This document shows, in pieces, positions 1 through 64,000 of a stretch of DNA of 64,000 bases. The position numbers were made by a program, and so were the translations under genes. Origin of the DNA: Pseudomonadota bacterium (GTDB lineage: Bacteria > Pseudomonadota > Gammaproteobacteria > Burkholderiales > Gallionellaceae); contig JAJXUI010000006.1 of the NCBI GenBank assembly GCA_021782995.1, positions 16,395-80,394 on the forward strand. Reading direction: 5' to 3'. The first letter of the stretch is position 1, and each line of letters starts with the position of its first letter. Under the pieces are notes generated by a model. The model saw only the letters and a program-made list of their open reading frames with translations. It ran no database searches and was not told the origin of the DNA.

Positions 1-56
1 GCACCCAATGTGCTGCACACAATTTGTGTTGGCCTGCACCGGAATACGCCAAAAAT

Positions 57-256
57 TAATCCACAAATTCTGTGGATAACTTTGTGGATTGTTTGCCAGT
101 AAGTTGATAAATACTTCTCCGGAAACCACTTTTTTTTATTGCTTAAATATTGAACTTTTAAAATAACACAATATAAACAAAAGGATAGAAATTTCATATG
201 GCATTGGTTGGGTATATTGCCCCGTAAGCCCCGCCAGTGTTGGACTCTGTGGATTA
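57..256. promoter_or_regulatory. DnaA-box cluster with adjacent A/T-rich tract (oriC-like, DnaA-titration or DnaA-controlled promoter region)
   Basis: TAATCCACA 57-65 (1 mismatch to TTATCCACA); TGTGGATAA 71-79 (perfect, opposite orientation); TGTGGATTG 83-91; TGTGGATTA 248-256. AATCCACAAA 59-68 and TTTGTGGATT 81-90 form a perfect inverted repeat. A/T-rich run about 129-200. Confidence 0.4.
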
Positions 257-473
257 AACGCGTTGTCAATACGTAATCAGTAATATTTTTAAAAAAAATT
301 TCATGGCAGTTTTGCGAAAAAAATTTCCTGAATCAAATCAGGAACAACATTTTCAATACAGAAAATTCACTGTTGAATTGTTGCAACACCCTGCAACATT
401 TTTCAAAACACGCACGGTGCGGTAAGCTTGCGCATTTCCCGCAAACCTCATTCACATTCATAAAAGAAAAACC

Positions 474-2138
474 ATGGCCCAATACGTAATGTCCATGCTC
501 CGCGTGAGCAAAATCGTTCCCCCCAAGCGTCAGATCATCAAAGACATCTCCTTAAGCTTCTTCCCCGGTGCAAAAATCGGTTTGCTGGGCCTGAATGGCT
601 CCGGTAAATCCACCGTACTCAAGATCATGGCCGGCGTGGACAAGGAATATGACGGCGAAGTGCAGCGCCTGCCCAACATCAAGGTGGGCTACCTGCCGCA
701 AGAGCCTCAGCTCGACCCGGAAAAAACCGTGAAGCAGGAAGTGGAGTCTGCGCTGGGTGAAGTGATGGAAGCGCAGTCCAAGCTCGATGCCGTATATGCC
801 GCCTATGCCGATGAAAATGCTGACTTTGATGCGCTGGCTGCCGAGCAGGCGCGGCTGGAAGCCATCATCGCCACCAGCGGCTCTGATTCCTCGCACCAGA
901 TGGAAGTGGCGGCGGATGCCTTAAGGTTGCCCGAATGGGACGCGCAGATCAAAAACCTCTCCGGTGGTGAAAAGCGCCGCGTTGCGCTGTGCAAACTGTT
1001 GCTGGAAAAGCCCGACATGCTGCTGCTGGACGAGCCCACCAACCACCTCGATGCCGAATCTGTCGAGTGGCTGGAGCAATTCCTTGTGCGCTTCCCCGGC
1101 ACCGTGGTGGCGGTAACGCACGACCGCTACTTCCTCGACAACGCCGCCGAATGGATACTGGAGCTGGACCGTGGCCACGGCATCCCGTGGAAGGGCAACT
1201 ACTCCGAATGGCTGGAGCAGAAGGAAGCGCGTCTGGAGCAGGAAAACAAACAGATCGACGCGCACATGAAAGCGATGAAGCAGGAGCTGGAATGGGTACG
1301 GCAAAACCCCAAGGCACGCCAGGCCAAATCCAAGGCGCGCTTGAATCGCTTTGAAGAACTCAACTCGCAGGAATACCAGAAGCGCAACGAGACCCAGGAA
1401 ATCTTCATCCCTGTGGGCGAGCGTCTGGGAAATGAAGTCATCGAATTCAACGGCGTCAGCAAAGCCTATGGCGACCGTCTGCTGATGGATAACTTCAGCT
1501 TCAAGATTCCCGCTGGCGCCATTGTCGGCATCATCGGCCCCAACGGCGCTGGTAAATCCACGCTGTTCCGCATGATTACCGGCAAGGAACAACCCGATAG
1601 CGGTGAAGTGAAAATCGGCCAGACCGTGAAAATCGCTTATGTCGACCAGTCACGCGACGCGCTGGAAGCCGACAAAAGCGTGTTCGACGCCATCTCCGGC
1701 GGCCACGATATTTTGACCGTGGGCAAATACGAAACCCCGGCCCGCGCCTACATCGGCCGCTTCAACTTCAAGGGCGCAGACCAGGCCAAGATCGTCGGCC
1801 AGCTCTCCGGTGGTGAGCGCGGGCGATTACATTTAGCGAAGACGCTGATCTCCGGCGGCAATGTGCTGCTGCTCGACGAACCCTCCAACGACCTCGATGT
1901 GGAAACCCTGCGCGCGCTGGAAGACGCGCTGCTGGAGTTTGCCGGCTGCGTCATGGTCATCTCGCACGACCGCTGGTTCCTCGACCGTATCGCCACCCAC
2001 ATCATCGCGGCAGAAGGCGATTCGAAGTGGACGTTCTTTGATGGCAACTATCAGGAATACGAGGCGGACAAGAAGAAGCGGCTGGGTGAGGAAGGGGCGA
2101 AGCCGAAACGGATTCGTTATAAGCCGATTAGTAGGTGA
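474..2138 (+). CDS. ettA: Energy-dependent translational throttle protein EttA (ABC-F ATPase)
   Basis: 554 aa. N-terminus MAQYVMSMLRVSKIVPPKRQIIKDISLSFFPGAKIGLLGLNGSGKST closely resembles E. coli EttA/YjjK. Two Walker A motifs (GLNGSGKS, GPNGAGKS), two LSGGE signatures, no TM domain. Confidence 0.95.
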   Translation: MAQYVMSMLRVSKIVPPKRQIIKDISLSFFPGAKIGLLGLNGSGKSTVLKIMAGVDKEYDGEVQRLPNIKVGYLPQEPQLDPEKTVKQEVESALGEVMEAQSKLDAVYAAYADENADFDALAAEQARLEAIIATSGSDSSHQMEVAADALRLPEWDAQIKNLSGGEKRRVALCKLLLEKPDMLLLDEPTNHLDAESVEWLEQFLVRFPGTVVAVTHDRYFLDNAAEWILELDRGHGIPWKGNYSEWLEQKEARLEQENKQIDAHMKAMKQELEWVRQNPKARQAKSKARLNRFEELNSQEYQKRNETQEIFIPVGERLGNEVIEFNGVSKAYGDRLLMDNFSFKIPAGAIVGIIGPNGAGKSTLFRMITGKEQPDSGEVKIGQTVKIAYVDQSRDALEADKSVFDAISGGHDILTVGKYETPARAYIGRFNFKGADQAKIVGQLSGGERGRLHLAKTLISGGNVLLLDEPSNDLDVETLRALEDALLEFAGCVMVISHDRWFLDRIATHIIAAEGDSKWTFFDGNYQEYEADKKKRLGEEGAKPKRIRYKPISR

Positions 2139-2246
2139 ATATCATAGAACCTGATTGGTCTAAACAAGACTGTTTCAGTTAAGTTTGTTACGTGCATGTT
2201 CTATGTTCGCACCAAATCTTCGAGTGTATTGTGGGAGAAATAAATA

Positions 2247-4229
2247 ATGGCAATAACTCCATTTGATGAATTCGATCCGTTATCTTTTAAATCATTAAGT
2301 ACATCGGAAGCCGCGACAAATGCGGTGAAGCGTGAAATCAAGAATATCTTGAGTTCCTATGTCGGTTGGTATGACCCATTCTGCGAGCTTATACAGAATG
2401 CGCTTGATTCGGTAGAGGCACGTGCAATAGAAGAAAAGCGCACAAAATCTGGTGAGGGATATAAGCCACGAATTGGCATCACGGTGAATATGCAGGCTAA
2501 TTGCCTGACCGTTACAGATAATGGCGTGGGTCTGAATAAGGATCAGTTTCAACAGTTCTTAGCCCCCAATTTTTCATTCAAATCTGGCAATACACGAGGG
2601 CATAAAGGGGTAGGAGCAACTTACGTCGCATATGGCTTTAATAAAATGCAGGTTGCCACAAAGACTGTGGGTTTTGAGACTGTTGGTCAGATTATTCGTG
2701 CAAGAACATGGCTTGACGACCCGGCGCCAAGCGGCAATCCAAAAGTCATTTTGGATGCCTCCGGTCCCGTGGACTTGGTCTTTAATGATATTGATCGTGG
2801 TGTGTCAATTACGGTTTTTTTTGATGAATTTACTCATCCAAAGCGGTTGGATTGGGTGCAGGCTTCTACAGCTGACTCCTGGTGGAAAATTCTCTCAATC
2901 AAGACTGGCTTGGGCGCAGTATTTCCTAATAGTGAGATACGGATAGAGTTGACCGTTATAGCGCCAGGCGGTACCAGTACGTCACTTGAAAAAAACGGTG
3001 TTGAGTACTATTGGATTTATCGGGACTATCCAAAGACGGCGCGTTTTAGGGAGATCAAGAAGACGGAGAAGGAATTATTTGAGAAACGCGGTGCGGGGTT
3101 TAGGCATCCGGATAAAATTTCCAACCTCGATCTTATTTACGAGCAGTGGTGTTCGGATGAACTTGAGGGGTTGCTTGGCAAGAGTCTAAATGAAGAAGAG
3201 CGCATTATATTGCGCGACTACAGGCCTACTGTTGGAGTGGAGTTTGGATATACCGCGAAATTGTGGCAGAAATTTAACGAAGATTTGGGTGTGCGATCTA
3301 ATTACCGCGTGATGACTACAGGTATTCAAATGGCGGCGAATAATATGCCCCAAGGCGAGCCGATCCAGATTCCGCTAACAAGAAATATTGGTCGACAAAA
3401 CCAAATTCATTTCTTGATTCACTTTGAAAATTACACGCCTGATTTGGGTCGTAAAGGATTTCATCGAGAGTTGAGTGATTTTGCCAAAGGTGTTGCTCGT
3501 CAAATAACCGAGAATCATTTGTCGCAAGTTCGGGCTCGATTGAAAGTTAATACAGGAGTTGCGCCGGATCTATTGCGTGAGCAACAGATTTCGGAATGGA
3601 AGAAAGATATGCTCTCTCATGAGCAATCCAGTCCGTTGCGAATCATGAATGACAATTTCTTCTTCCCTGTGCAGCGAGTTTCTATTACATCAACACCAAC
3701 ACGCGAGCAAGATGTAATTGCGCTATTTCATCAGCTGATTGCTGGTGGAATTGTTCGTGGTATTCAAGTGATGGCAACAAATGAGCGGCTCACATATGAC
3801 AGCTTATTTAAGATTGCATTTGATTTGGCACCTGAAAAATACATTTTCAATAAACAAACTAATCCGCTTGGTATATCAGAAGACGTAGCAAACCAGTTAA
3901 AGGGATTGGTTACAGAGCCAAAGGTACTTGAGTACAAATTCTCGCTTGATGGCTTGATTGAAGATGTGGAAAGCGGTGATAAAAATATTAAGGACATTAA
4001 TCTCACTGTCGTATGGAGTTCTGGTAATCAGTATCGTGAAAGGTATGGAATTAATTCTTTGCTACTATCTGAGAATCAGGATCAGAGATCATTTCATGGT
4101 GCAACCCATGTGCTAAGTGATTTGGAGTCCGGGGCAAAAATTATGGACCTTATTATTCTTGAGGAATTGATTGACTACCTAAATGATCAGGTTGGCTGTG
4201 AGGATAAGCAAAGGGTGAAATACGAATAG
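2247..4229 (+). CDS. GHKL (Bergerat-fold, MORC/paraMORC-like) ATPase with uncharacterised C-terminal half, possibly a PD-(D/E)xK-like module
   Basis: 660 aa. Motif I ELIQNALD (aa 47-54, nt 2385-2408), motif II DNGVG, motif III GHKGVG, in the same order as the HtpG in this window (ELISNASD / DNGIG / GQFGVG). Visibly AT-richer than flanking genes. C-terminal pattern E487 ... D ... E562-Y-K564. Confidence 0.75.
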   Translation: MAITPFDEFDPLSFKSLSTSEAATNAVKREIKNILSSYVGWYDPFCELIQNALDSVEARAIEEKRTKSGEGYKPRIGITVNMQANCLTVTDNGVGLNKDQFQQFLAPNFSFKSGNTRGHKGVGATYVAYGFNKMQVATKTVGFETVGQIIRARTWLDDPAPSGNPKVILDASGPVDLVFNDIDRGVSITVFFDEFTHPKRLDWVQASTADSWWKILSIKTGLGAVFPNSEIRIELTVIAPGGTSTSLEKNGVEYYWIYRDYPKTARFREIKKTEKELFEKRGAGFRHPDKISNLDLIYEQWCSDELEGLLGKSLNEEERIILRDYRPTVGVEFGYTAKLWQKFNEDLGVRSNYRVMTTGIQMAANNMPQGEPIQIPLTRNIGRQNQIHFLIHFENYTPDLGRKGFHRELSDFAKGVARQITENHLSQVRARLKVNTGVAPDLLREQQISEWKKDMLSHEQSSPLRIMNDNFFFPVQRVSITSTPTREQDVIALFHQLIAGGIVRGIQVMATNERLTYDSLFKIAFDLAPEKYIFNKQTNPLGISEDVANQLKGLVTEPKVLEYKFSLDGLIEDVESGDKNIKDINLTVVWSSGNQYRERYGINSLLLSENQDQRSFHGATHVLSDLESGAKIMDLIILEELIDYLNDQVGCEDKQRVKYE

Positions 4230-4246
4230 AAAATCTCACGAATCTC

Positions 4247-4361
4247 GGGTCAGCCGGACTCTAAGTTTTCTGGCATCAAGAATTTCGAGTCAACATGGGG
4301 GTCAGGCCTTAAATTTTACATAATTTAATTAATTGATTATATTGAATAATTTTAATTTAAG
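4247..4361 (+). repeat. Composite intergenic element: degenerate plus full GGGGTCAGG..TTAAATTTTACA box followed by an AT-rich TGAAT-core motif
   Basis: GGGTCAGCCGGACTCTAAGTTTTC 4247-4270. GGGGTCAGGCCTTAAATTTTACA 4298-4320 (22/23 identical to 5888-5910). TTGAATAATTTTA 4342-4354. Confidence 0.7.
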
Positions 4362-4427
4362 CTATCAGGTGCATGCCGCGTTTACTTCATTTTTCCCCGC
4401 ATCCATAAAGCTGTAAACACCAATCTC

Positions 4428-4456
4428 TTGACAATACTATCGCTATGCGACAGTAT
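4428..4456 (+). promoter_or_regulatory. Putative higBA promoter with overlapping operator palindrome
   Basis: TTGACA 4428-4433, 17-nt spacer, CAGTAT 4451-4456. Imperfect inverted repeat ATACTATCGC-TAT-GCGACAGTAT 4434-4456 (9 of 10 arm positions pair). Confidence 0.5.
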
Positions 4457-4467
4457 CAAGCTCCGTT

Positions 4468-4746
4468 ATCATAGATTTTCACGATGAAAAAACCCTGAAA
4501 GTCTGGCGCGGTGAATTTTCGCGGCGCTTGCCGAGCCAGATTCAGGAGTTGGCACGCCGCAAACTGCGTATGTTGCATAACGCGCAGAGAGTTGAAGATT
4601 TACGCATTCCGCCGAATAACCGTCTTGAAATGTTGAAAGGTAACCGCGCGGGTCAATGGAGCATCCGCATCAACGATCAATGGCGGGTGTGCTTTGTGTG
4701 GAATGACGGACAGGCCAGTCGCGTGGAAATCTGCGATTATCATTGA
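4468..4746 (+). CDS. higB: HigB-family (RelE/ParE superfamily) toxin; the full-length frame lacks a canonical start codon
   Basis: Frame open from 4432. IIDFHDEKTLKVWRGEFSRRLPSQIQELARRKLRMLHNAQRVEDLRIPPNNRLEMLKGNRAGQWSIRINDQWRVCFVWNDG..VEICDYH reads like a complete HigB. The first canonical start is TTG 4528 (72 aa, N-terminally truncated). ATC 4468 / ATA 4471 occupy the expected Met-Ile position. Confidence 0.8.
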   Translation: MIDFHDEKTLKVWRGEFSRRLPSQIQELARRKLRMLHNAQRVEDLRIPPNNRLEMLKGNRAGQWSIRINDQWRVCFVWNDGQASRVEICDYH

Positions 4747-4758
4747 GGAGTAAGTACC

Positions 4759-5067
4759 ATGGCTAAAACAACCAAACTGCGCAACATTCATCCCGGTGAA
4801 GTGCTGCGTGAGGAGTTTCTGGTGCCGCTTGGCATTTCGCAATACCGCTTGGCGAAGGAAATCGGGGTGACTGAGGCGCGCATTTCGGCGATCTGTTCCG
4901 GCAAACGTGCAATCACTGCGGATTCGGCGCTGCGTCTGGCGGCGTTTTTTGGCACGAGCAGTGGATTCTGGATGGGCTTGCAGGCAGATTACGACACAGA
5001 AGAGGCGGCCAAGGAGTTATCCAAGGAATTGGCACAGATCCAGCGTTTCGAGCCGATGGCGGCCTGA
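4759..5067 (+). CDS. higA: HigA-family antitoxin (XRE-type HTH)
   Basis: 102 aa. IHPGEVLREEFLVPLGISQYRLAKEIGVTEARISAICSGKRAITADSALRLAAFFGTS is the typical HigA HTH. Starts 12 nt after higB. Confidence 0.9.
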   Translation: MAKTTKLRNIHPGEVLREEFLVPLGISQYRLAKEIGVTEARISAICSGKRAITADSALRLAAFFGTSSGFWMGLQADYDTEEAAKELSKELAQIQRFEPMAA

Positions 5068-5145
5068 TGTCAGCACGCCTCCCGTGCTGCCTGGGGGGAT
5101 TGATGTAGTAACAATATGGGACGGACCGCGGTTTAATGTGCACTC

Positions 5146-5676
5146 ATGACTATCTCTGCAAACAATAAGCGCATCGTCATCATTGCTGGGCCGAATGGCG
5201 CTGGTAAAACAACCTTTGCTCGTGAGTTTTTGCCAACTGATGCGGAGCTTCCGAATTTTGTTAATGCGGATTTGATTGCTGCTGGTATATCGCCATTTGC
5301 ACCAGAGCTGGCGGCATTCAAAGCGGGCAGGTTGATGTTGGAGACGATAGATGATTATGTGAGACGCGGCGAAAGTTTTTCCTTCGAGACGACGCTATCC
5401 GGTTTGACCTATGCGCAGATGATTCCGGTGTGGCGGACATCTGGTTATGCGGTGAAACTGATTTTCCTTTCTTTGCCGGATGTTGAGATGGCAATCGAGC
5501 GTGTGGCGATACGCGTCAGGCAGGGCGGCCATAATATCCCCGAAGATGTAATTCGGCGCAGATATGCACATGGCCGTGGAAATTTCGAGCGTTACAAGTT
5601 GCTGGTAGATGGCTGGCAGTTATACGATAATTCACAGACACCTCCATTTCTTTTAGACGAGGGGATGAATAAATGA
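5146..5676 (+). CDS. Zeta-toxin-like small P-loop kinase/ATPase (COG4185-type)
   Basis: 176 aa. Walker A GPNGAGKTT near the N-terminus. Size and layout match zeta/AAA_33-type small kinases. Confidence 0.7.
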   Translation: MTISANNKRIVIIAGPNGAGKTTFAREFLPTDAELPNFVNADLIAAGISPFAPELAAFKAGRLMLETIDDYVRRGESFSFETTLSGLTYAQMIPVWRTSGYAVKLIFLSLPDVEMAIERVAIRVRQGGHNIPEDVIRRRYAHGRGNFERYKLLVDGWQLYDNSQTPPFLLDEGMNK

Positions 5677-5828
5677 AAGTACCTGTTTCCAAACTGAATG
5701 ATCCCGACCTGCAAAAGGTTCCACAGGCCTTGATGCGTGCTGCTGAAAAGGCTCGCCAGCTTGCTGAACAGACTGGTACACCATTTGTTACACGCCCAGT
5801 GGGAACTACTGAAAAGAAAGCCAAGTAA
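5673..5828 (+). CDS. Small 51-codon ORF translationally coupled to the zeta-like gene; candidate cognate antitoxin
   Basis: ATG 5673-5675 overlaps stop TGA 5674-5676 (ATGA). Product MKVPVSKLNDPDLQKVPQALMRAAEKARQLAEQTGTPFVTRPVGTTEKKAK. Below the 60-aa cut-off of the supplied ORF track. Confidence 0.5.
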   Translation: MKVPVSKLNDPDLQKVPQALMRAAEKARQLAEQTGTPFVTRPVGTTEKKAK

Positions 5829-5857
5829 ATTCTGGCTTGATCCTGACAAGCACCGTG

Positions 5858-5935
5858 AGGTTCAGCCCTTACATTTGACAAAATCTTGGGGTCAGGTCTT
5901 AAATTTTACACGTCACAACATATTGAATTAATTAA
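5858..5935 (+). repeat. Composite intergenic element (second copy): degenerate plus full GGGGTCAGG box followed by a TGAAT-core AT-rich motif
   Basis: GGTTCAGCCCTTACATTTGACA 5858-5880. GGGGTCAGGTCTTAAATTTTACA 5888-5910. TTGAATTAATTAA 5923-5935. Confidence 0.7.
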
Positions 5936-6063
5936 ATAATATATTCATTTAAATATATGGGCTCAGATCAGATTCGATATTCATCAAAAAAACTTCTAGC
6001 TCAATAGATTAGATAAGTGGCTCAACACACAGCTAACCTCAAAAATAAATTCATTCCTAGAAA

Positions 6064-6993
6064 TTGATCATGATCAAACGTCCCAATAAGTGGCTTGCGC
6101 TTATCTTAGGAGTTTTCACTCCACCGCTCAGTCTCGTCTATGTGGCGCAACCGGCATGGGCGGTATTTTATTTTGTGCTCTTGATGGGGCTGGGTGTTAT
6201 CGGCTTTTTCTATGAGCATGTTTATCCGATTCTCATACTGATAAGCCTGATTACTTTTTATCTTGCATGCGGTATTCATTCTTTTAGACTTGCCAAAGCT
6301 TATCTTGTAGATAAGATCAGGCCGCACTACAGCCGCTGGTATGGCTTGCTTGCAATCTATCTGGCATTTTTTGTGATTGTTTTTCTTTTTCGCTCATTCG
6401 GTTTTGAGCCTTTCAGGCAAGCATCGAGTTCCATGTTGCCAAGTATTGAGCACAGAGCAATCCTGGTTGTGCGGAAGTGGGGTTATGGTCATTACGGTTC
6501 ATACGGGTTTGTTCCATTTCACAGATCAATTTCAGCTGAAATGCAAAGAGGGGATGTGATTGTTTTTGATTATCCTGAAAATAAATCCGTTCAGTACATC
6601 AAGCGACTGATTGGGTTGCCGGGTGACCGGGTTGAATACAGGGACAAGCAAATTAGTGTCAATGGCGTGAGCATCGCTAGAATCAAGGAGGGCGAGTATA
6701 TGGCCAACCTGGGTGGCGAATTTGAAAAGCTGACGCGGTATCAGGAAACGCTGGATGGCAAGCCTTATGACGTGGTGGTGGATGAGAGTATTGGCAGGCC
6801 GATTTTGCCCGATTCGAGTTCATTTAAATTCAAGGAAAATTGCTCGTTTAATGGTAGTGACCTGAGCTGTCTGGTACCGGAAAATCACTATTTTGTGTTG
6901 GGTGATAATCGGGATAACAGCAGAGATAGCCGTTATTGGGGATTTGTGCCTGAAAAGAATGTTGTCGGGGTAGTGTGGAAAACGTTCAAGTGA
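6064..6993 (+). CDS. lepB: Signal peptidase I (S26 family) paralog with extended polytopic N-terminal region
   Basis: Catalytic Ser box SSSMLPS, Lys box YIKRLIGLPGD, C-terminal GDNRDNSRDSRYWGFVP. About 110 aa of hydrophobic helices precede the catalytic domain. AT-rich gene. The ATG at 6070 is an alternative start. Confidence 0.85.
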   Translation: MIMIKRPNKWLALILGVFTPPLSLVYVAQPAWAVFYFVLLMGLGVIGFFYEHVYPILILISLITFYLACGIHSFRLAKAYLVDKIRPHYSRWYGLLAIYLAFFVIVFLFRSFGFEPFRQASSSMLPSIEHRAILVVRKWGYGHYGSYGFVPFHRSISAEMQRGDVIVFDYPENKSVQYIKRLIGLPGDRVEYRDKQISVNGVSIARIKEGEYMANLGGEFEKLTRYQETLDGKPYDVVVDESIGRPILPDSSSFKFKENCSFNGSDLSCLVPENHYFVLGDNRDNSRDSRYWGFVPEKNVVGVVWKTFK

Positions 6994-7120
6994 TTTTGTG
7001 TAGAAGATTTAATCTTTAACAGGAAAACATGGGATCAAATTTCATTGATCCAACCGGATTCGAGTGTTGACTTCGAGGAATTAAATGGGTCCGCATAGCT
7101 TAACTTGTTACAGTACCAGA

Positions 7121-7831
7121 ATGAAAAATTTCATCTCCTTCCTCTTTCTCATCCTGCTTGTTTTAGGCTCGTTTACTGTGTCTGCTTCAGAACCTGCAGT
7201 GATCTATTGGAGCTCGGATGCGGGCAAGGCGTTGCGCGCCAGAATCAAGCCTGATGCAGACTACTGGCAGCTCATTCCCTGGTTCACAAATCAGATCAAC
7301 CAGTCTTATTGCGGGGTGGCCAGCGCGGTGACAGTGCTGAATGCGATGCCGATCAAGAAGCCGGTTGATCCCATCTATGCGCCGTTTGCCTATTTCACCC
7401 AGAGCAATTTCTTTACGCCTGAGGTGGCGAAGGTCATCGGCCCGCAGACTGTACGCAATCAAGGCATGACCCGCGACGAGATGGTGGAGACGTTAACGCA
7501 ACTTGGCGTGAAGGCGACGACGGTGGCGGGGGATGAAGTGGATGAGCCTGCGCTGCGTTCTCTTGTGCAGAAGGCGATGGGCGACGACGGGCAGTTTGTG
7601 CTGGTTAATTTTTTGCGCAGGTCACTAGGCCAGCCCGGCGGGGGGCATTGGTCGGTGTTGGCGGCTTATGATGCGCAAGCGGATCGTGTGCTGATCCTCG
7701 ATGTGTCGAAGTATATGTATGAGCCCGAGTGGGTTACCATCCCTACACTTCTTAAAGCGATAAACACGCTGGATGCCGAAAGCAACCGGGCGCGTGGTTT
7801 GGTGTTCGTATCGCAACAGGGCGGCAAATGA
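7121..7831 (+). CDS. Periplasmic phytochelatin-synthase-like (papain-fold, C83) protein, copy 1
   Basis: Signal peptide MKNFISFLFLILLVLGSFTVSASEP. YCGVASAVTVLNAM (Cys), GGGHWSVLAAYD (His), LILDV (Asp). The ORF-track start 7085 is probably over-extended. Confidence 0.8.
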   Translation: MKNFISFLFLILLVLGSFTVSASEPAVIYWSSDAGKALRARIKPDADYWQLIPWFTNQINQSYCGVASAVTVLNAMPIKKPVDPIYAPFAYFTQSNFFTPEVAKVIGPQTVRNQGMTRDEMVETLTQLGVKATTVAGDEVDEPALRSLVQKAMGDDGQFVLVNFLRRSLGQPGGGHWSVLAAYDAQADRVLILDVSKYMYEPEWVTIPTLLKAINTLDAESNRARGLVFVSQQGGK

Positions 7832-7927
7832 ATGTGGTGGACATAATCCAGTTGTAATTGTTGGATAATATAAAAATGCGTCAGACTGGATTGATTTCAC
7901 TCTTGACCATCAAGTCAATCGATTAAC

Positions 7928-9163
7928 ATGACCATGTCGCTAGATCAAATCAAACTAAAACTAAACCAGCTGGGCTGGATTAAATATGCCGGCTTGCTGG
8001 TGTTGGCTTTGCTAGCCTGGTGGCTGGTTCAATACTGGCTGGGCCCCAAGGTGCCGGGGTATGTTGTGACCAGGGGTGAACTGATTCAAACCGTGGTGGC
8101 GAGCGGGCGGGTTGAGTCGCCTGCGCGGGTGGAAATTTCCAGCAAGATTACCGGCAAAGTGGTGTCTATCCCCGTGGCCGATGGGCAGAAGGTAAAGGCC
8201 GGGCAAACGCTGATTGAGATGGAAAAGGGTGATGAACGCGCCACGCTGGCACAGGCCCGGGCTGCGGTGGCACAGGCGGAGGCACGCTTGCAGCAAATCA
8301 GGGAGTTGACCCAGCCGGTGACCGAGCAAACATTGAAGCAGGCGAAAACCACGCTGGATATTGCCAGCAAGCAATATGCCAGAAACAAGGAATTATCCGC
8401 GCAGGGGTATGTGAGCCAGGCACAGCTGGATGACGCTTTGCGCAGTCTGGATATTGCAAAAAGCCAGTTGGCGAGTGCGGAGCTGCAGGTGCAGTCTTAC
8501 AAGAAAGAGGGCAGTGATTATGCCTTGGCTGAGGCGGCGTTGAATCAGGCGCGTGCGAATGAGCATGTGGCATTGGCCAGGCTGGGCAATACGGTGATCA
8601 AGGCGGTGTCGGATGGTGTTTTGATTTCACGCGCGGTGGAGCAGGGCAATGTGGTGATGCCGGGTAAAACATTGATGGTGATGTCGCCGGCTGGCAAAAC
8701 GCAATTGATCGTGCAGATAGATGAAAAAAATATGCGTTACCTGAAGCTGGGCCAGCATGCGCTGGTGGTGGCAGATGCGTATCCCGGACTGCGCTTTGAT
8801 GCGGTGCTGGCGTATATCAACCCGGGGGTGGATGCCACGCGCGGTTCGGTGGAAACCAAGCTCGATGTGCCTGCCCCGCCGGATTTTTTGCGGCAGGACA
8901 TGACGGTGTCGGTGGATATTGAGGTGGCAAGGCGTGCCGATGCACTTACCCTTTCGATGGCGGCCATCCGTGATGGCGCAGGCGCAGAACCCTGGGTGAT
9001 GGTGCTGGATAACGGGCGCATTAAACACCGCAAGGTGAAGCTGGGTGTGCGGGGAGATAGCAGGGTGGAAATTCTCGATGGGCTGCGCGAGGGTGATTGG
9101 GTGTTGCCTGCAATCAGTTTGCCCTACAAGGAAGGCAAGCGCCTTCGCATTGTTGCCCCCTGA
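7928..9163 (+). CDS. HlyD/MacA-type periplasmic adaptor (membrane fusion protein)
   Basis: 411 aa. N-terminal TM, long coiled-coil (AQARAAVAQAEARLQQ...), beta-barrel C-terminus. Immediately upstream of the FtsX-type permease and ABC ATPase. Confidence 0.85.
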   Translation: MTMSLDQIKLKLNQLGWIKYAGLLVLALLAWWLVQYWLGPKVPGYVVTRGELIQTVVASGRVESPARVEISSKITGKVVSIPVADGQKVKAGQTLIEMEKGDERATLAQARAAVAQAEARLQQIRELTQPVTEQTLKQAKTTLDIASKQYARNKELSAQGYVSQAQLDDALRSLDIAKSQLASAELQVQSYKKEGSDYALAEAALNQARANEHVALARLGNTVIKAVSDGVLISRAVEQGNVVMPGKTLMVMSPAGKTQLIVQIDEKNMRYLKLGQHALVVADAYPGLRFDAVLAYINPGVDATRGSVETKLDVPAPPDFLRQDMTVSVDIEVARRADALTLSMAAIRDGAGAEPWVMVLDNGRIKHRKVKLGVRGDSRVEILDGLREGDWVLPAISLPYKEGKRLRIVAP

Positions 9164-9189
9164 GGCCGCATAAAAATAAGGATAAAATT

Positions 9190-10419
9190 GTGAACAGGTT
9201 CGTTCCCTTTGAGTGGATAGCCGCAATTCGATTTTTGCGCGAGGGGCGTTTGCAGACTTTGTTCATCATCTCGGGTGTGGCGATTGGCGTTGGGGTGATT
9301 GTTTTTATGTCTGCCTTGCTGAGCGGGCTGCAGGCGAATCTGTTTTATCGGATCATGAGTTCGCAACCGCACATTACGCTGGAGCGCCCCAAGCAGGTGG
9401 TTACGTCTGTGCGGCAAGCCGAGCCGGGGCAGCAAATTGTTGAATCGGTGCAGAAGCCACCGCAGCGTGTCAGCTCGGTGGACCAATGGCAGAAGGTGCG
9501 TGACCTGATGCGCTCGCGCAACGATGTGCTGGCGGTTTCACCCACTGTTACCGGGCCTGCATTTGTGGTGAGGGGCAGCTCCAATCAGGCAATTTCACTC
9601 ACGGGAATTGATGTTGAGCAATACATCAAGATTGTGCCGCTGCCCGATAAAATGGTTGCCGGCACCTATCGCTTGACCAGTAACGACATCATCATCGGCA
9701 CGCAGCTGGCCGAAGACATGGGCATGCAACTGGGTGACAAGTTACGCGTGGCCACGGCGGAAGGGGCAAGCCGCACGCTGACGATAGTCGGAATTTTTGA
9801 TTTTGGTAACCGCAGCGCCAACCAGCGCACCACCTTTGTGCTGCTTTCGACCGCCCAGAATTTGCTCAATCTGCCGGGTAGTGTCACCAGTATCGATATG
9901 ACAGTTAAAGACCCCTATGCGGCCGAGACGATCGCTCAATCCATTGCCAGTGAAACAGGTTTGAATGCCTTGAGCTGGATAGCCAATAACAGCCAGTTTT
10001 TTCAGGGGATGAATGCGCAAACGATGTCCAGCATGTTGATACGGATTTTTGTGGGTTTGTCGGTGGCCGCAGGTATTGCCAGCGTGTTGGTGGTGTCTGT
10101 GGTGCAGCGGCAAAAAGATATTGGCATTTTGCGCGCGATGGGTGGTTCACGTGGGCAGGTGATGCGCGTGTTTCTGCTTCAGGGGGCGGTGGTAGGTTTG
10201 CTGGGTTCGATGATGGGGTCTTTACTGGGATTTTTGTTGTTGATGGCATGGCGCCTTGTGGCAAAAAATCCGGATGGCAGTGTGATGTTTGTCATCACGA
10301 TGGAGCCTGAACTTTTCATGTATTCCGCACTGGTTGCTACGCTAACCGGCCTTGTGGCTGCGGTGACACCGGCGGTGCGTGCGGCACGCCTGGACCCTGT
10401 GGTGGCGATTCGTGGTTAG
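9190..10419 (+). CDS. ABC transporter permease, FtsX/LolC-E/MacB-type
   Basis: GTG 9190 preceded by [25 protein letters not shown]... is a typical N-terminus. One TM, a large periplasmic domain, then three C-terminal TMs (FtsX fold). Confidence 0.85.
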
Positions 10420-11095
10420 CGCGGTTTTACAACTGCAAGCGGTGCGCAAATCCTATGCGGTGGGTACACCGGTAGAAACCGAAGTGTTGCACGGCATCGA
10501 CATGCAGTTGAACAAAGGTGAGTTTGTTGCGCTGATCGGCCCCTCGGGTTCCGGTAAAAGCACCTTGCTCAATATCATGGGTTTGCTTGATCGCCCCACT
10601 CGCGGAAAATTGTTGATCAAGGATCAGGACACCAGCGCAATGGATGAATCACAACTGACCCAGTTGCGCGGTCAGGCCATCGGTTTCGTGTTTCAAACGC
10701 ATTTGTTGTTGACTGCCTTTACCGCACTTGAGAATGTGATGATGCCGCTGCTGTTGCAGCGCGGCCGCCCCGACGAAGCGATGAAGTCGCGAGCGGCTTC
10801 GCTGCTGGAGCAGGTTGGTCTGGCGCAGTGGCAAAACAATCTGGTCAACAATATGTCTGGCGGCCAGCAGCAGCGCGTGGCCATTGCCCGCGCACTTGCC
10901 CTGAACCCTTCATTGATACTCGCCGACGAGCCCACTGGCAACCTGGATACAAAATCTGCCGATGCGGTATTTGAACTGATGCGCAAAGTCAATCAGGATA
11001 GCGGAACAACTTTTTTGATGGTGACGCATAACGTGGGGATGGCGAGCCGATGTGATCGTGTTTTGAATCTGGTGGATGGAATTATTCTGGCTTAG
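10412..11095 (+). CDS. ABC transporter ATP-binding protein (LolD/MacB-type)
   Basis: GPSGSGKST Walker [16 protein letters not shown] signature, [11 protein letters not shown] Walker B. GTG 10412 overlaps the permease stop (10417-10419). Confidence 0.9.
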
Positions 11096-11366
11096 TACGA
11101 GCCTTAACATCAGGCATAAAGGCAAGGTGCCATTGCATTCTCCGCCATCGATGAAGGTTGTTACATCCGGCCCAGTCAGCTTCCTTCGAGAAATAAACCT
11201 TGCTATTGCGCTGGGTATCATGCATAGTGCGTATAGCGATTCTCAAGCATGTATTCGTAGTCTGGTTTTGTACACGCGTTCCGCGTATATCACTTTCCTC
11301 TTGTCGTCTTGACCTTCGTCCCTTGCGGGGAGGTTTCCCCATTGTTTTTTTCAGGAGTATCAAGAT

Positions 11367-11570
11367 ATGGCAACAGGTAGTGTCAAGTGGTTCAACGATG
11401 CAAAGGGCTTTGGCTTCATCACCCCGGCTGACGGGGGCGCTGATCTCTTCGCGCATTTTTCCGCAATCCAGAATTCAGGTTTCAAGAGTCTGATTGAAGG
11501 TCAGCAGGTCAGTTTTGATGTGACCACCGGCCCCAAAGGGTTGCAGGCATCGAATATCCGCGCAGCGTAA
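11367..11570 (+). CDS. cspA: Cold-shock protein, CspA family
   Basis: 67 aa. [17 protein letters not shown] (RNP1) and DLFAHFSAI (RNP2). About 270 nt of untranslated sequence lies upstream. Confidence 0.95.
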
Positions 11571-11617
11571 CCGGACTGGCAGGACTGCTCAGCCAGTCTG
11601 CAGGTCTACCGGAAAAG

Positions 11618-11644
11618 CCCGGCATTGCCGGGTTTTTTCTTTTC
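11618..11644 (+). terminator. Rho-independent terminator after cspA
   Basis: CCCGGC-ATT-GCCGGG hairpin followed by TTTTTTCTTTT. Confidence 0.75.
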
Positions 11645-11663
11645 AACTTAAGGAGATTTAATC

Positions 11664-11921
11664 ATGGCCAAGGAAGAACTGCTGGAAATGAGTGGAATGG
11701 TGAATGAAGTGCTGCCTGACTCGCGTTTCCGCGTGACGCTGGAAAACGGGCACGTTATCGTGGCCTATACTGCCGGCAAAATGCGCAAGAACCACATCCG
11801 CATCATCGCCGGCGATAAGGTTTCGCTGGAACTTTCGCCCTATGATTTGAGCAAGGGTCGTATTACCTTCCGTCATATTGAAGGCCGCCCATTCGTGGCA
11901 CAACAACGCCGCCGATTCTGA
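11664..11921 (+). CDS. infA: Translation initiation factor IF-1 paralog with short C-terminal extension
   Basis: [71 protein letters not shown] matches IF-1 end to end. 85 aa versus about 72 aa for typical IF-1. Confidence 0.9.
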
Positions 11922-12654
11922 TTTTTGGCGGGTCCCGGTGAGATCCATTCTCGCCATCGCAATAGTATATGATCCGGAATGCGTAGGGGACATCGCGCCT
12001 ATCCGTTTTCGCTCATCCACGATGTCAGGCCGATTTTCAATCAAGTGCCAACTGGCTATCTGGTCTCCTCTTTCTAGCTTGCCATAGCGCTTGCGACGCT
12101 TCCTCTGGCAGCATGGTTGCTCCGACAATATGCCACCTCAGGTCGTCTGCATGGACAGGCTGGAATACTGATTCCGGGCTGATTTCAGCATGCCCACTGA
12201 ATTGCTCTGGTCTCGATTCCTGCAACAGCATTTTCTCGGAAAATTGCGAGCTTGCTTCATCTCTCCTGAGTTATTCATCGCACGGTGACTACAGCCATGA
12301 GTGGGCCTGTTCAGGCACATCGCCACACTTCCCGCAGTGCCTTGCCAGTTCCCGGCTCATCGTCGCACTGCGCCTGCTCTGTTCAATCATTCAGCAATTC
12401 CTGCCTGCTTATGTCCTGCTTTCAATCATGTGTAAATCTGGTATCGTTCTTCTCGGGTTAGGGGAGTGTACATTTTGCAATTTCGACTGGCTGGGCAATC
12501 AGGCAGGAAGCTAACGGTTCCTAAACGCTTGTCACTGCATTTACAAATTTGCACTTCACACTGGAATTTGCCATGGATATGAAAGGTATGGTACTTGAAG
12601 AACGGACTTTTGCCCTCACGGTTGTTTGCGGTTGAATGGTATTTGAAAGCGCGG

Positions 12655-15279
12655 ATGAAGCAGGTGTGTGTGCTGGCGTTACTGGCACTTGTTCCGCAGG
12701 TGGGGCTGGCGCGGGATTACAGTATCGGCGCTGCGCCTGCATGGGTGCAGCGCATCGCGGTGGAGGCGGGCACAGCGAAGCCGGTAGCTGAAATCAGCGA
12801 TGGTGTCTTTGACTTGCTCAATGACAAGCAGGTCAGGATCGATGACGGCGAATTGCAGGGTTTTTATCATTTTGCCGTACGTGCCGAGAGTGACAAGGGG
12901 CTGGACAGGGTGGCATCGATCACGATTGGTTTTGATCCGGCCTACCAGACGTTGACGCTGCACACGCTCAATGTGATCCGCAAGGGGCAGGTTATCTCGC
13001 ATCTGCGCACGGCCACGGTACGCGTGTTGCAGCGCGAGACGGAGCTGGAGGCGAGGATTTTTGACGGGCGCAAGACGGCCAGTATTTTCCTGGAAGATGT
13101 GCGGGTGGGCGATGTCGTGGAATACGCCTATTCGCTGAAGGGCTCAAACCCGGTGTTTGGCGGCCGCCATTTTGGTGGCATGAACATCGGGTGGAGCGTG
13201 CCGGTGGCGCGCAATTATGGGCGGCTGCTGGTGCAGAACGGCAGGTCGATCCAGCTGAAATATCATCTGACCAAATTGCAACCGGTGGAGAAAAATGCGG
13301 GGAAATTTCATGAATATATATGGGATATCCGCAATCAGGCGCCGATTCATGTAGATAGTGATGTGCCGGGGTGGTATGACCCTTACCCCTGGGTGCAGTG
13401 GACGGAATTTGGCGATTGGGGGAGCGTGGCGCACTGGGCTGAGGGTTTGTATCGCACACCGGCAAGCATGAGTCCAGCCTTGCAGGAAGTGGTGGATCGC
13501 CTGAAGCAGAATGTGAAACCCTCAGAGCGTGCGATTGCCGCGCTGCAATTCGTGCAGCGTGAGATTCGCTATCTGGGGGTGGAAATTGGCGTGGGATCGC
13601 ATGCGCCGAGTTCGCCCGAACTGGTTTTGAAGCGGCGTTTTGGCGATTGCAAGGACAAGACCTTGCTCACCGTTACGCTGTTGCGCGCTTTGGGGATTGA
13701 TGCGCATCCCGCGTTGGTCAATACCGAGATACAGCGCGGTATCCTCGAGCAGCCGCCCAGCCCCGGCGTGTTTAATCATGTGATCGTGCAGGCGCGCGCG
13801 GATGATCGGGTATATTGGCTCGACCCCACGCGCGAACTGCAGACCGGCACGCTCAATACGATTTCTCAGCCCGATTTTGGCCAGACGCTGCTGGTGGACG
13901 CGAAAACCCGCGATCTGACCCCGATGGACACACGGGCAGAAACACGCCTCAGAAGCCGGCAAATTGTTGCCGAGTTCAACGCCCGTAATGGCCTGGACAA
14001 GCCGCTGGTGTATACCGTGACGACACGGGCTGAGGGGGAGGGAGCCGAGATTCTGCGCAGTAACTTGTCTTCAGGCACGCATGACTGGATGCAGAAGGAG
14101 TTTCTGAATTTTTATGCGCGTTACTACCCCGGCATCGAGATCGCAGCCCCCTTTGAGGTGGTGGATGATGCCAGGGAGAATCGTATTTCCGTGATTGAGC
14201 ATTACAGGATCAAGGATTTCTGGAAGCACAATGATGAGCGAAAACGGCTGGAAGCAACCAGCTATGTGCCGGATATGGAAGATATGCTGAAGCAGCCACA
14301 CGCTACGCTGCGTTCCGATCCCTTGCTGCTGCAGCATCCGGTGGATGTGACGGTCAATTCGGTGTGGTTGCTGCCGGAGGAATGGACGCTGACGCCGGAC
14401 AGCGAGAACATTGATGATCCGGCTTTCAAGTTTGAGCATCACCTGAGCCTGGTGGACAACAAGCGCAAGGTGGTCGAAACGGATCATTTCGTCAGCCGTG
14501 CCGATTTCGTTGCGGGTGCCGATGCGCAGCGCTATGCAGCCAATCTTGAAAAGGCCAGGCAGGCTTTGGGCATCACGCTCTCAATGCGAGATGCCGTGGC
14601 AGGCGAGCCGGCACAGGCTGCGAATCCGCCCGGCATCATGGAGCGCTTCAACTGGAGCATCGCAATGCTGGCGCTTACGCTGACAGCGCTGCTGATCTGG
14701 CTTGCGCAACGACTCTATCGCTACGACCCGGTGCCAGGCGCTGTGACCGACCCGGGCATACAGGGCATAGGCGGCTGGCTGTTGTTGCCCGCACTGGGTA
14801 TTTTTGTGCAGCCGCTGAAAATCCTGAAGGATCTGGTAGACCTTGCGCCGTCGTATGCCGCAGACACCTGGATGCAGCTGACGACGGCGGGCCAGCCGTC
14901 CTACCATGCCATGTGGGCGCCTACTTTGTTGTTTGAGCTGACGGCGAATCTGGGTTTGCTGGTGTTTTCGGTACTGCTCCTGATTCTGTTTGTCAAAAAG
15001 CGCAGCAGTTTGCCGTATGTGTTTGTGGCTTTCCAGGTTGGGGCTTTGCTTGTGACTGTTACGGATAATCTGGTGGCAAACCTGATTCCTGCGGTCAAGC
15101 AAACGTCGGCAATATCGAACTGGGCGGTGGCGATCAAGCAGGGGATTTCGCTGGCGATCTGGGGCAGTTATTTCATGATGTCACAGCGCGTTAAATCAAC
15201 ATTTGTGCATACCTTGCGCGCCCGGAAGGCCACAACAACGCAGCCGCAGATTGAGCAGAACCTGACAGGTCAGGAATGA
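12655..15279 (+). CDS. Transglutaminase-like cysteine protease family protein (DUF3857-type N-terminus) fused to a C-terminal polytopic membrane domain
   Basis: Signal peptide MKQVCVLALLALVPQVGLA from ATG 12655. Core RRFGDCKDKTLLTVTLLRALGIDAHPALV (catalytic Cys). The last ~200 aa contain about 6 hydrophobic helices. Confidence 0.75.
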   Translation: MKQVCVLALLALVPQVGLARDYSIGAAPAWVQRIAVEAGTAKPVAEISDGVFDLLNDKQVRIDDGELQGFYHFAVRAESDKGLDRVASITIGFDPAYQTLTLHTLNVIRKGQVISHLRTATVRVLQRETELEARIFDGRKTASIFLEDVRVGDVVEYAYSLKGSNPVFGGRHFGGMNIGWSVPVARNYGRLLVQNGRSIQLKYHLTKLQPVEKNAGKFHEYIWDIRNQAPIHVDSDVPGWYDPYPWVQWTEFGDWGSVAHWAEGLYRTPASMSPALQEVVDRLKQNVKPSERAIAALQFVQREIRYLGVEIGVGSHAPSSPELVLKRRFGDCKDKTLLTVTLLRALGIDAHPALVNTEIQRGILEQPPSPGVFNHVIVQARADDRVYWLDPTRELQTGTLNTISQPDFGQTLLVDAKTRDLTPMDTRAETRLRSRQIVAEFNARNGLDKPLVYTVTTRAEGEGAEILRSNLSSGTHDWMQKEFLNFYARYYPGIEIAAPFEVVDDARENRISVIEHYRIKDFWKHNDERKRLEATSYVPDMEDMLKQPHATLRSDPLLLQHPVDVTVNSVWLLPEEWTLTPDSENIDDPAFKFEHHLSLVDNKRKVVETDHFVSRADFVAGADAQRYAANLEKARQALGITLSMRDAVAGEPAQAANPPGIMERFNWSIAMLALTLTALLIWLAQRLYRYDPVPGAVTDPGIQGIGGWLLLPALGIFVQPLKILKDLVDLAPSYAADTWMQLTTAGQPSYHAMWAPTLLFELTANLGLLVFSVLLLILFVKKRSSLPYVFVAFQVGALLVTVTDNLVANLIPAVKQTSAISNWAVAIKQGISLAIWGSYFMMSQRVKSTFVHTLRARKATTTQPQIEQNLTGQE

Positions 15280-15414
15280 ATGCCGGCTGGTGCGGGCCAG
15301 ACGCCATTTCCAGGTGAACATGCGCCGGGGAATGGCATACACCCGTGACAGTCCCGATTGCAGTTCGGGCAATATGCCAGGTGCAATATCAAGATCATTT
15401 GTCAAAGAGGCTTT

Positions 15415-16146
15415 ATGAAAATTTCCATTTCCTCGCTGTTACTCATGCTGCTGGCCATTCTCCCGCTTGGCGTCACTGCGGCAGATGCTGCTTTTACTGA
15501 AAAACCTGGGGTGATCTACTGGAGCTCGGATACGGGCAAGGTGTTGCGCGCCAGAATCAAACCGGACGCGGATTACTGGCAGCTCATACCGTGGTTCACA
15601 AACCAGATCAACCAGACCTATTGCGGGGTGGCCAGTGCGGTGACGGTGTTGAATGCAATGCCGATCAAGAAGCCGGTTGATCCCATCTATGCGCCGCATG
15701 CCTTTTTCACGCAAAGCAATTTCTTCACGCCTGAAGTGGTGAAGGTGATCGGTCCGCAGACGGTGCGCATGATGGGCATGACCCGTGCAGAGATGGTGGA
15801 GACGCTGACGCAGCTTGGCGTGAAGGCGAAATCCGTTTCGGGTGGCGAGGTGGATGATGCGGCGCTGCGCAAGCTGGTGCAGCAGGCGATGGGCGATGAC
15901 GGGCAGTATGTGATGGTCAATTTCCTGCGCAGCGCATTAGGCCAGCCCGGTGGCGGGCATTGGTCGGTGCTGGCGGCCTATGATGATAAATCGGATCGCG
16001 TGCTGATCCTCGATGTGTCGAAATACATGTATGAGCCGGAGTGGGTCACGATCCGAACGCTGCGCAAGGCGATAGACACAATGGACTTCACCAGCCTGAA
16101 GAAGCGGGGGCTGGTGTTCGTTTCGCAAATGCAATCGGCTAAGTAA
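15415..16146 (+). CDS. Periplasmic phytochelatin-synthase-like protein, copy 2
   Basis: Signal peptide MKISISSLLLMLLAILPLGVTAADA. Same Cys/His/Asp motifs as copy 1. Long identical runs with copy 1, e.g. LRARIKPDADYWQLIPWFTNQINQ and YCGVASAVTVLNAMPIKKPVDPIYAP. Confidence 0.8.
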   Translation: MKISISSLLLMLLAILPLGVTAADAAFTEKPGVIYWSSDTGKVLRARIKPDADYWQLIPWFTNQINQTYCGVASAVTVLNAMPIKKPVDPIYAPHAFFTQSNFFTPEVVKVIGPQTVRMMGMTRAEMVETLTQLGVKAKSVSGGEVDDAALRKLVQQAMGDDGQYVMVNFLRSALGQPGGGHWSVLAAYDDKSDRVLILDVSKYMYEPEWVTIRTLRKAIDTMDFTSLKKRGLVFVSQMQSAK

Positions 16147-16169
16147 AATGCGGCATATAATACAACTAA

Positions 16170-16233
16170 TTGAATTATTTATGGTATTTGTATTTGTAGA
16201 TAAACCGCAGGGGTCAGGCTGTAGTCTTTTGAG
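16170..16233 (+). repeat. Intergenic TGAAT-core AT-rich motif plus GGGGTCAGG box
   Basis: TTGAATTATTTAT 16170-16182 (identical 13-mer at 58061-58073). GGGGTCAGGCTGTAG from 16210. Confidence 0.6.
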
Positions 16234-16292
16234 CTGACGCTATCTTTCAGCAAGGTGAACCTGCATTCATTCCGTTATAGAAAAGGGTGTGT

Positions 16293-16889
16293 ATGAAATC
16301 TTTTATACGTGAAAATCCCACCATTGCTTTTGGCCTGGGCTTGCCGCTGATACTGGTTGTGGTGTTCCTGCTGGCTTCCGGCCTGCCTGCGCTGTTTGTT
16401 GATTCCCCGAAATATGATGTGCTGTACCTGACGAATTACTATGGCAATGCCGGCGTTCAGGTGTCTGTGGTGAACAGGAAGGTGCAGGTGGTGTATCAGG
16501 GGAGCATGCTGGGTTACCAGCAGCCGCACATGTGGCGTTACAACCCGGTAACGGGCGGAGTGACGGAAATTTCCATGATGTTGCCACCCGGCCTTGCCGC
16601 TGCCGGCCAAAAAAATTCACCTGAGGATGCTGCAAAGATCACGCCGATCGAGGTACCCGATCTGGCGGGGTTGACGGTAGATCCTTCGTCGGTTGCGCCT
16701 GACGGTTACGAATTCAGCACGGGCGAACGGATTTACGGGGGGGATGTGTTCACCGGCCTGTTTTATTCCGGGCGTTACCGCAACGAGGCGGTGTTGACGA
16801 AAAAAGGCCGCAGCATCCGCTTGCCGCGTGCAGAGGATGAATATTATGGCAATGGCGCGCGACTGGTGGGCTGGGTGGTAGCGCCATGA
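16293..16889 (+). CDS. Hypothetical protein with a single N-terminal TM helix
   Basis: MKSFIRENPTIAFGLGLPLILVVVFLLASGL... No recognisable motif. Its stop overlaps the next start (ATGA at 16886-16889). Confidence 0.5.
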   Translation: MKSFIRENPTIAFGLGLPLILVVVFLLASGLPALFVDSPKYDVLYLTNYYGNAGVQVSVVNRKVQVVYQGSMLGYQQPHMWRYNPVTGGVTEISMMLPPGLAAAGQKNSPEDAAKITPIEVPDLAGLTVDPSSVAPDGYEFSTGERIYGGDVFTGLFYSGRYRNEAVLTKKGRSIRLPRAEDEYYGNGARLVGWVVAP

Positions 16890-18079
16890 TGTGGCTGTTG
16901 CTGCTGGTCGTCATTTTCATGCTGATGGGCGGCCTGTGGTGGGGCTGGCCGTTGCTGGCGGGGCTGCTGGGGGTGTCTGCCGTTGCGGACAAGCCGGGTG
17001 CGCTGGCGCAGATCGCACAGCTGATGCGCAACTATGATATTTCCCTGCATGAGGTGGAAACTGCCTGCAACGCCGCTGCCCATGCGCAGCCGGCACAGGC
17101 GAGCCGCAGCAAGGGCGATATTGCCAAGACGCTGTTTGTGTATCTGGGCGCGATTTTCATACTGGCGGGGATAGGCACGTATGTCAGCATGTTCTGGGCG
17201 AGCATGGGCAGCGTGATGCGGGTCGTGGTGACACTGGGCGTGGGCTATATTTTGCTGATCGTGCTGGTGTCTGCATTGCATGAAAAGAAATTCCCGCGCC
17301 TGATCCTGCCGCTGACGCTGGCCGCTGCATTCATGCTGACCAGTGGCTGGTTTGTGTTTATCCATGAGGTGTTCCCGCGCGGTGATAACTGGCGGCTGGC
17401 GGTGCTGGCCGTGTTCGGCATGATGACGCTGCATCAGGGGCTGTTATTTGGCAAGTTTCGCCTGACCGTGCTGGCCTTCACCGCGCTGTTTTTCGCTTAC
17501 GGCTTCATGCAAGTGGGGCTGGACCTGCTGCATATGCCCTATGCCTATATCGCCATCATTCTGGGCGGCTCGCTGTACCTGGTGGCGCAGGGGCTGGAGG
17601 CAACACGCCACCGCTTGCTTGCCGCGCCGGCCTTCCTGCTCGGTGCGATCTGGTTGTACAGCGGGCTGTTTGAGCGCATTGCAAATGTGACTTCGCCCGC
17701 CTGGGCGAATTTCATCATCGGCGTGTGTGTGATGCTGACGGCGTATGGCTTGCAGCAGGCCGGCCGGCACGGCGGCCTGGCGAGCCTGGCCTATTTCTTC
17801 GGTTCCTTGATGGCGTATGCCGGTTTGTTCGACCTGCTGCACAACACGGCATTCGAGCTGCTATATCTGGGGGTGACGGCATCGGTGCTGTATGCTTGTG
17901 TGGTGTTGCAAAGCCGGGCGCTGCTGTTTACCACGGTGCTTGTGATGCTGGGCTTCATCGGTTTTTATACGTCACGGCATTTTGCCCATTCGCTGGGCTG
18001 GCCGGTGTCACTTGTGCTGATGGGGGTTGCATTCCTGGGGATAGGCACGCTTGCGCTCAAGGTCAAACAGAAGATGTGA
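16886..18079 (+). CDS. Hypothetical polytopic membrane protein
   Basis: 397 aa, about 10 hydrophobic helices. Translationally coupled to the upstream ORF. Confidence 0.55.
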   Translation: MMWLLLLVVIFMLMGGLWWGWPLLAGLLGVSAVADKPGALAQIAQLMRNYDISLHEVETACNAAAHAQPAQASRSKGDIAKTLFVYLGAIFILAGIGTYVSMFWASMGSVMRVVVTLGVGYILLIVLVSALHEKKFPRLILPLTLAAAFMLTSGWFVFIHEVFPRGDNWRLAVLAVFGMMTLHQGLLFGKFRLTVLAFTALFFAYGFMQVGLDLLHMPYAYIAIILGGSLYLVAQGLEATRHRLLAAPAFLLGAIWLYSGLFERIANVTSPAWANFIIGVCVMLTAYGLQQAGRHGGLASLAYFFGSLMAYAGLFDLLHNTAFELLYLGVTASVLYACVVLQSRALLFTTVLVMLGFIGFYTSRHFAHSLGWPVSLVLMGVAFLGIGTLALKVKQKM

Positions 18080-18211
18080 ATTGAAGTGATCTAAGATGGG
18101 AGCGGTGCAAATTGTATTGAGGAAATCCCTAAGTGCTCCCAAGTCGTGGCGCAGTCGTTTCTGCGTTGCCCGAGAGGGGGATGACTATTCCGCACTACAG
18201 AGGCCAATGCC

Positions 18212-19285
18212 ATGGCGTTAACTGAACCCGGTCTGGATAGCCAGCTGCAGCAGCAAGCTGGAGCGCTATGCGGCGCCGGACTGCATCTGGCCCGGGTGAC
18301 CGCAGTGGATCGCGACCGCTATGTGGTGCGCAATGAGGCGGGCGAGGTGCCGGCCGAACTGACCGGCAAGTTTCTCTATGCGGCCGCTTCGGCCATGGAT
18401 ATGCCCGGGGTGGGAGACTGGGTGTGCGTGCAGTATCTCGATGCGGAATCGCATGCGATTATCCATGCGCTGGTGCCGCGGCGTTCGTTCCTCAGGCGCA
18501 AGTCTCCCGGCAAGAATGTCGATTTCCAGTTGATTGCGGCCAACATCGATGTCGCCTTCATCGTGCAATCGTGCCAGTTTGATTTCAATGTGCGCCGGCT
18601 TGAGCGTTATCTGGTGATGGTGAACGAGGGGCGCATCGCGCCGGTGCTGCTGCTGACCAAGACTGACCTGGTGAGTTCTGCCGAGCTGGAGCACATGCGG
18701 ACGGCGATCCGCGCAGCGGGTATCAATGCGGATATTGTGCCGCTGAGCAATGTGACGGGTGAAGGCGTGTCCCGGGTGCGGGCGCTGATGCAGCCGGGCA
18801 AAACTTATTGCCTGCTCGGTTCCTCCGGTGTGGGCAAAACTACATTGATCAACCAGCTATTGGAGCAGGATGCGCCGGGCCGTGATATCTTGAAGACAGG
18901 CGCGGTGAGCGGCACTGGCGAAGGCCGCCACACCACCACGCGTCGTCAACTGCTGATGCTGGCGAACGGTGCGTTGCTGATCGACATGCCGGGGATGCGT
19001 GAGCTGGGCATGCTGGGGGCGGAAGCAGGGCTGAACGACAGTTTTGACGATATCGCAGAGCTGGCCGCGCATTGCCGCTTTTCTGATTGCAGCCATCACA
19101 ACGAAGCCGGCTGTGCCATCCGCGAGGCGCTTGCAAATGGCACACTGGATCAGGCGCATTACCAGGGTTACCTGAAGCTCAAGGCTGAGGCGGCATTCAA
19201 CGAGATGTCGTATCAGGACAAACGCAAGAAGGACAAGGCATTCGGCAAGAGGGTGAAAACGGTGCTGAAGGAGCGGCGCAAATGA
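18212..19285 (+). CDS. rsgA: Ribosome small-subunit-dependent GTPase A
   Basis: Circularly permuted GTPase: LLTKTDL (G4) precedes GSSGVGKTTLIN (G1). GEGRHTTT, DMPGMRE. Zn-knuckle CRFSDCSHHNEAGC. Confidence 0.9.
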   Translation: MALTEPGLDSQLQQQAGALCGAGLHLARVTAVDRDRYVVRNEAGEVPAELTGKFLYAAASAMDMPGVGDWVCVQYLDAESHAIIHALVPRRSFLRRKSPGKNVDFQLIAANIDVAFIVQSCQFDFNVRRLERYLVMVNEGRIAPVLLLTKTDLVSSAELEHMRTAIRAAGINADIVPLSNVTGEGVSRVRALMQPGKTYCLLGSSGVGKTTLINQLLEQDAPGRDILKTGAVSGTGEGRHTTTRRQLLMLANGALLIDMPGMRELGMLGAEAGLNDSFDDIAELAAHCRFSDCSHHNEAGCAIREALANGTLDQAHYQGYLKLKAEAAFNEMSYQDKRKKDKAFGKRVKTVLKERRK

Positions 19286-19292
19286 AATATGT

Positions 19293-19305
19293 AAAATAAT
19301 ATAAT
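19293..19305 (+). repeat. AAAATAATATAAT 13-mer (core of a ~45-nt AT-rich post-gene element)
   Basis: Exact 13-mer, also at 27602-27614 and 33743-33755. The element starts at the rsgA stop (TGAAATATGTAAAATAATATAAT...). Confidence 0.65.
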
Positions 19306-19417
19306 ATAATCAATCAATTACATGGATGCGCAAGGTCGGTAATGGAGGCTGGGTGTATGGGCCCCGATTGCGCTTGGCTGCATGACTGTTCAAAAATCCC
19401 GCAGGAGGAAGCTGTAA

Positions 19418-19804
19418 ATGTCATTTACCTTTGCCCATCAAACCTATGCCAGACGTACCTATCTGTTTGCAGCCGTTTACGGATTCATCGTGCTGGTGCC
19501 GCAATATTTTCTTGAGGCATCACTGGTGCCGCCTGCCACCCACCCCGAGCAGTTTTACGGTTTTGTTGGCCTGGCGCTGGTCTGGCAAATTGTGTTTGTG
19601 ATGATTTCTCGCGATGTGCAGCGCTACCGGATGCTGATCCCAGTGACGGTGCTGGAGAAACTGGCCTTTGGGTTGCCTGCATTGATTCTCTATCTGCTCG
19701 GCAGGGTGTCTGTGCCCGTGCTGGCTGTTGGCCTGATCGATTTGGCGCTGGGCGTGCTGTTTGCAATTGCGTTTTTGCGTACGCGGCACGACACTGCCTG
19801 GTAA
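19418..19804 (+). CDS. Hypothetical 4-TM membrane protein
   Basis: 128 aa. RBS GGAGGAAG upstream. Hydrophobic helices throughout. Confidence 0.55.
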   Translation: MSFTFAHQTYARRTYLFAAVYGFIVLVPQYFLEASLVPPATHPEQFYGFVGLALVWQIVFVMISRDVQRYRMLIPVTVLEKLAFGLPALILYLLGRVSVPVLAVGLIDLALGVLFAIAFLRTRHDTAW

Positions 19805-20010
19805 TGCGCAATCGCGGGCTACGGGCTGGATAAACCATGATTCTACTTTTCAGGGTAAGGCATGCTGGTTGGAGTCAGGCAATCTTCGGGGGCAAGCGTT
19901 GCGCCTGTGCCTGATTATTTTTCGGGGCCTGATCAACTCAGGCGCCAGGGGCCTGATGGTTGGCAATACGCGATTTGTGTCGATTCTGAAATTCAATTGG
20001 CGGGGAAAAC

Positions 20011-21003
20011 ATGACTGTGCATCGCCCTCATCCTGATGCGGGCCGCGCCGGCGAAACGGCCGCGCATTATCTCTCGCGTGCAGTTCCGCTTGCGCGGCCG
20101 GACGATACGGTTGCGGCGACCATAGCCGCGTTGAGCGGTCGACATTTTGAAAGCCTTGCGCTGGTTTGTGTTACCGATGCGGCAGGCGCTCTGCTTGGGG
20201 TGGTTCGTATCGCTGATCTGTTTGCCGCCCCGCCTGAATCCAGGCTGGATGCGCTGATGTGGGTGGGGGTGCCGCGGGTACATGCAGAGGAAGACCAGGA
20301 AAAGATTGCTTCGCTTGCGTTGCACCATGTGCTGAATGCGGTTCCGGTGGTCGACGATCTTGACCATTTGCTGGGCGTCATTCCTGCTGAAGCCTTGCTG
20401 CATATCTTGCGCCGCGAGCATGTGGAAGATTTGCACCGCATTGCGGGCATCAACCGTGAGACTGCGCGTGCGCGAGAGGCAATCGAATCACCGCCACTGC
20501 GGCGTGCGCGTGACCGGCTGCCCTGGCTGCTGATCGGCCTTGCTGGCAGCATGATCGCCACCTGGGTGGTGGCACATTTCGAGCGGGCGCTGAGTGAACG
20601 CATCGCGATTGCCTTTTTCGTTCCCGGCCTGGTTTATCTGGCAGATGCCATCGGCACCCAGTCTGAGGCCGTTGCAGTACGTGGCCTTTCCCTGAGTCAT
20701 GCCAGGCTGTCGCACCTGGTGGCGGGTGAGCTGCGTACCGGTTTGTTGATCGGGTTGTCGCTGGGAGCCGTGACGTTTCCGCTGGTGTGGCTGTTGTTCG
20801 GCGATATGTTGCTGGGTTTTGCGGTGGCATTTTCACTGTTTTGTGCGGGCGCAGTGGCGACGACCGTCGGCCTCTTCCTGCCTTGGCTGCTGAACCGGCT
20901 TGGTACCGATCCTGCGTATGGAAGCGGACCGCTGGCCACCGTCATACAAGACCTGTTGAGCCTGATCATCTATTTTGTTATCGTCAGCTATATTTTGTTA
21001 TAG
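20011..21003 (+). CDS. mgtE: MgtE-family divalent-cation transporter (CBS pair plus MgtE membrane domain, no MgtE_N domain)
   Basis: CBS-like N-terminal half. Membrane domain with FFVPGLVYLADAIGTQSEAVAVRGL and GSGPLATVIQDLLSL, typical of MgtE. Confidence 0.75.
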   Translation: MTVHRPHPDAGRAGETAAHYLSRAVPLARPDDTVAATIAALSGRHFESLALVCVTDAAGALLGVVRIADLFAAPPESRLDALMWVGVPRVHAEEDQEKIASLALHHVLNAVPVVDDLDHLLGVIPAEALLHILRREHVEDLHRIAGINRETARAREAIESPPLRRARDRLPWLLIGLAGSMIATWVVAHFERALSERIAIAFFVPGLVYLADAIGTQSEAVAVRGLSLSHARLSHLVAGELRTGLLIGLSLGAVTFPLVWLLFGDMLLGFAVAFSLFCAGAVATTVGLFLPWLLNRLGTDPAYGSGPLATVIQDLLSLIIYFVIVSYILL

Positions 21004-21155
21004 GCATGCAAAGTCGCTTGAATGGTTTCATTACTTCAATATTCACAAGTTTCTGCGTATCGATGCTTTTCATCCGTGATTGCAGTTGCGGATTGCCAGT
21101 TTAAGCACAGGGTTTCCCTGATCAAATTACTAACGAAGCCAGGTTCGCGCACATC

Positions 21156-22121
21156 ATGATTTCCAATTTACAGGCATCCATCGCTCGCCAGCGCGAGATT
21201 CTTCAAGGCTGGCTCTCTGCTTCGCTTTCCAGCATTGCGGATGACAGTGTAAAGGTCTGGCCGCAGCGTGATGCACTGGAAGCCAGGCTGCAGGCGGGGC
21301 TGGCAGAGCTGCCCTATTGCAAATATCTGTACCTGCTGGATGCCAGTGCGCAGCAGATTGTTGCTACGGTTTCCCGCACCGGCCTGGTCGCCCCACATTT
21401 TGGCCGTGACCGCAGCCATCGCCCCTATATGGCGGAGGCGATAGCCGGCATGCGCTTTTCGCTGTCGGAGGCGTACATCAGCCAGAATGCAAAGCGGCCT
21501 TCGCTGACGGCTGTGCAGCGGGTGTATGGGCTGCAAGGCAAGTTGCTGGGGTATCTTGGGGCAGACTTTGACTTGCGCGAGCTGCCTTCCACACAGGCGC
21601 TATACCAGCAGCCAGGGGAGTGGGTACAGTTGAAGGGCGACCCGGCGATACGTGGCGGGCTGTTTCACCAGGAGCGGGTGAATAGCCCGATGGACCAGCA
21701 GATGGATACGGTGCTGCATATCATCAACGAGCTGATTACCATCCATGGCGTGTTTCATGCGAAGCTGCATTTTTCCAGCTCGCGTGCCACAGTCTGGCAA
21801 ATGAATGACCCATACCGCTTCCGCCTGCACGATATCGATGAGTTGAGTGATGCCGATTTGTGCCTGGCTTACCCCAAGGTGGCTTATCCCGCGGATGCGC
21901 AGATACCGGCGGAGGCGGTGCACAATATCCTGAAGGTGTTCCGCGAGCTGCGCTTCATGGATGAAACCATCTACCTGCGCTCCGGCCTGCTGAATATCTT
22001 CAACGGCATGGTCGGCCTCACTTTCTCCTGTGATGGCTCGCATTACATGCCCTGGTGCGAGTTCCTCGAAAAGCGCATGGATTTCTGGACAGGCGCGGGC
22101 GAGCAACAGAAGGTTGCATAG
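21156..22121 (+). CDS. Hypothetical cytoplasmic protein (N-terminal half is loosely Cache/PDC-like)
   Basis: 321 aa, no signal peptide or TM. Only a weak resemblance to sensor folds. The long antisense ORF 21600-22532 is judged spurious. Confidence 0.45.
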   Translation: MISNLQASIARQREILQGWLSASLSSIADDSVKVWPQRDALEARLQAGLAELPYCKYLYLLDASAQQIVATVSRTGLVAPHFGRDRSHRPYMAEAIAGMRFSLSEAYISQNAKRPSLTAVQRVYGLQGKLLGYLGADFDLRELPSTQALYQQPGEWVQLKGDPAIRGGLFHQERVNSPMDQQMDTVLHIINELITIHGVFHAKLHFSSSRATVWQMNDPYRFRLHDIDELSDADLCLAYPKVAYPADAQIPAEAVHNILKVFRELRFMDETIYLRSGLLNIFNGMVGLTFSCDGSHYMPWCEFLEKRMDFWTGAGEQQKVA

Positions 22122-22223
22122 TTCAGACGGCTTCAAGGTAGTGCCTGCGTGCAGGTTTGGCGCTGCTAACAGCATCTGGGTTAGAATTGGTACTGTTCCC
22201 GTATCGCGACTGGTGACGGATCG

Positions 22224-23105
22224 ATGAAAGCCTGGCTCTACCTTTTGCTCGCACTTTTCCTGTTGGTGCCCACTGCGTATGCGCAGCCGGTGATGACCTA
22301 TCGCTATAACGCTCCGGAATCCGCGCTGGACAAGCGTTACGACTACCAATGGAAGATATTGCAGACCGCGCTTGAAAGGACGAAGCGCAAATATGGACTT
22401 TATCGCATGGTGAAGTCGGTCGTCATGACTGAAAAGCGTCAGGTGGATGAGCTGGAGCGGGACAGTGGCCTGTTGACGGTGATGTATCTCGATACAAACC
22501 CGGACATGGAAAGGAAGCTGGTGCCGATCCACATCCCCGTGGACAAGGGGTTGGTGGGTTACCGGGTTTTCCTGATCCGCAAGCAGGCGCAGGCTGCGTT
22601 TGAGGGTGTCAATACCCTGGAAGACCTGCGGCGCTTTACCTATGGCCTGGGCCTGGGCTGGGCGGACGTTGAGGTGATGCAGTCAAACGGTTTCAGGGTG
22701 GTCACCGGATCCAGTTACGACGGTTTGTTCAATATGCTGGTGCACAACAGGTTTGACGTGTTTTCCCGCTCGGTGGGCGAGGTGCTGGATGAGTATGATG
22801 AGCGCAAACCTTTCATGCCGGACCTGTTTATCGAGCCTGATATTCTTCTGTATTATCCCTTGCCGATGTATTTCTGGTTTGCCAACTCCGAGCATGGTCG
22901 CAAGCTGGCGGCGAGGGTGGAAGAGGGCATGTGGATGATGATGCGCGATGGCAGCTATGACAGGGTTTTTAAGCAGTATTACGGTGACAGGATCAGGCAG
23001 CTGAACCTGGCCAAGCGCAAGCTGTTCAAGCTGGATAACCCCTTGCTGGTGCCGGAGACGCCGCTGGACAACAGGCGGCTGTGGATAGACCTGCAGCCAA
23101 AATGA
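22224..23105 (+). CDS. Secreted protein resembling family-3 periplasmic solute-binding proteins
   Basis: Signal peptide MKAWLYLLLALFLLVPTAYAQP. About 290 aa, with two-lobe SBP-like length and composition. Confidence 0.4.
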   Translation: MKAWLYLLLALFLLVPTAYAQPVMTYRYNAPESALDKRYDYQWKILQTALERTKRKYGLYRMVKSVVMTEKRQVDELERDSGLLTVMYLDTNPDMERKLVPIHIPVDKGLVGYRVFLIRKQAQAAFEGVNTLEDLRRFTYGLGLGWADVEVMQSNGFRVVTGSSYDGLFNMLVHNRFDVFSRSVGEVLDEYDERKPFMPDLFIEPDILLYYPLPMYFWFANSEHGRKLAARVEEGMWMMMRDGSYDRVFKQYYGDRIRQLNLAKRKLFKLDNPLLVPETPLDNRRLWIDLQPK

Positions 23106-23255
23106 CCGGAAGCCTCTGCGCCTGAGCCATCAACGAGCGGGGCAATTTCATGATGAAGTGGTGAACACATGCAATGCCATGCTTGAACAGCTGCGGTTGC
23201 CGGTTGCATGAATGTTGTGCGGGATTAAATTTACCTTGCGGATTCTGGGGAATAA

Positions 23256-23717
23256 ATGAAACTGATCAGCAGCATTTTCATTCAGCGCAAACCCGAGGTG
23301 GTGTGGGATTTCCTGAAGGACCCGGAGAACATGCAGCAATGGAACCCGCGCGTTGAAAAGGTGACGCCATCGGAATTTGAGGATCCGGGAACTGGCTATT
23401 GCCATGAAATTACATACCGCATGCATGCCAATGCACGCGCGAACAGCTTTCATGCGGAAATGAAGGTTTTTGAGCCGCCTCAGGTGCTGGAGATCAGGCT
23501 GGTTCCGCAGTCTGCGCGGCAGAAAGCGCCTGAAATCATGGAGCGGTATGGGCTGCTTGCGCAAGATGGCGGTACCCTGCTGACGCAAACAATACGCGTT
23601 GAAAATTCCGGCATTTCGGTTTTATTCAGGGGATTGATCTGGCTGGTCACGAAATTTGGCAAGCCGACTGGCAAGCCCTTGCTTGCGAATTTGCGCGACT
23701 TGCTGGAAGGCAGGTAA
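23256..23717 (+). CDS. SRPBCC/START-fold (polyketide-cyclase-like) family protein
   Basis: 153 aa. N-terminus IFIQRKPEVVWDFLKDPENMQQWNPRV is typical of the SRPBCC family. Confidence 0.55.
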   Translation: MKLISSIFIQRKPEVVWDFLKDPENMQQWNPRVEKVTPSEFEDPGTGYCHEITYRMHANARANSFHAEMKVFEPPQVLEIRLVPQSARQKAPEIMERYGLLAQDGGTLLTQTIRVENSGISVLFRGLIWLVTKFGKPTGKPLLANLRDLLEGR

Positions 23718-23718
23718 T

Positions 23719-24927
23719 TTAGGGCTGCATTTGCTGACCGCTGGCAATTGCGCCGGCGTGCTTCTGCTGGTACATGCGCTGGTCCGCAATATTCAGCAGC
23801 TGTTGCAGGGAAGTGCCATCGTCAGGGTAGATGGCATGGCCTGCACTGGAGCGGATTATCAGGCTGAGCTGCTTTTCTTCTAACTGCATGTTGATGTCCT
23901 TGTGCAGTTTTTCCATGATGTTTTCAAGTGCGCCTGCATTTTCCGGATTGTCGATCAGCACGATGAACTCGTCACCCCCCAGACGTGCCGCGAAATCCGA
24001 TTCCCGGATATTCTCCAGCAGGTGATTGCCAAATTTGCGCAGTACCAGGTCTCCAGCCGTATGGCCGTACTTGTCATTGATGGCTTTGAAACCGTTCAGG
24101 TCGATGAGGACGATGCCCATTCTGGTGCTGCGGCGGGCAGCCACATGCAGGATGTGGCTGGACATTTCGCCGAAATAGCGGCGGTTGGGCAGGCCGGTGA
24201 GTTCATCATGCATCGCGAGGTGCTGCGCTTCCTGTTTGACGATGGTTTCGTCGTGCAGGCGCTCATGCAGGGTCAGCCCGTCCATGATGTTGCGTGATAC
24301 CTGCATGCTTTTGAGCATGAAGATGAATTGCCACAGTAGTGATGAGGCGAGCAGCAATAAATAGTAGGTGTTTTGGTTATTGAAGTAATTGATCAGGAAA
24401 TGCAGGGTCAGCAGTCCCATCACCGTGTAATTGAGCAGTTTGAAATAGCGTGGCATTACGCTGTATCCCAGCATGGCAATGGCAACAAAGCTGCTGAGGA
24501 TGATGAAGAGAAAGGTGTCCTGCAGCAGGGTGTCGTTTCCGGGGAGCGTGTAGGGGGCGATACCGTAAAGGATGCCGACAGCGGTGCCTAATGCCATGCG
24601 TATATTGACGATCATGTCCATGTTGCCGAAATTCAGCGGGATTTTTGCCATTTTTCGCTGAAACAGGAGGATGGCCGTGACCAGCGCCAGACAGGCAAGC
24701 AGCCAGACGATGATGAGTAGGGGCAACACGTGGCTGGTGTAAAGCACATATGCAATCATCATTGCGCCCAGCAGGAAACTGATGGCGTTACCCGAAGCAT
24801 ATTGAACGAACAGCCTCGCGCACTTGAGTTCTACGCGAGATTCAATTGAAGACGGTGTGGGATCTTCCGGTAATCTGTCGTCCATAATTTCTGCCGGATG
24901 GATTGAAGGAATGCGCAATTCGGCCAA
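23719..24927 (-). CDS. Membrane-anchored diguanylate cyclase (GGDEF)
   Basis: About 6 N-terminal TM helices. DELTGLPNRRYF, RLGGDEFIVL active-site motif. TTG start is uncertain. Confidence 0.85.
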   Translation of the reverse strand: MAELRIPSIHPAEIMDDRLPEDPTPSSIESRVELKCARLFVQYASGNAISFLLGAMMIAYVLYTSHVLPLLIIVWLLACLALVTAILLFQRKMAKIPLNFGNMDMIVNIRMALGTAVGILYGIAPYTLPGNDTLLQDTFLFIILSSFVAIAMLGYSVMPRYFKLLNYTVMGLLTLHFLINYFNNQNTYYLLLLASSLLWQFIFMLKSMQVSRNIMDGLTLHERLHDETIVKQEAQHLAMHDELTGLPNRRYFGEMSSHILHVAARRSTRMGIVLIDLNGFKAINDKYGHTAGDLVLRKFGNHLLENIRESDFAARLGGDEFIVLIDNPENAGALENIMEKLHKDINMQLEEKQLSLIIRSSAGHAIYPDDGTSLQQLLNIADQRMYQQKHAGAIASGQQMQP

Positions 24928-24980
24928 TCCTGGCCAATTTCACCATGCAAGCTGTAGCCTGCTTTGCAGGCATGGGTGTC

Positions 24981-25020
24981 GGGTCAGCTTTTATGGTTTA
25001 TAACATAATGAATATATTAT
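24981..25020 (+). repeat. GGGTCAG box plus TGAAT-core AT-rich motif
   Basis: GGGTCAGC 24981-24988. ATGAATATATTAT 25008-25020. The surrounding 30 nt closely match 41090-41119. Confidence 0.5.
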
Positions 25021-25047
25021 GTATATTGTACTGATGAATGGGCGGTT

Positions 25048-25761
25048 TCAGGCGCTGAGCAGTGACAGCTGGGCGGCATCGAGATAGCACCATTCCCCGT
25101 CAGCCAGTTGCAGTTGATCCAGGGTGAGCTTGCCGATCTGTGTGCGGCACAGTTCGGTGCAATGGTTGCCGGCGGCGGCCAGCATGCGTTTGACCTGATG
25201 GTATTTGCCTTGCTCCAGCACGATCTCGATTTGATAGGGGTCTATCATGCGGCAGCTGACGGCCGCCAGCGGCTTCGGTTCGTCGTGCAGTTTTACGCCA
25301 CGCAACAGGTGGGTGACGAGCTCGGGAGTTACGGGATCATGCGTACTCGCGACATAGAGTTTGGGCACATGGTGTTTGGGCGAGGATTGTGTGTGGATGA
25401 AGGTGCCATCGTCGGACATCAGCAGCAGGCCGGTGGTGTCGTGGTCAAGCCGGCCCACGGATTGCACATCGCGCAGGGTGAATTGTTCCGGCAGCAGCGA
25501 AAGCACGCCGGGATGGTGGCTGGGCTTGCGCGAGCATTCGTAGCCGGGTGGCTTGTTGAGTGCGATATACACATGCTCGCGGAATAGCCAGGTTTCGCCG
25601 AACAGGGTGTATTCGAGATTGTCGGTTTCGATTTTCAGGGCGCAGTCGCTGACGGTTTCACCGGCGATGCTGACTTCGCCATCTTCCACCAGTTCACGGC
25701 AGTATCTGCGCGTGCCCCAGCCTTGTGATTGCAGGATGCGTTCCAGTGTCTGTTTGCTCAT
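25048..25761 (-). CDS. rsuA: Pseudouridine synthase, RsuA/RluB family (16S rRNA U516-type)
   Basis: S4-like N-terminus. Catalytic GRLDHDTTGLLL, and KYHQVKRMLAAAGNH, co-linear with E. coli RsuA. Confidence 0.8.
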   Translation of the reverse strand: MSKQTLERILQSQGWGTRRYCRELVEDGEVSIAGETVSDCALKIETDNLEYTLFGETWLFREHVYIALNKPPGYECSRKPSHHPGVLSLLPEQFTLRDVQSVGRLDHDTTGLLLMSDDGTFIHTQSSPKHHVPKLYVASTHDPVTPELVTHLLRGVKLHDEPKPLAAVSCRMIDPYQIEIVLEQGKYHQVKRMLAAAGNHCTELCRTQIGKLTLDQLQLADGEWCYLDAAQLSLLSA

Positions 25762-25858
25762 GGCTGAACTGTAGCAGAATCAGGTAGCAATGTGCGGCAT
25801 GTGTGCGTGGATTTTGATAGTATGCGTGCTCCTTATAACAAAAAACGGGAGAAGAAAA

Positions 25859-26758
25859 ATGTTCAAAGGGGTAATCAGTATTCTGATGCTGGCGCTTGCA
25901 GGGTTAGCAATGCAACCGGCAAGCGCAGAGCAACAACAGATGACAGCCGACGAGTTTTTGGCGTCATTGAAGTTCCAGACCGGCAAGATCGACTTGCCCA
26001 ACAATATCGCCTCCATTGATCTGCCCTCAGGTTTTCGCTACCTGAATCCGGATGATGCGAATCGCGTGCTGGTGACCGCATGGGGCAACCCGCCCGGCGA
26101 CAAGACGCTTGGCATGATCATTCCATCGGATGTCAGCCCGGTCAGCGAGGATAGCTGGGGCGTGATCATTACCTATGATGAAGAAGGCCATGTGAAGGAT
26201 GACGACGCAGACAAAATCAACTATGCCGATCTTTTGAAGGACATGCAGTCTGCGCTGCAGGATGCCAATGAGGAGCGGAAGAAACAGGGCTATGAAGCCA
26301 TCTCGCTGGTTGGCTGGGCCGAGCAGCCCAGCTATGACAAGTCCAGCCACAAGCTGTACTGGGCCAAGGAGCTGGCCTTCGGCGATGACAAGAACCACAC
26401 GCTGAATTACAACATCCGCGTGCTGGGCCGCAAGGGTGTGCTGGTGATGAATGCAGTGGCCGGCATGAACCAGATTGCGATGATCAAGACTGAAATGCCC
26501 AAGGTGCTGGCGGTAACCGAATTCAAGACCGGCAATGCTTATGGCGACTTTGACAGCAGCACCGACAAGGTGGCGGAATATGGCATTGCCGCGCTGGTGG
26601 CCGGTGCGGCAGCGACCAAGCTGGGCCTGTTTGCCAAGCTGTTTGCGATGTTGCTGGCCTTCAAGAAGGCAGTGCTGATCGGGCTGGCTGCCATCGGTGC
26701 CGCAGTGGCGAAATTCTTTGGCAAGGGCAAGAAAGCGCAGGCAGAGAACGCGGAGTAA
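25859..26758 (+). CDS. DUF2167-like membrane-anchored secreted protein
   Basis: Signal peptide MFKGVISILMLALAGLAMQPASA. PSGFRYLNPDDANRVLVTAWGNPPG. C-terminal hydrophobic helices. Confidence 0.55.
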   Translation: MFKGVISILMLALAGLAMQPASAEQQQMTADEFLASLKFQTGKIDLPNNIASIDLPSGFRYLNPDDANRVLVTAWGNPPGDKTLGMIIPSDVSPVSEDSWGVIITYDEEGHVKDDDADKINYADLLKDMQSALQDANEERKKQGYEAISLVGWAEQPSYDKSSHKLYWAKELAFGDDKNHTLNYNIRVLGRKGVLVMNAVAGMNQIAMIKTEMPKVLAVTEFKTGNAYGDFDSSTDKVAEYGIAALVAGAAATKLGLFAKLFAMLLAFKKAVLIGLAAIGAAVAKFFGKGKKAQAENAE

Positions 26759-26808
26759 TACCGGATGCTGGCCTGATGGCCAGCGTAAGTTACCGGGTTG
26801 TGTCAAGA

Positions 26809-26837
26809 AAGGGTTAATGTGTGCATTAACCCTTTTT
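26809..26837 (+). terminator. Rho-independent terminator
   Basis: AAGGGTTAATG-tgtg-CATTAACCCTT perfect 11-bp stem followed by TTT(CATT). Confidence 0.8.
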
Positions 26838-27020
26838 CATTGCTACTGCATGACGGTTAACGGAAAGTGATGCTGAGTCAAAGCAGGTCAATGGTGATAT
26901 ATTGCAATGCGCTTCCTGCATGGGCTTGCTTGCGGATGTAGGAATGGTAAAACTTTGCAGGTGTAAAGAATAATCAATGTGGTAGCGGAGGGTGTTGCAA
27001 TTTTCTGACTGGGAGTAGAC

Positions 27021-27560
27021 ATGTACCAACGTAAATTGATTCAGCTTGTATCCTTTTTGATCGTGGCTGTGCCACTCGCCGCACAAGCTACACCTTTGAA
27101 CATCAAAGCCGGTGCTTGGGAAGACACCACGACGGTGACCACAACAGGCGCGCAGCACATGATCCCGCCTGAAGTGTTGAAATCGATGCCGCCGGACAGG
27201 CGGGAGAGGCTGATGAATCCGCCGACAATGACGCTGAAGGCAACGCATTGCGTAAAAGATTCCGATACGCTGGAAAATGCGTTCAAGCAGCAGGACCTGA
27301 AAATGAAATGCGACCTGAAGAACGTGAAGAAATCGGCCTCCTCCTATGAGCTGGATGTGTCATGCAGCAAGCAGGGGCCGGATGGAAAAATGCTGAGTTT
27401 TTCCTCGCATGTGAAGGTGAAGGCCGATTCTGCAGAGAGTGTGGTGTCTACAGCCGACATGCAGGCTTCGACAGGCACCAAGTCGCATACTGAAACCAGG
27501 TCACATTGGCTGAAAGCATCATGCGAAGGGGTAACTGCACATCCCTACAAACCACATTGA
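27021..27560 (+). CDS. Secreted hypothetical protein (DUF3617-like)
   Basis: Signal peptide ...IVAVPLAAQA. IKAGAWEDTTTVT start and spaced Cys residues. Confidence 0.45.
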   Translation: MYQRKLIQLVSFLIVAVPLAAQATPLNIKAGAWEDTTTVTTTGAQHMIPPEVLKSMPPDRRERLMNPPTMTLKATHCVKDSDTLENAFKQQDLKMKCDLKNVKKSASSYELDVSCSKQGPDGKMLSFSSHVKVKADSAESVVSTADMQASTGTKSHTETRSHWLKASCEGVTAHPYKPH

Positions 27561-27601
27561 GTGTTGGCAGGTTTCTGCCTGGTTTCTTGCATGTGAAAAT
27601 A

Positions 27602-27614
27602 AAAATAATATAAT
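27602..27614 (+). repeat. AAAATAATATAAT 13-mer (core of a ~45-nt AT-rich post-gene element)
   Basis: Context TGAAAATAAAAATAATATAAT differs by a single A from the copy at 33736-33755. Confidence 0.65.
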
Positions 27615-27704
27615 TAAATCAGTATGATGTAATTATATCGACCGGGTTCGTGTGTTTGTGTCATGCAGTCCGGCACATGCATGCTGACCGGATGCAGCAA
27701 CAAC

Positions 27705-27735
27705 AATGCCGGCTGGAAAGCCGGCATTTTTTTTC
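27705..27735 (+). terminator. Hairpin terminator in the convergent gap before napB
   Basis: AATGCCGGC-tggaaa-GCCGGCATT followed by TTTTTTT on the plus strand. Confidence 0.65.
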
Positions 27736-27756
27736 AAATGCATAAGCGGTTCAGGC

Positions 27757-28239
27757 CTAGCGCTTTGCTTTTGCGTCGAAGGTGTTTTCCACCAGCGGCG
27801 AGGCATCTGCCTGCGGCACATGACACTGGTTGCAGTTGTAGCGTGAATTGATGAGATGGTCTGTCACCTTGTCCGGTGCATTGCGCAAGTCGGTGTAATG
27901 GCTGCGGGGGATGGGCGTCGGCATGCCCTTTTCGCGTTTGGCATCCCAGTTGCCCGGCTGGTTATGGCAGGCGATGCACATGTTGTTTTGTGCGGTGATG
28001 GGCAGGAAGTCGGTGATGGCGTGCGGTATCTGTGGCGGGGCATTCAGAAAGGCGCGCGGCAATACCTTGTCTTCACCGGGTTGACCGCCTTTGTAGTTGT
28101 ATACCTTGACGGGCGGTGTATCAAACACGCTGACTTTGCTCAGTCCCATGCTGTCAGCAGGGATGGGTTTGGCTGCAAGCGCGACGGAAATATTCGTGAC
28201 CAGTACCGTGATAAATATTAGCAGGCTAGGGATACGCAT
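27757..28239 (-). CDS. napB: Periplasmic nitrate reductase diheme cytochrome c subunit NapB
   Basis: Signal peptide MRIPSLLIFITVLVTNISVALA. Two heme motifs CIACH and CNQCH. RBS AGGAGA upstream of ATG 28239. Confidence 0.9.
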   Translation of the reverse strand: MRIPSLLIFITVLVTNISVALAAKPIPADSMGLSKVSVFDTPPVKVYNYKGGQPGEDKVLPRAFLNAPPQIPHAITDFLPITAQNNMCIACHNQPGNWDAKREKGMPTPIPRSHYTDLRNAPDKVTDHLINSRYNCNQCHVPQADASPLVENTFDAKAKR

Positions 28240-28268
28240 TTGATTTCTCCTGTAGGTATGGACCGGGA

Positions 28269-31001
28269 TCATGCCTTGTATATTTTGACTGCGCATTTCT
28301 TGAAGTCTGTCTGTTTGGAGATGGGACAGGTCGCATCCAGCGTCACTTTATTGATGAATACGCTTTCATCAAACCAGGGAACATAGATCAATCCTTTTGG
28401 TGGCCGGTTGCGGCCTTCGGTTTCAACTACAGCCCTGATCTTGCCGCGACGCGATTCGACCCAGGCGATGCTTTGCCGCTTCAGGCCGCGGGATTTGGCA
28501 TCTTCCGGGTGCATGTAGATCAGTGCAGCAGGCATAGCAAAATGCAGCTCGCGCACACGGCGGGTCATCGTGCCGGAATGCCAGTGTTCCAGCACGCGCC
28601 CGGTGCATAGCCACAGGTTGTAATCGTTGTCAGGCTGTTCGACGGGAGCGGCATAGGGCCGGAAGAAGATCTTGGCCTTGCCGGGGAAGCTGGTCTTTTC
28701 CGTATTGGTAATGCCGGCAAGGTTGCCGCTGGGCAGGGATTTGAACGCCTTGCCGTAGAAATCAAAACCACTGCCTTTTTTCACATAGGGGTCGTATTCT
28801 TCATTGAAGCGCCAGGCGGTTTCCTTGCCGTTGACCACCGGCCATTTCAGCCCGCGCACGCCTTCGGCAAAATACATGTCGAAGTCTGCAAGGTCATGAC
28901 CATGGCCACGCCCGAACTGGGCATATTCCTCGAATAATGCCTTTTCCGGGAACCAGTGATCGCCCAGCAGGCTTGCAGTCTGGTTTTCATGGCCTTTGGA
29001 GACTGCATCGGGCCACAGAAATTTTTTATTGTCTGGCGATGCAAAAAGCACTTCATACAGCGATGCTTCGCGTGAATAGGGGGAAGCGCCCAGCACATCC
29101 GGCAGTTTGCCATCTTCAAAGCCGGCTTCCTTCAGGCCGGGAATGGGCTGTTCTTTCCACAGGTCCTTCAGCTTGAAGCGCTTGGAAAATTCGATGATTT
29201 GCCACAGGTCGGTGCGCGCCTGGCCCGGTGCCGGAATCTGTTCGCGCCACATTTGCGTGCGGCGCTCGGCATTGCCATACGCGCCCCATTTTTCAAAGAT
29301 GATTGCTGAGGGCAGGATCAGGTCTGCAACTTTGGTGGAGATGCCGGGGTAGACATCCGACACGACGATGAAGTTGTCCTTTTCGCGGGCGGCATGGATC
29401 CAGTGGTTGGCATTGGCGGTGTCCTGGAAAGGATTGCAAACCTGTACCCAGGCCCATTTCATTTGACCGTCCTCAAGGTCGCGCAGCATTTTGGTGAAAT
29501 GGCTGCCGACTTTGGGATTCAACGTTTTGGGCGGGAGCTTCCACAGTGCTTCGGAATGTGCGCGATGTTCGGGATTGTTCACCACCATGTCTGCCGGCAG
29601 GCGATGTGAAAACACGCCCACTTCACGCGCGGTGCCGCAGGCGGAAGGCTGGCCTGTCAGCGAGAAGGCGCCGTTGCCGGGCGTGGCTTGTTTGCCCAGC
29701 AGCAAGTGCACCATATAGGCTTGTTCGTTGACCCAGGTGCCGCGCTGGTGCTGGTTGAAACCCATGGTCCAGAAGCTGACGACCTTGCGCGATTTTTCGA
29801 TATAGAGGTCTGCGAGTTTGGTGAGCTTGGCCTTGAAGTCTTCCAGCGATTCGTCCGGATCGCCTTTGGCGAGCTCAGCTACAAAGTCCAGCGTATAGGG
29901 TTCCACGCCTTGCTTGAAATCCTCGAGGGTGATCAGCCAGTGATTGTCCGGTTTGGCGCGGTTTTTCTGCTCGACTTTTTCACCGGCTGCCTTGCCTTGT
30001 GCGATGGCTTCGTCTTTGTTGAGTGTCATCACCAGTTCTTTGGCGTTGGTATCCTTCTCCGCTGGATTGTCATATTTGTCGCTGCCGCGCATGCCGTATC
30101 CGATATCTGTCGGCCCGGTGGCGAACACGCAATGCTTGTTGACGAAATCCCAGTTCACCGCATCGCGCTTGACGATTTCGCGCGCGATGAAGTTCATGAT
30201 GGCCAAATCGGTCTGTGGCTTGAAAACGATCTCCAGGTCGGCAATGCCTGAGGACATGTTGCTGATGGTGGTCAGGTTGACCACGCGCACATCCGGATTG
30301 CTCAATCGGCGATCGGTTACACGGGTCCACAGTACGGGATGCATTTCCGCCATGTTGGCCCCCCACAGCACCATGGTGTCGGTATGCTCGATGTCGTCAT
30401 AGTTGCCGGAAGGCTCGTCTATGCCGAAGGTCTGCATGAAACCTGCCACGGCAGAGGCCATGCAATGGCGGGCATTGGGATCAATGTTGTTGCTGCGGAA
30501 GCCGGCCTTGAACAGTTTTACTGCAGCATATCCCTCTTGCACTGTCTGCTGGCCTGAGCCGAAGAAGCCAACTGCAGTGGGACCTGCTTCGCTGTAATAG
30601 CGGTCGAACTGCTTTTTCATTTCCTCGAATGCCTGCTCCCATGAGACAGGATAGAAGTCGCCCTTTTTGTCGAAGTGTCCGTTTTTCATCCGCAGCATGG
30701 GTTGGGTCAGGCGGTCCTTGCCGTAAGGGATCTTGCCGTTGAAATAACCCTTGATGCAGTTGAGCCCGCGATTCACCGGTGCATCCACGTCGGCCTTGGT
30801 GGCGACAATCTTTCCGTGCTGCGTTGCAATCTGGATGCCACAGCCAACACCACAGAAACGGCATACGCCTTTATCCCAGCGCCAGCCGGCTTCGGCATCT
30901 GCCGTGGCAGCGCTTGCATATTCGCCGAGCGGCAGGTTGATGGCGGCGGCAGAGGTCGCCAGCAGGCTTTGTTTAAGGAATTTACGACGGGATGCACGCA
31001 T
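28269..31001 (-). CDS. napA: Periplasmic nitrate reductase catalytic subunit NapA (molybdopterin)
   Basis: Tat signal [20 protein letters not shown]. 4Fe-4S motif CRFCGVGCG. Molybdopterin oxidoreductase length. AGGAGGAAG RBS 6 nt before ATG 31001. The ORF-track start 31145 is over-extended. Confidence 0.92.
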
Positions 31002-31127
31002 ACACTTCCTCCTCATTGAGTAAAGCAGCAAAACAATACGGCTATCTTGGACGCAGCGATCATTCCAGAATGCGGAGATGCTGATGTTTTCGTGTTTCAG
31101 TTTTGGTACAACGGCAAGGGTAATCTG

Positions 31128-31146
31128 ATTGTGGAATAACCACAAT
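31128..31146. promoter_or_regulatory. Perfect palindrome upstream of napA (candidate regulator site)
   Basis: ATTGTGG-AATAA-CCACAAT, about 127 nt upstream of the napA start. Confidence 0.3.
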
Positions 31147-31389
31147 TTGTCGAGTAAATTGCTCGGGATATGATGTATTTTGGATGCAGCTTAATTGGTA
31201 TGGCGGAAGCCTTGCCGTGCAGTAATTCTGGGCGTTTTTGGGCGGGCACGGAGTCCGTGCTGCATGATTGGCGGCTGATTTTGGATCCCAGGATTTCTGC
31301 TTCAGGAAAATTGGGTGATGGAAATGATCCATCCTGGTATCGAGCCAGGGTTGAAAAGTATGCTGGCAAGCCTGCGGCAATGCATTCAG

Positions 31390-31848
31390 TTATCGTACGT
31401 TTTTCTTGCCGTTTTTTTCCTTTTTCACCTTGCCCCAGTGCTTGAATTTTTTCTTGCAGAACGCCAGCAGCGAGTCGTAATCCTTGAAGTGCAGGTCGAA
31501 TCCTTCTTCGCGCGGGGCGTCGCGTTCGCAACTTTCATTGCTGTGGTCGCGACAGGCTTCGGGACGGGTCTCATAGATGCCGCAGCGGCCACCAGGCTGC
31601 AGGTGACTGCAGCGTCCTTCAAACAGCAGGTACCAGGTGCCATCATCGCGAAAGGCCTCCACGCCGGCATGCGACACTTGCCACAGCAAATTGGAAAAAT
31701 CGTGTTTGGTACGCGGTTTGGGGATGGGCTGGGTGACATAGGTGCAGCACAGCGAGCCCTTGCAGGAAGCGCATTTGTCTTCCGTGGCGGTATGCGTGCC
31801 TTCGGCCGCAATGGGGATGACGGTGGAGCGGTCTACTGGTGTTTTCAT
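31390..31848 (-). CDS. YkgJ-family (CxxCxxCC-type) cysteine-cluster protein
   Basis: CASCKGSLCC near the N-terminus and CSHLQPGGRCGIYETRPEACRD. Lys-rich tail. Confidence 0.65.
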   Translation of the reverse strand: MKTPVDRSTVIPIAAEGTHTATEDKCASCKGSLCCTYVTQPIPKPRTKHDFSNLLWQVSHAGVEAFRDDGTWYLLFEGRCSHLQPGGRCGIYETRPEACRDHSNESCERDAPREEGFDLHFKDYDSLLAFCKKKFKHWGKVKKEKNGKKNVR

Positions 31849-31902
31849 GGGGTTCTGACGGGGAAATATTGCAACTGGGTGGCGGTTTATGGTTGTGACA
31901 TT

Positions 31903-32910
31903 TTACTGGATAAGGCCGGTATACATGAAGTAGCCATAGGCACTGATCAGCGCAACGCCAACGACGCGGGGGATGCGGCCGAGGATGCCGATGGCAAGCA
32001 GGTGCACAGCGCCGGCGCCGAGTATGAGATAGCTGCCCATCTGGAAGCTGGCAGGGAGCTGGATGGGATGGATGACGGCATACAGGCCGATGCACATGGG
32101 GATGCAGATATGGCCATCGCCCACCTGCGAACTGACGACGATGTCAGGGCGTGCTTTATGCGCGTAGTACATTGCAATGAAGGCATTGGGCAGCACCATC
32201 AGCAATCCGCTGAACCAGCCGATTTTGGCGAAACTGAAAAGGGGGTTGCGGGAGATGGATATCCAGTCAACCAGATGATCCACGGCGTAGTAGATGCCAT
32301 AGGCGGAGATTGCGATCAGGGCCAGGTCGAGCAGCAGGCTCCAGTGCAGGGTGCGACTCTTGCGGATATTGTCCTTAAGCACCTCGATCACATGCAGGAT
32401 CTGCCAGAATACAAACAGGCCGATCAGGATCAGGCCATCGTAGAAGTTCAGTTCGCCATCATTGCCCAGTGCCCATAACGTGCCGGTGAACAGGAACAGG
32501 GCTACCAGGGTGAATACCAGGTTCAGCCGGTTGATGCGCGCAAATTCAGCCTGAGCTTTCTGCCGGGTCTTTTCTTTAGGCAGTGCAGTTGCGGCGCCAA
32601 ACAGGGCCGTCAGGCCGAGGATCAGGGTCAGGTTGGTCACATTGTTGACCAGGCTGTTGTCGATGACGGCGCCGCCATTGCTGTCGGATTTGCTCATGAC
32701 CAGCACGAACATCAGGTTCGCGAAGCCGGAGCAATAGGGCATGATCAGTGTTCCCAGCACGGTACCTTCAAAGCCCTTGCTTTCCATTACATGCAGTCGC
32801 CAGATCATCAGTGCGTTGGCAAGCGCGAAAATGGCGAGCAGCGCCAGCGGGTGCTTCAGGTAGGGCAGCAGCGGGGCGTAGTAGTTGACAATGCTGGTCA
32901 GGATGGACAT
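31903..32910 (-). CDS. CaCA-type (Na+/Ca2+ exchanger-like) membrane protein
   Basis: 335 aa, about 10 TM helices in two halves. Alpha-repeat-like GTLIMPYCSGFANL and SSQVGDGHICIPMCIG. Confidence 0.55.
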   Translation of the reverse strand: MSILTSIVNYYAPLLPYLKHPLALLAIFALANALMIWRLHVMESKGFEGTVLGTLIMPYCSGFANLMFVLVMSKSDSNGGAVIDNSLVNNVTNLTLILGLTALFGAATALPKEKTRQKAQAEFARINRLNLVFTLVALFLFTGTLWALGNDGELNFYDGLILIGLFVFWQILHVIEVLKDNIRKSRTLHWSLLLDLALIAISAYGIYYAVDHLVDWISISRNPLFSFAKIGWFSGLLMVLPNAFIAMYYAHKARPDIVVSSQVGDGHICIPMCIGLYAVIHPIQLPASFQMGSYLILGAGAVHLLAIGILGRIPRVVGVALISAYGYFMYTGLIQ

Positions 32911-33109
32911 GCAGATTTTTAGTGAGCTGCGGATTCGGTTGTCAGGTGGGCGGCATTATCCTTGCGGGTGTGACAGGGGTCAATTTCAAGTTGGCGAACG
33001 GTGCATATGCAAGCATTGATGGCCTGCAGGGGGCCTTCCGTCTGTTTGCTTTGGAGTATGGGCTGTGCTTTGTGTAAACTGCGTGCTTGATGAAACAGGA
33101 AGGAAATTC

Positions 33110-33673
33110 ATGAGTGATTCGGCACAGCAGGTGACACAGTTCAACGCGGCAGCCAATGAGGCCGCACAGCACATCGTACGCTATTTCCAGGGCAAAGGGT
33201 TTTCCCGCATCACGGAAGCGATGATGTTGCGTATCCACCAGATTGCCGGGGGGCGTGAGGAGATTGAAGAGGCGTTTGAGCTTGCGCAGGAGCAGGAAAA
33301 AATGCCCCCTTTGAACCGTTATTTTGAGATTCACCCCTACGGATTTTTCTCGGAGGTGCGTAGTTTGGTCGAGGCCAAGAGTGCGCTCAGGGGCGATTTT
33401 ACGTTGTCCTTGCTGTATGAAGTCCCGAAAGTCTATTTCGAGCCTGCGCCGGTAATGGCGGATGACCCGCTGGCCAGCGGCACGAAATATGATGTGATGA
33501 TGAAGCTGGATGATGCGGTGGATGGGTATGCAGTTGTTTTCCTGCTGAATGATCCGGATGCATCTTTCATCGATTATGTCGGTACGCATCCTGGCGCTGA
33601 CTGGGAGAGTATTATCGGTGAATTAAAGGTTGCCACGACGCGTCTTGTTGATGCTTTTGATCCGGAAGACTGA
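33110..33673 (+). CDS. Hypothetical acidic protein
   Basis: ATG 33110 preceded by AGGAAGGAAA. 187 aa. No recognisable motif. Confidence 0.5.
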   Translation: MSDSAQQVTQFNAAANEAAQHIVRYFQGKGFSRITEAMMLRIHQIAGGREEIEEAFELAQEQEKMPPLNRYFEIHPYGFFSEVRSLVEAKSALRGDFTLSLLYEVPKVYFEPAPVMADDPLASGTKYDVMMKLDDAVDGYAVVFLLNDPDASFIDYVGTHPGADWESIIGELKVATTRLVDAFDPED

Positions 33674-33742
33674 CGTACTGACATTGTTATTGGCTGGTAG
33701 TCGATAAGGCCTGTGTGGTGATGGGTCTGGAGTCATGAAAAT

Positions 33743-33755
33743 AAAATAATATAAT
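33743..33755 (+). repeat. AAAATAATATAAT 13-mer (core of a ~45-nt AT-rich post-gene element)
   Basis: TGAAAATAAAATAATATAATCATGGAATTATGGATTATATTCGGCC at 33736-33781. Confidence 0.65.
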
Positions 33756-34163
33756 CATGGAATTATGGATTATATTCGGCCTGCTGCCGACAGGTTGCCA
33801 GTGATAAGCCAGTGACTGCTTGTGCAGGTGAAAATCAAACTTTCATTGCTTTTAAATTGATATCGCTAGCACAGTTAAACCTGATGATGCGGTCGTCAAT
33901 TGCTCAAGGCACATGAAAGGAATCAGGTGCATATCCCGCAGGGTCATGGCCGGGTATGGGAAATGCTTGCGGCTTGTCAGTCAGGATCATGCTGGGTCGC
34001 GCGTAGCCAGTCGCTGAGGATCACCAGGTTAGGCCGCTTGACTGCTTTGATCGAAATGAATGTGGCTGCCTGCAAGCGGTATGTGGTTGAGCTGATGCGC
34101 ACATCGCATCAATGTGGGTGAAAGATTCGCGTATCTGCATCCTGCATGTTGTCGCGCATCAGG

Positions 34164-34205
34164 CTTGCCCGTCATGGCGAGTGAAGGCGGGCAAGTTTGT
34201 TTTTG
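34164..34205 (+). terminator. Orphan terminator-like hairpin in a 650-nt gene-poor gap
   Basis: CTTGCCCG-(16 nt)-CGGGCAAG followed by TTTGTTTTTG. No convincing CDS precedes it. Confidence 0.45.
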
Positions 34206-34329
34206 TCTGTTGCCGCATATAAACGATGTTCTGATAGATTAATCCGGAATTTTGATTACAATAGACAGCAGCTGTGAGGTTTTGCAGCATCTGCTTTGTA
34301 GCAAGACATTAATAGGGGGAATGTTGGTT

Positions 34330-34815
34330 ATGAGTGATAGTGCTGATTACAAGAAACTGCAAAAGGGTTCCATGTGCGCCGAGCTGGATGCTGATGAAGC
34401 GCAGGTGCTATCCGGCAAGATGGGTGTACGCGAGTTGAAGGATGGCGAGCTGTTGATCAAGGAAGGAGATTCGGACAACTCGCTGTTCATTCTCGCGGCT
34501 GGCAAGCTTGCGGTGATCAGCAAAGGCGCGAATGGCACGGAAAATGTGGTCTACACGATGAAGGAAGGAGAGTGTGCCGGTACCCGTGCCTTTGTGGACC
34601 GCACTCCACGCAAGGCAACGTTGCGCGCTGTAGGCAATGCGACGGTATTCACGCTGTCCCCGGATGATTTCGAAAAGCTGGTGGATAGCCATCCGCGCAT
34701 CGTATACAAAGTGATGCGTGCGCTTTTCCGCATTACGCATACCAACCTGATGCGGATGAACCAGGAAAGTCAGGTGCTTTCCAATTACATCCATAAAAAA
34801 CAAGGCCGCTTCTGA
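34330..34815 (+). CDS. Stand-alone cyclic-nucleotide-binding (CAP effector) domain protein, no HTH
   Basis: LKDGELLIKEGDSDNSLFILAAGKLAV ... GECAGTRAFVD..PRKATLRAV are cNMP-binding beta-roll motifs. About 160 aa. Start 34321 or 34330. Confidence 0.8.
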   Translation: MSDSADYKKLQKGSMCAELDADEAQVLSGKMGVRELKDGELLIKEGDSDNSLFILAAGKLAVISKGANGTENVVYTMKEGECAGTRAFVDRTPRKATLRAVGNATVFTLSPDDFEKLVDSHPRIVYKVMRALFRITHTNLMRMNQESQVLSNYIHKKQGRF

Positions 34816-34886
34816 TTCAGCATGTCTGTTCATGCCGGATAGCCAGCCCATTCAGCAAGCATCCGGCATGATTTTCTGATTTCCTT

Positions 34887-34914
34887 AAGGCCTGCTTGCA
34901 GGCCTTCAATTTTT
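34887..34914 (+). terminator. Rho-independent terminator after the cNMP-binding gene
   Basis: AAGGCCTG-cttg-CAGGCCTT then CAATTTTT. A second, longer hairpin lies at 34831-34870. Confidence 0.7.
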
Positions 34915-35126
34915 CAATACACTCGATTTTCAGCGTAGCAGTATGGGCGGCATGGACTGCGTGTTTTCCATTCGGGTGCATCGACATGATTTTTCCTGCC
35001 TGATCCGAATCGTAATGGAGGGTAATAAGGATGAAAATGGAGATGAGAAAATATTCATAAAATCATTTGCTTGCCTGAAAATTGCGGTATACTCGGTCAC
35101 AATGAAATTTTTCAATTCGAATTTGA

Positions 35127-35531
35127 ATGAATAACACCAGCAAGCTGCCAGTTTTGCAACCGATGCGCTCGCTGTCTGCCGATGGGCAACAGACAGGTCT
35201 TGCCGCGCGCGGACTGGATATGCTGGGTGCATTGCCGCAGGTTCAGGAAGACGATACTGCCGATCTGCAATGGAAACTCGGCTGTGAATACCTGAAAGGG
35301 AATGGGTCTGAAAGCGATTATGCCTGGGCGTATTACTGGTTCAGCAATGCGGCACACCTTGGGCATGTTGAGGCACAATTTGCGCTGGCCTCAATGTATG
35401 AAGCGGGCACTGGGGTGAAGCAGGATGATGCACAGGCCATTGCCTGGTACCAGAAAGCCGCGATGCAGGGACATGCCTGGGCAACTTATAACCTGGATAT
35501 GCGCGGTATACGGGTTGAGACACAAGAATGA
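35127..35531 (+). CDS. Sel1-repeat (TPR-like) protein
   Basis: Two clear Sel1 repeats: AWAYYWFSNAAHLGHVEAQFALASMYEAGTGVKQDDAQAIAWYQKAAMQGH. Confidence 0.8.
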   Translation: MNNTSKLPVLQPMRSLSADGQQTGLAARGLDMLGALPQVQEDDTADLQWKLGCEYLKGNGSESDYAWAYYWFSNAAHLGHVEAQFALASMYEAGTGVKQDDAQAIAWYQKAAMQGHAWATYNLDMRGIRVETQE

Positions 35532-35576
35532 CCGGGTGTCCTGCCCGGCCGGGTGTATCCGGCATATTTCATCCAG

Positions 35577-36320
35577 ATGACTGCTGAATTTGAGGAACAA
35601 GAGCTTGCCGCCCTTGAAGCGGAACAGGCTCAACTGGAAGAGCAAGTTGCACAGTTCGAGCTGGAGCGTGAAACGGCGAAATCCGATGTGGCGCGCTTCC
35701 AGAAACGATATAACGAACTGGTAGGTCGCTTGTATGTCGAGCTGGATGAGCTCAATGCCGCACTGGCCAGGCAGTTGCTGGACGGCAATCCGGATGATGT
35801 GGTGCTGATCGGACAGGCAGCGTCCGCAGACGCGCAAGCGCGAAAATCGGCTGAAGATGCCGGCCTGATCGAGGCTCAACCTTCCCCGCCTGCCGAAATA
35901 TCCCCTGAATGCAAGAAAACCTATCGCAAGGCGGCAATGCTGATGCATCCAGACCGTGCCACCAGCGAAATCGAGCGCGCGCGGCGTACGCAGATGATGG
36001 CGAAAGTGAACCTGGCTTACGAGAGTGGCGACCAGGCGGCACTGGAAAAACTGATCGTGGAGTTTGGTGAAGACCCGGAAGCGGTCAGTGGCGAGGAAGA
36101 GTCTGCGCGACTGGAAAAGGCCAGGCGCCGGATTGCACAATTGCGTCGTCGACTGGATGAAATCGGTACCGAAATGGATATCCTGAAAATAAGCGAGATT
36201 TTCAGGTTAAAGGCAAGCGTTGAGGAGGCATCAGCAAAAGGTGTGAATCTGCTGGCTGAGATGGCGAGGCGACTGGTGATGGAAATCACCTTGCTCAGGC
36301 GGAAACTGAAGCCCGAATGA
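35577..36320 (+). CDS. J-domain protein with N- and C-terminal coiled coils
   Basis: KKTYRKAAMLMHPDR with the HPD tripeptide. Flanking heptad-rich EQ/RL segments. Confidence 0.8.
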   Translation: MTAEFEEQELAALEAEQAQLEEQVAQFELERETAKSDVARFQKRYNELVGRLYVELDELNAALARQLLDGNPDDVVLIGQAASADAQARKSAEDAGLIEAQPSPPAEISPECKKTYRKAAMLMHPDRATSEIERARRTQMMAKVNLAYESGDQAALEKLIVEFGEDPEAVSGEEESARLEKARRRIAQLRRRLDEIGTEMDILKISEIFRLKASVEEASAKGVNLLAEMARRLVMEITLLRRKLKPE

Positions 36321-36374
36321 AGATATTTCCAGGCAGGGATTTTGAGTCCCCCGCCATAGTCTTGGCGAGTCCGG

Positions 36375-36893
36375 CTATATGGACATGACAAACTCGTCGT
36401 AGCTCATGCCTTTTCCAGCGAGCAGGTCGTCCAGTATCTTGCTCGAAGCTTCGATGGCTTTTGCAGCACCCGCCTGTTTTTCCGCGGCCAGCATCTGGGC
36501 ATAGATCGGTTCTATCGTGGCACGTCCCGAATCTTTGGGTTTGCCACGCCACGAGGTATACCCCTTGAGATTGCCGTTTTCGTCAAAGGACGGCGTGACG
36601 GTGGCATAGACCCAGTAGTAACCGCCATCCTTGGACATGTTTTTTACATAGGCAATGCATTCCTGCTGGTTCTGGATTTTGTCCCACAGCAGCTTGAAAA
36701 TGGCGCGTGGCATATCGGGATGCCGCACGATGTTGTGCTGGGAGCCAAGCAGCTCATTTTCGGTATAGCCTGAAAATTCGACGAAGATCTTATTCGCGTA
36801 GGTGATCTTGCCTTTGGGGTCAGTCCTGGAAAAAATCAGGTCCTTTTCACGCATGACTCTTTCGACATTGGTCGGGGCAATCTGGTTTTTCAT
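36375..36893 (-). CDS. Stand-alone PAS domain protein (Aer-type PAS)
   Basis: SRTDPKGKITYANKIFVEFSGYTENELLGSQHNIVRHPDMP... is typical of Aer/Aer2-like PAS domains. 172 aa with no output domain. Confidence 0.8.
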   Translation of the reverse strand: MKNQIAPTNVERVMREKDLIFSRTDPKGKITYANKIFVEFSGYTENELLGSQHNIVRHPDMPRAIFKLLWDKIQNQQECIAYVKNMSKDGGYYWVYATVTPSFDENGNLKGYTSWRGKPKDSGRATIEPIYAQMLAAEKQAGAAKAIEASSKILDDLLAGKGMSYDEFVMSI

Positions 36894-36976
36894 CCGGACT
36901 CCTGCAGGTTGGGTTCATGGTCTTGAGTGTCGCCGCTGCATGATACTCTAACTGTTATGCCTGAAAAATGCCTGAC

Positions 36977-38824
36977 TTATCGTGCGTCATCCCCGATCTG
37001 GAACAGCTGGTTGATTGCTGTAATTTGAGTGGCATTCCAGAACACGTCGTGATTGTTCGGGGGGGCACTCAACGCCAGTGCGGCACGTGCATGTTTCAGC
37101 AGCGTCCTGTCACCGGAGGCGATGCTGGATTGAATCAGGAGTGCAGAGGGGGAAGGGAGCGGGCTGTCGCTGATGAAGGGCTGGTAATATTTTCTGCCCC
37201 ATTCATCCTGCTGTTCAAGCGTGAAGCCATGCTTCTCATTGAAAAACAGTTGCCATGCTGTTCCGGCAAGTTTTACGGCAAGCGTTGCATCCGATTGCTT
37301 TCCAGGCTGCAGTGCATATTGTTGCAGGCCGTAAATCACATAAGCATAAGCATCAAGGTCGGCAGGCCCGAGGTCGCGCTGGTTGCTGTTGCCTTTTGAC
37401 AGCTTGCCATCCTGATGCAAATTGCTGACGACGAAATTTCTTAATTTTTCTGCCGTCTGCTGAAAGCGCGGTGCCAGTGGTGCTGCCTGGCTGAATGCTG
37501 CCAGCGCGAGGCCATTCAGGCTGGCAAGCAGTTTGGTGTCGCGTGGAATGACACGCGTCTGACGCGCCTGCAAAAGCGTTTCATGGATGGCCTGCAGTTC
37601 GGCGGTTTCATCTGCATCAGGTAGCGCGTGGAAAAGCGGCAGGTAGCCTGCATCATATTCCGGGGGCAGTGACAGGCCCCAGATTTTTTTTACAAGTGCG
37701 AGCTGCTTGCTGCTTAATTGCGTCTTCAGCTGGGATTCGTTCCACAGATAGGCTTCTCCTTCAATGCCGCTGCTGCTGACCGCTGAAAGGCTGGTGATCA
37801 TGCCATTTTCCTGCAGCATTTCGCGCATCATGAAATCCAGCGTCTGTATGGCGACTTGGCGATAGGGGGGATGTTTCAATATGTCTGCTGCTTGCAAGTA
37901 GAGGCTGGCCAGTTGTGCATTGTCATACAGCATTTTTTCAAAATGCGGGCGCTGCCATGCGGGATCGGTGGTATAGCGGAAGAAACCACCGCCAATATGG
38001 TCACGCAGCCCGCCTTGTATCATCCGGTCCAGTGTGAGACTGAGCCATTCGGCAAGTTTGGTGTCATGTTGTTGCTTTTCCATCTGTAACAATACGGCCA
38101 ATTGCGGCGCGAGGGGGAATTTACGCGGAACATTGAGTCCGCCAGCCAGCATGTCTGCTTGGGCCAGCGTTTCCTGAATCAAGGTAGTGTGCAGTGTGAC
38201 TGACAATTTCCTCTCCAGCCTGATGCGTGACGGTGGAGCTTGCGGGTGATCGCCATTGTGTGCGATGGCTTTCAGGCCGGCGCTATCCTTCTGCCATTCT
38301 TTGGCAAGTATTGCCAGCATTTGAATGAAGGTTTCCGGTGGCTGGTAGAGCAAGGCATAAAGTGGATGGCCTTCCGGAGTGACAAATACATTCAGCGGCC
38401 AGCCTGAAACCTTGAGCCGGGATTCGGCAAATTCGATCATCTGCGCATCGAGGGCCATATTGAGCTCGCGATCAATTTTCACCGGGATGAAATTCTGGTT
38501 GATGATTGCTGCGATTTCCGGGTTGCGGTAACTCTCGGCCTGCATCACATGGCACCAGTGGCATGAAAAATAGCCGATGGAGAGGTATAGCAATTTGTTT
38601 TCTGCTCGAGCACGTTCGATGGTGGTGTGATTCCATTCCTGCCATGCGACCGGGTCATTTGCGTGTGCTGCAAGGTAGGGTGAGGGGCTCAACCGCAGCT
38701 GGTTGGTCAGGGGGGAGGGTATATCTGTGGCGTGGGCCAGCATGGCTAGCAGGATCATGCTGGTGCCAAGCATGATCCGCGTTAGCGGGCTATGCATTGC
38801 GGAAAGCGTGTTGAAGCAAGGCAT
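36977..38824 (-). CDS. DUF255/YyaL-type thioredoxin-domain protein with (alpha/alpha)6-like C-terminal domain, secreted
   Basis: LLYLSIGYFSCHWCHVMQAESYRNPEIAAIINQNFIPVKIDRE. Signal-peptide-like MHSPLTRIMLGTSMILLAMLAHA. Start at 38824 or 38797, so the ORF-track start 39061 is over-extended. Confidence 0.8.
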   Translation of the reverse strand: MPCFNTLSAMHSPLTRIMLGTSMILLAMLAHATDIPSPLTNQLRLSPSPYLAAHANDPVAWQEWNHTTIERARAENKLLYLSIGYFSCHWCHVMQAESYRNPEIAAIINQNFIPVKIDRELNMALDAQMIEFAESRLKVSGWPLNVFVTPEGHPLYALLYQPPETFIQMLAILAKEWQKDSAGLKAIAHNGDHPQAPPSRIRLERKLSVTLHTTLIQETLAQADMLAGGLNVPRKFPLAPQLAVLLQMEKQQHDTKLAEWLSLTLDRMIQGGLRDHIGGGFFRYTTDPAWQRPHFEKMLYDNAQLASLYLQAADILKHPPYRQVAIQTLDFMMREMLQENGMITSLSAVSSSGIEGEAYLWNESQLKTQLSSKQLALVKKIWGLSLPPEYDAGYLPLFHALPDADETAELQAIHETLLQARQTRVIPRDTKLLASLNGLALAAFSQAAPLAPRFQQTAEKLRNFVVSNLHQDGKLSKGNSNQRDLGPADLDAYAYVIYGLQQYALQPGKQSDATLAVKLAGTAWQLFFNEKHGFTLEQQDEWGRKYYQPFISDSPLPSPSALLIQSSIASGDRTLLKHARAALALSAPPNNHDVFWNATQITAINQLFQIGDDAR

Positions 38825-39100
38825 GATGATGTGCTTTCTGGGTAATGGGTTGCTGCTGGCGTTTTTGGTTATTGCATTGTATACACCTGGCACGGGATAA
38901 ATTACGTCAGCTGGATAACTTTGGATTTTGCTGATGCGGGTTGCACTTATGGGGGGATTGGCGAACTGCTGCTGATTTGTCATCATGCCGGTGAAATTGC
39001 TGTAGTTTTGCAGGAGGGCTGTGCTGAGTGTTGAGTCTGTGTGACCGACGCAAGCTTGCACTCAGTACTGGATGCTTCTGATATCAATTGTGCCAGGAAG

Positions 39101-39643
39101 ATGAACATGCTTAAGCTGTTAGACGCAATGAAGAGTGGACCGGCCTGGCTTTCGGACAGGCTGCCTAAGATGAGCGAGAGCGGGGCCGAGAAACGGGAGC
39201 TGCTGGGATTGCTGGATGAATCTGTGCTGTTCCATGGCGTGCCTCAGGCTACGTTGCTGAACCTGGTTCAGCAGTCCATGCGGATCAGCCTGAAGCAGGG
39301 TGAACAGTTGCTGGCGCCGGGCATGCAAAACGAATATGTTTATGTGATTCTTGCTGGTCAGTTGAGTGTTCATCTTGTTCCGGAAAATGCTGACCAGCCG
39401 ATTGCTTTGCTGAATGCGGGTGATTGCGTAGGGGAGATGTCCGTGTTGATGAACAGTGATGTGTCAGCCTGGGTGGCGGCCGAATCGGACTGTCAGTTGC
39501 TGGCTATCGGTTATTCCACATTCTGGCAGCTGCTCAAAGGCTCAAATGAAGCGGCGCTGAATATGGTGAATATTCTGGTGAAGCGGATACGTGCGGGCAA
39601 TGAAGCCATTACCCAGTCGCGGTCAGCTGGTTCAGCACGCTGA
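39101..39643 (+). CDS. Stand-alone cyclic-nucleotide-binding domain protein, no HTH
   Basis: LKQGEQLLAPGMQNEYVYVILAGQLSV ... AGDCVGEMSVLMNSDVSAWVAAESDCQLLAI. Start 39101 or 39107. Confidence 0.75.
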   Translation: MNMLKLLDAMKSGPAWLSDRLPKMSESGAEKRELLGLLDESVLFHGVPQATLLNLVQQSMRISLKQGEQLLAPGMQNEYVYVILAGQLSVHLVPENADQPIALLNAGDCVGEMSVLMNSDVSAWVAAESDCQLLAIGYSTFWQLLKGSNEAALNMVNILVKRIRAGNEAITQSRSAGSAR

Positions 39644-39661
39644 GCGTCCCCTGGCGGGAAT

Positions 39662-39946
39662 TCAGATGATTGCATCCAGGTTGGCGACAAACATTTCTTC
39701 TGTTTTTTCTGGTAACTGGTATGTCCTGAATGCCCGGTGTATGCCGGCCTGATCAACCTGGCCATTGCGGCTCTTGAATGCGATGCCGATACGAATTCCC
39801 GCCCTTGCGATGGTCTTGAAAGCTTCGCGCCACTGGCGCACCTCGCCAAGACGTTCCCGCATATCGCGTTCATTGATGATTTCTACACCAGCCTGTTTGA
39901 GTGATTCCAGGAATATTTCGTAAGATTGATCTTTCTTGCTGCTCAT
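39662..39946 (-). CDS. Hypothetical small protein
   Basis: 94 aa from an ATG preceded by GGAGAG. No recognisable motif. Confidence 0.45.
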   Translation of the reverse strand: MSSKKDQSYEIFLESLKQAGVEIINERDMRERLGEVRQWREAFKTIARAGIRIGIAFKSRNGQVDQAGIHRAFRTYQLPEKTEEMFVANLDAII

Positions 39947-40071
39947 TTGCCTCTCCATTGCCTGTGCGTTTGTTCCCGCGTTACAGTCATTAACGCAAAA
40001 CTTGCTTGTGTGTTGACTCTGTTACATGAAAAATTTGTGACAGGTCGTGGATTCTCATCTGATAATTACAT

Positions 40072-41082
40072 ATGTATATGAAATTAATAACAAAAATATT
40101 CAACCTCGGGGTGGGCGGTGTCAGCAAGGGAAATCGCTGCATACCCCGGTACCCGGTTGCCGTTTTGCTGAGTTTGCTGGCCAGTTCGGGAATGGCACAG
40201 CAGGCTTGCCCGCCGCAGATCAAGCCAACAGCGCAAAAGTTCGAAGCGGCACAGAAAAATGCACATGATCATGGTTTTCTTTGGCGCATCAGCAAGGATG
40301 GCCACGATTCCTGGCTTTACGGCACGATACATATCGCAAAATTTGAATGGATGTTCCCAGGGCCGCAGGTGACGCAGGCGCTACAAGAAACGGATACGAT
40401 GGCACTGGAGCTGGATGTGCTGGATCCGTCTTTGCAGGGCAATACTGCGCTGGGTGTACAAAAAATGCGCAGGACCCGATTGCCGCATGCGACAGTCAAG
40501 CGTATCCGGCGTCTGGCGGAGGCACTATGCGTGCCTTATGAACGTATTGCCGACATGCCGCCCGAGTTGCAGGTCGGCATGCTGGAAACCTATATGGGGC
40601 GTGCGGATGGGCTGGAGCCGGAATATGCCATTGATGCTTTCCTCGCCATGCTTGGGCACCGTGAGCATAAAGCGGTGATATCCCTGGAAACACCGGAATT
40701 CCAGCTGTCCCAGCTGCAGATGGCAACTTCGGAAGAAACCGTGAAAATGGTGCAGGAAGATCTGGATCAGCTGGGAAAGGATAATGGACATGGCTATGTT
40801 GAGAAACTGGCAAGGCTCTGGGGAGATTCGGATTATGACGCCATGGCGAATTTTGAAAGCTGGTGCAATTGCATGGATACGGATATTGCGCGCATGACAA
40901 TGAAGCGCATGCTGGATGACCGAAATCCGGCAATGGCAGATCGCATAGACAAACTGCATGTCAGCGGCAAGCGGGTATTTGCTGCGGTGGGCAGCCTGCA
41001 TATGTTTGGTGCTTACGGACTGCCGCTTTTGATGGAAAGGCGGGGATATCGCGTGGCGCGTATCGCACTGCCAGTGCGATGA
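40072..41082 (+). CDS. TraB/GumN family protein
   Basis: GFLWRISKDGHDSWLYGTIHIAKFEW ... VFAAVGSLHMFGAYGLPLLMERRGYRV. Signal-like N-terminus. Confidence 0.8.
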   Translation: MYMKLITKIFNLGVGGVSKGNRCIPRYPVAVLLSLLASSGMAQQACPPQIKPTAQKFEAAQKNAHDHGFLWRISKDGHDSWLYGTIHIAKFEWMFPGPQVTQALQETDTMALELDVLDPSLQGNTALGVQKMRRTRLPHATVKRIRRLAEALCVPYERIADMPPELQVGMLETYMGRADGLEPEYAIDAFLAMLGHREHKAVISLETPEFQLSQLQMATSEETVKMVQEDLDQLGKDNGHGYVEKLARLWGDSDYDAMANFESWCNCMDTDIARMTMKRMLDDRNPAMADRIDKLHVSGKRVFAAVGSLHMFGAYGLPLLMERRGYRVARIALPVR

Positions 41083-41096
41083 TGTTGTATAATATA

Positions 41097-41109
41097 TTGA
41101 ATATATTAT
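41097..41109 (+). repeat. TGAAT-core AT-rich intergenic motif
   Basis: TTGAATATATTAT. The context TATAATATATTGAATATATTATATATTTTG closely matches 24999-25028. Confidence 0.5.
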
Positions 41110-41155
41110 ATATTTTGCTAATTTTTAAATTTATTGATTTTGCCCTAAATAAATT

Positions 41156-41182
41156 CGCAAAGTTGCCGATAACCAACTCAGT
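41156..41182 (+). promoter_or_regulatory. Sigma-28 (FliA) type promoter
   Basis: TAAA 41156-41159, 15-nt spacer, GCCGATAA 41175-41182. Exact fit to TAAA-N15-GCCGATAA. Confidence 0.7.
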
Positions 41183-41208
41183 TTCACTCAAATGCAAAGG
41201 AGATGGTT

Positions 41209-41451
41209 ATGAATATCAACATGAATACGTATCTGAATCACACCAGGGAGGCTTATCCTGGCCTGAGCCAGGCTAGCAGCAAGAATGATGTGGCTATGTC
41301 GGTGATGAAGAGGGCCATCAACATTGAGGCAGAAGGCGCCAAATCGCTGATTGCCTCCGTGCCACAAGCTGCTTCATACAATGCCTATCCGCTGACCAGT
41401 GCTGAAAACCTGCCTGCACACCTGGGCAAGCATATCAACGTGGCTGCCTGA
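41209..41451 (+). CDS. YjfB-like putative motility protein
   Basis: 80 aa. DVAMSVMKRAINIEAEGAKSLI resembles the YjfB family core. AAGGAG RBS. Downstream of the sigma-28 promoter. Confidence 0.55.
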   Translation: MNINMNTYLNHTREAYPGLSQASSKNDVAMSVMKRAINIEAEGAKSLIASVPQAASYNAYPLTSAENLPAHLGKHINVAA

Positions 41452-41695
41452 TCTTTCCGAAAGCATTGTTGCTGTCAGGCTGCAATGCACTTCGGACGCA
41501 TCCCGCAGCAGGCCTTTGCATCATGAGTCCTGCCTGCATTTTAATTTCCGGAATGGCGACTGCGCGAATACGCGGTTGCTGCTTGCGCAAGTTTTGGCAA
41601 TCCGCATGCCTGTCGTTCCGTCAGGATGCCCCTCCTTGTATTAAAGTTTAAAATCATCATGGACGTATTGTTCATCAACTGAAAAGGGAGGAATC

Positions 41696-42073
41696 ATGCA
41701 GGGAAATATCGGCATTATCTGGATCAAGATCGCAGCGGTATACATTGTGCTCGGTATCGGGCTCGGCATATACATGGGGGTGAATGAGAATTTTGCGCTG
41801 CATCCGGTTCATGCCCATGTCAATCTGCTGGGATGGGTTTCCATGGCACTGATAGGCCTCATCTACCAGCAGTTTCCGCTGATCGCTCAGAGCGGCCTGT
41901 CCCGCGCGCAGTTCTGGCTGCATCAACTCGGCTTGCCTGTGCAGATGCTGATGCTGACCTTGCTGATCCAGGGCAATACCGCAGTCGGGCCGGTGCTGGG
42001 CATTGCGGATATCGTGGTGGGTGCTGCATTCCTGCTGTTCCTGGTGAACGTGTTCAGGAACCTGAAGGCCTGA
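41696..42073 (+). CDS. Small 4-TM membrane protein with conserved-looking His pair
   Basis: RBS GGGAGGAA. HPVHAHVNLLGWVSMALIG. Confidence 0.5.
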   Translation: MQGNIGIIWIKIAAVYIVLGIGLGIYMGVNENFALHPVHAHVNLLGWVSMALIGLIYQQFPLIAQSGLSRAQFWLHQLGLPVQMLMLTLLIQGNTAVGPVLGIADIVVGAAFLLFLVNVFRNLKA

Positions 42074-42093
42074 ATTTTTTGCTGTTTTGAAAT

Positions 42094-42122
42094 TGGCGCT
42101 GCCATTGCAGCGCCATTTTTTT
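42094..42122 (+). terminator. Rho-independent terminator
   Basis: TGGCGCTGC-catt-GCAGCGCCA followed by TTTTTTT. Confidence 0.8.
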
Positions 42123-42127
42123 GGGGG

Positions 42128-42820
42128 TCAGGAATTCTGGGCAGTTGCCATGTCTGGCGTGACGTGAGCGGCCAGGCGCAGAAAATGCAGAAGGTAGAGC
42201 GAAATGATGGCGGCAAAAAAACACCATACTGAAACGAAGGCGGCATTGTGTATCCAGGAAGCCAGGGCCATCGACAGCAGGACCAGTACGCCAAAGATGC
42301 GGATGCTCCCCATGCTGGACAGCAGCAATGGGATCAGGATGATCAGGCCATATAGCATCAGCGGAGTGATGGGCAGGTGAATGTCACTGCGATAGGGAGC
42401 GATATAGTCATAGACGATAGAGTGGCCTTGCACGTGGACATGCATCCACTCCGGGTGTAGCAGCATCATGCCATAGACAGCACCGCTGGTGAGGAATCCA
42501 AACAGGCCTATGCCGAAGAAAAGCATTTTTCGGGTTTTGTGTGGTTCAAGCAACCCGCTTGCCAGTGGAATCCACCATAGCCACAGGAAGTGCGAAAAAA
42601 AATGAAAACCAAGTGCAAAATCCAGCGTTGCCGCTGAGTTGCCGGCATGCAGTGCCAGCCATACCAGGCCTTCGAATCCCTGCTGCACACCAAAAAGAAG
42701 GGGAATCATGGCCCACATCCGGTAAGCAAATGGCGCTTTCCTGCTGTAGTGCAGGGTGAGGCTGCCTGTACCGAGCAGGATGGCGGCGGCACTGAAACTG
42801 ACGGTGGCTGAGAAGCACAT
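42128..42820 (-). CDS. Polytopic membrane protein (possibly DUF6629-like)
   Basis: Likely start MCFSATVSFSAAAILLG (ATG 42820). About 7 TM helices. The ORF-track start 42982 is probably over-extended. Confidence 0.5.
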   Translation of the reverse strand: MCFSATVSFSAAAILLGTGSLTLHYSRKAPFAYRMWAMIPLLFGVQQGFEGLVWLALHAGNSAATLDFALGFHFFSHFLWLWWIPLASGLLEPHKTRKMLFFGIGLFGFLTSGAVYGMMLLHPEWMHVHVQGHSIVYDYIAPYRSDIHLPITPLMLYGLIILIPLLLSSMGSIRIFGVLVLLSMALASWIHNAAFVSVWCFFAAIISLYLLHFLRLAAHVTPDMATAQNS

Positions 42821-43066
42821 TTCCCTATCGAATGACGGACTCCATTTTTCAACTCTAACACTGGATTCCAGTCTGTGCGCAATATTGCTGGTTGTCTTTA
42901 GGATGATCGGTGTGCTTGCCATTGAATGGCAAGCGAGAGTTGCAGAAGCAGGCGACAGGTATTCGAATGCTTGTATAATCAATCAGTTTACTGTGCAGTA
43001 TTTCATGAAAATATTTTCAAGATACTGATTTTATTATTAATACTAATTCCCTGACTAGCCCTGCCG

Positions 43067-45493
43067 ATGAAGCTGCCTTCACTTCAAGTTCCAGAATTTA
43101 TCCGCAAAATCAAATTCAGGATGCCAGGGCGCACGGTGCGCCTGATTGCACTCTTGCTTTTGCTGGCGCTGTCCGGATACACCTATTACCTGGATACCAC
43201 GATACGAGAGGCGTTTGAAGGTCGGAAATTTGCATTGCCGGCGCGTGTATTTGGTCGGGCGCTGGAGCTGTATCCCGGCTTGAAACTGACACGCGAACGT
43301 TTTGTCGATGAGCTGAAGTTGCTCGGATATCACGAAAAGCCGGACCCCAAAGAGCCGGCCACCTTTACATTTACCTTGAGTGGCGTGGAGTTCACGACGC
43401 GCCAATTCAAGTTTGGAGATGGCACGACGCCATCGCAGCACCTGCATATCGAGTTTGAAGAGGGGGCGGTGTCTCTCTTGCAGGAGCATCAGGCATCGGA
43501 TGTGGACGTGCCCCTGGTACGCCTGGAGCCGCCTCTGATAGGCGGCATCTATCCCGGGCACAATGAAGACCGTGACCTGGTGCAGCTGAAGGATGTGCCG
43601 AAGCAACTGATTGATGCACTGGTCGCGGTGGAGGACCGCAAATTCTTTACACACTGGGGCATTGATCCGCGAGGTATTGCCCGTGCCCTGTTCAAGACGG
43701 TTACCGGGCAGCGTATCGAGGGTGGCAGCACGTTGACTCAGCAGCTGGTCAAGAATTTCTTCCTGACTTCAGAGCGCACGCTGACGCGCAAGGCCAATGA
43801 AGTGCTGATGTCGCTGTTGCTGGAGCTGCATTACAGCAAGGATGAAATCCTGGAAACCTACCTGAATGAAATTTTCCTGGGCCAGGACGCAACGCGGGCA
43901 ATTCACGGCTTTGGCCTTGCCAGTCATTACTATTTCGACAAGCCGCTGGACAGGCTGGACCTTCAGGAAATTGCCATGCTGGTCGGCATGGTGAAAGGCC
44001 CGACTGTGTATGATCCGCGCAAGAAGCCGGATGCTGCACGGGAACGCCGCAACGTCGTGCTGAAGGAAATGGTGGCACAGAACGTGATCAGCCAGCAGCA
44101 ATTTGTCGCAACGCGTGACAAGCCGCTGGGCGTGATGGCCCGTGCGCCTTCCGGCACTTCTCCATATCCGGCATTCATGCAATATGTGCATCGCCAGCTG
44201 CAGCGCGATTATCGCGACGAGGACCTGCGCAGTGAGGGTCTGCGCATCTTCACCACGCTGGATCCGTTCGTACAGCAGCAAGCGGAGGAAGCAGTGCAGA
44301 AGCGCCTGGCTGCACTGGAAAAAGCCCGCAGGCTGCCGGCAGATACGCTGGAAGGTGCAGTCGTGGTCAGCAGTACGCAGACAGGGGAAATCCAGGCGAT
44401 GGTCGGTGGCAGGCAGGCACGCTATGCCGGCTATAACCGTGCGATCGATACGCAGCGCCCGATCGGATCTCTGGCCAAACCGATTGTCTACCTGACTGCA
44501 CTGGAAGATCCCGCGCATTACACGCTGATCACACCGCTGGATGACAGCAAGCTGGTGTGGAAGCAACGCGGCGCGCCGGACTGGAAACCACAGAATTATG
44601 AAAAGACATTCCATGACAAGGTGCAGCTGAGGGTGGCCCTGGCGCATTCCTATAACGTTGCAACGGCGCGGTTGGGCATCGATCTGGGGGTGGAGCGCAT
44701 CCTGGACAAATTGCCGCTGTATGGCATCGAGCGCAAGCCGCCGCCGTTTGCTTCCTCATTGCTGGGTGCCTATGGCCTGGCACCGGTCGAAGTGGCGCAG
44801 ATGTTCCAGACCTTTGCTGATGGCGGCTTCCGCACACCGCTGCGGGCAATCCGCGCCATCGTGACTGCTGATGGCACGCCGCTGCAACGCTATCCGCTGA
44901 ATGTGGAGCCGGTATCCGCTGCCGGACCGGTTTATTTGCTGACTGCAGCCTTGCAGGGGGTCATCCGCGAAGGTACCGCAGTGGCCATGAAAAACTGGCT
45001 GCCGCCGGAAATGAATGTGGCCGGCAAGACCGGCACCACGGATGACCTGCGTGACAGCTGGTTTGCAGGTTACACAGGGGATCGCGTGGCTGTCGTGTGG
45101 GTAGGCCGGGATGACAACAAGCCTACTGGATTGACCGGTGCTTCCGGGGCCATGACGGTTTGGGGCGAGATGATGAAGGCGGTGCAGCCTGAGCCACTTG
45201 ATCCTGTGATGCCGGATGAAGTGGAAATGGCGAACATCGATCCGGCGAGTGGCGTGCGTTATGATGATGGCTGTGCTGCGGGGATGCAGTTGCCCTTCAT
45301 CAAGGGTTCTGCGCCTGCAGAAATGGCTGCTTGTCCCGTGGTATCGGGCGGCGAGGGTGCAAGCGTGACGGATGGCAGCGGAAAAGCGTTGCAGGTGCAA
45401 CCGGACGGGAAATCCGTGGTCAAACCGGCTGCTGCAAGTGAAGGTGGTCCGGAAGCAAACAAGAAAAGCTGGTTACAGAGGTTACTGAATTGA
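43067..45493 (+). CDS. mrcB: Penicillin-binding protein 1B (bifunctional glycosyltransferase/transpeptidase)
   Basis: N-terminal TM, UB2H-like insert. GT51 motifs EDRKFFTHWGID and GGSTLTQQLVKN. Transpeptidase SLAKP, and KTGTT. Confidence 0.9.
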   Translation: MKLPSLQVPEFIRKIKFRMPGRTVRLIALLLLLALSGYTYYLDTTIREAFEGRKFALPARVFGRALELYPGLKLTRERFVDELKLLGYHEKPDPKEPATFTFTLSGVEFTTRQFKFGDGTTPSQHLHIEFEEGAVSLLQEHQASDVDVPLVRLEPPLIGGIYPGHNEDRDLVQLKDVPKQLIDALVAVEDRKFFTHWGIDPRGIARALFKTVTGQRIEGGSTLTQQLVKNFFLTSERTLTRKANEVLMSLLLELHYSKDEILETYLNEIFLGQDATRAIHGFGLASHYYFDKPLDRLDLQEIAMLVGMVKGPTVYDPRKKPDAARERRNVVLKEMVAQNVISQQQFVATRDKPLGVMARAPSGTSPYPAFMQYVHRQLQRDYRDEDLRSEGLRIFTTLDPFVQQQAEEAVQKRLAALEKARRLPADTLEGAVVVSSTQTGEIQAMVGGRQARYAGYNRAIDTQRPIGSLAKPIVYLTALEDPAHYTLITPLDDSKLVWKQRGAPDWKPQNYEKTFHDKVQLRVALAHSYNVATARLGIDLGVERILDKLPLYGIERKPPPFASSLLGAYGLAPVEVAQMFQTFADGGFRTPLRAIRAIVTADGTPLQRYPLNVEPVSAAGPVYLLTAALQGVIREGTAVAMKNWLPPEMNVAGKTGTTDDLRDSWFAGYTGDRVAVVWVGRDDNKPTGLTGASGAMTVWGEMMKAVQPEPLDPVMPDEVEMANIDPASGVRYDDGCAAGMQLPFIKGSAPAEMAACPVVSGGEGASVTDGSGKALQVQPDGKSVVKPAAASEGGPEANKKSWLQRLLN

Positions 45494-46176
45494 TTAATAA
45501 ATATGGTTTTTTCGTCGTTGCTGCCTGGAGTTTGCTGGTGGCAGGATGTTCAAGTGTCAGCCTGCCTGACAAGGGTATCGTTGCCCCGCCTGTGATTGCA
45601 GGCGACGGTTCAGCAACCCAGGCTTCTGTTCCAGGACAGGCTGTCCCGCCTGCTGCAGGGACAACTGCTCCTCCTGCAGCGGTTGAAGCGGTACCTCAGC
45701 CTTCCGCACCTGACATGCCAGCGGCGGAGGGCCTGCCGGTTTCGCCCGCTGCAGATGCTGTCGTACCTCCACCTTTGCCGAAGCCGGTGATGTCGAACAA
45801 CCGCGCGGTGATGGCCTTGCTGGATCGGGCTGAAGTCGATTTCACCGGCGGCAAGCGGGATGCTGCTGGAGCCGCGCTGGAGCGGGCGCTGCGCATCGAG
45901 CCGCGCAATCCATGGCTATGGCATCAGCTTGCACAGGTGAGGTTGTCGCAAGGGCAATATGCCCAGGCGATCACGCTGGCGAAAAAGTCCAACAGTTTTT
46001 CCGGCAAGCAACATCGACTGCAGGCGGATAACTGGCAACTGATCGGTCAATCTCGCATCGGGCAAGGCAATACTGCGGGTGCGGAGGATGCATTCAGGCG
46101 TTCAAGCGATCTGGCGCAGCAGTCACAGGCAGAAAATGGTGCGGCAGCTACCAGTGTGACGGGCAACCTGAACTGA
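45490..46176 (+). CDS. Lipoprotein with Pro/Ala-rich linker and C-terminal TPR domain (LpoP-like candidate PBP1b partner)
   Basis: TTG start overlaps the mrcB stop (TTGA). Lipobox LLVAGC. Low-complexity P/A-rich segment, then TPR-like ALERALRIEPRNPWLWHQLAQVRLSQGQYAQAI. Confidence 0.65.
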   Translation: MINKYGFFVVAAWSLLVAGCSSVSLPDKGIVAPPVIAGDGSATQASVPGQAVPPAAGTTAPPAAVEAVPQPSAPDMPAAEGLPVSPAADAVVPPPLPKPVMSNNRAVMALLDRAEVDFTGGKRDAAGAALERALRIEPRNPWLWHQLAQVRLSQGQYAQAITLAKKSNSFSGKQHRLQADNWQLIGQSRIGQGNTAGAEDAFRRSSDLAQQSQAENGAAATSVTGNLN

Positions 46177-46203
46177 CAGGCAAGCTGAACTGAGTGGTCG
46201 AGC

Positions 46204-47004
46204 TCAGGCTGTGAATTGCAGGTCTTTCTGGTATGTTTGGCGAGTGGGGTACTGGAAGGCAATAGGGCCATCCGGTTCGCCATGCAAAAACTGGTATACA
46301 AACGGGTTCTTCGAATTTGCCATTTCTTCCACATTGCCCTGTGCCACCACTTTCCCATCGTGGATGAAATAGACGTAATCCACGATTTTCAGTGATTCAG
46401 ACAGGTCATAGGTCACCACCACGGATGTCAGGCCGAGTGCATCATTCAGGGTGCGGATGAGGTTGGCAATTGTGCTGAGTGAAATCGGGTCCAGACCTGC
46501 GAAAGGTTCGTCATAGATGACCAGTTGCGGATCGGTGACAATTGCCCTTGCCAGTGCAACGCGGCGTTCCATGCCGCCGGAGAGTTCCTTGGGCATCAGG
46601 TCGCGCGCATTGCGCAACCCGACTGCATGCAGCTTCATCAGGATCATGTTGCGGATGAGCGCTTCCGGCATGTTGGTGTGTTCGCGCAACGGGAAGGCCA
46701 GATTGTCGTAAACCGAAAGATCGGTAAACAGGCCGCTTACCTGGAACATCATCCCCATCTGCAGTCGCAGCTTGTAGAGTTCATCGAGACCCAGCTGGTC
46801 TATTTTTTTTCCCATGAACGAGACATGACCCTGTGACGGTTTGAGCTGGCCGCCAAAATGCCGCAGCAACGTCGATTTGCCACTGCCGCTTGAGCCCATG
46901 ATGCCGACGATCTTGCCGCGCGGTATGGTGAGGTTGATCCCCTTCAGTACCTGGTTGGAGTTGTAGGAAAAATGCAGGTCATTGACCTCGATGATGTTAT
47001 CCAT
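46204..47004 (-). CDS. mlaF: MlaF-like ABC ATPase (orphan, no adjacent mlaE/D/C/B)
   Basis: Co-linear with E. coli MlaF: [65 protein letters not shown]. Confidence 0.8.
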   Translation of the reverse strand: MDNIIEVNDLHFSYNSNQVLKGINLTIPRGKIVGIMGSSGSGKSTLLRHFGGQLKPSQGHVSFMGKKIDQLGLDELYKLRLQMGMMFQVSGLFTDLSVYDNLAFPLREHTNMPEALIRNMILMKLHAVGLRNARDLMPKELSGGMERRVALARAIVTDPQLVIYDEPFAGLDPISLSTIANLIRTLNDALGLTSVVVTYDLSESLKIVDYVYFIHDGKVVAQGNVEEMANSKNPFVYQFLHGEPDGPIAFQYPTRQTYQKDLQFTA

Positions 47005-47081
47005 GACGATGAGCCAGTAAGGTGTTGTAGCGGGATTTTAACAGGCGGCTGAAAAATGACGTACCTTTTTGAGGTGTAGCG

Positions 47082-47363
47082 ATGGAGATGAAAAAAGTCA
47101 ACGCTGGCAAATTGCGCGGTATTGCTTATGACAAGCCTAGGCGGATTTTGCAGGTGCAACTGGATGATGGCAGCATCTTGCAATACAGCGGTGTGAGTGA
47201 AGCTCTCTGGCGCAGGTTTGGAAGTGCCAGTTCGCAGTGGAGCTTTTACCGCGACAATATCGAGGAGGAGTTTGCATCAAGCATGGTGGCTGGGTCCGGG
47301 ACGGGCAGTGCCAGCCAGCCAGCAGGCAGGAACCCGCTGGATGACCTGTTCAGTCAGGATTGA
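47082..47363 (+). CDS. KTSC-domain protein
   Basis: LRGIAYDKPRRILQVQLDDGSILQYSGVSEALWRRFGSASSQWSFYRDNI. Confidence 0.7.
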   Translation: MEMKKVNAGKLRGIAYDKPRRILQVQLDDGSILQYSGVSEALWRRFGSASSQWSFYRDNIEEEFASSMVAGSGTGSASQPAGRNPLDDLFSQD

Positions 47364-47370
47364 TGCCGTG

Positions 47371-47790
47371 CTATGCGCATGTTTCGCAGGTTTCGGCACC
47401 TTCTTCTTCAGGCAGCCCCTGCCATAACATGTCGTAACCCAGCTCCTTGCTGTCGGTGCACAATTCGCTCAGCGCATCGAATTTGTCCTTGAAAGTTTTG
47501 TCGGCATGCGATTTTTCATGCGCTTCAAAAGAATGCCAGTAGGTGACGATGGCAATATGTTCACCTGTCTTGCCGGGGCCGTTGATGGAACCTTCGTCAG
47601 AGACAAACCCCGAGAAGCGGAATACCTGGCCACCGATGAAACCGCCTTTGGCACCGCCATAGGTATTTTTCACGACATTACACATTTCGCCGAGCGCCAG
47701 TTCCACGTCTTCCAGTTCCACGCCCGGTTTCAGCTTGACGGTATTGAACAGCATTTTTGCACCAAACGGGATGCTGATAGGGGTGTACAT
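47371..47790 (-). CDS. Hypothetical protein (possibly dimeric alpha-beta-barrel/ABM-like)
   Basis: Strong RBS AAGGAGG. 139 aa. IAIVTYWHSFEAHEKSH. Confidence 0.45.
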   Translation of the reverse strand: MYTPISIPFGAKMLFNTVKLKPGVELEDVELALGEMCNVVKNTYGGAKGGFIGGQVFRFSGFVSDEGSINGPGKTGEHIAIVTYWHSFEAHEKSHADKTFKDKFDALSELCTDSKELGYDMLWQGLPEEEGAETCETCA

Positions 47791-48028
47791 GATTTACCTC
47801 CTTAAATTCATATGGTTACTTATGGTAGTTTTGTCACTTGCATTTACATAAGCTAATGCTAATATGAGTATGAAATACAAGATAAGTTCTATCTCGCATT
47901 TTTCAAGTACCGGAACGTCTAAAGACATCAAGGCTGCAAATTGGGTAGCGTTGTCATGGCGTGTTACCAACCAGCTATTTACGTTGTTGCGCTTGCCAGG
48001 CCGGAAAAAATGAGTCGTCTGGAAATAC

Positions 48029-49057
48029 ATGATGTCCCTGCAGTTTGAAACATACCCTGTTCCCGATAACGAGTCGCAACGTCATGCGGCATTAAATACA
48101 TTCGCCATTCTGGATTCGGCACCTGAAATGGATTTTGATGCACTGACGCGTGTGGCAGCCCATGCACTGCATGTACCGATTGCTGTCGTAGGCCTGCTTG
48201 ATGCTGACCGCCTGTGGATCAAGTCACATTTTGGGCTGGATGTGCCACAACTGGATCGCAGGATTGCCTTTTGTGCCCATGCCGTGATGAAACCCGATGA
48301 AATCCTCGTGGTGGAAAACCTGATGGAAGATGCTCGTTTCAAGGGGTATCCCCTGGTAGCTGATGCGCCCCGATTACGTTTTTATGCAGGCGCACCATTG
48401 GTGGATGCCAATAAAAACGTCATCGGCACACTGGCTATTGTGGATACCATTCCGCGTAAGTTTGATGAGGAACATCGTCGCATCCTGAAAGATCTGGCCT
48501 TGCTGGTGATGGTGGTGCTGGACCATCATCGACTCGCCGCGGCGCTGGCCAGCCGGGCGCGTACGGATTATCTGACCAATTTGCTGAATCGGGGGGCGTT
48601 TGAATCAGCCCTGCATGCCCAGATTGCCCATGCAGGCAGGAGCGGAGAAATATTTTCCGTGCTGTACATGGATCTGGACGGTTTCAAACAGGCCAATGAC
48701 AGGTTTGGCCATGCAACGGGTGATGCGGTATTGCGGGAGGTGGCGCGTCGTCTTGATCATGTAAAGCGCGATGAAGACATACTGGCCCGCTTGGGAGGCG
48801 ATGAATTCGGCATGCTGGTGCGCGGTGATATGCAGTCAGCGCGCAAACTTGCCGACCGTATCGAGAAATCCATGCAGACCGCAATCTCCATATCTTGCGA
48901 CAGGCAGGCATGTATCGGCATTTCTGTTGGTATTGGCGAATATGTTGCGGGCGAGTCGCAAGATGCATTGCTGGCCCGGGCGGATCAGGATCTCTACCAG
49001 AATAAACGCGCACATCGTCCGGCAACATTACCATGTGATACCGGAGAATTTATATAA
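48029..49057 (+). CDS. GAF-GGDEF diguanylate cyclase
   Basis: GAF-like N-terminus (ESQRHAALNTFAILDS...). DYLTNLLNRGAF, RLGGDEFGMLV. Confidence 0.85.
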   Translation: MMSLQFETYPVPDNESQRHAALNTFAILDSAPEMDFDALTRVAAHALHVPIAVVGLLDADRLWIKSHFGLDVPQLDRRIAFCAHAVMKPDEILVVENLMEDARFKGYPLVADAPRLRFYAGAPLVDANKNVIGTLAIVDTIPRKFDEEHRRILKDLALLVMVVLDHHRLAAALASRARTDYLTNLLNRGAFESALHAQIAHAGRSGEIFSVLYMDLDGFKQANDRFGHATGDAVLREVARRLDHVKRDEDILARLGGDEFGMLVRGDMQSARKLADRIEKSMQTAISISCDRQACIGISVGIGEYVAGESQDALLARADQDLYQNKRAHRPATLPCDTGEFI

Positions 49058-49090
49058 CATTATGATTGTATTATATAAATAATTTTTCAC
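49051..49090 (-). repeat. AT-rich post-gene element, inverted copy
   Basis: The reverse complement GTGAAAAATTATTTATATAATACAATCATAATG resembles GTGAAAATAAAAATAATATAATTAAATCAGTATG at 27592-27625. Confidence 0.4.
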
Positions 49091-49181
49091 TACAATTTAA
49101 CCCCGTTTCACATTTTCTTGCGTTTACAGCAGTCAGGCCGTGCAATTCCGCTGGGCCCTGACTTACCAATGCGAGGAAGAC

Positions 49182-51020
49182 ATGAAACCGTTCCATTCAA
49201 ACCTGTTGTTGCTGACCCTGCTGTTATCCGCCCATGTGCTGGTTGGCTGTGCCAGCCACGAACAATCTGCAGAGGTTGTTCCTGCAGATTCTGTGCGAAT
49301 CGCCGCAGACAACTTACCCCTCCTGATAGAAAGCAAGCCCGGTTCCCCGGCCACGGATCAAGCAACCAAGGCATCAGGCAAGCCCGAGACAAAAAGAAAG
49401 GATATGGGGAAAGTCGAGCGTCATGAGCTGGCGCCTGCCGAGTCCCGCAAGGTGATGAATCAGGAACAACTTGCATTGCCGGAAAAGTCGAGGCAGATGG
49501 CGGGTGCAGTGTATCCTGCACCGCAGGTTGCAATCATGGCCGCGCCAGCAGCAGTTGCGGGTTATAACCCGCCGCAAATGCAGGAGCGTGAACAATACGG
49601 CAATATCGTAGAAAATTCCGTGAAGCAGGTTTCGGCCGAGCCGGTATCCACTTTCAGCATCGATGTCGATACCGGGTCTTATGCCAATGTCAGGCGCATG
49701 CTGAATGCGGGGCGCCTGCCGCCGCATGACGCGGTACGTGTCGAAGAATTGATCAATTATTTTCCCTATGCGTATGCCTTGCCGAAAGGCAACACGCCAT
49801 TTGCCGTACATGCGGAAATTGCCCCTGCACCGTGGAATGCCGAACATCATCTGCTGCGTATCGGCATCAAGGGACAGGATGTGGCGAAACAGGACCTGCC
49901 GCCGGCCAATCTGGTGTTTCTTGTCGATGTCTCGGGCTCGATGGAGTCGCAGGACAAATTGCCGCTGCTGAAATCAGCACTGAAACTGCTGGTCGGCCAG
50001 CTGCGCGGACAGGACAAGGTGTCGCTGGTCACCTATGCGGCCGGTACGCAAGTGATCCTCGAGCCGACTTCAGGCGAGCACAAGGCCCGCATCATCGCTG
50101 CACTGGATAAGCTGCATGCCGGAGGCTCAACGGCAGGTGCTGCAGGTATCAACCTGGCATACAGCATGGCGCAACAAGGGTATGTGCGGGGCGGCATCAA
50201 CCGTATCTTGCTGGCGACAGATGGCGACTTCAATGTCGGCATCACCAATTTTGACGCCCTTAAAAACCTGGCAGAAGAAAAGCGCAAGACAGGTGTTTCA
50301 CTGTCTACCCTGGGTTTTGGAACCGGCAATTACAACGAAAGGCTGATGGAGCAACTGGCGGATGCCGGCAATGGCAATTATTCCTATATCGATACGCTGA
50401 ATGAAGGCCAGAAGGTGCTGGTAAACGAAATGACATCGACACTGGCGACGATTGCCAGGGATGTGAAAATCCAGATCGAGTTCAATCCTTCGGTGGTCAG
50501 CGAATATCGGCTGGTAGGGTATGAGAACCGCATGCTGCAGCGCGAGGATTTCAATAATGACAAGGTTGATGCCGGCGAAGTGGGGGCCGGTCATACCGTG
50601 ACTGCCTTGTATGAACTGACGTTGAAAGGGAGCAAGGCAAATATTGACCCGTTACGTTATGGCAAGGAGCCTGCTGCAGATAGCGGCAAGGCAGGCGAGC
50701 TGGCTTTCCTGCGCATGCGTTACAAGGCACCTGACGGTGAAGCGTCCAAACTTGCCGAGTGGCCTTTGCATCGTGAAAGTGTGCAGGCCAGCTTTGCCGG
50801 CGCCAGCAATGAATTCCGCTTTGCGAGTGCGGTCGCGGCCTTTGGCCAGCAGCTGCGTGGCGGTAAAAATACCGGCAACATGAGTTATGCGGAAATTTCC
50901 AAAATTGCCTCGGCAGCACGCGGTGCGGATGAATACGGTTACCGTGGCGAGTTCCTGCGACTGGTCAGGCTTGCGGAATCCCTTTCATCCGGCAAGACTG
51001 AGGCCATGCCACTGGATTGA
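49182..51020 (+). CDS. VWA-domain lipoprotein (YfbK-like)
   Basis: Lipobox HVLVGC. VSTFSIDVDTGSYANVRRMLNAGRLPP..VRVEELINYF. MIDAS DVSGSMES. Confidence 0.85.
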   Translation: MKPFHSNLLLLTLLLSAHVLVGCASHEQSAEVVPADSVRIAADNLPLLIESKPGSPATDQATKASGKPETKRKDMGKVERHELAPAESRKVMNQEQLALPEKSRQMAGAVYPAPQVAIMAAPAAVAGYNPPQMQEREQYGNIVENSVKQVSAEPVSTFSIDVDTGSYANVRRMLNAGRLPPHDAVRVEELINYFPYAYALPKGNTPFAVHAEIAPAPWNAEHHLLRIGIKGQDVAKQDLPPANLVFLVDVSGSMESQDKLPLLKSALKLLVGQLRGQDKVSLVTYAAGTQVILEPTSGEHKARIIAALDKLHAGGSTAGAAGINLAYSMAQQGYVRGGINRILLATDGDFNVGITNFDALKNLAEEKRKTGVSLSTLGFGTGNYNERLMEQLADAGNGNYSYIDTLNEGQKVLVNEMTSTLATIARDVKIQIEFNPSVVSEYRLVGYENRMLQREDFNNDKVDAGEVGAGHTVTALYELTLKGSKANIDPLRYGKEPAADSGKAGELAFLRMRYKAPDGEASKLAEWPLHRESVQASFAGASNEFRFASAVAAFGQQLRGGKNTGNMSYAEISKIASAARGADEYGYRGEFLRLVRLAESLSSGKTEAMPLD

Positions 51021-51064
51021 AGTCAGATAGCCAGAGTGACTGCGCTCGCCTATACTGCGCAGCC

Positions 51065-51637
51065 ATGCGAGACGAGGTGGCAGACGAACAACTGATGGAG
51101 CAGTATCGTGAAGGTGATGCAGGTGCATTCGATGTCCTGTATCGCCGGCACAAGGGCGGCCTGTTCCGTTACCTTTTCCGCCTCAGCAAAAACCAGGGCA
51201 TCGCCGAGGAGCTGTTCCAGGATGTGTGGAGCAACCTGATCCGCAGCCGGGAGCGCTATCAGCCCAGCGCCAAATTCACCACCTTCCTGTACCAGATCGC
51301 GCATCACCGAGTCATAGACCATGTCAGGCGCAATCCGGGCATCATGATCTCGCTGGATATGGAAACAGAGGAGGAAGAACCCATGATGGCTGCATTGCCT
51401 GCGGATCCTGCGCTGCAACCTGAAGTACAGGTACAGCGCAAACAAATGCAGGCGGTGCTGGTCAAAGCAATTGAGAGTTTGCCAGCCTTGCAACGGGAGG
51501 CTTTCCTGCTGCGTGAAGAGGCTGACCTGTCGCTGCAGGAAATCGCCGTAGTGACCGGGGTGAACGAAGAAACCGCGAAGAGCCGCTTGCGCTATGCGGT
51601 GGCCAAACTGCGGGAAGGACTGAGGGGTTTACGATGA
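51065..51637 (+). CDS. ECF-type sigma-70 family RNA polymerase sigma factor
   Basis: Region 2 (FDVLYRRHKGGLFRYL.. ELFQDVW) and region 4 (LPALQREAFLLREEADLSLQEIAVVTGVNEETAKSRL). Confidence 0.85.
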   Translation: MRDEVADEQLMEQYREGDAGAFDVLYRRHKGGLFRYLFRLSKNQGIAEELFQDVWSNLIRSRERYQPSAKFTTFLYQIAHHRVIDHVRRNPGIMISLDMETEEEEPMMAALPADPALQPEVQVQRKQMQAVLVKAIESLPALQREAFLLREEADLSLQEIAVVTGVNEETAKSRLRYAVAKLREGLRGLR

Positions 51638-52617
51638 GCCAGCAGAATAATATCGGTGATCAGGAATTAGAGCAGTATCTGCAAGGCAATTCCGGCCTGT
51701 CGCAGCAATATGCCGACCTGCCCGAGGTGAAATTGCCAGACCATCTGGATGCGGCGATCCTGGCCGAGGCACATCGTGCCGTGGGTGCACGTCCAGGCGG
51801 TAAGGCGAAGCGCAGCTGGACGATGCCCCTGTCTTTGGTGGCAACGCTATTTGTGGTGGTCATGGCCGGGCTGATCCTGCCCGACATGCTGAAAGACATG
51901 CAGCGGCGACAACAGTATGCTGCAGCGAATCAGGATACTGCCAGCGAAAAAATGATGCCCGCACCAGCGATTGCGCAGCCTGCTCCAGCATCATCCGACG
52001 CACGCAAGGAAGCGTATATGGCGGCACCGGTGAAGATGCCTGAACGTGCAGAGCCGCCTGCCAGCAGGAAGCCGATGCGTGAAAAGACAATACTGCCTGA
52101 ACCCTCTGCGTTGCCTCAGACCGTACAGCAAGCACGGCCTGCTGCAGAACCTGAGGTGGTTGCAGCGTTGCCGCAAAAGCAGGAATTGCGATCTCAACTG
52201 GAAGCAAAGGACAGTGCCCCTGCCAATTTGGGGGTACTGCTTGAGGCATCGCCTGTTGTGACGAATGCGCCTGCCCCGATGCAGCTGCAAGCGCGGGCGC
52301 CAACGGCCAGGATGGAAAAGCGCAAGCAGGAGATGGACTCATCTGCTCGCATTGCAGGGCAAGTGACTAAGCCCGCTCCCGCAAGTCTGGCGCCTGCCCC
52401 TGCTGAAATGCCCGAAGCTGAAACTGTAAAGGCGTCGGAGTCAGGTATCGCAGACAGTTTGCTGAAAAGTTCAGAAATCTTACGCCCGGATGCCTGGATC
52501 GAGAAGATACGCAAACTGAAACAACAGGGTAAACATCAGGAAGCCGCCAGGGAGCTAAGTGAATTTGGTAAGCGCTATCCGGATTTCCCTTTGCCTGCGG
52601 ATCTTGCAGGCAAATAG
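51634..52617 (+). CDS. Putative anti-sigma factor (single TM, Pro/Ala-rich periplasmic region)
   Basis: ATGA overlap with the sigma gene stop. One TM (LSLVATLFVVVMAGLIL). No zf-HC2 motif. Confidence 0.55.
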   Translation: MSQQNNIGDQELEQYLQGNSGLSQQYADLPEVKLPDHLDAAILAEAHRAVGARPGGKAKRSWTMPLSLVATLFVVVMAGLILPDMLKDMQRRQQYAAANQDTASEKMMPAPAIAQPAPASSDARKEAYMAAPVKMPERAEPPASRKPMREKTILPEPSALPQTVQQARPAAEPEVVAALPQKQELRSQLEAKDSAPANLGVLLEASPVVTNAPAPMQLQARAPTARMEKRKQEMDSSARIAGQVTKPAPASLAPAPAEMPEAETVKASESGIADSLLKSSEILRPDAWIEKIRKLKQQGKHQEAARELSEFGKRYPDFPLPADLAGK

Positions 52618-52626
52618 GCCTGACTG

Positions 52627-54099
52627 TTACAGCGTGAGTCTGCGCTTTGCCTGAGTTGTGGGGGCGTGTTGCACAGTGTCAGGCATGATATGGAATTGTT
52701 TGACGGCCACCTGCTTGCGCAGTATGGTCAAGGTTTGCAAGTGCGCGTAGGCCGGTAAATCACTTGCGTTTTGTGGCGGACTGTCGTCATTACTCCAGAC
52801 ATAAATGCCATGTGCAACTGGCGGCTTGGCTGTCTGATTCCAGATATTGAACTGGCTGGCCCGTGCGCCAGCATCGGTACGTACCTGCAGTTTTTCATCC
52901 GTGTAATAGATGATTTCTGCCCCGAGCTGATGCGACGGTGCGATGGCGATTTTCTGCCCTGGAATCTGTTCAAGATCTCTTCCCAGCTCACGCCAGCCAT
53001 AAAATGCGTTGGTGGCATCCGTCACCGCCATGGCGGGTGAAAATTTTGCCAGGGGCAGAATGCTGAAACGGGTATGCAGGGTGATCAGCAGCGAAAGCAG
53101 AAGCGTGCTGAACAGGCTGACATACCACAGGTAGCGCATGGCAGGTATTGTGCTGCCAAGAAAGTAACGGGTGAACAGGATGAGCAGGCTGAAATAGGCA
53201 AATGCAGTCCAGTTGGGACCGGCAAGCTTGATGATGGAAATGCCGCCAAATATCAGGATGACAGGGAGTGAGGCAGCGGCCAGCATCAGCATGGGTTTGT
53301 CCCCGGATTTCAGCGTTTTGAATGCGGCATACATGCCAGCCAGCCAGACAAGCGGGCCAACCAGCAAGAGCTGCGAGCTGAAAAACTCGCCAACCCTGCC
53401 AAAGGCATAACTGTCGCTGTCCAGTCCATGGTGAAACTGGAATACAAATGAAATCCAGCCATGCCGGCTGTTCCAGATGATGACCGGCATGAAACAGAAA
53501 AAGCCCAGCATCATCGCCAGCCAGGGATGGCGGGTTTGCAACCAGTGGCGGTCATCCGTCAGCAAGAGATAAGCAAGCAAACTGGGTAATAGCAGCAGTG
53601 CAGTGTACTTCGACAGTAACGCGAGACCGAAAGCGAGCCCCAGTGCATACCATTGCCAGGCCTGCTGTTGCTGGATGATCAGCCACATCAGGTATACGCT
53701 CAGCGCCCAGAACAGGTAAACCGGGATATCCGGCGTGATCACGATCAGTCCAAGCATGCTGAGGGGCGTGGCGTTGAACAGCATCACGCTGCCGGCAGCA
53801 ATGCTCGTGCTGTTGAACATGCGCATCGCAAGTTGCCAGGTGAGCCAGCTGGCAGTAATGATCACCAGGGTGCCGGGTAGCCTGACCCAGAGTTCGCTTT
53901 TGGAAAACAGCGTGGTGAGCCAGATGAAGTAGGCCACGATGGGGGAATGATCAAAATAACCCATATCCAGGTGGCGGGACCATAGCCAGTAATAGGCCTC
54001 ATCAGGATGCAGTTGCAGGGTGGCAGAAAGATAAAGCCGCCAGACTGTCAGCAGGCCAACAAACAGCAGGGTATTGCGCAGATTAAGGAAGCTTTGCAT
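52627..54099 (-). CDS. Family 39 glycosyltransferase (ArnT/PMT-like)
   Basis: LQLHPDEAYYWLWSRHLDMGYFDHSPIVAYF and multiple TM helices. Start ATG 54099 (MQSFLNLRN...). Confidence 0.8.
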   Translation of the reverse strand: MQSFLNLRNTLLFVGLLTVWRLYLSATLQLHPDEAYYWLWSRHLDMGYFDHSPIVAYFIWLTTLFSKSELWVRLPGTLVIITASWLTWQLAMRMFNSTSIAAGSVMLFNATPLSMLGLIVITPDIPVYLFWALSVYLMWLIIQQQQAWQWYALGLAFGLALLSKYTALLLLPSLLAYLLLTDDRHWLQTRHPWLAMMLGFFCFMPVIIWNSRHGWISFVFQFHHGLDSDSYAFGRVGEFFSSQLLLVGPLVWLAGMYAAFKTLKSGDKPMLMLAAASLPVILIFGGISIIKLAGPNWTAFAYFSLLILFTRYFLGSTIPAMRYLWYVSLFSTLLLSLLITLHTRFSILPLAKFSPAMAVTDATNAFYGWRELGRDLEQIPGQKIAIAPSHQLGAEIIYYTDEKLQVRTDAGARASQFNIWNQTAKPPVAHGIYVWSNDDSPPQNASDLPAYAHLQTLTILRKQVAVKQFHIMPDTVQHAPTTQAKRRLTL

Positions 54100-54266
54100 G
54101 AAATTGCACTCTTGACGTCGGATCGGGATTTCGCTGGGAAAGTGAATTATGCAGCGAGTTCCTGTCAGTGCATAATGGCACATCAACTGCAGTGAGGCTT
54201 GAATTATAGCCAATTGATTATATATTGATATTTTACTCTATCGGCGTTAAGTCATGCGTCTCTGCG

Positions 54267-55886
54267 TCAGGAAAAACACAGTTCACCTTCCTTGAGGTGG
54301 AAATAGCCTGAAGTGTGATCGGCTGTCATTTTCATCAGCTTGCTGCCTATCTGGATTTCCACGCCAGCATATACGTTTTTTTCCGCAACAATGCGCGATG
54401 TGTTCATCAGATCCAGCCTGGTTTGCAAGTCCTGTTCATTTTCCTTGAGGGACAGCAGTGTTTCTGTCAGTGCAACTTGTGTGGCCTCTGCTGCATTCAA
54501 TGCATCCGGTGGCAAGCGCTCAGGATGCTCGCTGGCGAGCGTCAGCAATCGCTGAATATCAGCGAGTTTGTGCTCAGCTTCTTCGCGTTCCCTGGTGACG
54601 CCTTTTAGCTGATCATAGAGCTGCGGTTCTGGTCCTGTTGCAAGGCAGGTTTTGACGCCGGTTTCAGCACCGAGGTATTGGGCCATGATCAGCATGGTGG
54701 CGCGGGTTGTGCCGCCGATGATATAGCCCTTGTTGCCGCCTTTTTTCCCGACGATGACCTGGTGTCCGGCAGTCAGGTCGCTTTGCATGGTGAATTCGTT
54801 GACAAAAATGCCCTGGCCGGCAACGACCCGTGCATTCTGGATGAAGCGGGCCGTACAGCTGCCACTGCTTTTTACCAGCGGCGTAAAGTCATTGCCTTGC
54901 TCCTGTACTGCGATGATGCCGCCTTTCACCACGATGTTGCCACCTGCTTCAAGCAGTGCCCCTTCGATGGTTCCGCCTACGTGGATGTCGCCGCTGGCCT
55001 TGATGGTCATGCCGGCATGGACATCGTTGCTGACCACCACGGTGCCATCAAAATTGATGTTGCCGGAATGCAGGTCTACGTTTTTGACCTTGTACACTGG
55101 CTCCACAGCGAGATCGCCCTGGAAAAAGACCGGGAAACCACTGAGGGTGGCAATCAGCTGATTGCTGTCGGCCGGGTCGATTGCAGCGCCCTTGATCTTT
55201 TTGGCAAACGGGACTTCCTTGCCCGGGCGGGCTGCAATGGGCTTGCCGGAAAGTGCAATGCCTGGCTCACCTTGAGTTGGCGGCGAGCGGCGCATCAACA
55301 CATCACCTTCCCTGACGACGATGATTTCACCGAAATCGCGGAAGTCCGCAAGGCCGCTTGCATCCAGTTTCGGGCTGCGGTTACCTGATGTCGGGATCAG
55401 GTTTTGTATCTTGCCATTGATGCCATGTTCCGGGGGCTTGCCCTGTGCAATCACGACATCTGCAGCGCCGTTTTGCAGCGCATGATGGATTGCATCGAGA
55501 TTGAGCTGGAGGCCGACACCTTTATGGGCGGCCTCCTTGTAGATGTCATCCAGCTGTACCGGCTGTCCGCCCTGCGGCAGGGAGAGCGTGAGCAGGGCTG
55601 TAACAGATTCATGGTCCACCCTGATCTCGAACTTTCCATCTACTGCTACGCCGATGGGCAACTCGAAAGGTGAGCCAAAATTGTATTTGGACACTACGCT
55701 GGCCAGCATGTCCGGATTCAACTTGTAGCGGTTAAGGTTGGCTGCCGACAACTCGGCGTTAAGATCATCCGGCGTGATGGTGCCGGCTGTTTCCCCCGGC
55801 GTGAAGGTGGCGAGGAGGGTGCGGCCGTACTCGTCGAGATGGAGCGCAAGGTGTTTCCTGATCTGATTTGCCATCTGGTGGTTCAT
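54267..55886 (-). CDS. FapA-family (DUF342) protein
   Basis: Beta-helix-like repeat GNINFDGTVVVSNDVHAGMTIKASGDIHVGGTIEGALLEAGGNIVVKGGI and a C-terminal coiled coil. Confidence 0.8.
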   Translation of the reverse strand: MNHQMANQIRKHLALHLDEYGRTLLATFTPGETAGTITPDDLNAELSAANLNRYKLNPDMLASVVSKYNFGSPFELPIGVAVDGKFEIRVDHESVTALLTLSLPQGGQPVQLDDIYKEAAHKGVGLQLNLDAIHHALQNGAADVVIAQGKPPEHGINGKIQNLIPTSGNRSPKLDASGLADFRDFGEIIVVREGDVLMRRSPPTQGEPGIALSGKPIAARPGKEVPFAKKIKGAAIDPADSNQLIATLSGFPVFFQGDLAVEPVYKVKNVDLHSGNINFDGTVVVSNDVHAGMTIKASGDIHVGGTIEGALLEAGGNIVVKGGIIAVQEQGNDFTPLVKSSGSCTARFIQNARVVAGQGIFVNEFTMQSDLTAGHQVIVGKKGGNKGYIIGGTTRATMLIMAQYLGAETGVKTCLATGPEPQLYDQLKGVTREREEAEHKLADIQRLLTLASEHPERLPPDALNAAEATQVALTETLLSLKENEQDLQTRLDLMNTSRIVAEKNVYAGVEIQIGSKLMKMTADHTSGYFHLKEGELCFS

Positions 55887-56150
55887 TCAATCTGGAAAGT
55901 GGGCGTGCTGTAATGTTAACGCAACATGCGGGTTAGGAAAATACGGCGATGTTTCATCATATTCGGGATGAACGGATCCTTGTACGTTAAGCGCAATGGC
56001 CAAAGTCAAAACTGATAAAATTGCAGACTGTATAAGGGCTGCATTTCGGGTTGAGGCGTATCGAGTGAACTGAAAGTGGCAGGAACTGAGGCGGACAATG
56101 TCGGGATGCAGGTATGCATCTGGAGTATCAAATGGGGTATGGTGAAAACA

Positions 56151-57632
56151 ATGAATGATTTTGAAGGATTGCAGCCATCGCTGGTCTGGGGTCATTTTGC
56201 AACGCTGTGTAATATTCCGCGCCCGTCTTATAAGGAGCAGGCCTTGCGCGAACATCTTTGGGATTGGGCGCGTGCGAGGGAGATCGGGGCTGAGGTGGAT
56301 GCCGCAGGCAACCTGATTCTGAAAAAACCGGGCAGCAAAGGATATGAAAACGCACCCGGAGTCATCCTGCAGGGGCATCTGGATATGGTATGCCAGGCAA
56401 ATGCCGGCACGGTGCATGATTTTGAGCGTGACCCGATTCAGACAGTCGTGCACGATGGCTGGGTCGTGGCGGAAAACACCACGCTGGGCGCGGATAATGG
56501 CGTGGGCGTTGCGCTGGCGCTGGCAGCCCTGGAAGCGCGGGATCTCAGGCATCCGCCGCTGGAAGTGCTGTTGACGGTCAATGAGGAGTGCGGCATGGAT
56601 GGTGCGCGCGGCCTTCAACCAGGTACCTTGCTGGGCAAGACCCTGATCAATCTGGATACCGAGGAGTGGGGCCATTTCTATCTGGGTTGCGCGGGCGGGG
56701 TGGATGTCGAGGTGCGCCATGCATGCGCAATGGAAGTGGTACCACCTGGTTATGTGATGATGCGGTTCGAGGTGTCCGGCCTGCGTGGCGGCCATTCCGG
56801 TATTGATATTCATCTCGGCCGGGGCAATGCAATCAAATTGCTGGCCGAAGCATTGCGTGACCTGGCAGCCCATACCGATGTGCGGCTGTTGACAATGCAA
56901 GGCGGGAGCGCACGTAACGCAATTCCGCGTGAGGCAGTTGCGGTCTGTGCGCTGCGAGCGGATGCGGTAACTCAGCTGGATCCATGGGTGATGCACCGGC
57001 TGGAGAACTGGCGCAGACGTTTTTCGGATGTTGATTCAGGCGTGATGTTTCGCTGCAGGATGGAAAATGTGCATGAAGGACAGGCTGTCACAGTAAAGGA
57101 TCGTGATGTCATGCTGGCATTTCTCGATACGTGCACCAATGGCGTGACCTTGTTGAGCGAGGATTTTACCGGGGTGACCGATACTTCCAGCAATCTTGGC
57201 GTAGTGCAGTTGCAGGAGGGGAGTTTCAGCGCAACATTCAAGGTGCGGTCCCTGCGTGATGCCGAAGCCGGAATACTGGCTGAAAAACTGGTCGCGCATG
57301 CGGGAGTATATGCTTTAAAGGCATGGAAAGACGGTGCTTATCCAGGTTGGACGCCCAACCCGTATTCCGGACTGCTGGCGTTATGCCAGCAGGTTTATAC
57401 GGGCCAATATGGCAAGCCGGCCAGCCTGCAAGTGATACATGCGGGTTTGGAGTGTGGCCTGCTTGCCGCAAGCCATCCGCATCTTGACATGATTTCTTTC
57501 GGGCCTGACATACGCGGAGCCCATGCACCGGGAGAAAAGGTTGAAGTGGCATCTGTCGCACGTTGCTGGACGTTGTTGTGTGCGGTGCTGGATGCACTGG
57601 CTGTTCGGGAGGTCTCCCCGGATGAAGCTTGA
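56151..57632 (+). CDS. pepD: Aminoacyl-histidine (Xaa-His) dipeptidase PepD, M20 family
   Basis: LQPSLVWGHFATLCNIPRPSYKE.., ILQGHLDMVCQ, TLGADNGVGVA, NEECGMDGA. Confidence 0.9.
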   Translation: MNDFEGLQPSLVWGHFATLCNIPRPSYKEQALREHLWDWARAREIGAEVDAAGNLILKKPGSKGYENAPGVILQGHLDMVCQANAGTVHDFERDPIQTVVHDGWVVAENTTLGADNGVGVALALAALEARDLRHPPLEVLLTVNEECGMDGARGLQPGTLLGKTLINLDTEEWGHFYLGCAGGVDVEVRHACAMEVVPPGYVMMRFEVSGLRGGHSGIDIHLGRGNAIKLLAEALRDLAAHTDVRLLTMQGGSARNAIPREAVAVCALRADAVTQLDPWVMHRLENWRRRFSDVDSGVMFRCRMENVHEGQAVTVKDRDVMLAFLDTCTNGVTLLSEDFTGVTDTSSNLGVVQLQEGSFSATFKVRSLRDAEAGILAEKLVAHAGVYALKAWKDGAYPGWTPNPYSGLLALCQQVYTGQYGKPASLQVIHAGLECGLLAASHPHLDMISFGPDIRGAHAPGEKVEVASVARCWTLLCAVLDALAVREVSPDEA

Positions 57633-57960
57633 GGCTGCGCTGCGTCATTGGGGAACCCCTGAATTTGAAGGTGTCCTGAAGCAGGAAATTGCTCAGGCAG
57701 CAGATGAACTGCCTTTGCAGCAAGCATTGGCATATGGCAGCCATGTTCTGGATGCGCCGGTAACGGTCTTGATCAATCGCATTACCGAGATGAATGGTCT
57801 TATCGAAATACATGCGGGTGTATTTTTCCAGAGCATCATTGCCGGCTGCAGCTGCACGGATGATCCGACACCGCAGAATGAGCTTGCGGAATATTGTGAT
57901 GTGTCACTGATCCTGGATATGGGCAGTGCATTGGCATCGGTGCACCTGATGTCCGGGTAA
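57622..57960 (+). CDS. Hypothetical protein
   Basis: 112 aa. The ATG overlaps the pepD 3' end by 11 nt. No recognisable motif. Confidence 0.45.
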   Translation: MKLEAALRHWGTPEFEGVLKQEIAQAADELPLQQALAYGSHVLDAPVTVLINRITEMNGLIEIHAGVFFQSIIAGCSCTDDPTPQNELAEYCDVSLILDMGSALASVHLMSG

Positions 57961-58060
57961 CACCGTTGTATCGAGCATCCTGATGCAACAAGCCATATAC
58001 ACGCAATGCTCCTTAAGTTTCCGATAAATGGTATAAGGCCTTGCGTTATTATGTAACTAT

Positions 58061-58073
58061 TTGAATTATTTAT
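58061..58073 (+). repeat. TGAAT-core AT-rich intergenic motif
   Basis: TTGAATTATTTAT, identical to 16170-16182. Followed by TTGGGGTGCAG at about 58094. Confidence 0.55.
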
Positions 58074-58200
58074 ATTAAATATAATCGAGATAATTGGGGT
58101 GCAGCGTTGGCTGATAGTTTGTCCATCCGGAATGCATTCGCAATGAAGCAAAACATTTCCTTCTTCTGTAATATTCGATATAGCAATCAACAAGATATTA

Positions 58201-59562
58201 GTGGATGATGATATTCTGTTGATAAAAACGAATTCTGCAAATCACTGGGGGAAGCCTTCAAAGATGTATGAGACGCAAATAGATCCCAATACGGGGTTTC
58301 TTGATCGATACAGCAGTCTGGATCTGGTATCAGGGATGTTGGAGCAGGGTCAACAAGGTAGCGACAAGATGGCTATCCTCTGGTTGGATCTTGATCGTTT
58401 CAAACATTTGAATGAATCATTCGGATATGAGGGTGGCGACAGCATACTTGCAATCCTGGCTGACCGGATTCGTGAAAAAGTCGGCGAAGGCATGCTGGTA
58501 GGGCGGGTAGGTGTCGATGAGTTCATGGTGATCGTGACCGGCAAGGATGAGGAGCAGATTGAGCTGATCGCGGTAGAGCTGATGCAGGCTGTCGAGGAGC
58601 CGCTGAACATGGGTGATTTCCGCATCAGGCTCACTGCCAGCATAGGCATTGCCATACTGGAGTCTGAAGAGAGTGCGGCAGAATTGCTGGAGCGCGCTGA
58701 CTGGGCAAAAAATACCGCAAAAAAACAGGGTGGACACCGCTATGTCATCTCAGGCCATGAACTGGTGCCCAGTCATATGGGCATCATTCAGGCCAGGGAA
58801 GACCTGGAGGTGGAGTACCTGCTGCATACTGCACTGGATAATGGCGGATTGCAGCTGCATTATCAGCCTATACTCAGCCTGAACGGCAAAGTGGTGTCGG
58901 TGGAAGCGCTGATGCGCTGCAACGTGAATGGCAAGAGCCTTGCTCCTGGACGATTTTTCCCGGTAGCGGAAAAGAGTGGCCTGATTTCACGTCTGGGTGA
59001 GTGGAGCCTGATACAGGGCACACGCCAGGCGCGCAGCCTGGCCAATGCCGGGTTGAGCACTACGGTGTCCATCAATGTTTCTCGCGGGCAACTGTCAGAC
59101 AGGAATTTTGCCCAGTCATTGAACAACGCAATCATCCTGGCCAATGTGGCCCCAAATTTGATCGACATAGAATTTTCCGAATCGGTTTTCATGGATGAAA
59201 GCGACATTATCCAGTCCAATCTGCGTGTAGCACGGGAAATCGGGGTGGGCCTGGTCATCGATAATTTTGGAAGTGGCTATTCGTGTCTGGCCAGTATCAA
59301 GGATATGCCGGCGACGAAAATCAAGCTGGGACGTCAGCTTAATATCGGACTGGCGGAAGATTATCGTTCACGGGCTGTTGTCAAGTCACTGGTCAGCATG
59401 GGCAAGGATCTGGGCATGGAAGTGATTGCTGAGGGCGTGGAAACAAGGGAGCAGCTTGAAGCGCTCAAGGAGTTGTCTGTTGATGGGATACAGGGCTATT
59501 ATTACGCAAGGCCGATGGACGAAGACAAGCTGGCTATCTGGCTGACGGAGAGGGAGCATTAA
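58201..59562 (+). CDS. GGDEF(degenerate)-EAL protein, probable c-di-GMP phosphodiesterase
   Basis: GGDEF site reads GVDEF (GRVGVDEFMV). EAL intact (VSVEALMR, DNFGSGYS, EGVET). Alternative start ATG 58267. Confidence 0.85.
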   Translation: MDDDILLIKTNSANHWGKPSKMYETQIDPNTGFLDRYSSLDLVSGMLEQGQQGSDKMAILWLDLDRFKHLNESFGYEGGDSILAILADRIREKVGEGMLVGRVGVDEFMVIVTGKDEEQIELIAVELMQAVEEPLNMGDFRIRLTASIGIAILESEESAAELLERADWAKNTAKKQGGHRYVISGHELVPSHMGIIQAREDLEVEYLLHTALDNGGLQLHYQPILSLNGKVVSVEALMRCNVNGKSLAPGRFFPVAEKSGLISRLGEWSLIQGTRQARSLANAGLSTTVSINVSRGQLSDRNFAQSLNNAIILANVAPNLIDIEFSESVFMDESDIIQSNLRVAREIGVGLVIDNFGSGYSCLASIKDMPATKIKLGRQLNIGLAEDYRSRAVVKSLVSMGKDLGMEVIAEGVETREQLEALKELSVDGIQGYYYARPMDEDKLAIWLTEREH

Positions 59563-60455
59563 TGAGCAATGATATCAAATCACTGGATAGTGACCCGTCT
59601 GGCAGAGTTCAAGGCCTGCTTGAAAGTGCATTGAATGAAACCGGTATTCCATCACGCCCTGCCATTCTTGATCGCGTTCATGTTGAAATGGAGAAAGCCG
59701 AACCTGACCTGAACCTGCTCGCACGTATCATCAGTGCCGATGTGGCATTGGCAGGTGGCCTGATCTCGATCGCCAATTCGCCTTATTTCGGGTTTCATGC
59801 ACGTGTGCGTTCAGTCAATGAAGCGTTGATGATTCTGGGCCTGGACGTGGCCTGCCGCGCAATAGCAGGCCTTATCCTGCGCAAACTGTTCCCTGTCACG
59901 CTGGCTCTGGAGCGGTTCTGGGATGCCTCAGCCAGCATTGCCCGCCTGTCAGGCTGGCTGGCCCAGCATCCCGATATTTCCGTGCGTGTCCATGCCAATG
60001 ATGCTTATACGTTCGGGCTGTTCCGCGATGCGGGAATTGCGGTGCTGCTTAACCGCTTCCCGTATTACAGTGATGTGTTGAACAAAGCCAATGAAGAAAA
60101 GGAATTGGGCTTTACCGAAGTAGAGGAAATCCAGTGTCCGACCAATCATGCCGTGATAGGCAGCCTGCTGGCACAAAGCTGGTGGTTGCCAGAGGAAATC
60201 AGTACGGCAATCCGCCTGCATCATGATTATGCGATCCTGAGCAAGAATGACTCATCACTGGTGCATCCGGCCACCCGCGGCCTGATTGCCATCGCACAGT
60301 TTGCCGAGCATATTTTCCAGCATCACACGGGGCTCAGCAAGACGCAGGAATGGCAGAAATCCGGGGAGCTATGTCTGGAATTGCTTGGATTTGATGAAGT
60401 GCAGCTTCAGGGGCTATATGAGGAAAGTGCACCTGTACTGGCAAAATTTGAATAA
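59562..60455 (+). CDS. HDOD-domain protein
   Basis: LNLLARIISADVALAGGLISIANSPYFG...VNEALMILGLD... and HHDY. The start overlaps the stop of the upstream EAL gene. Confidence 0.8.
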   Translation: MSNDIKSLDSDPSGRVQGLLESALNETGIPSRPAILDRVHVEMEKAEPDLNLLARIISADVALAGGLISIANSPYFGFHARVRSVNEALMILGLDVACRAIAGLILRKLFPVTLALERFWDASASIARLSGWLAQHPDISVRVHANDAYTFGLFRDAGIAVLLNRFPYYSDVLNKANEEKELGFTEVEEIQCPTNHAVIGSLLAQSWWLPEEISTAIRLHHDYAILSKNDSSLVHPATRGLIAIAQFAEHIFQHHTGLSKTQEWQKSGELCLELLGFDEVQLQGLYEESAPVLAKFE

Positions 60456-60483
60456 ATGGCCATTTCCCATTTGCACTGGTTTC

Positions 60484-61203
60484 TCAGTGCAGGACAGTCC
60501 ACTTCCTGAAGTACGTTGTCATGATGTCCTGCATATCCGTACCGTATGACGGTTTTTGCGATTGCTTCAGTCCCTCCTCAAAAAACTCCGGGCAATCTTC
60601 TGGCAAATAATGCCCAAGTGAGTCGAATGCTTGCTCCATCAGCGCCCTGTCCAGTGTGCGCGTCGCGACAATGGCAAAATTTAAGTTCAACATGCGCCAG
60701 GGACGGTTGGGATCGCTCTTGTCCTGATCATTTTTCAGTTCTTCTGCAGTATGGCGAATGACATCCTTGATCACATGAAACAGCGCTGTCAGCAGCGCGG
60801 TATCTGTGGTCTGGTTGGCCTTGTTGGCCAGAAGATTTCCAACTGCCTCCAGGCTGCGGATTTCACCTTTCTGGCGTATCACCCAGTGTGTTACCGACAG
60901 GGCAATTTCTTCCAGCAATGCAGCCTCGTCCGGAAGTGACAGTTCTTCAGCCCAATATGCGAGGTCGGCCAGGCAGTTGATGGTTTGCTCACCGATCAGG
61001 CTGATATTGTCGCGATTAAGTGAAATATTCGGGTTGGGCGAGTTGCCGATCTTTTGATGAATGATGAAAAACTGATCCACTGTGTCTATCAATTCGTCTG
61101 GAGTAGCTTCCAGAACTGGGGGTTTGCCTTGTTGTTGCCAGGTGTCGCGAACAACATTGCTGGCCTCAGAAAATATTTTCTTTAATTCTTCATGATTAGT
61201 CAT
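60484..61203 (-). CDS. Hypothetical protein
   Basis: About 240 aa from MTNHEELKKIF. No recognisable motif. Confidence 0.45.
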   Translation of the reverse strand: MTNHEELKKIFSEASNVVRDTWQQQGKPPVLEATPDELIDTVDQFFIIHQKIGNSPNPNISLNRDNISLIGEQTINCLADLAYWAEELSLPDEAALLEEIALSVTHWVIRQKGEIRSLEAVGNLLANKANQTTDTALLTALFHVIKDVIRHTAEELKNDQDKSDPNRPWRMLNLNFAIVATRTLDRALMEQAFDSLGHYLPEDCPEFFEEGLKQSQKPSYGTDMQDIMTTYFRKWTVLH

Positions 61204-61410
61204 GGTGTCTGCCAGATGAGCTGCATGGATTTTTATAACTATATCCCAAATCAATAAGTGATAAACCTGTTTGACAGGTGAGGAGCGCGCATGATTTGCG
61301 TACAGCAAGGTACGCCTCTCAACAGTCTGGCCGGCAGCAAGATGTCTCATTGAAAGAGGTGGAGAAAATGTGAGTCTGCAGCATGCGCAATTACGTTTAA
61401 TTATATCCTG

Positions 61411-61423
61411 TTGAATTAATTAT
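61411..61423 (+). repeat. TGAAT-core AT-rich intergenic motif
   Basis: TTGAATTAATTAT (compare TTGAATTAATTAA at 5923-5935). Confidence 0.5.
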
Positions 61424-61458
61424 CATATTTGTAGTTTTCAGGAAAATTTCCAGGCGTG

Positions 61459-61487
61459 CTTGAAAAAATTCAAGTTACCCCCATTTA
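61459..61487 (+). promoter_or_regulatory. Sigma-32 (RpoH) heat-shock promoter of htpG
   Basis: CTTGAAA 61459-61465, 13-nt spacer, CCCCATTT 61479-61486. About 35 nt upstream of the htpG ATG. Confidence 0.75.
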
Positions 61488-61521
61488 GCGTGCGTTGATT
61501 GAAATAACCACGGAGAACAAC

Positions 61522-63426
61522 ATGAGCGATACTTCTACAAATAACCGCGAGACCATGGGATTTCAGACAGAGGTCAAACAGCTTCTGCACCTGATGATCC
61601 ACTCCCTGTATTCCAACCGCGAAATCTTCCTGCGCGAACTGATTTCCAATGCCTCCGACGCCTGCGACAAGCTGCGCTTTGAGGCACTGCACAATGCCGC
61701 CCTGTTCGAGAATGACTCCGAGCTGAAAATCAGCGTGGACTACGACAAGGGCGCACGTACGCTGACCATCAGCGACAACGGCATCGGCATGAGTCGCGAG
61801 GAAGTGATCAGCAACCTCGGCACCATCGCCAAATCCGGCACCCGCGAATTTTTCTCGAAACTTTCCGGTGACCAGCAGAAAGATGCCAACCTGATCGGCC
61901 AGTTTGGCGTGGGTTTCTACTCTGCATTCATTGTGGCCGACAGGGTCACCGTACTAACCCGTCGTGCCGGTGAGAAGACAGATCAGGGCGTACGCTGGGA
62001 GTCTGAAGGCGCTGGGGAGTTTTCAATTGAAATGACCGAGAAACAGGATCGCGGTACGCAGATTACCCTGCATCTGCGCGAAGAGCAGGATGACTTGCTG
62101 TCCGGATCCCGCCTGCGCGGCATCATCCATAAATACTCCGATCATATCGTGCAGCCGGTGGTAATGAAGAAGGAAGAGTGGAAAGAGGGTGGGCAGGAGA
62201 AGCTGGATGAAGACGAAACCGTCAATCAGGCCGTGGCCATCTGGGCGCGTGCCAAAAATGAAATCAATGACGATGAGTACAAGGCTTTCTACAAGCATGT
62301 AGGCCATGATTTCGAGGACCCGCTGACCTGGGTGCATGCCCGCGTGGAAGGCCGCCAGGAGTATGCCCAGCTGTTGTATGTGCCGGGCCGCGCACCATTC
62401 GACATGTGGGATCGTGAAGCCATGCATGGCGTCAAGCTCTATGTGCGCCGAGTATTCATCATGGATGATGCAGCACAATTGATGCCGCACTACCTGCGTT
62501 TCATCCGCGGCGTGGTCGATTCCAGCAATCTGCCGTTGAACGTATCGCGTGAAATCCTGCAGGAGTCTAAGGATATAGAGGCGATCCGTGCCGGTTGCAC
62601 GAAGAAGGTGCTGGGCATGCTGGAGGACCTTGCAAAAAATGACACCGAAAAATATTCAAAATTCTGGAAAGAGTTCGGCAAGGTGCTGAAAGAGGGCGTG
62701 GGAGAGGATTTTGCCAACAAGGAAAAAATTGCCGGCCTGCTGCGGATCGCTTCCACCCATGCCGATACCGATGCTCAGGTGGTATCGCTGGCAGACTATA
62801 TCGGTCGCATGAAGGATGGCCAGGACAAGATTTACTACATTACGGCCGATACCTTTAATGCAGCAAAGAACAGCCCGCATCTGGAGGTGTTCCGCAAGAA
62901 AGGCATCGAGGTATTGCTGCTGACAGATCGAGTGGATGAATGGGTAGTCAGCAACCTTGCGGAATTCCAGGGCAAGAAGCTCGTTTCCGTGGCCAAGGGT
63001 GGACTGGACTTGGGCTCGCTGGAAGATGAAACCGAGAAAAAAGAGCAGGCCAGGGAGGCGGATGATTTCAAGGAGCTGACCGACAAGATCAAGACCAGCC
63101 TGCAGGATAAAGTGAAGGAAGTGCGAGTCACGCACCGCTTGACCGATTCCCCGGCATGTCTGGTGGCGGATGAGCATGACATGAATGCCAATCTGGCCCG
63201 ATTGCTGAAGGCCTCCGGCCAGAGTGTGCCGATGTCACAGCCTATCCTTGAAATCAATCCGCGCCATCCGGTTGTAATGCGACTGAAATATGAAGAACAG
63301 AAATTTGATGAATGGACCGCAGTGCTGTTCGATCAGGCCTTGCTGGCGGAAGGTGGCCAGCTGGATGACCCGGCAAGTTTTGTGAAACGCATCAACCAGC
63401 TGATGCTGGAAATGTCTGGCAAATAG
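61522..63426 (+). CDS. htpG: Molecular chaperone HtpG (Hsp90)
   Basis: [59 protein letters not shown]. Full Hsp90 length. Confidence 0.95.
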
Positions 63427-63447
63427 TCATCGCTGCAGTTAAACAGA

Positions 63448-63474
63448 AAGGGACTTCATCGAAGTCCCTTTTTT
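63448..63474 (+). terminator. Rho-independent terminator after htpG
   Basis: AAGGGACTTC-atc-GAAGTCCCTT followed by TTTT. Confidence 0.8.
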
Positions 63475-63484
63475 GTGCGGCATA

Positions 63485-64000
63485 TCAGGTGATATCCAGT
63501 GGCTGTGATTGAACCTTGAAGGGCGGGGTTTCCAGCGGTTGCTTGGTTTGCCCTGCATATACTGTCATATGCGGGAAAGGAATTTCTATGCCTGCTGCAT
63601 CAAATGCATTCTTGATGCGGTACAGGTAAGCGCGTTTTACCCCCCATTGTTCCAGCGGCATTACCTTGAAGCGGCAGCGTATCGTGACTGCGGAGTCGCC
63701 CAGTTCATCTACACCTGCTATATCGAGGTCTTCAATGATTTTGCCGGAAAAATCCGGGTCGGCACGCAGTTCCGCGCCTACCTTGCGCATCACGGCATAG
63801 ACTTCATCAATATTTTCACGGTAGGCAACACCGACATTGATCACGGCAAAGGAATGGTCTCGCGAGCGATTGGTAACGGTGGTGATGCTGCCGTTAGGGA
63901 TGAAATGCACACTGCCTTCATAGTCTCGCAATTTGACGTGACGCAAGGTGACCTCTTCCACCAGGCCGCCTTTTTCGGCAATCTGCACGACTTCTCCGTG
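63485..64000 (-). CDS. MscS-family mechanosensitive channel, C-terminal part (5' end beyond the window)
   Basis: GGLVEEVTLRHVKLRDYEGSVHFIPNGSITTVTN.. and IEIPFPHMTVY are typical of the MscS beta/C-terminal domains. The frame is open to the window edge. Confidence 0.8.
   Translation of the reverse strand, partial: HGEVVQIAEKGGLVEEVTLRHVKLRDYEGSVHFIPNGSITTVTNRSRDHSFAVINVGVAYRENIDEVYAVMRKVGAELRADPDFSGKIIEDLDIAGVDELGDSAVTIRCRFKVMPLEQWGVKRAYLYRIKNAFDAAGIEIPFPHMTVYAGQTKQPLETPPFKVQSQPLDIT

What the first reader, a model, noticed from the sequence alone, without database searches (positions are those of the whole stretch)
2247..4229. Solo GHKL ATPase with possible C-terminal PD-(D/E)xK module: candidate single-gene defence protein
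The N-terminal ~130 aa carry the three Bergerat-fold motifs in canonical order: ExxxNAxD = ELIQNALD, DxGxG = DNGVG, GxxGxG = GHKGVG. The genuine Hsp90 in this window has the same order. The remaining ~500 aa match nothing I recognise. Residues ~485-565 (nt ~3700-3945) show a helix Glu (REQDVIALF), then Asp-containing strands (TYDSLF, IAFD), then LEYK. That arrangement is compatible with a restriction-endonuclease-like core, but with a longer D-to-ExK spacing than usual. Prokaryotic MORC/paraMORC GHKL ATPases are known from restriction-like defence loci, and this gene sits next to TA modules in an AT-rich islet. It has no partner gene, which would be unusual.
Basis: inference. Interest (0 to 1): 0.7.

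Follow-up and report, generated by a model that had tools for sequence, protein, structure and literature searches.

The report
Solo GHKL ATPase–nuclease-like defence candidate
This gene encodes a stand-alone, horizontally acquired protein that joins an Hsp90/MORC-type ATPase to a probable DNA-cutting module; it belongs to a widespread but uncharacterised family built like a recently proven single-gene anti-phage protein (VcSduA), so it is a credible new defence candidate rather than a housekeeping gene.

Summary
Residues ~43-200 are a GHKL ATPase. Its catalytic motifs are invariant in 56 relatives down to 23% identity. The C-terminal ~180 aa match nothing in Pfam, PDB or Foldseek. They do show the helix-strand order of a restriction-endonuclease core, and E487, D518, E562 and K564 are invariant in 56/56 relatives. 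The family is large (421 clusters at 50% identity), spans many bacterial phyla and one archaeon, and always has this architecture. No partner gene is conserved in 82 loci. The gene sits either between housekeeping genes or in restriction-modification, toxin-antitoxin or mobile-element islands. Here its GC is 43% against 54% for the window. The closest known system is VcSduA/paraMORC3, a single-gene anti-phage protein with the same layout. Profile comparison links the two only through the GHKL domain, the RecB-type QxxxY motif is absent, and none of 543 published VcSduA hits carries this family's peptides. Verdict: a distinct, uncharacterised variant of a known kind. Nuclease activity and defence function are inferred, not shown.

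The parts
2233..2238 (+). Shine-Dalgarno-like GGGAGA, 8 nt before the ATG
   Evidence: read from the sequence
2247..4229 (+). complete gene, 660 aa plus stop; GHKL ATPase, middle domain and C-terminal E-D-ExK module
2247..2372 (+). N-terminal arm (residues 1-42) with family-invariant residues (F6, D10-P11-L12, R29, N33-Y38, G40-W41); candidate dimerisation strap by analogy with other GHKL ATPases (inference)
   Evidence: invariant columns in A1; helix 21-36 in the model
2373..2846 (+). GHKL (Bergerat-fold) ATPase domain, residues ~43-200. Motif I ELIQNALD is at nt 2385-2408, motif II DNGVG at 2517-2531, motif III GHKGVG at 2598-2615
   Evidence: Pfam HATPase_c 8.4e-5; hhalign to VcSduA GHKL Prob 90.9 and to the window's HtpG Prob 96.9; motif residues 55-56/56 invariant
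2847..3656 (+). middle domain, residues ~201-470, resembling Hsp90-M or the GyrB transducer. Contains the near-invariant PDLGRKGF loop (nt 3438-3461; K403 in 55/56)
   Evidence: Foldseek of the full model: Hsp90 N+M over ~430 columns at E 7.5e-14; GyrB 43K, ParE and TopoVI-B at ~1e-11; conservation
3678..4226 (+). C-terminal module, residues 478-660: putative PD-(D/E)xK-type nuclease core followed by a further conserved alpha/beta sub-region (W590, R614, T620-H621)
   Evidence: AF2 model pLDDT 89 with order H487-499, E506-509, E519-524, insert, E559-566, H567-576, E584-591; invariance; found only in this architecture
3705..3707 (+). E487 codon: invariant Glu at the start of the first helix of the module
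   Evidence: 56/56
3795..3800 (+). Y517-D518 codons: invariant Asp at the start of the second strand
   Evidence: 56/56
3930..3938 (+). E562-Y-K564 codons: invariant ExK in the third strand
   Evidence: E and K 56/56
4247..4271 (+). weak terminator-like hairpin and T-rich tail 18 nt after the stop codon
   Evidence: consensus scan only

Best explanation
The gene encodes a stand-alone, horizontally mobile ATP-regulated nuclease of the GHKL class. By analogy with all studied GHKL+transducer proteins, ATP binding would close an N-terminal dimer gate. The middle domains would then form a clamp that holds a substrate, most likely DNA. That nucleotide-dependent change would licence the C-terminal E487/D518/E562-x-K564 site to cut the bound DNA. 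The most likely biological role is restriction of invading DNA (phage or plasmid) by a single polypeptide. That is the function demonstrated for the architecturally parallel VcSduA/paraMORC3 protein. What is shown: the GHKL identity, the Hsp90-M/transducer-like middle domain, strict conservation of both putative active sites, solo genomic status, patchy multi-phylum distribution and foreign GC content. What is inferred: dimerisation, DNA as the substrate, nuclease chemistry, coupling between the ATPase and the nuclease, and the defence phenotype.
Against: There is no significant structural or sequence match of the C-terminal module to any nuclease: Foldseek best E is 0.48 against PDB and 0.022 against BFVD, and PDB profile searches return only noise. 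Only one of the five AF2 models of the isolated module was confident (89 against 49-73). I could not inspect coordinates to confirm that the four residues converge. The 44-residue D-to-ExK spacing is long for this fold. Many copies lie between ordinary housekeeping genes with no defence neighbours. Defence-island enrichment was not tested against a proper background. No experimental data exist for any member.
Confidence: 0.6

Rival explanations
1. The C-terminal module is not a nuclease. It would be a dimerisation, ligand-binding or client-binding domain, and the protein would be an accessory Hsp90-like chaperone or signalling ATPase. The invariant charged residues would then serve structure or binding.
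For: Foldseek and profile searches give no nuclease match. The family profile aligns collinearly with HtpG over ~490 columns, and Hsp90 also ends in a dimerisation domain. NCBIfam's best hits are HSP90-family models. Gu et al. speculate that Hsp90-like N-terminal domains may sense misfolded proteins.
Against: An absolutely invariant E...D...ExK pattern on exactly the helix and strand positions of the PD-(D/E)xK core is hard to explain by structural roles alone. HtpG model scores are 25.9-31.7 bits against cut-offs of 371-455. The genome already has a genuine HtpG. The sporadic distribution and low GC fit an accessory conflict gene, not a chaperone.
Confidence: 0.15
2. It is an ATP-dependent nuclease that works in DNA repair, recombination or chromosome maintenance rather than in defence. 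This would be a MutL-like or topoisomerase-like role that some lineages acquired horizontally.
For: MutL has the same logic of GHKL, transducer and C-terminal endonuclease. Several copies sit next to DNA-metabolism or housekeeping genes: polA, dnaE/glnS, DbpA helicase, gyrA. Iyer et al. consider recruitment of stand-alone paraMORC3 to non-RM functions.
Against: The MutL endonuclease motif DQHAxxExxxxE is absent, and NCBIfam gives no MutL hit. The distribution is extremely patchy: 156 matching stretches in a collection of 185,579 species genomes. No repair partner is conserved. The gene has foreign GC. It recurs next to RM, Abi, TA and mobile-element genes.
Confidence: 0.12
3. It is the same thing as VcSduA: a divergent but true member of the DUF4263 Shedu (type I-D) / paraMORC3 family, and so already known.
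For: The domain order and size are the same (660 against 673 aa). The GHKL domains align at Prob 90.9, E 1.1e-6. Pfam and PADLOC fail to recognise even VcSduA itself, so their silence on this protein proves nothing. The non-significant hhalign alignment is motif-consistent.
Against: hhalign probabilities for the C-terminal modules are 0.3-1.3% and for the middle domains 0.2-0.6%. The VcSduA family has invariant Q575...Y579 (RecB motif IV), and this is absent in 0/56 members here. The D-to-ExK spacing is 28 against 44 residues. The family's signature peptides occur 0 times among the 543 published VcSduA hits.
Confidence: 0.1

Closest known systems
VcSduA of Vibrio cholerae (Shedu type I-D; 'paraMORC3'-type GHKL-nuclease), PMC12137116
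   Same: Both are single polypeptides of ~660-673 aa that work without a partner gene. Both have an N-terminal GHKL ATPase with all motifs, an Hsp90/MORC/topo-II-like middle domain and a C-terminal module with E...D...ExK. Both are sporadic and horizontally spread. The GHKL domains are detectably homologous (hhalign Prob 90.9).
   Different: The middle and C-terminal domains are not detectably homologous (Prob <=1.3%). This family lacks the QxxxY motif IV. Its D-to-ExK spacing is 44 residues against 28. Its GHKL signature differs: FCELIQNALD/RGHKGVGAT against PxFEAxxNSI/GCRGVGR. It is not among the 543 published hits. No phenotype is known for it.
paraMORC families of Iyer, Abhiman & Aravind 2008 (PMC2292703)
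   Same: Both have GHKL followed by a transducer-type domain and a family-specific C-terminal extension. Both have a patchy, laterally mobile distribution and occasional linkage to Dcm, Vsr, AIPR and helicase RM-type clusters. The described stand-alone subset with an E-D-ExK C-terminal domain matches this family's behaviour.
   Different: paraMORC3's nuclease domain was linked to RecB nucleases, which fits VcSduA (QxxxY present) better than this family (QxxxY absent).
Hsp90/HtpG
   Same: This is the best sequence and structural neighbour of the N-terminal ~430 residues.
   Different: Scores are far below the HtpG model cut-offs. The C-terminus differs. The genome has its own HtpG at 61495..63426. 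The family is accessory and patchy.
MutL and type II topoisomerase ATPase subunits (GyrB/ParE/TopoVI-B)
   Same: They share the GHKL+transducer ATP-gated clamp coupled to DNA cleavage, with Foldseek E ~1e-11.
   Different: There is no MutL endonuclease motif, no Toprim domain, no conserved partner subunit and no housekeeping distribution.
Tiamat (TmtA) single-gene defence system (PADLOC models; its single-gene nature is from my own recollection of Millman et al. 2022 and was not checked here)
   Same: These are the only PADLOC models hit by the family, through the GHKL region (E 0.053 for the window protein; 1.3e-5 and 4e-7 for relatives).
   Different: The match covers only ~75 residues of models 1063-1782 positions long. 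The rest of TmtA has no counterpart here.

Membership tests
GHKL (Bergerat-fold) ATPase superfamily | Motif I ExxxNxxD, motif II DxGxG and motif III GxxGxG in order | tested here: met
   ELIQNALD 47-54, DNGVG 91-95, GHKGVG 118-123; 55-56/56 invariant across the family
GHKL (Bergerat-fold) ATPase superfamily | Significant profile or structural similarity to known GHKL domains | tested here: met
   hhalign to HtpG Prob 96.9, E 1.7e-10; Foldseek to Hsp90, GyrB and TopoVI-B at E 1e-11 to 7.5e-14. Pfam HATPase_c alone is sub-threshold (23.4 against 26.4 bits)
Hsp90/HtpG chaperone | Full-length match to HtpG/HSP90 equivalog models above the curated cut-off | tested here: not met
   NF003555 25.9 bits against 371; NF010683 31.7 against 455. 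The matches cover residues 47-106 only
MORC/paraMORC (Iyer et al. 2008) | GHKL domain followed by an S5-fold (transducer) domain | tested here: inconclusive
   Foldseek aligns ~430-500 columns to Hsp90 N+M and to GyrB 43K, which includes the transducer. The S5 fold was not resolved separately. The middle-domain profile has no Pfam hit
MORC/paraMORC (Iyer et al. 2008) | Assignment to one of the named families paraMORC1-5 by sequence | not testable with these tools
   The paper's alignments are not held
Shedu (DUF4263) type I-D / VcSduA family | C-terminal domain homologous to DUF4263 (PF14082 or PADLOC SduA models) | tested here: inconclusive
   No hit for the window protein or for 10 relatives. 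The same tools also fail on VcSduA itself, so the negative does not discriminate
Shedu (DUF4263) type I-D / VcSduA family | Profile-profile similarity of the nuclease module to the VcSduA-family nuclease module | tested here: not met
   hhalign Prob 0.3% and 1.3%, E 0.04 with a two-branch 19-sequence profile
Shedu (DUF4263) type I-D / VcSduA family | Nuclease motif IV (Q...Y after the ExK strand), invariant in the VcSduA family | tested here: not met
   Q575 and Y579 are 19/19 in the VcSduA family. QxxxY occurs in 0/56 members here
Shedu (DUF4263) type I-D / VcSduA family | Recovered by the published VcSduA HMM (543 hits) | tested here: not met
   Signature peptides GHKGVG, ELIQNA and RGHKGVGAT have 0 occurrences in the published table, which holds the first ~400 aa of each hit
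PD-(D/E)xK nuclease superfamily | Core alpha-beta-beta-beta-alpha-beta order, with E on helix 1, D at the start of strand 2 and (D/E)xK on strand 3 | tested here: met
   AF2 secondary structure H487-499, E506-509, E519-524, E559-566, H567-576, E584-591; E487, D518, E562 and K564 are 56/56
PD-(D/E)xK nuclease superfamily | Significant structural similarity to a known member | tested here: not met
   Foldseek best E is 0.48 (PDB) and 0.022 (BFVD). PD-(D/E)xK proteins appear only among non-significant hits
PD-(D/E)xK nuclease superfamily | Metal-dependent nuclease activity | not testable with these tools
   Requires biochemistry
MutL | C-terminal endonuclease motif DQHAxxExxxxE, or a MutL model hit | tested here: not met
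   The motif is absent, and there is no MutL model among the NCBIfam hits
Tiamat (TmtA) | Full-length match to the TmtA models | tested here: not met
   E 0.053 and 8.9 bits over residues 47-123 only, against a model of 1782 positions

The most novel reading that the evidence does not exclude
This family is a previously uncatalogued single-gene anti-phage or anti-plasmid system. It would have arisen independently of GHKL-Shedu by fusing an Hsp90-like ATP clamp to a new branch of the PD-(D/E)xK fold (E-D-ExK with a 34-residue insert and no QxxxY motif). Defence annotation tools miss it entirely. It may use the chaperone-like clamp to sense a phage protein or a DNA structure before unleashing the nuclease.
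Probability: 0.4. Interest if true: 0.7.

Novelty: new variant of a known kind. Interest (0 to 1): 0.5.

Why it matters
If this is a working defence protein, it adds a widespread family to the short list of one-gene immune systems. The family has 421 clusters at 50% identity and members in at least nine bacterial phyla and a haloarchaeon. It would also show that the combination of a GHKL ATP clamp and a restriction-type nuclease was assembled more than once. Neither PADLOC nor Pfam flags this family, and neither flags the validated VcSduA family either. Defence censuses therefore undercount this whole architectural class. The strictly invariant residues E47/N51 and D518/E562/K564 give ready-made mutants. 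The Hsp90-like clamp raises a testable question about what such ATPases sense.

Tried and rejected
- **Conserved partner gene.** BLAST clustering of all ORFs within 6 kb in 82 loci, plus a Pfam census of 149 immediate neighbours, found none.
- **Zeta-toxin-like gene as partner.** It is directly downstream in only 3/82 loci, and its similarity does not track GHKL similarity. Rejected.
- **Pfam DUF4263 and PADLOC SduA as membership tests.** Both were negative, but the positive control VcSduA is negative too. I discarded these as uninformative.
- **PDB sequence searches.** I tried the protein, a narrow C-terminal profile, a broad C-terminal profile and the VcSduA profile. All gave noise or nothing.
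- **Foldseek of the isolated C-terminal model.** Nothing significant against PDB or BFVD.
- **PHROGs.** No hit for the C-terminus.
- **Rfam on 1900-7300.** Nothing.
- **tRNA as an integration site.** None in 1-12000.
- **K403 as the Hsp90 middle-domain catalytic Arg.** The low-confidence hhalign alignment does not support this, so I do not claim it.
- **Published VcSduA homologue table.** The journal version was truncated in storage. The preprint version held it, but with only the first ~400 residues per protein.
- **paraMORC alignments of Iyer 2008.** Not held.
- **Independent contig L090 as a test of the TA block insertion.** It has the same arrangement as the window, so it tells nothing.
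- **Phage carriage.** Only 3 loci in 2.9 million viral contigs.
Full report
**Observation**

A GGGAGA ribosome-binding site lies 8 nt upstream. A weak terminator-like hairpin lies 18 nt downstream. All quoted peptides sit at the quoted residues. The gene starts 108 nt after an ABC-F (EttA-like) gene. A HigB-like/HigA pair, a Zeta-toxin-like gene with a 51-aa ORF, an S26 signal-peptidase-like gene and a phytochelatin-synthase-like gene follow it. Gene GC is 0.429, against 0.579 for the upstream gene and 0.541 for the rest of the window. The window also carries a bona fide HtpG at 61495..63426.

**N-terminal two thirds**

- Pfam HATPase_c and HATPase_c_3 hit residues 46-146 just below their curated cut-offs.
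- NCBIfam's best hits are HSP90-family, HtpG and sacsin N-terminal models, all far below threshold.
- An AlphaFold2 model built from 42 homologues is confident (pLDDT 82).
- That model matches Hsp90 N+middle domains over ~430 columns (E 7.5e-14). It also matches GyrB 43K, ParE and TopoVI-B at E ~1e-11.
- A 56-sequence family profile aligns to the window's own HtpG with hhalign probability 96.9%.

So residues ~43-200 are a GHKL ATPase.

Across 56 full-length relatives, down to 23% identity and including a haloarchaeal plasmid copy, the ATP-site residues are conserved as follows:

| Residues | Conservation |
|---|---|
| E47, N51, D54, G93, G118, K120, G121, G123 | 56/56 |
| D91 | 55/56 |
| K403, in a PDLGRKGF loop of the middle domain | 55/56 |

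I could not establish that K403 corresponds to the transducer Lys or Arg that senses the gamma-phosphate in other GHKL enzymes.

**C-terminal third**

Residues 478-660 have no hit in any of these searches:

- Pfam, even at E<=10.
- PHROGs.
- PDB sequences, with a narrow or a broad profile.
- Foldseek with a separate, confident model (pLDDT 89 for the best model, but 49-73 for the other four). The best E was 0.48 against PDB and 0.022 against BFVD.

Three things do support it:

1. The predicted element order is helix 487-499, strand 506-509, strand 519-524, a 34-residue insert, strand 559-566, helix 567-576, strand 584-591. That is the alpha-beta-beta-beta-alpha-beta core of PD-(D/E)xK enzymes.
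2. E487 (start of the helix), Y517-D518 (start of strand 2) and E562-x-K564 (strand 3) are identical in 56/56 sequences. K579 and W590 are essentially invariant too.
3. The non-significant Foldseek hits with the highest TM-scores include several PD-(D/E)xK proteins.

An exhaustive search of 1.84 billion cluster representatives with the C-terminal profile found 421 proteins at E<=1e-3. Every full-length hit listed is 628-771 aa and has the module at its C-terminus. The module therefore exists only in this architecture.

**Family and context**

The family has more than 1,100 clusters at 90% identity. Sources annotate it only as 'ATP-binding protein' or 'hypothetical'. Members are 44-68% identical across Pseudomonadota, Acidobacteriota, Actinomycetota, Bacillota, Bacteroidota, Cyanobacteria, Chloroflexota, Patescibacteria and Verrucomicrobiota. 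A disrupted copy lies on a Halobacterium plasmid. Only 3 of 2.9 million viral contigs carry the family.

I analysed 82 non-redundant loci for a conserved neighbour.

- No neighbour is conserved. The most frequent neighbour cluster occurs in 7 loci and at varying positions.
- Only 14/76 upstream and 21/75 downstream neighbours are co-oriented within 100 nt.
- A Pfam census of 149 immediate neighbours is heterogeneous. It mixes housekeeping genes (GlnS, S12, GyrA, PanB) with AIPR, AbiH, DpnII, DNA methylases, ResIII helicases, resolvases, integrase, transposases, Zeta toxins and HTH regulators.

Individual contexts fall into two groups.

| Context type | Examples |
|---|---|
| Clean single-gene insertion between housekeeping genes | Sphingomonas LM7, Acidovorax sp. 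94, Undibacterium |

C5-methyltransferase genes lie within 10 kb in 6/82 loci and Vsr genes in 7/82. That is a minority, but it is more than 1.4 Mb of random genome should contain. I did not compute that background. The Zeta-like gene is directly downstream in 3/82 loci only, and its similarity does not track GHKL similarity. It is not a partner.

**Comparison with the known**

Iyer, Abhiman and Aravind (2008) defined the prokaryotic MORC and paraMORC GHKL families. They noted that paraMORC3 carries a C-terminal restriction-endonuclease-fold domain with E-D-ExK motifs. They also noted that a subset occurs as stand-alone genes with no conserved neighbourhood.

In 2025, VcSduA of V. cholerae was shown to protect against T1-like phages and vibriophage X29 as a single gene. 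It has a GHKL domain, an Hsp90/MORC-like middle domain and a DUF4263 PD-(D/E)xK domain, and it is classed as Shedu type I-D and as paraMORC3-like. Its E27A and K557A mutants are inactive.

I tested membership directly.

- I recovered the first 400 aa of VcSduA and the published list of 543 homologues from the preprint supplement. None of the 543 contains this family's signature peptides.
- I fetched full-length VcSduA-family proteins from two divergent branches.
- Controls showed that Pfam and PADLOC detect neither DUF4263 nor SduA in VcSduA itself. My negative results for the window protein are therefore uninformative, and I do not use them.
- hhalign links the two families through the GHKL domain only (Prob 90.9).
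- Middle domains score 0.2-0.6% probability and C-terminal modules 0.3-1.3%.
- The one C-terminal alignment that hhalign offers is not significant. It does pair D518 with D527, and E562/K564 with E555/K557.
- The VcSduA family has invariant Q575...Y579, the RecB-type motif IV. No member of this family has QxxxY after the ExK strand.
- The D-to-ExK spacing is 44 residues here against 28 in VcSduA.

The window protein works like VcSduA on paper, but it is not a demonstrable member of that family. Whether it is one of Iyer's other paraMORC families cannot be decided, because their alignments are not held.

I excluded three other families. HtpG scores are far below cut-off. The MutL endonuclease motif is absent. 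Tiamat TmtA matches only ~75 residues of the GHKL domain.

**Mechanism**

The best-supported reading is an ATP-gated clamp coupled to a nuclease.

- ATP binding at the invariant Bergerat site, with the conserved N-terminal arm, would dimerise the GHKL domains.
- The middle domains would form a cavity for DNA.
- The nucleotide state would control cutting at the E487/D518/E562/K564 site.
- The result would be restriction of incoming DNA by one polypeptide.

The domain identities, the invariance of both sites, the solo status, the mobility and the foreign composition are shown. Dimerisation, the substrate, the chemistry, the coupling and the phenotype are inferred by analogy with GHKL enzymes in general and VcSduA in particular. 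I put this at 0.6.

The rivals are:

- a non-nuclease C-terminus on an accessory Hsp90-like ATPase (0.15);
- a repair or maintenance nuclease (0.12);
- true but undetectably divergent membership of DUF4263 Shedu (0.10).

**Novelty and score**

The architectural class is known and has been validated once. This family is a separate, uncharacterised lineage with an orphan nuclease-like module. Current defence-annotation resources do not see it, and I found no publication describing it. I rate it a new variant of a known kind, with interest 0.5. It is a solid and testable defence candidate, not a categorical surprise.

Noticed in passing
window 4298-4320 and 5888-5910 (degenerate third copy 5858-5880; similar AT-rich tails 4339-4356 / 5920-5937): A 23-nt near-perfect direct repeat, GGGGTCAGG(C/T)CTTAAATTTTACA, brackets the ~1.6-kb block holding HigB/HigA, the Zeta-toxin-like gene and a 51-aa ORF. 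It occurs only twice in the 64-kb window, with 0 expected by chance. This suggests the TA block is a separate insertion, or a duplicated att-like site, just downstream of the GHKL gene.
   Followed up: partly
window 4465-4746: The HigB-like ORF starts at a TTG (4528), and its Pfam match begins at profile position 22 of 91. The in-frame upstream codons read ...IIDFHDEKTLKVW..., a typical HigB N-terminus, but there is no ATG, GTG or TTG before them. The toxin either uses a non-canonical start or is decaying, while HigA (4759..5067) is intact.
   Followed up: no
window 5146-5828; L005 12030-12679; L065 11310-11894: A Zeta-toxin/AAA_33-like kinase gene of 166-194 aa lies directly downstream of the GHKL gene in 3 of 82 loci. 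In two of them an overlapping 51-57-aa ORF of unknown function follows it. The small downstream ORF could be its antitoxin. This arrangement differs from the classical epsilon/zeta order.
   Followed up: partly
L086 3983-5974 (Halobacterium sp. DL1 plasmid CP007061.1): This is an archaeal copy of the family, split by a stop or frameshift into 387 + 272 aa. It keeps all invariant residues and lies next to a C5 cytosine methyltransferase. The record annotates only a 335-aa fragment.
   Followed up: partly
P0279-P0398 (VcSduA family): Pfam-A (2025 copy) and PADLOC-DB v2.0.0 detect neither DUF4263 nor SduA in the experimentally validated VcSduA, or in its relatives. GHKL-type Shedu proteins are therefore invisible to these standard annotation libraries.
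   Followed up: yes
[not shown]
   Followed up: partly
window 6064-7831: An S26 signal-peptidase-like gene with an unusually long, hydrophobic N-terminal ~95 aa (GC 0.448) and a phytochelatin-synthase-like (PF05023) secreted protein follow the TA block. The peptidase shares the islet's low GC and may belong to the same acquired region.
   Followed up: no
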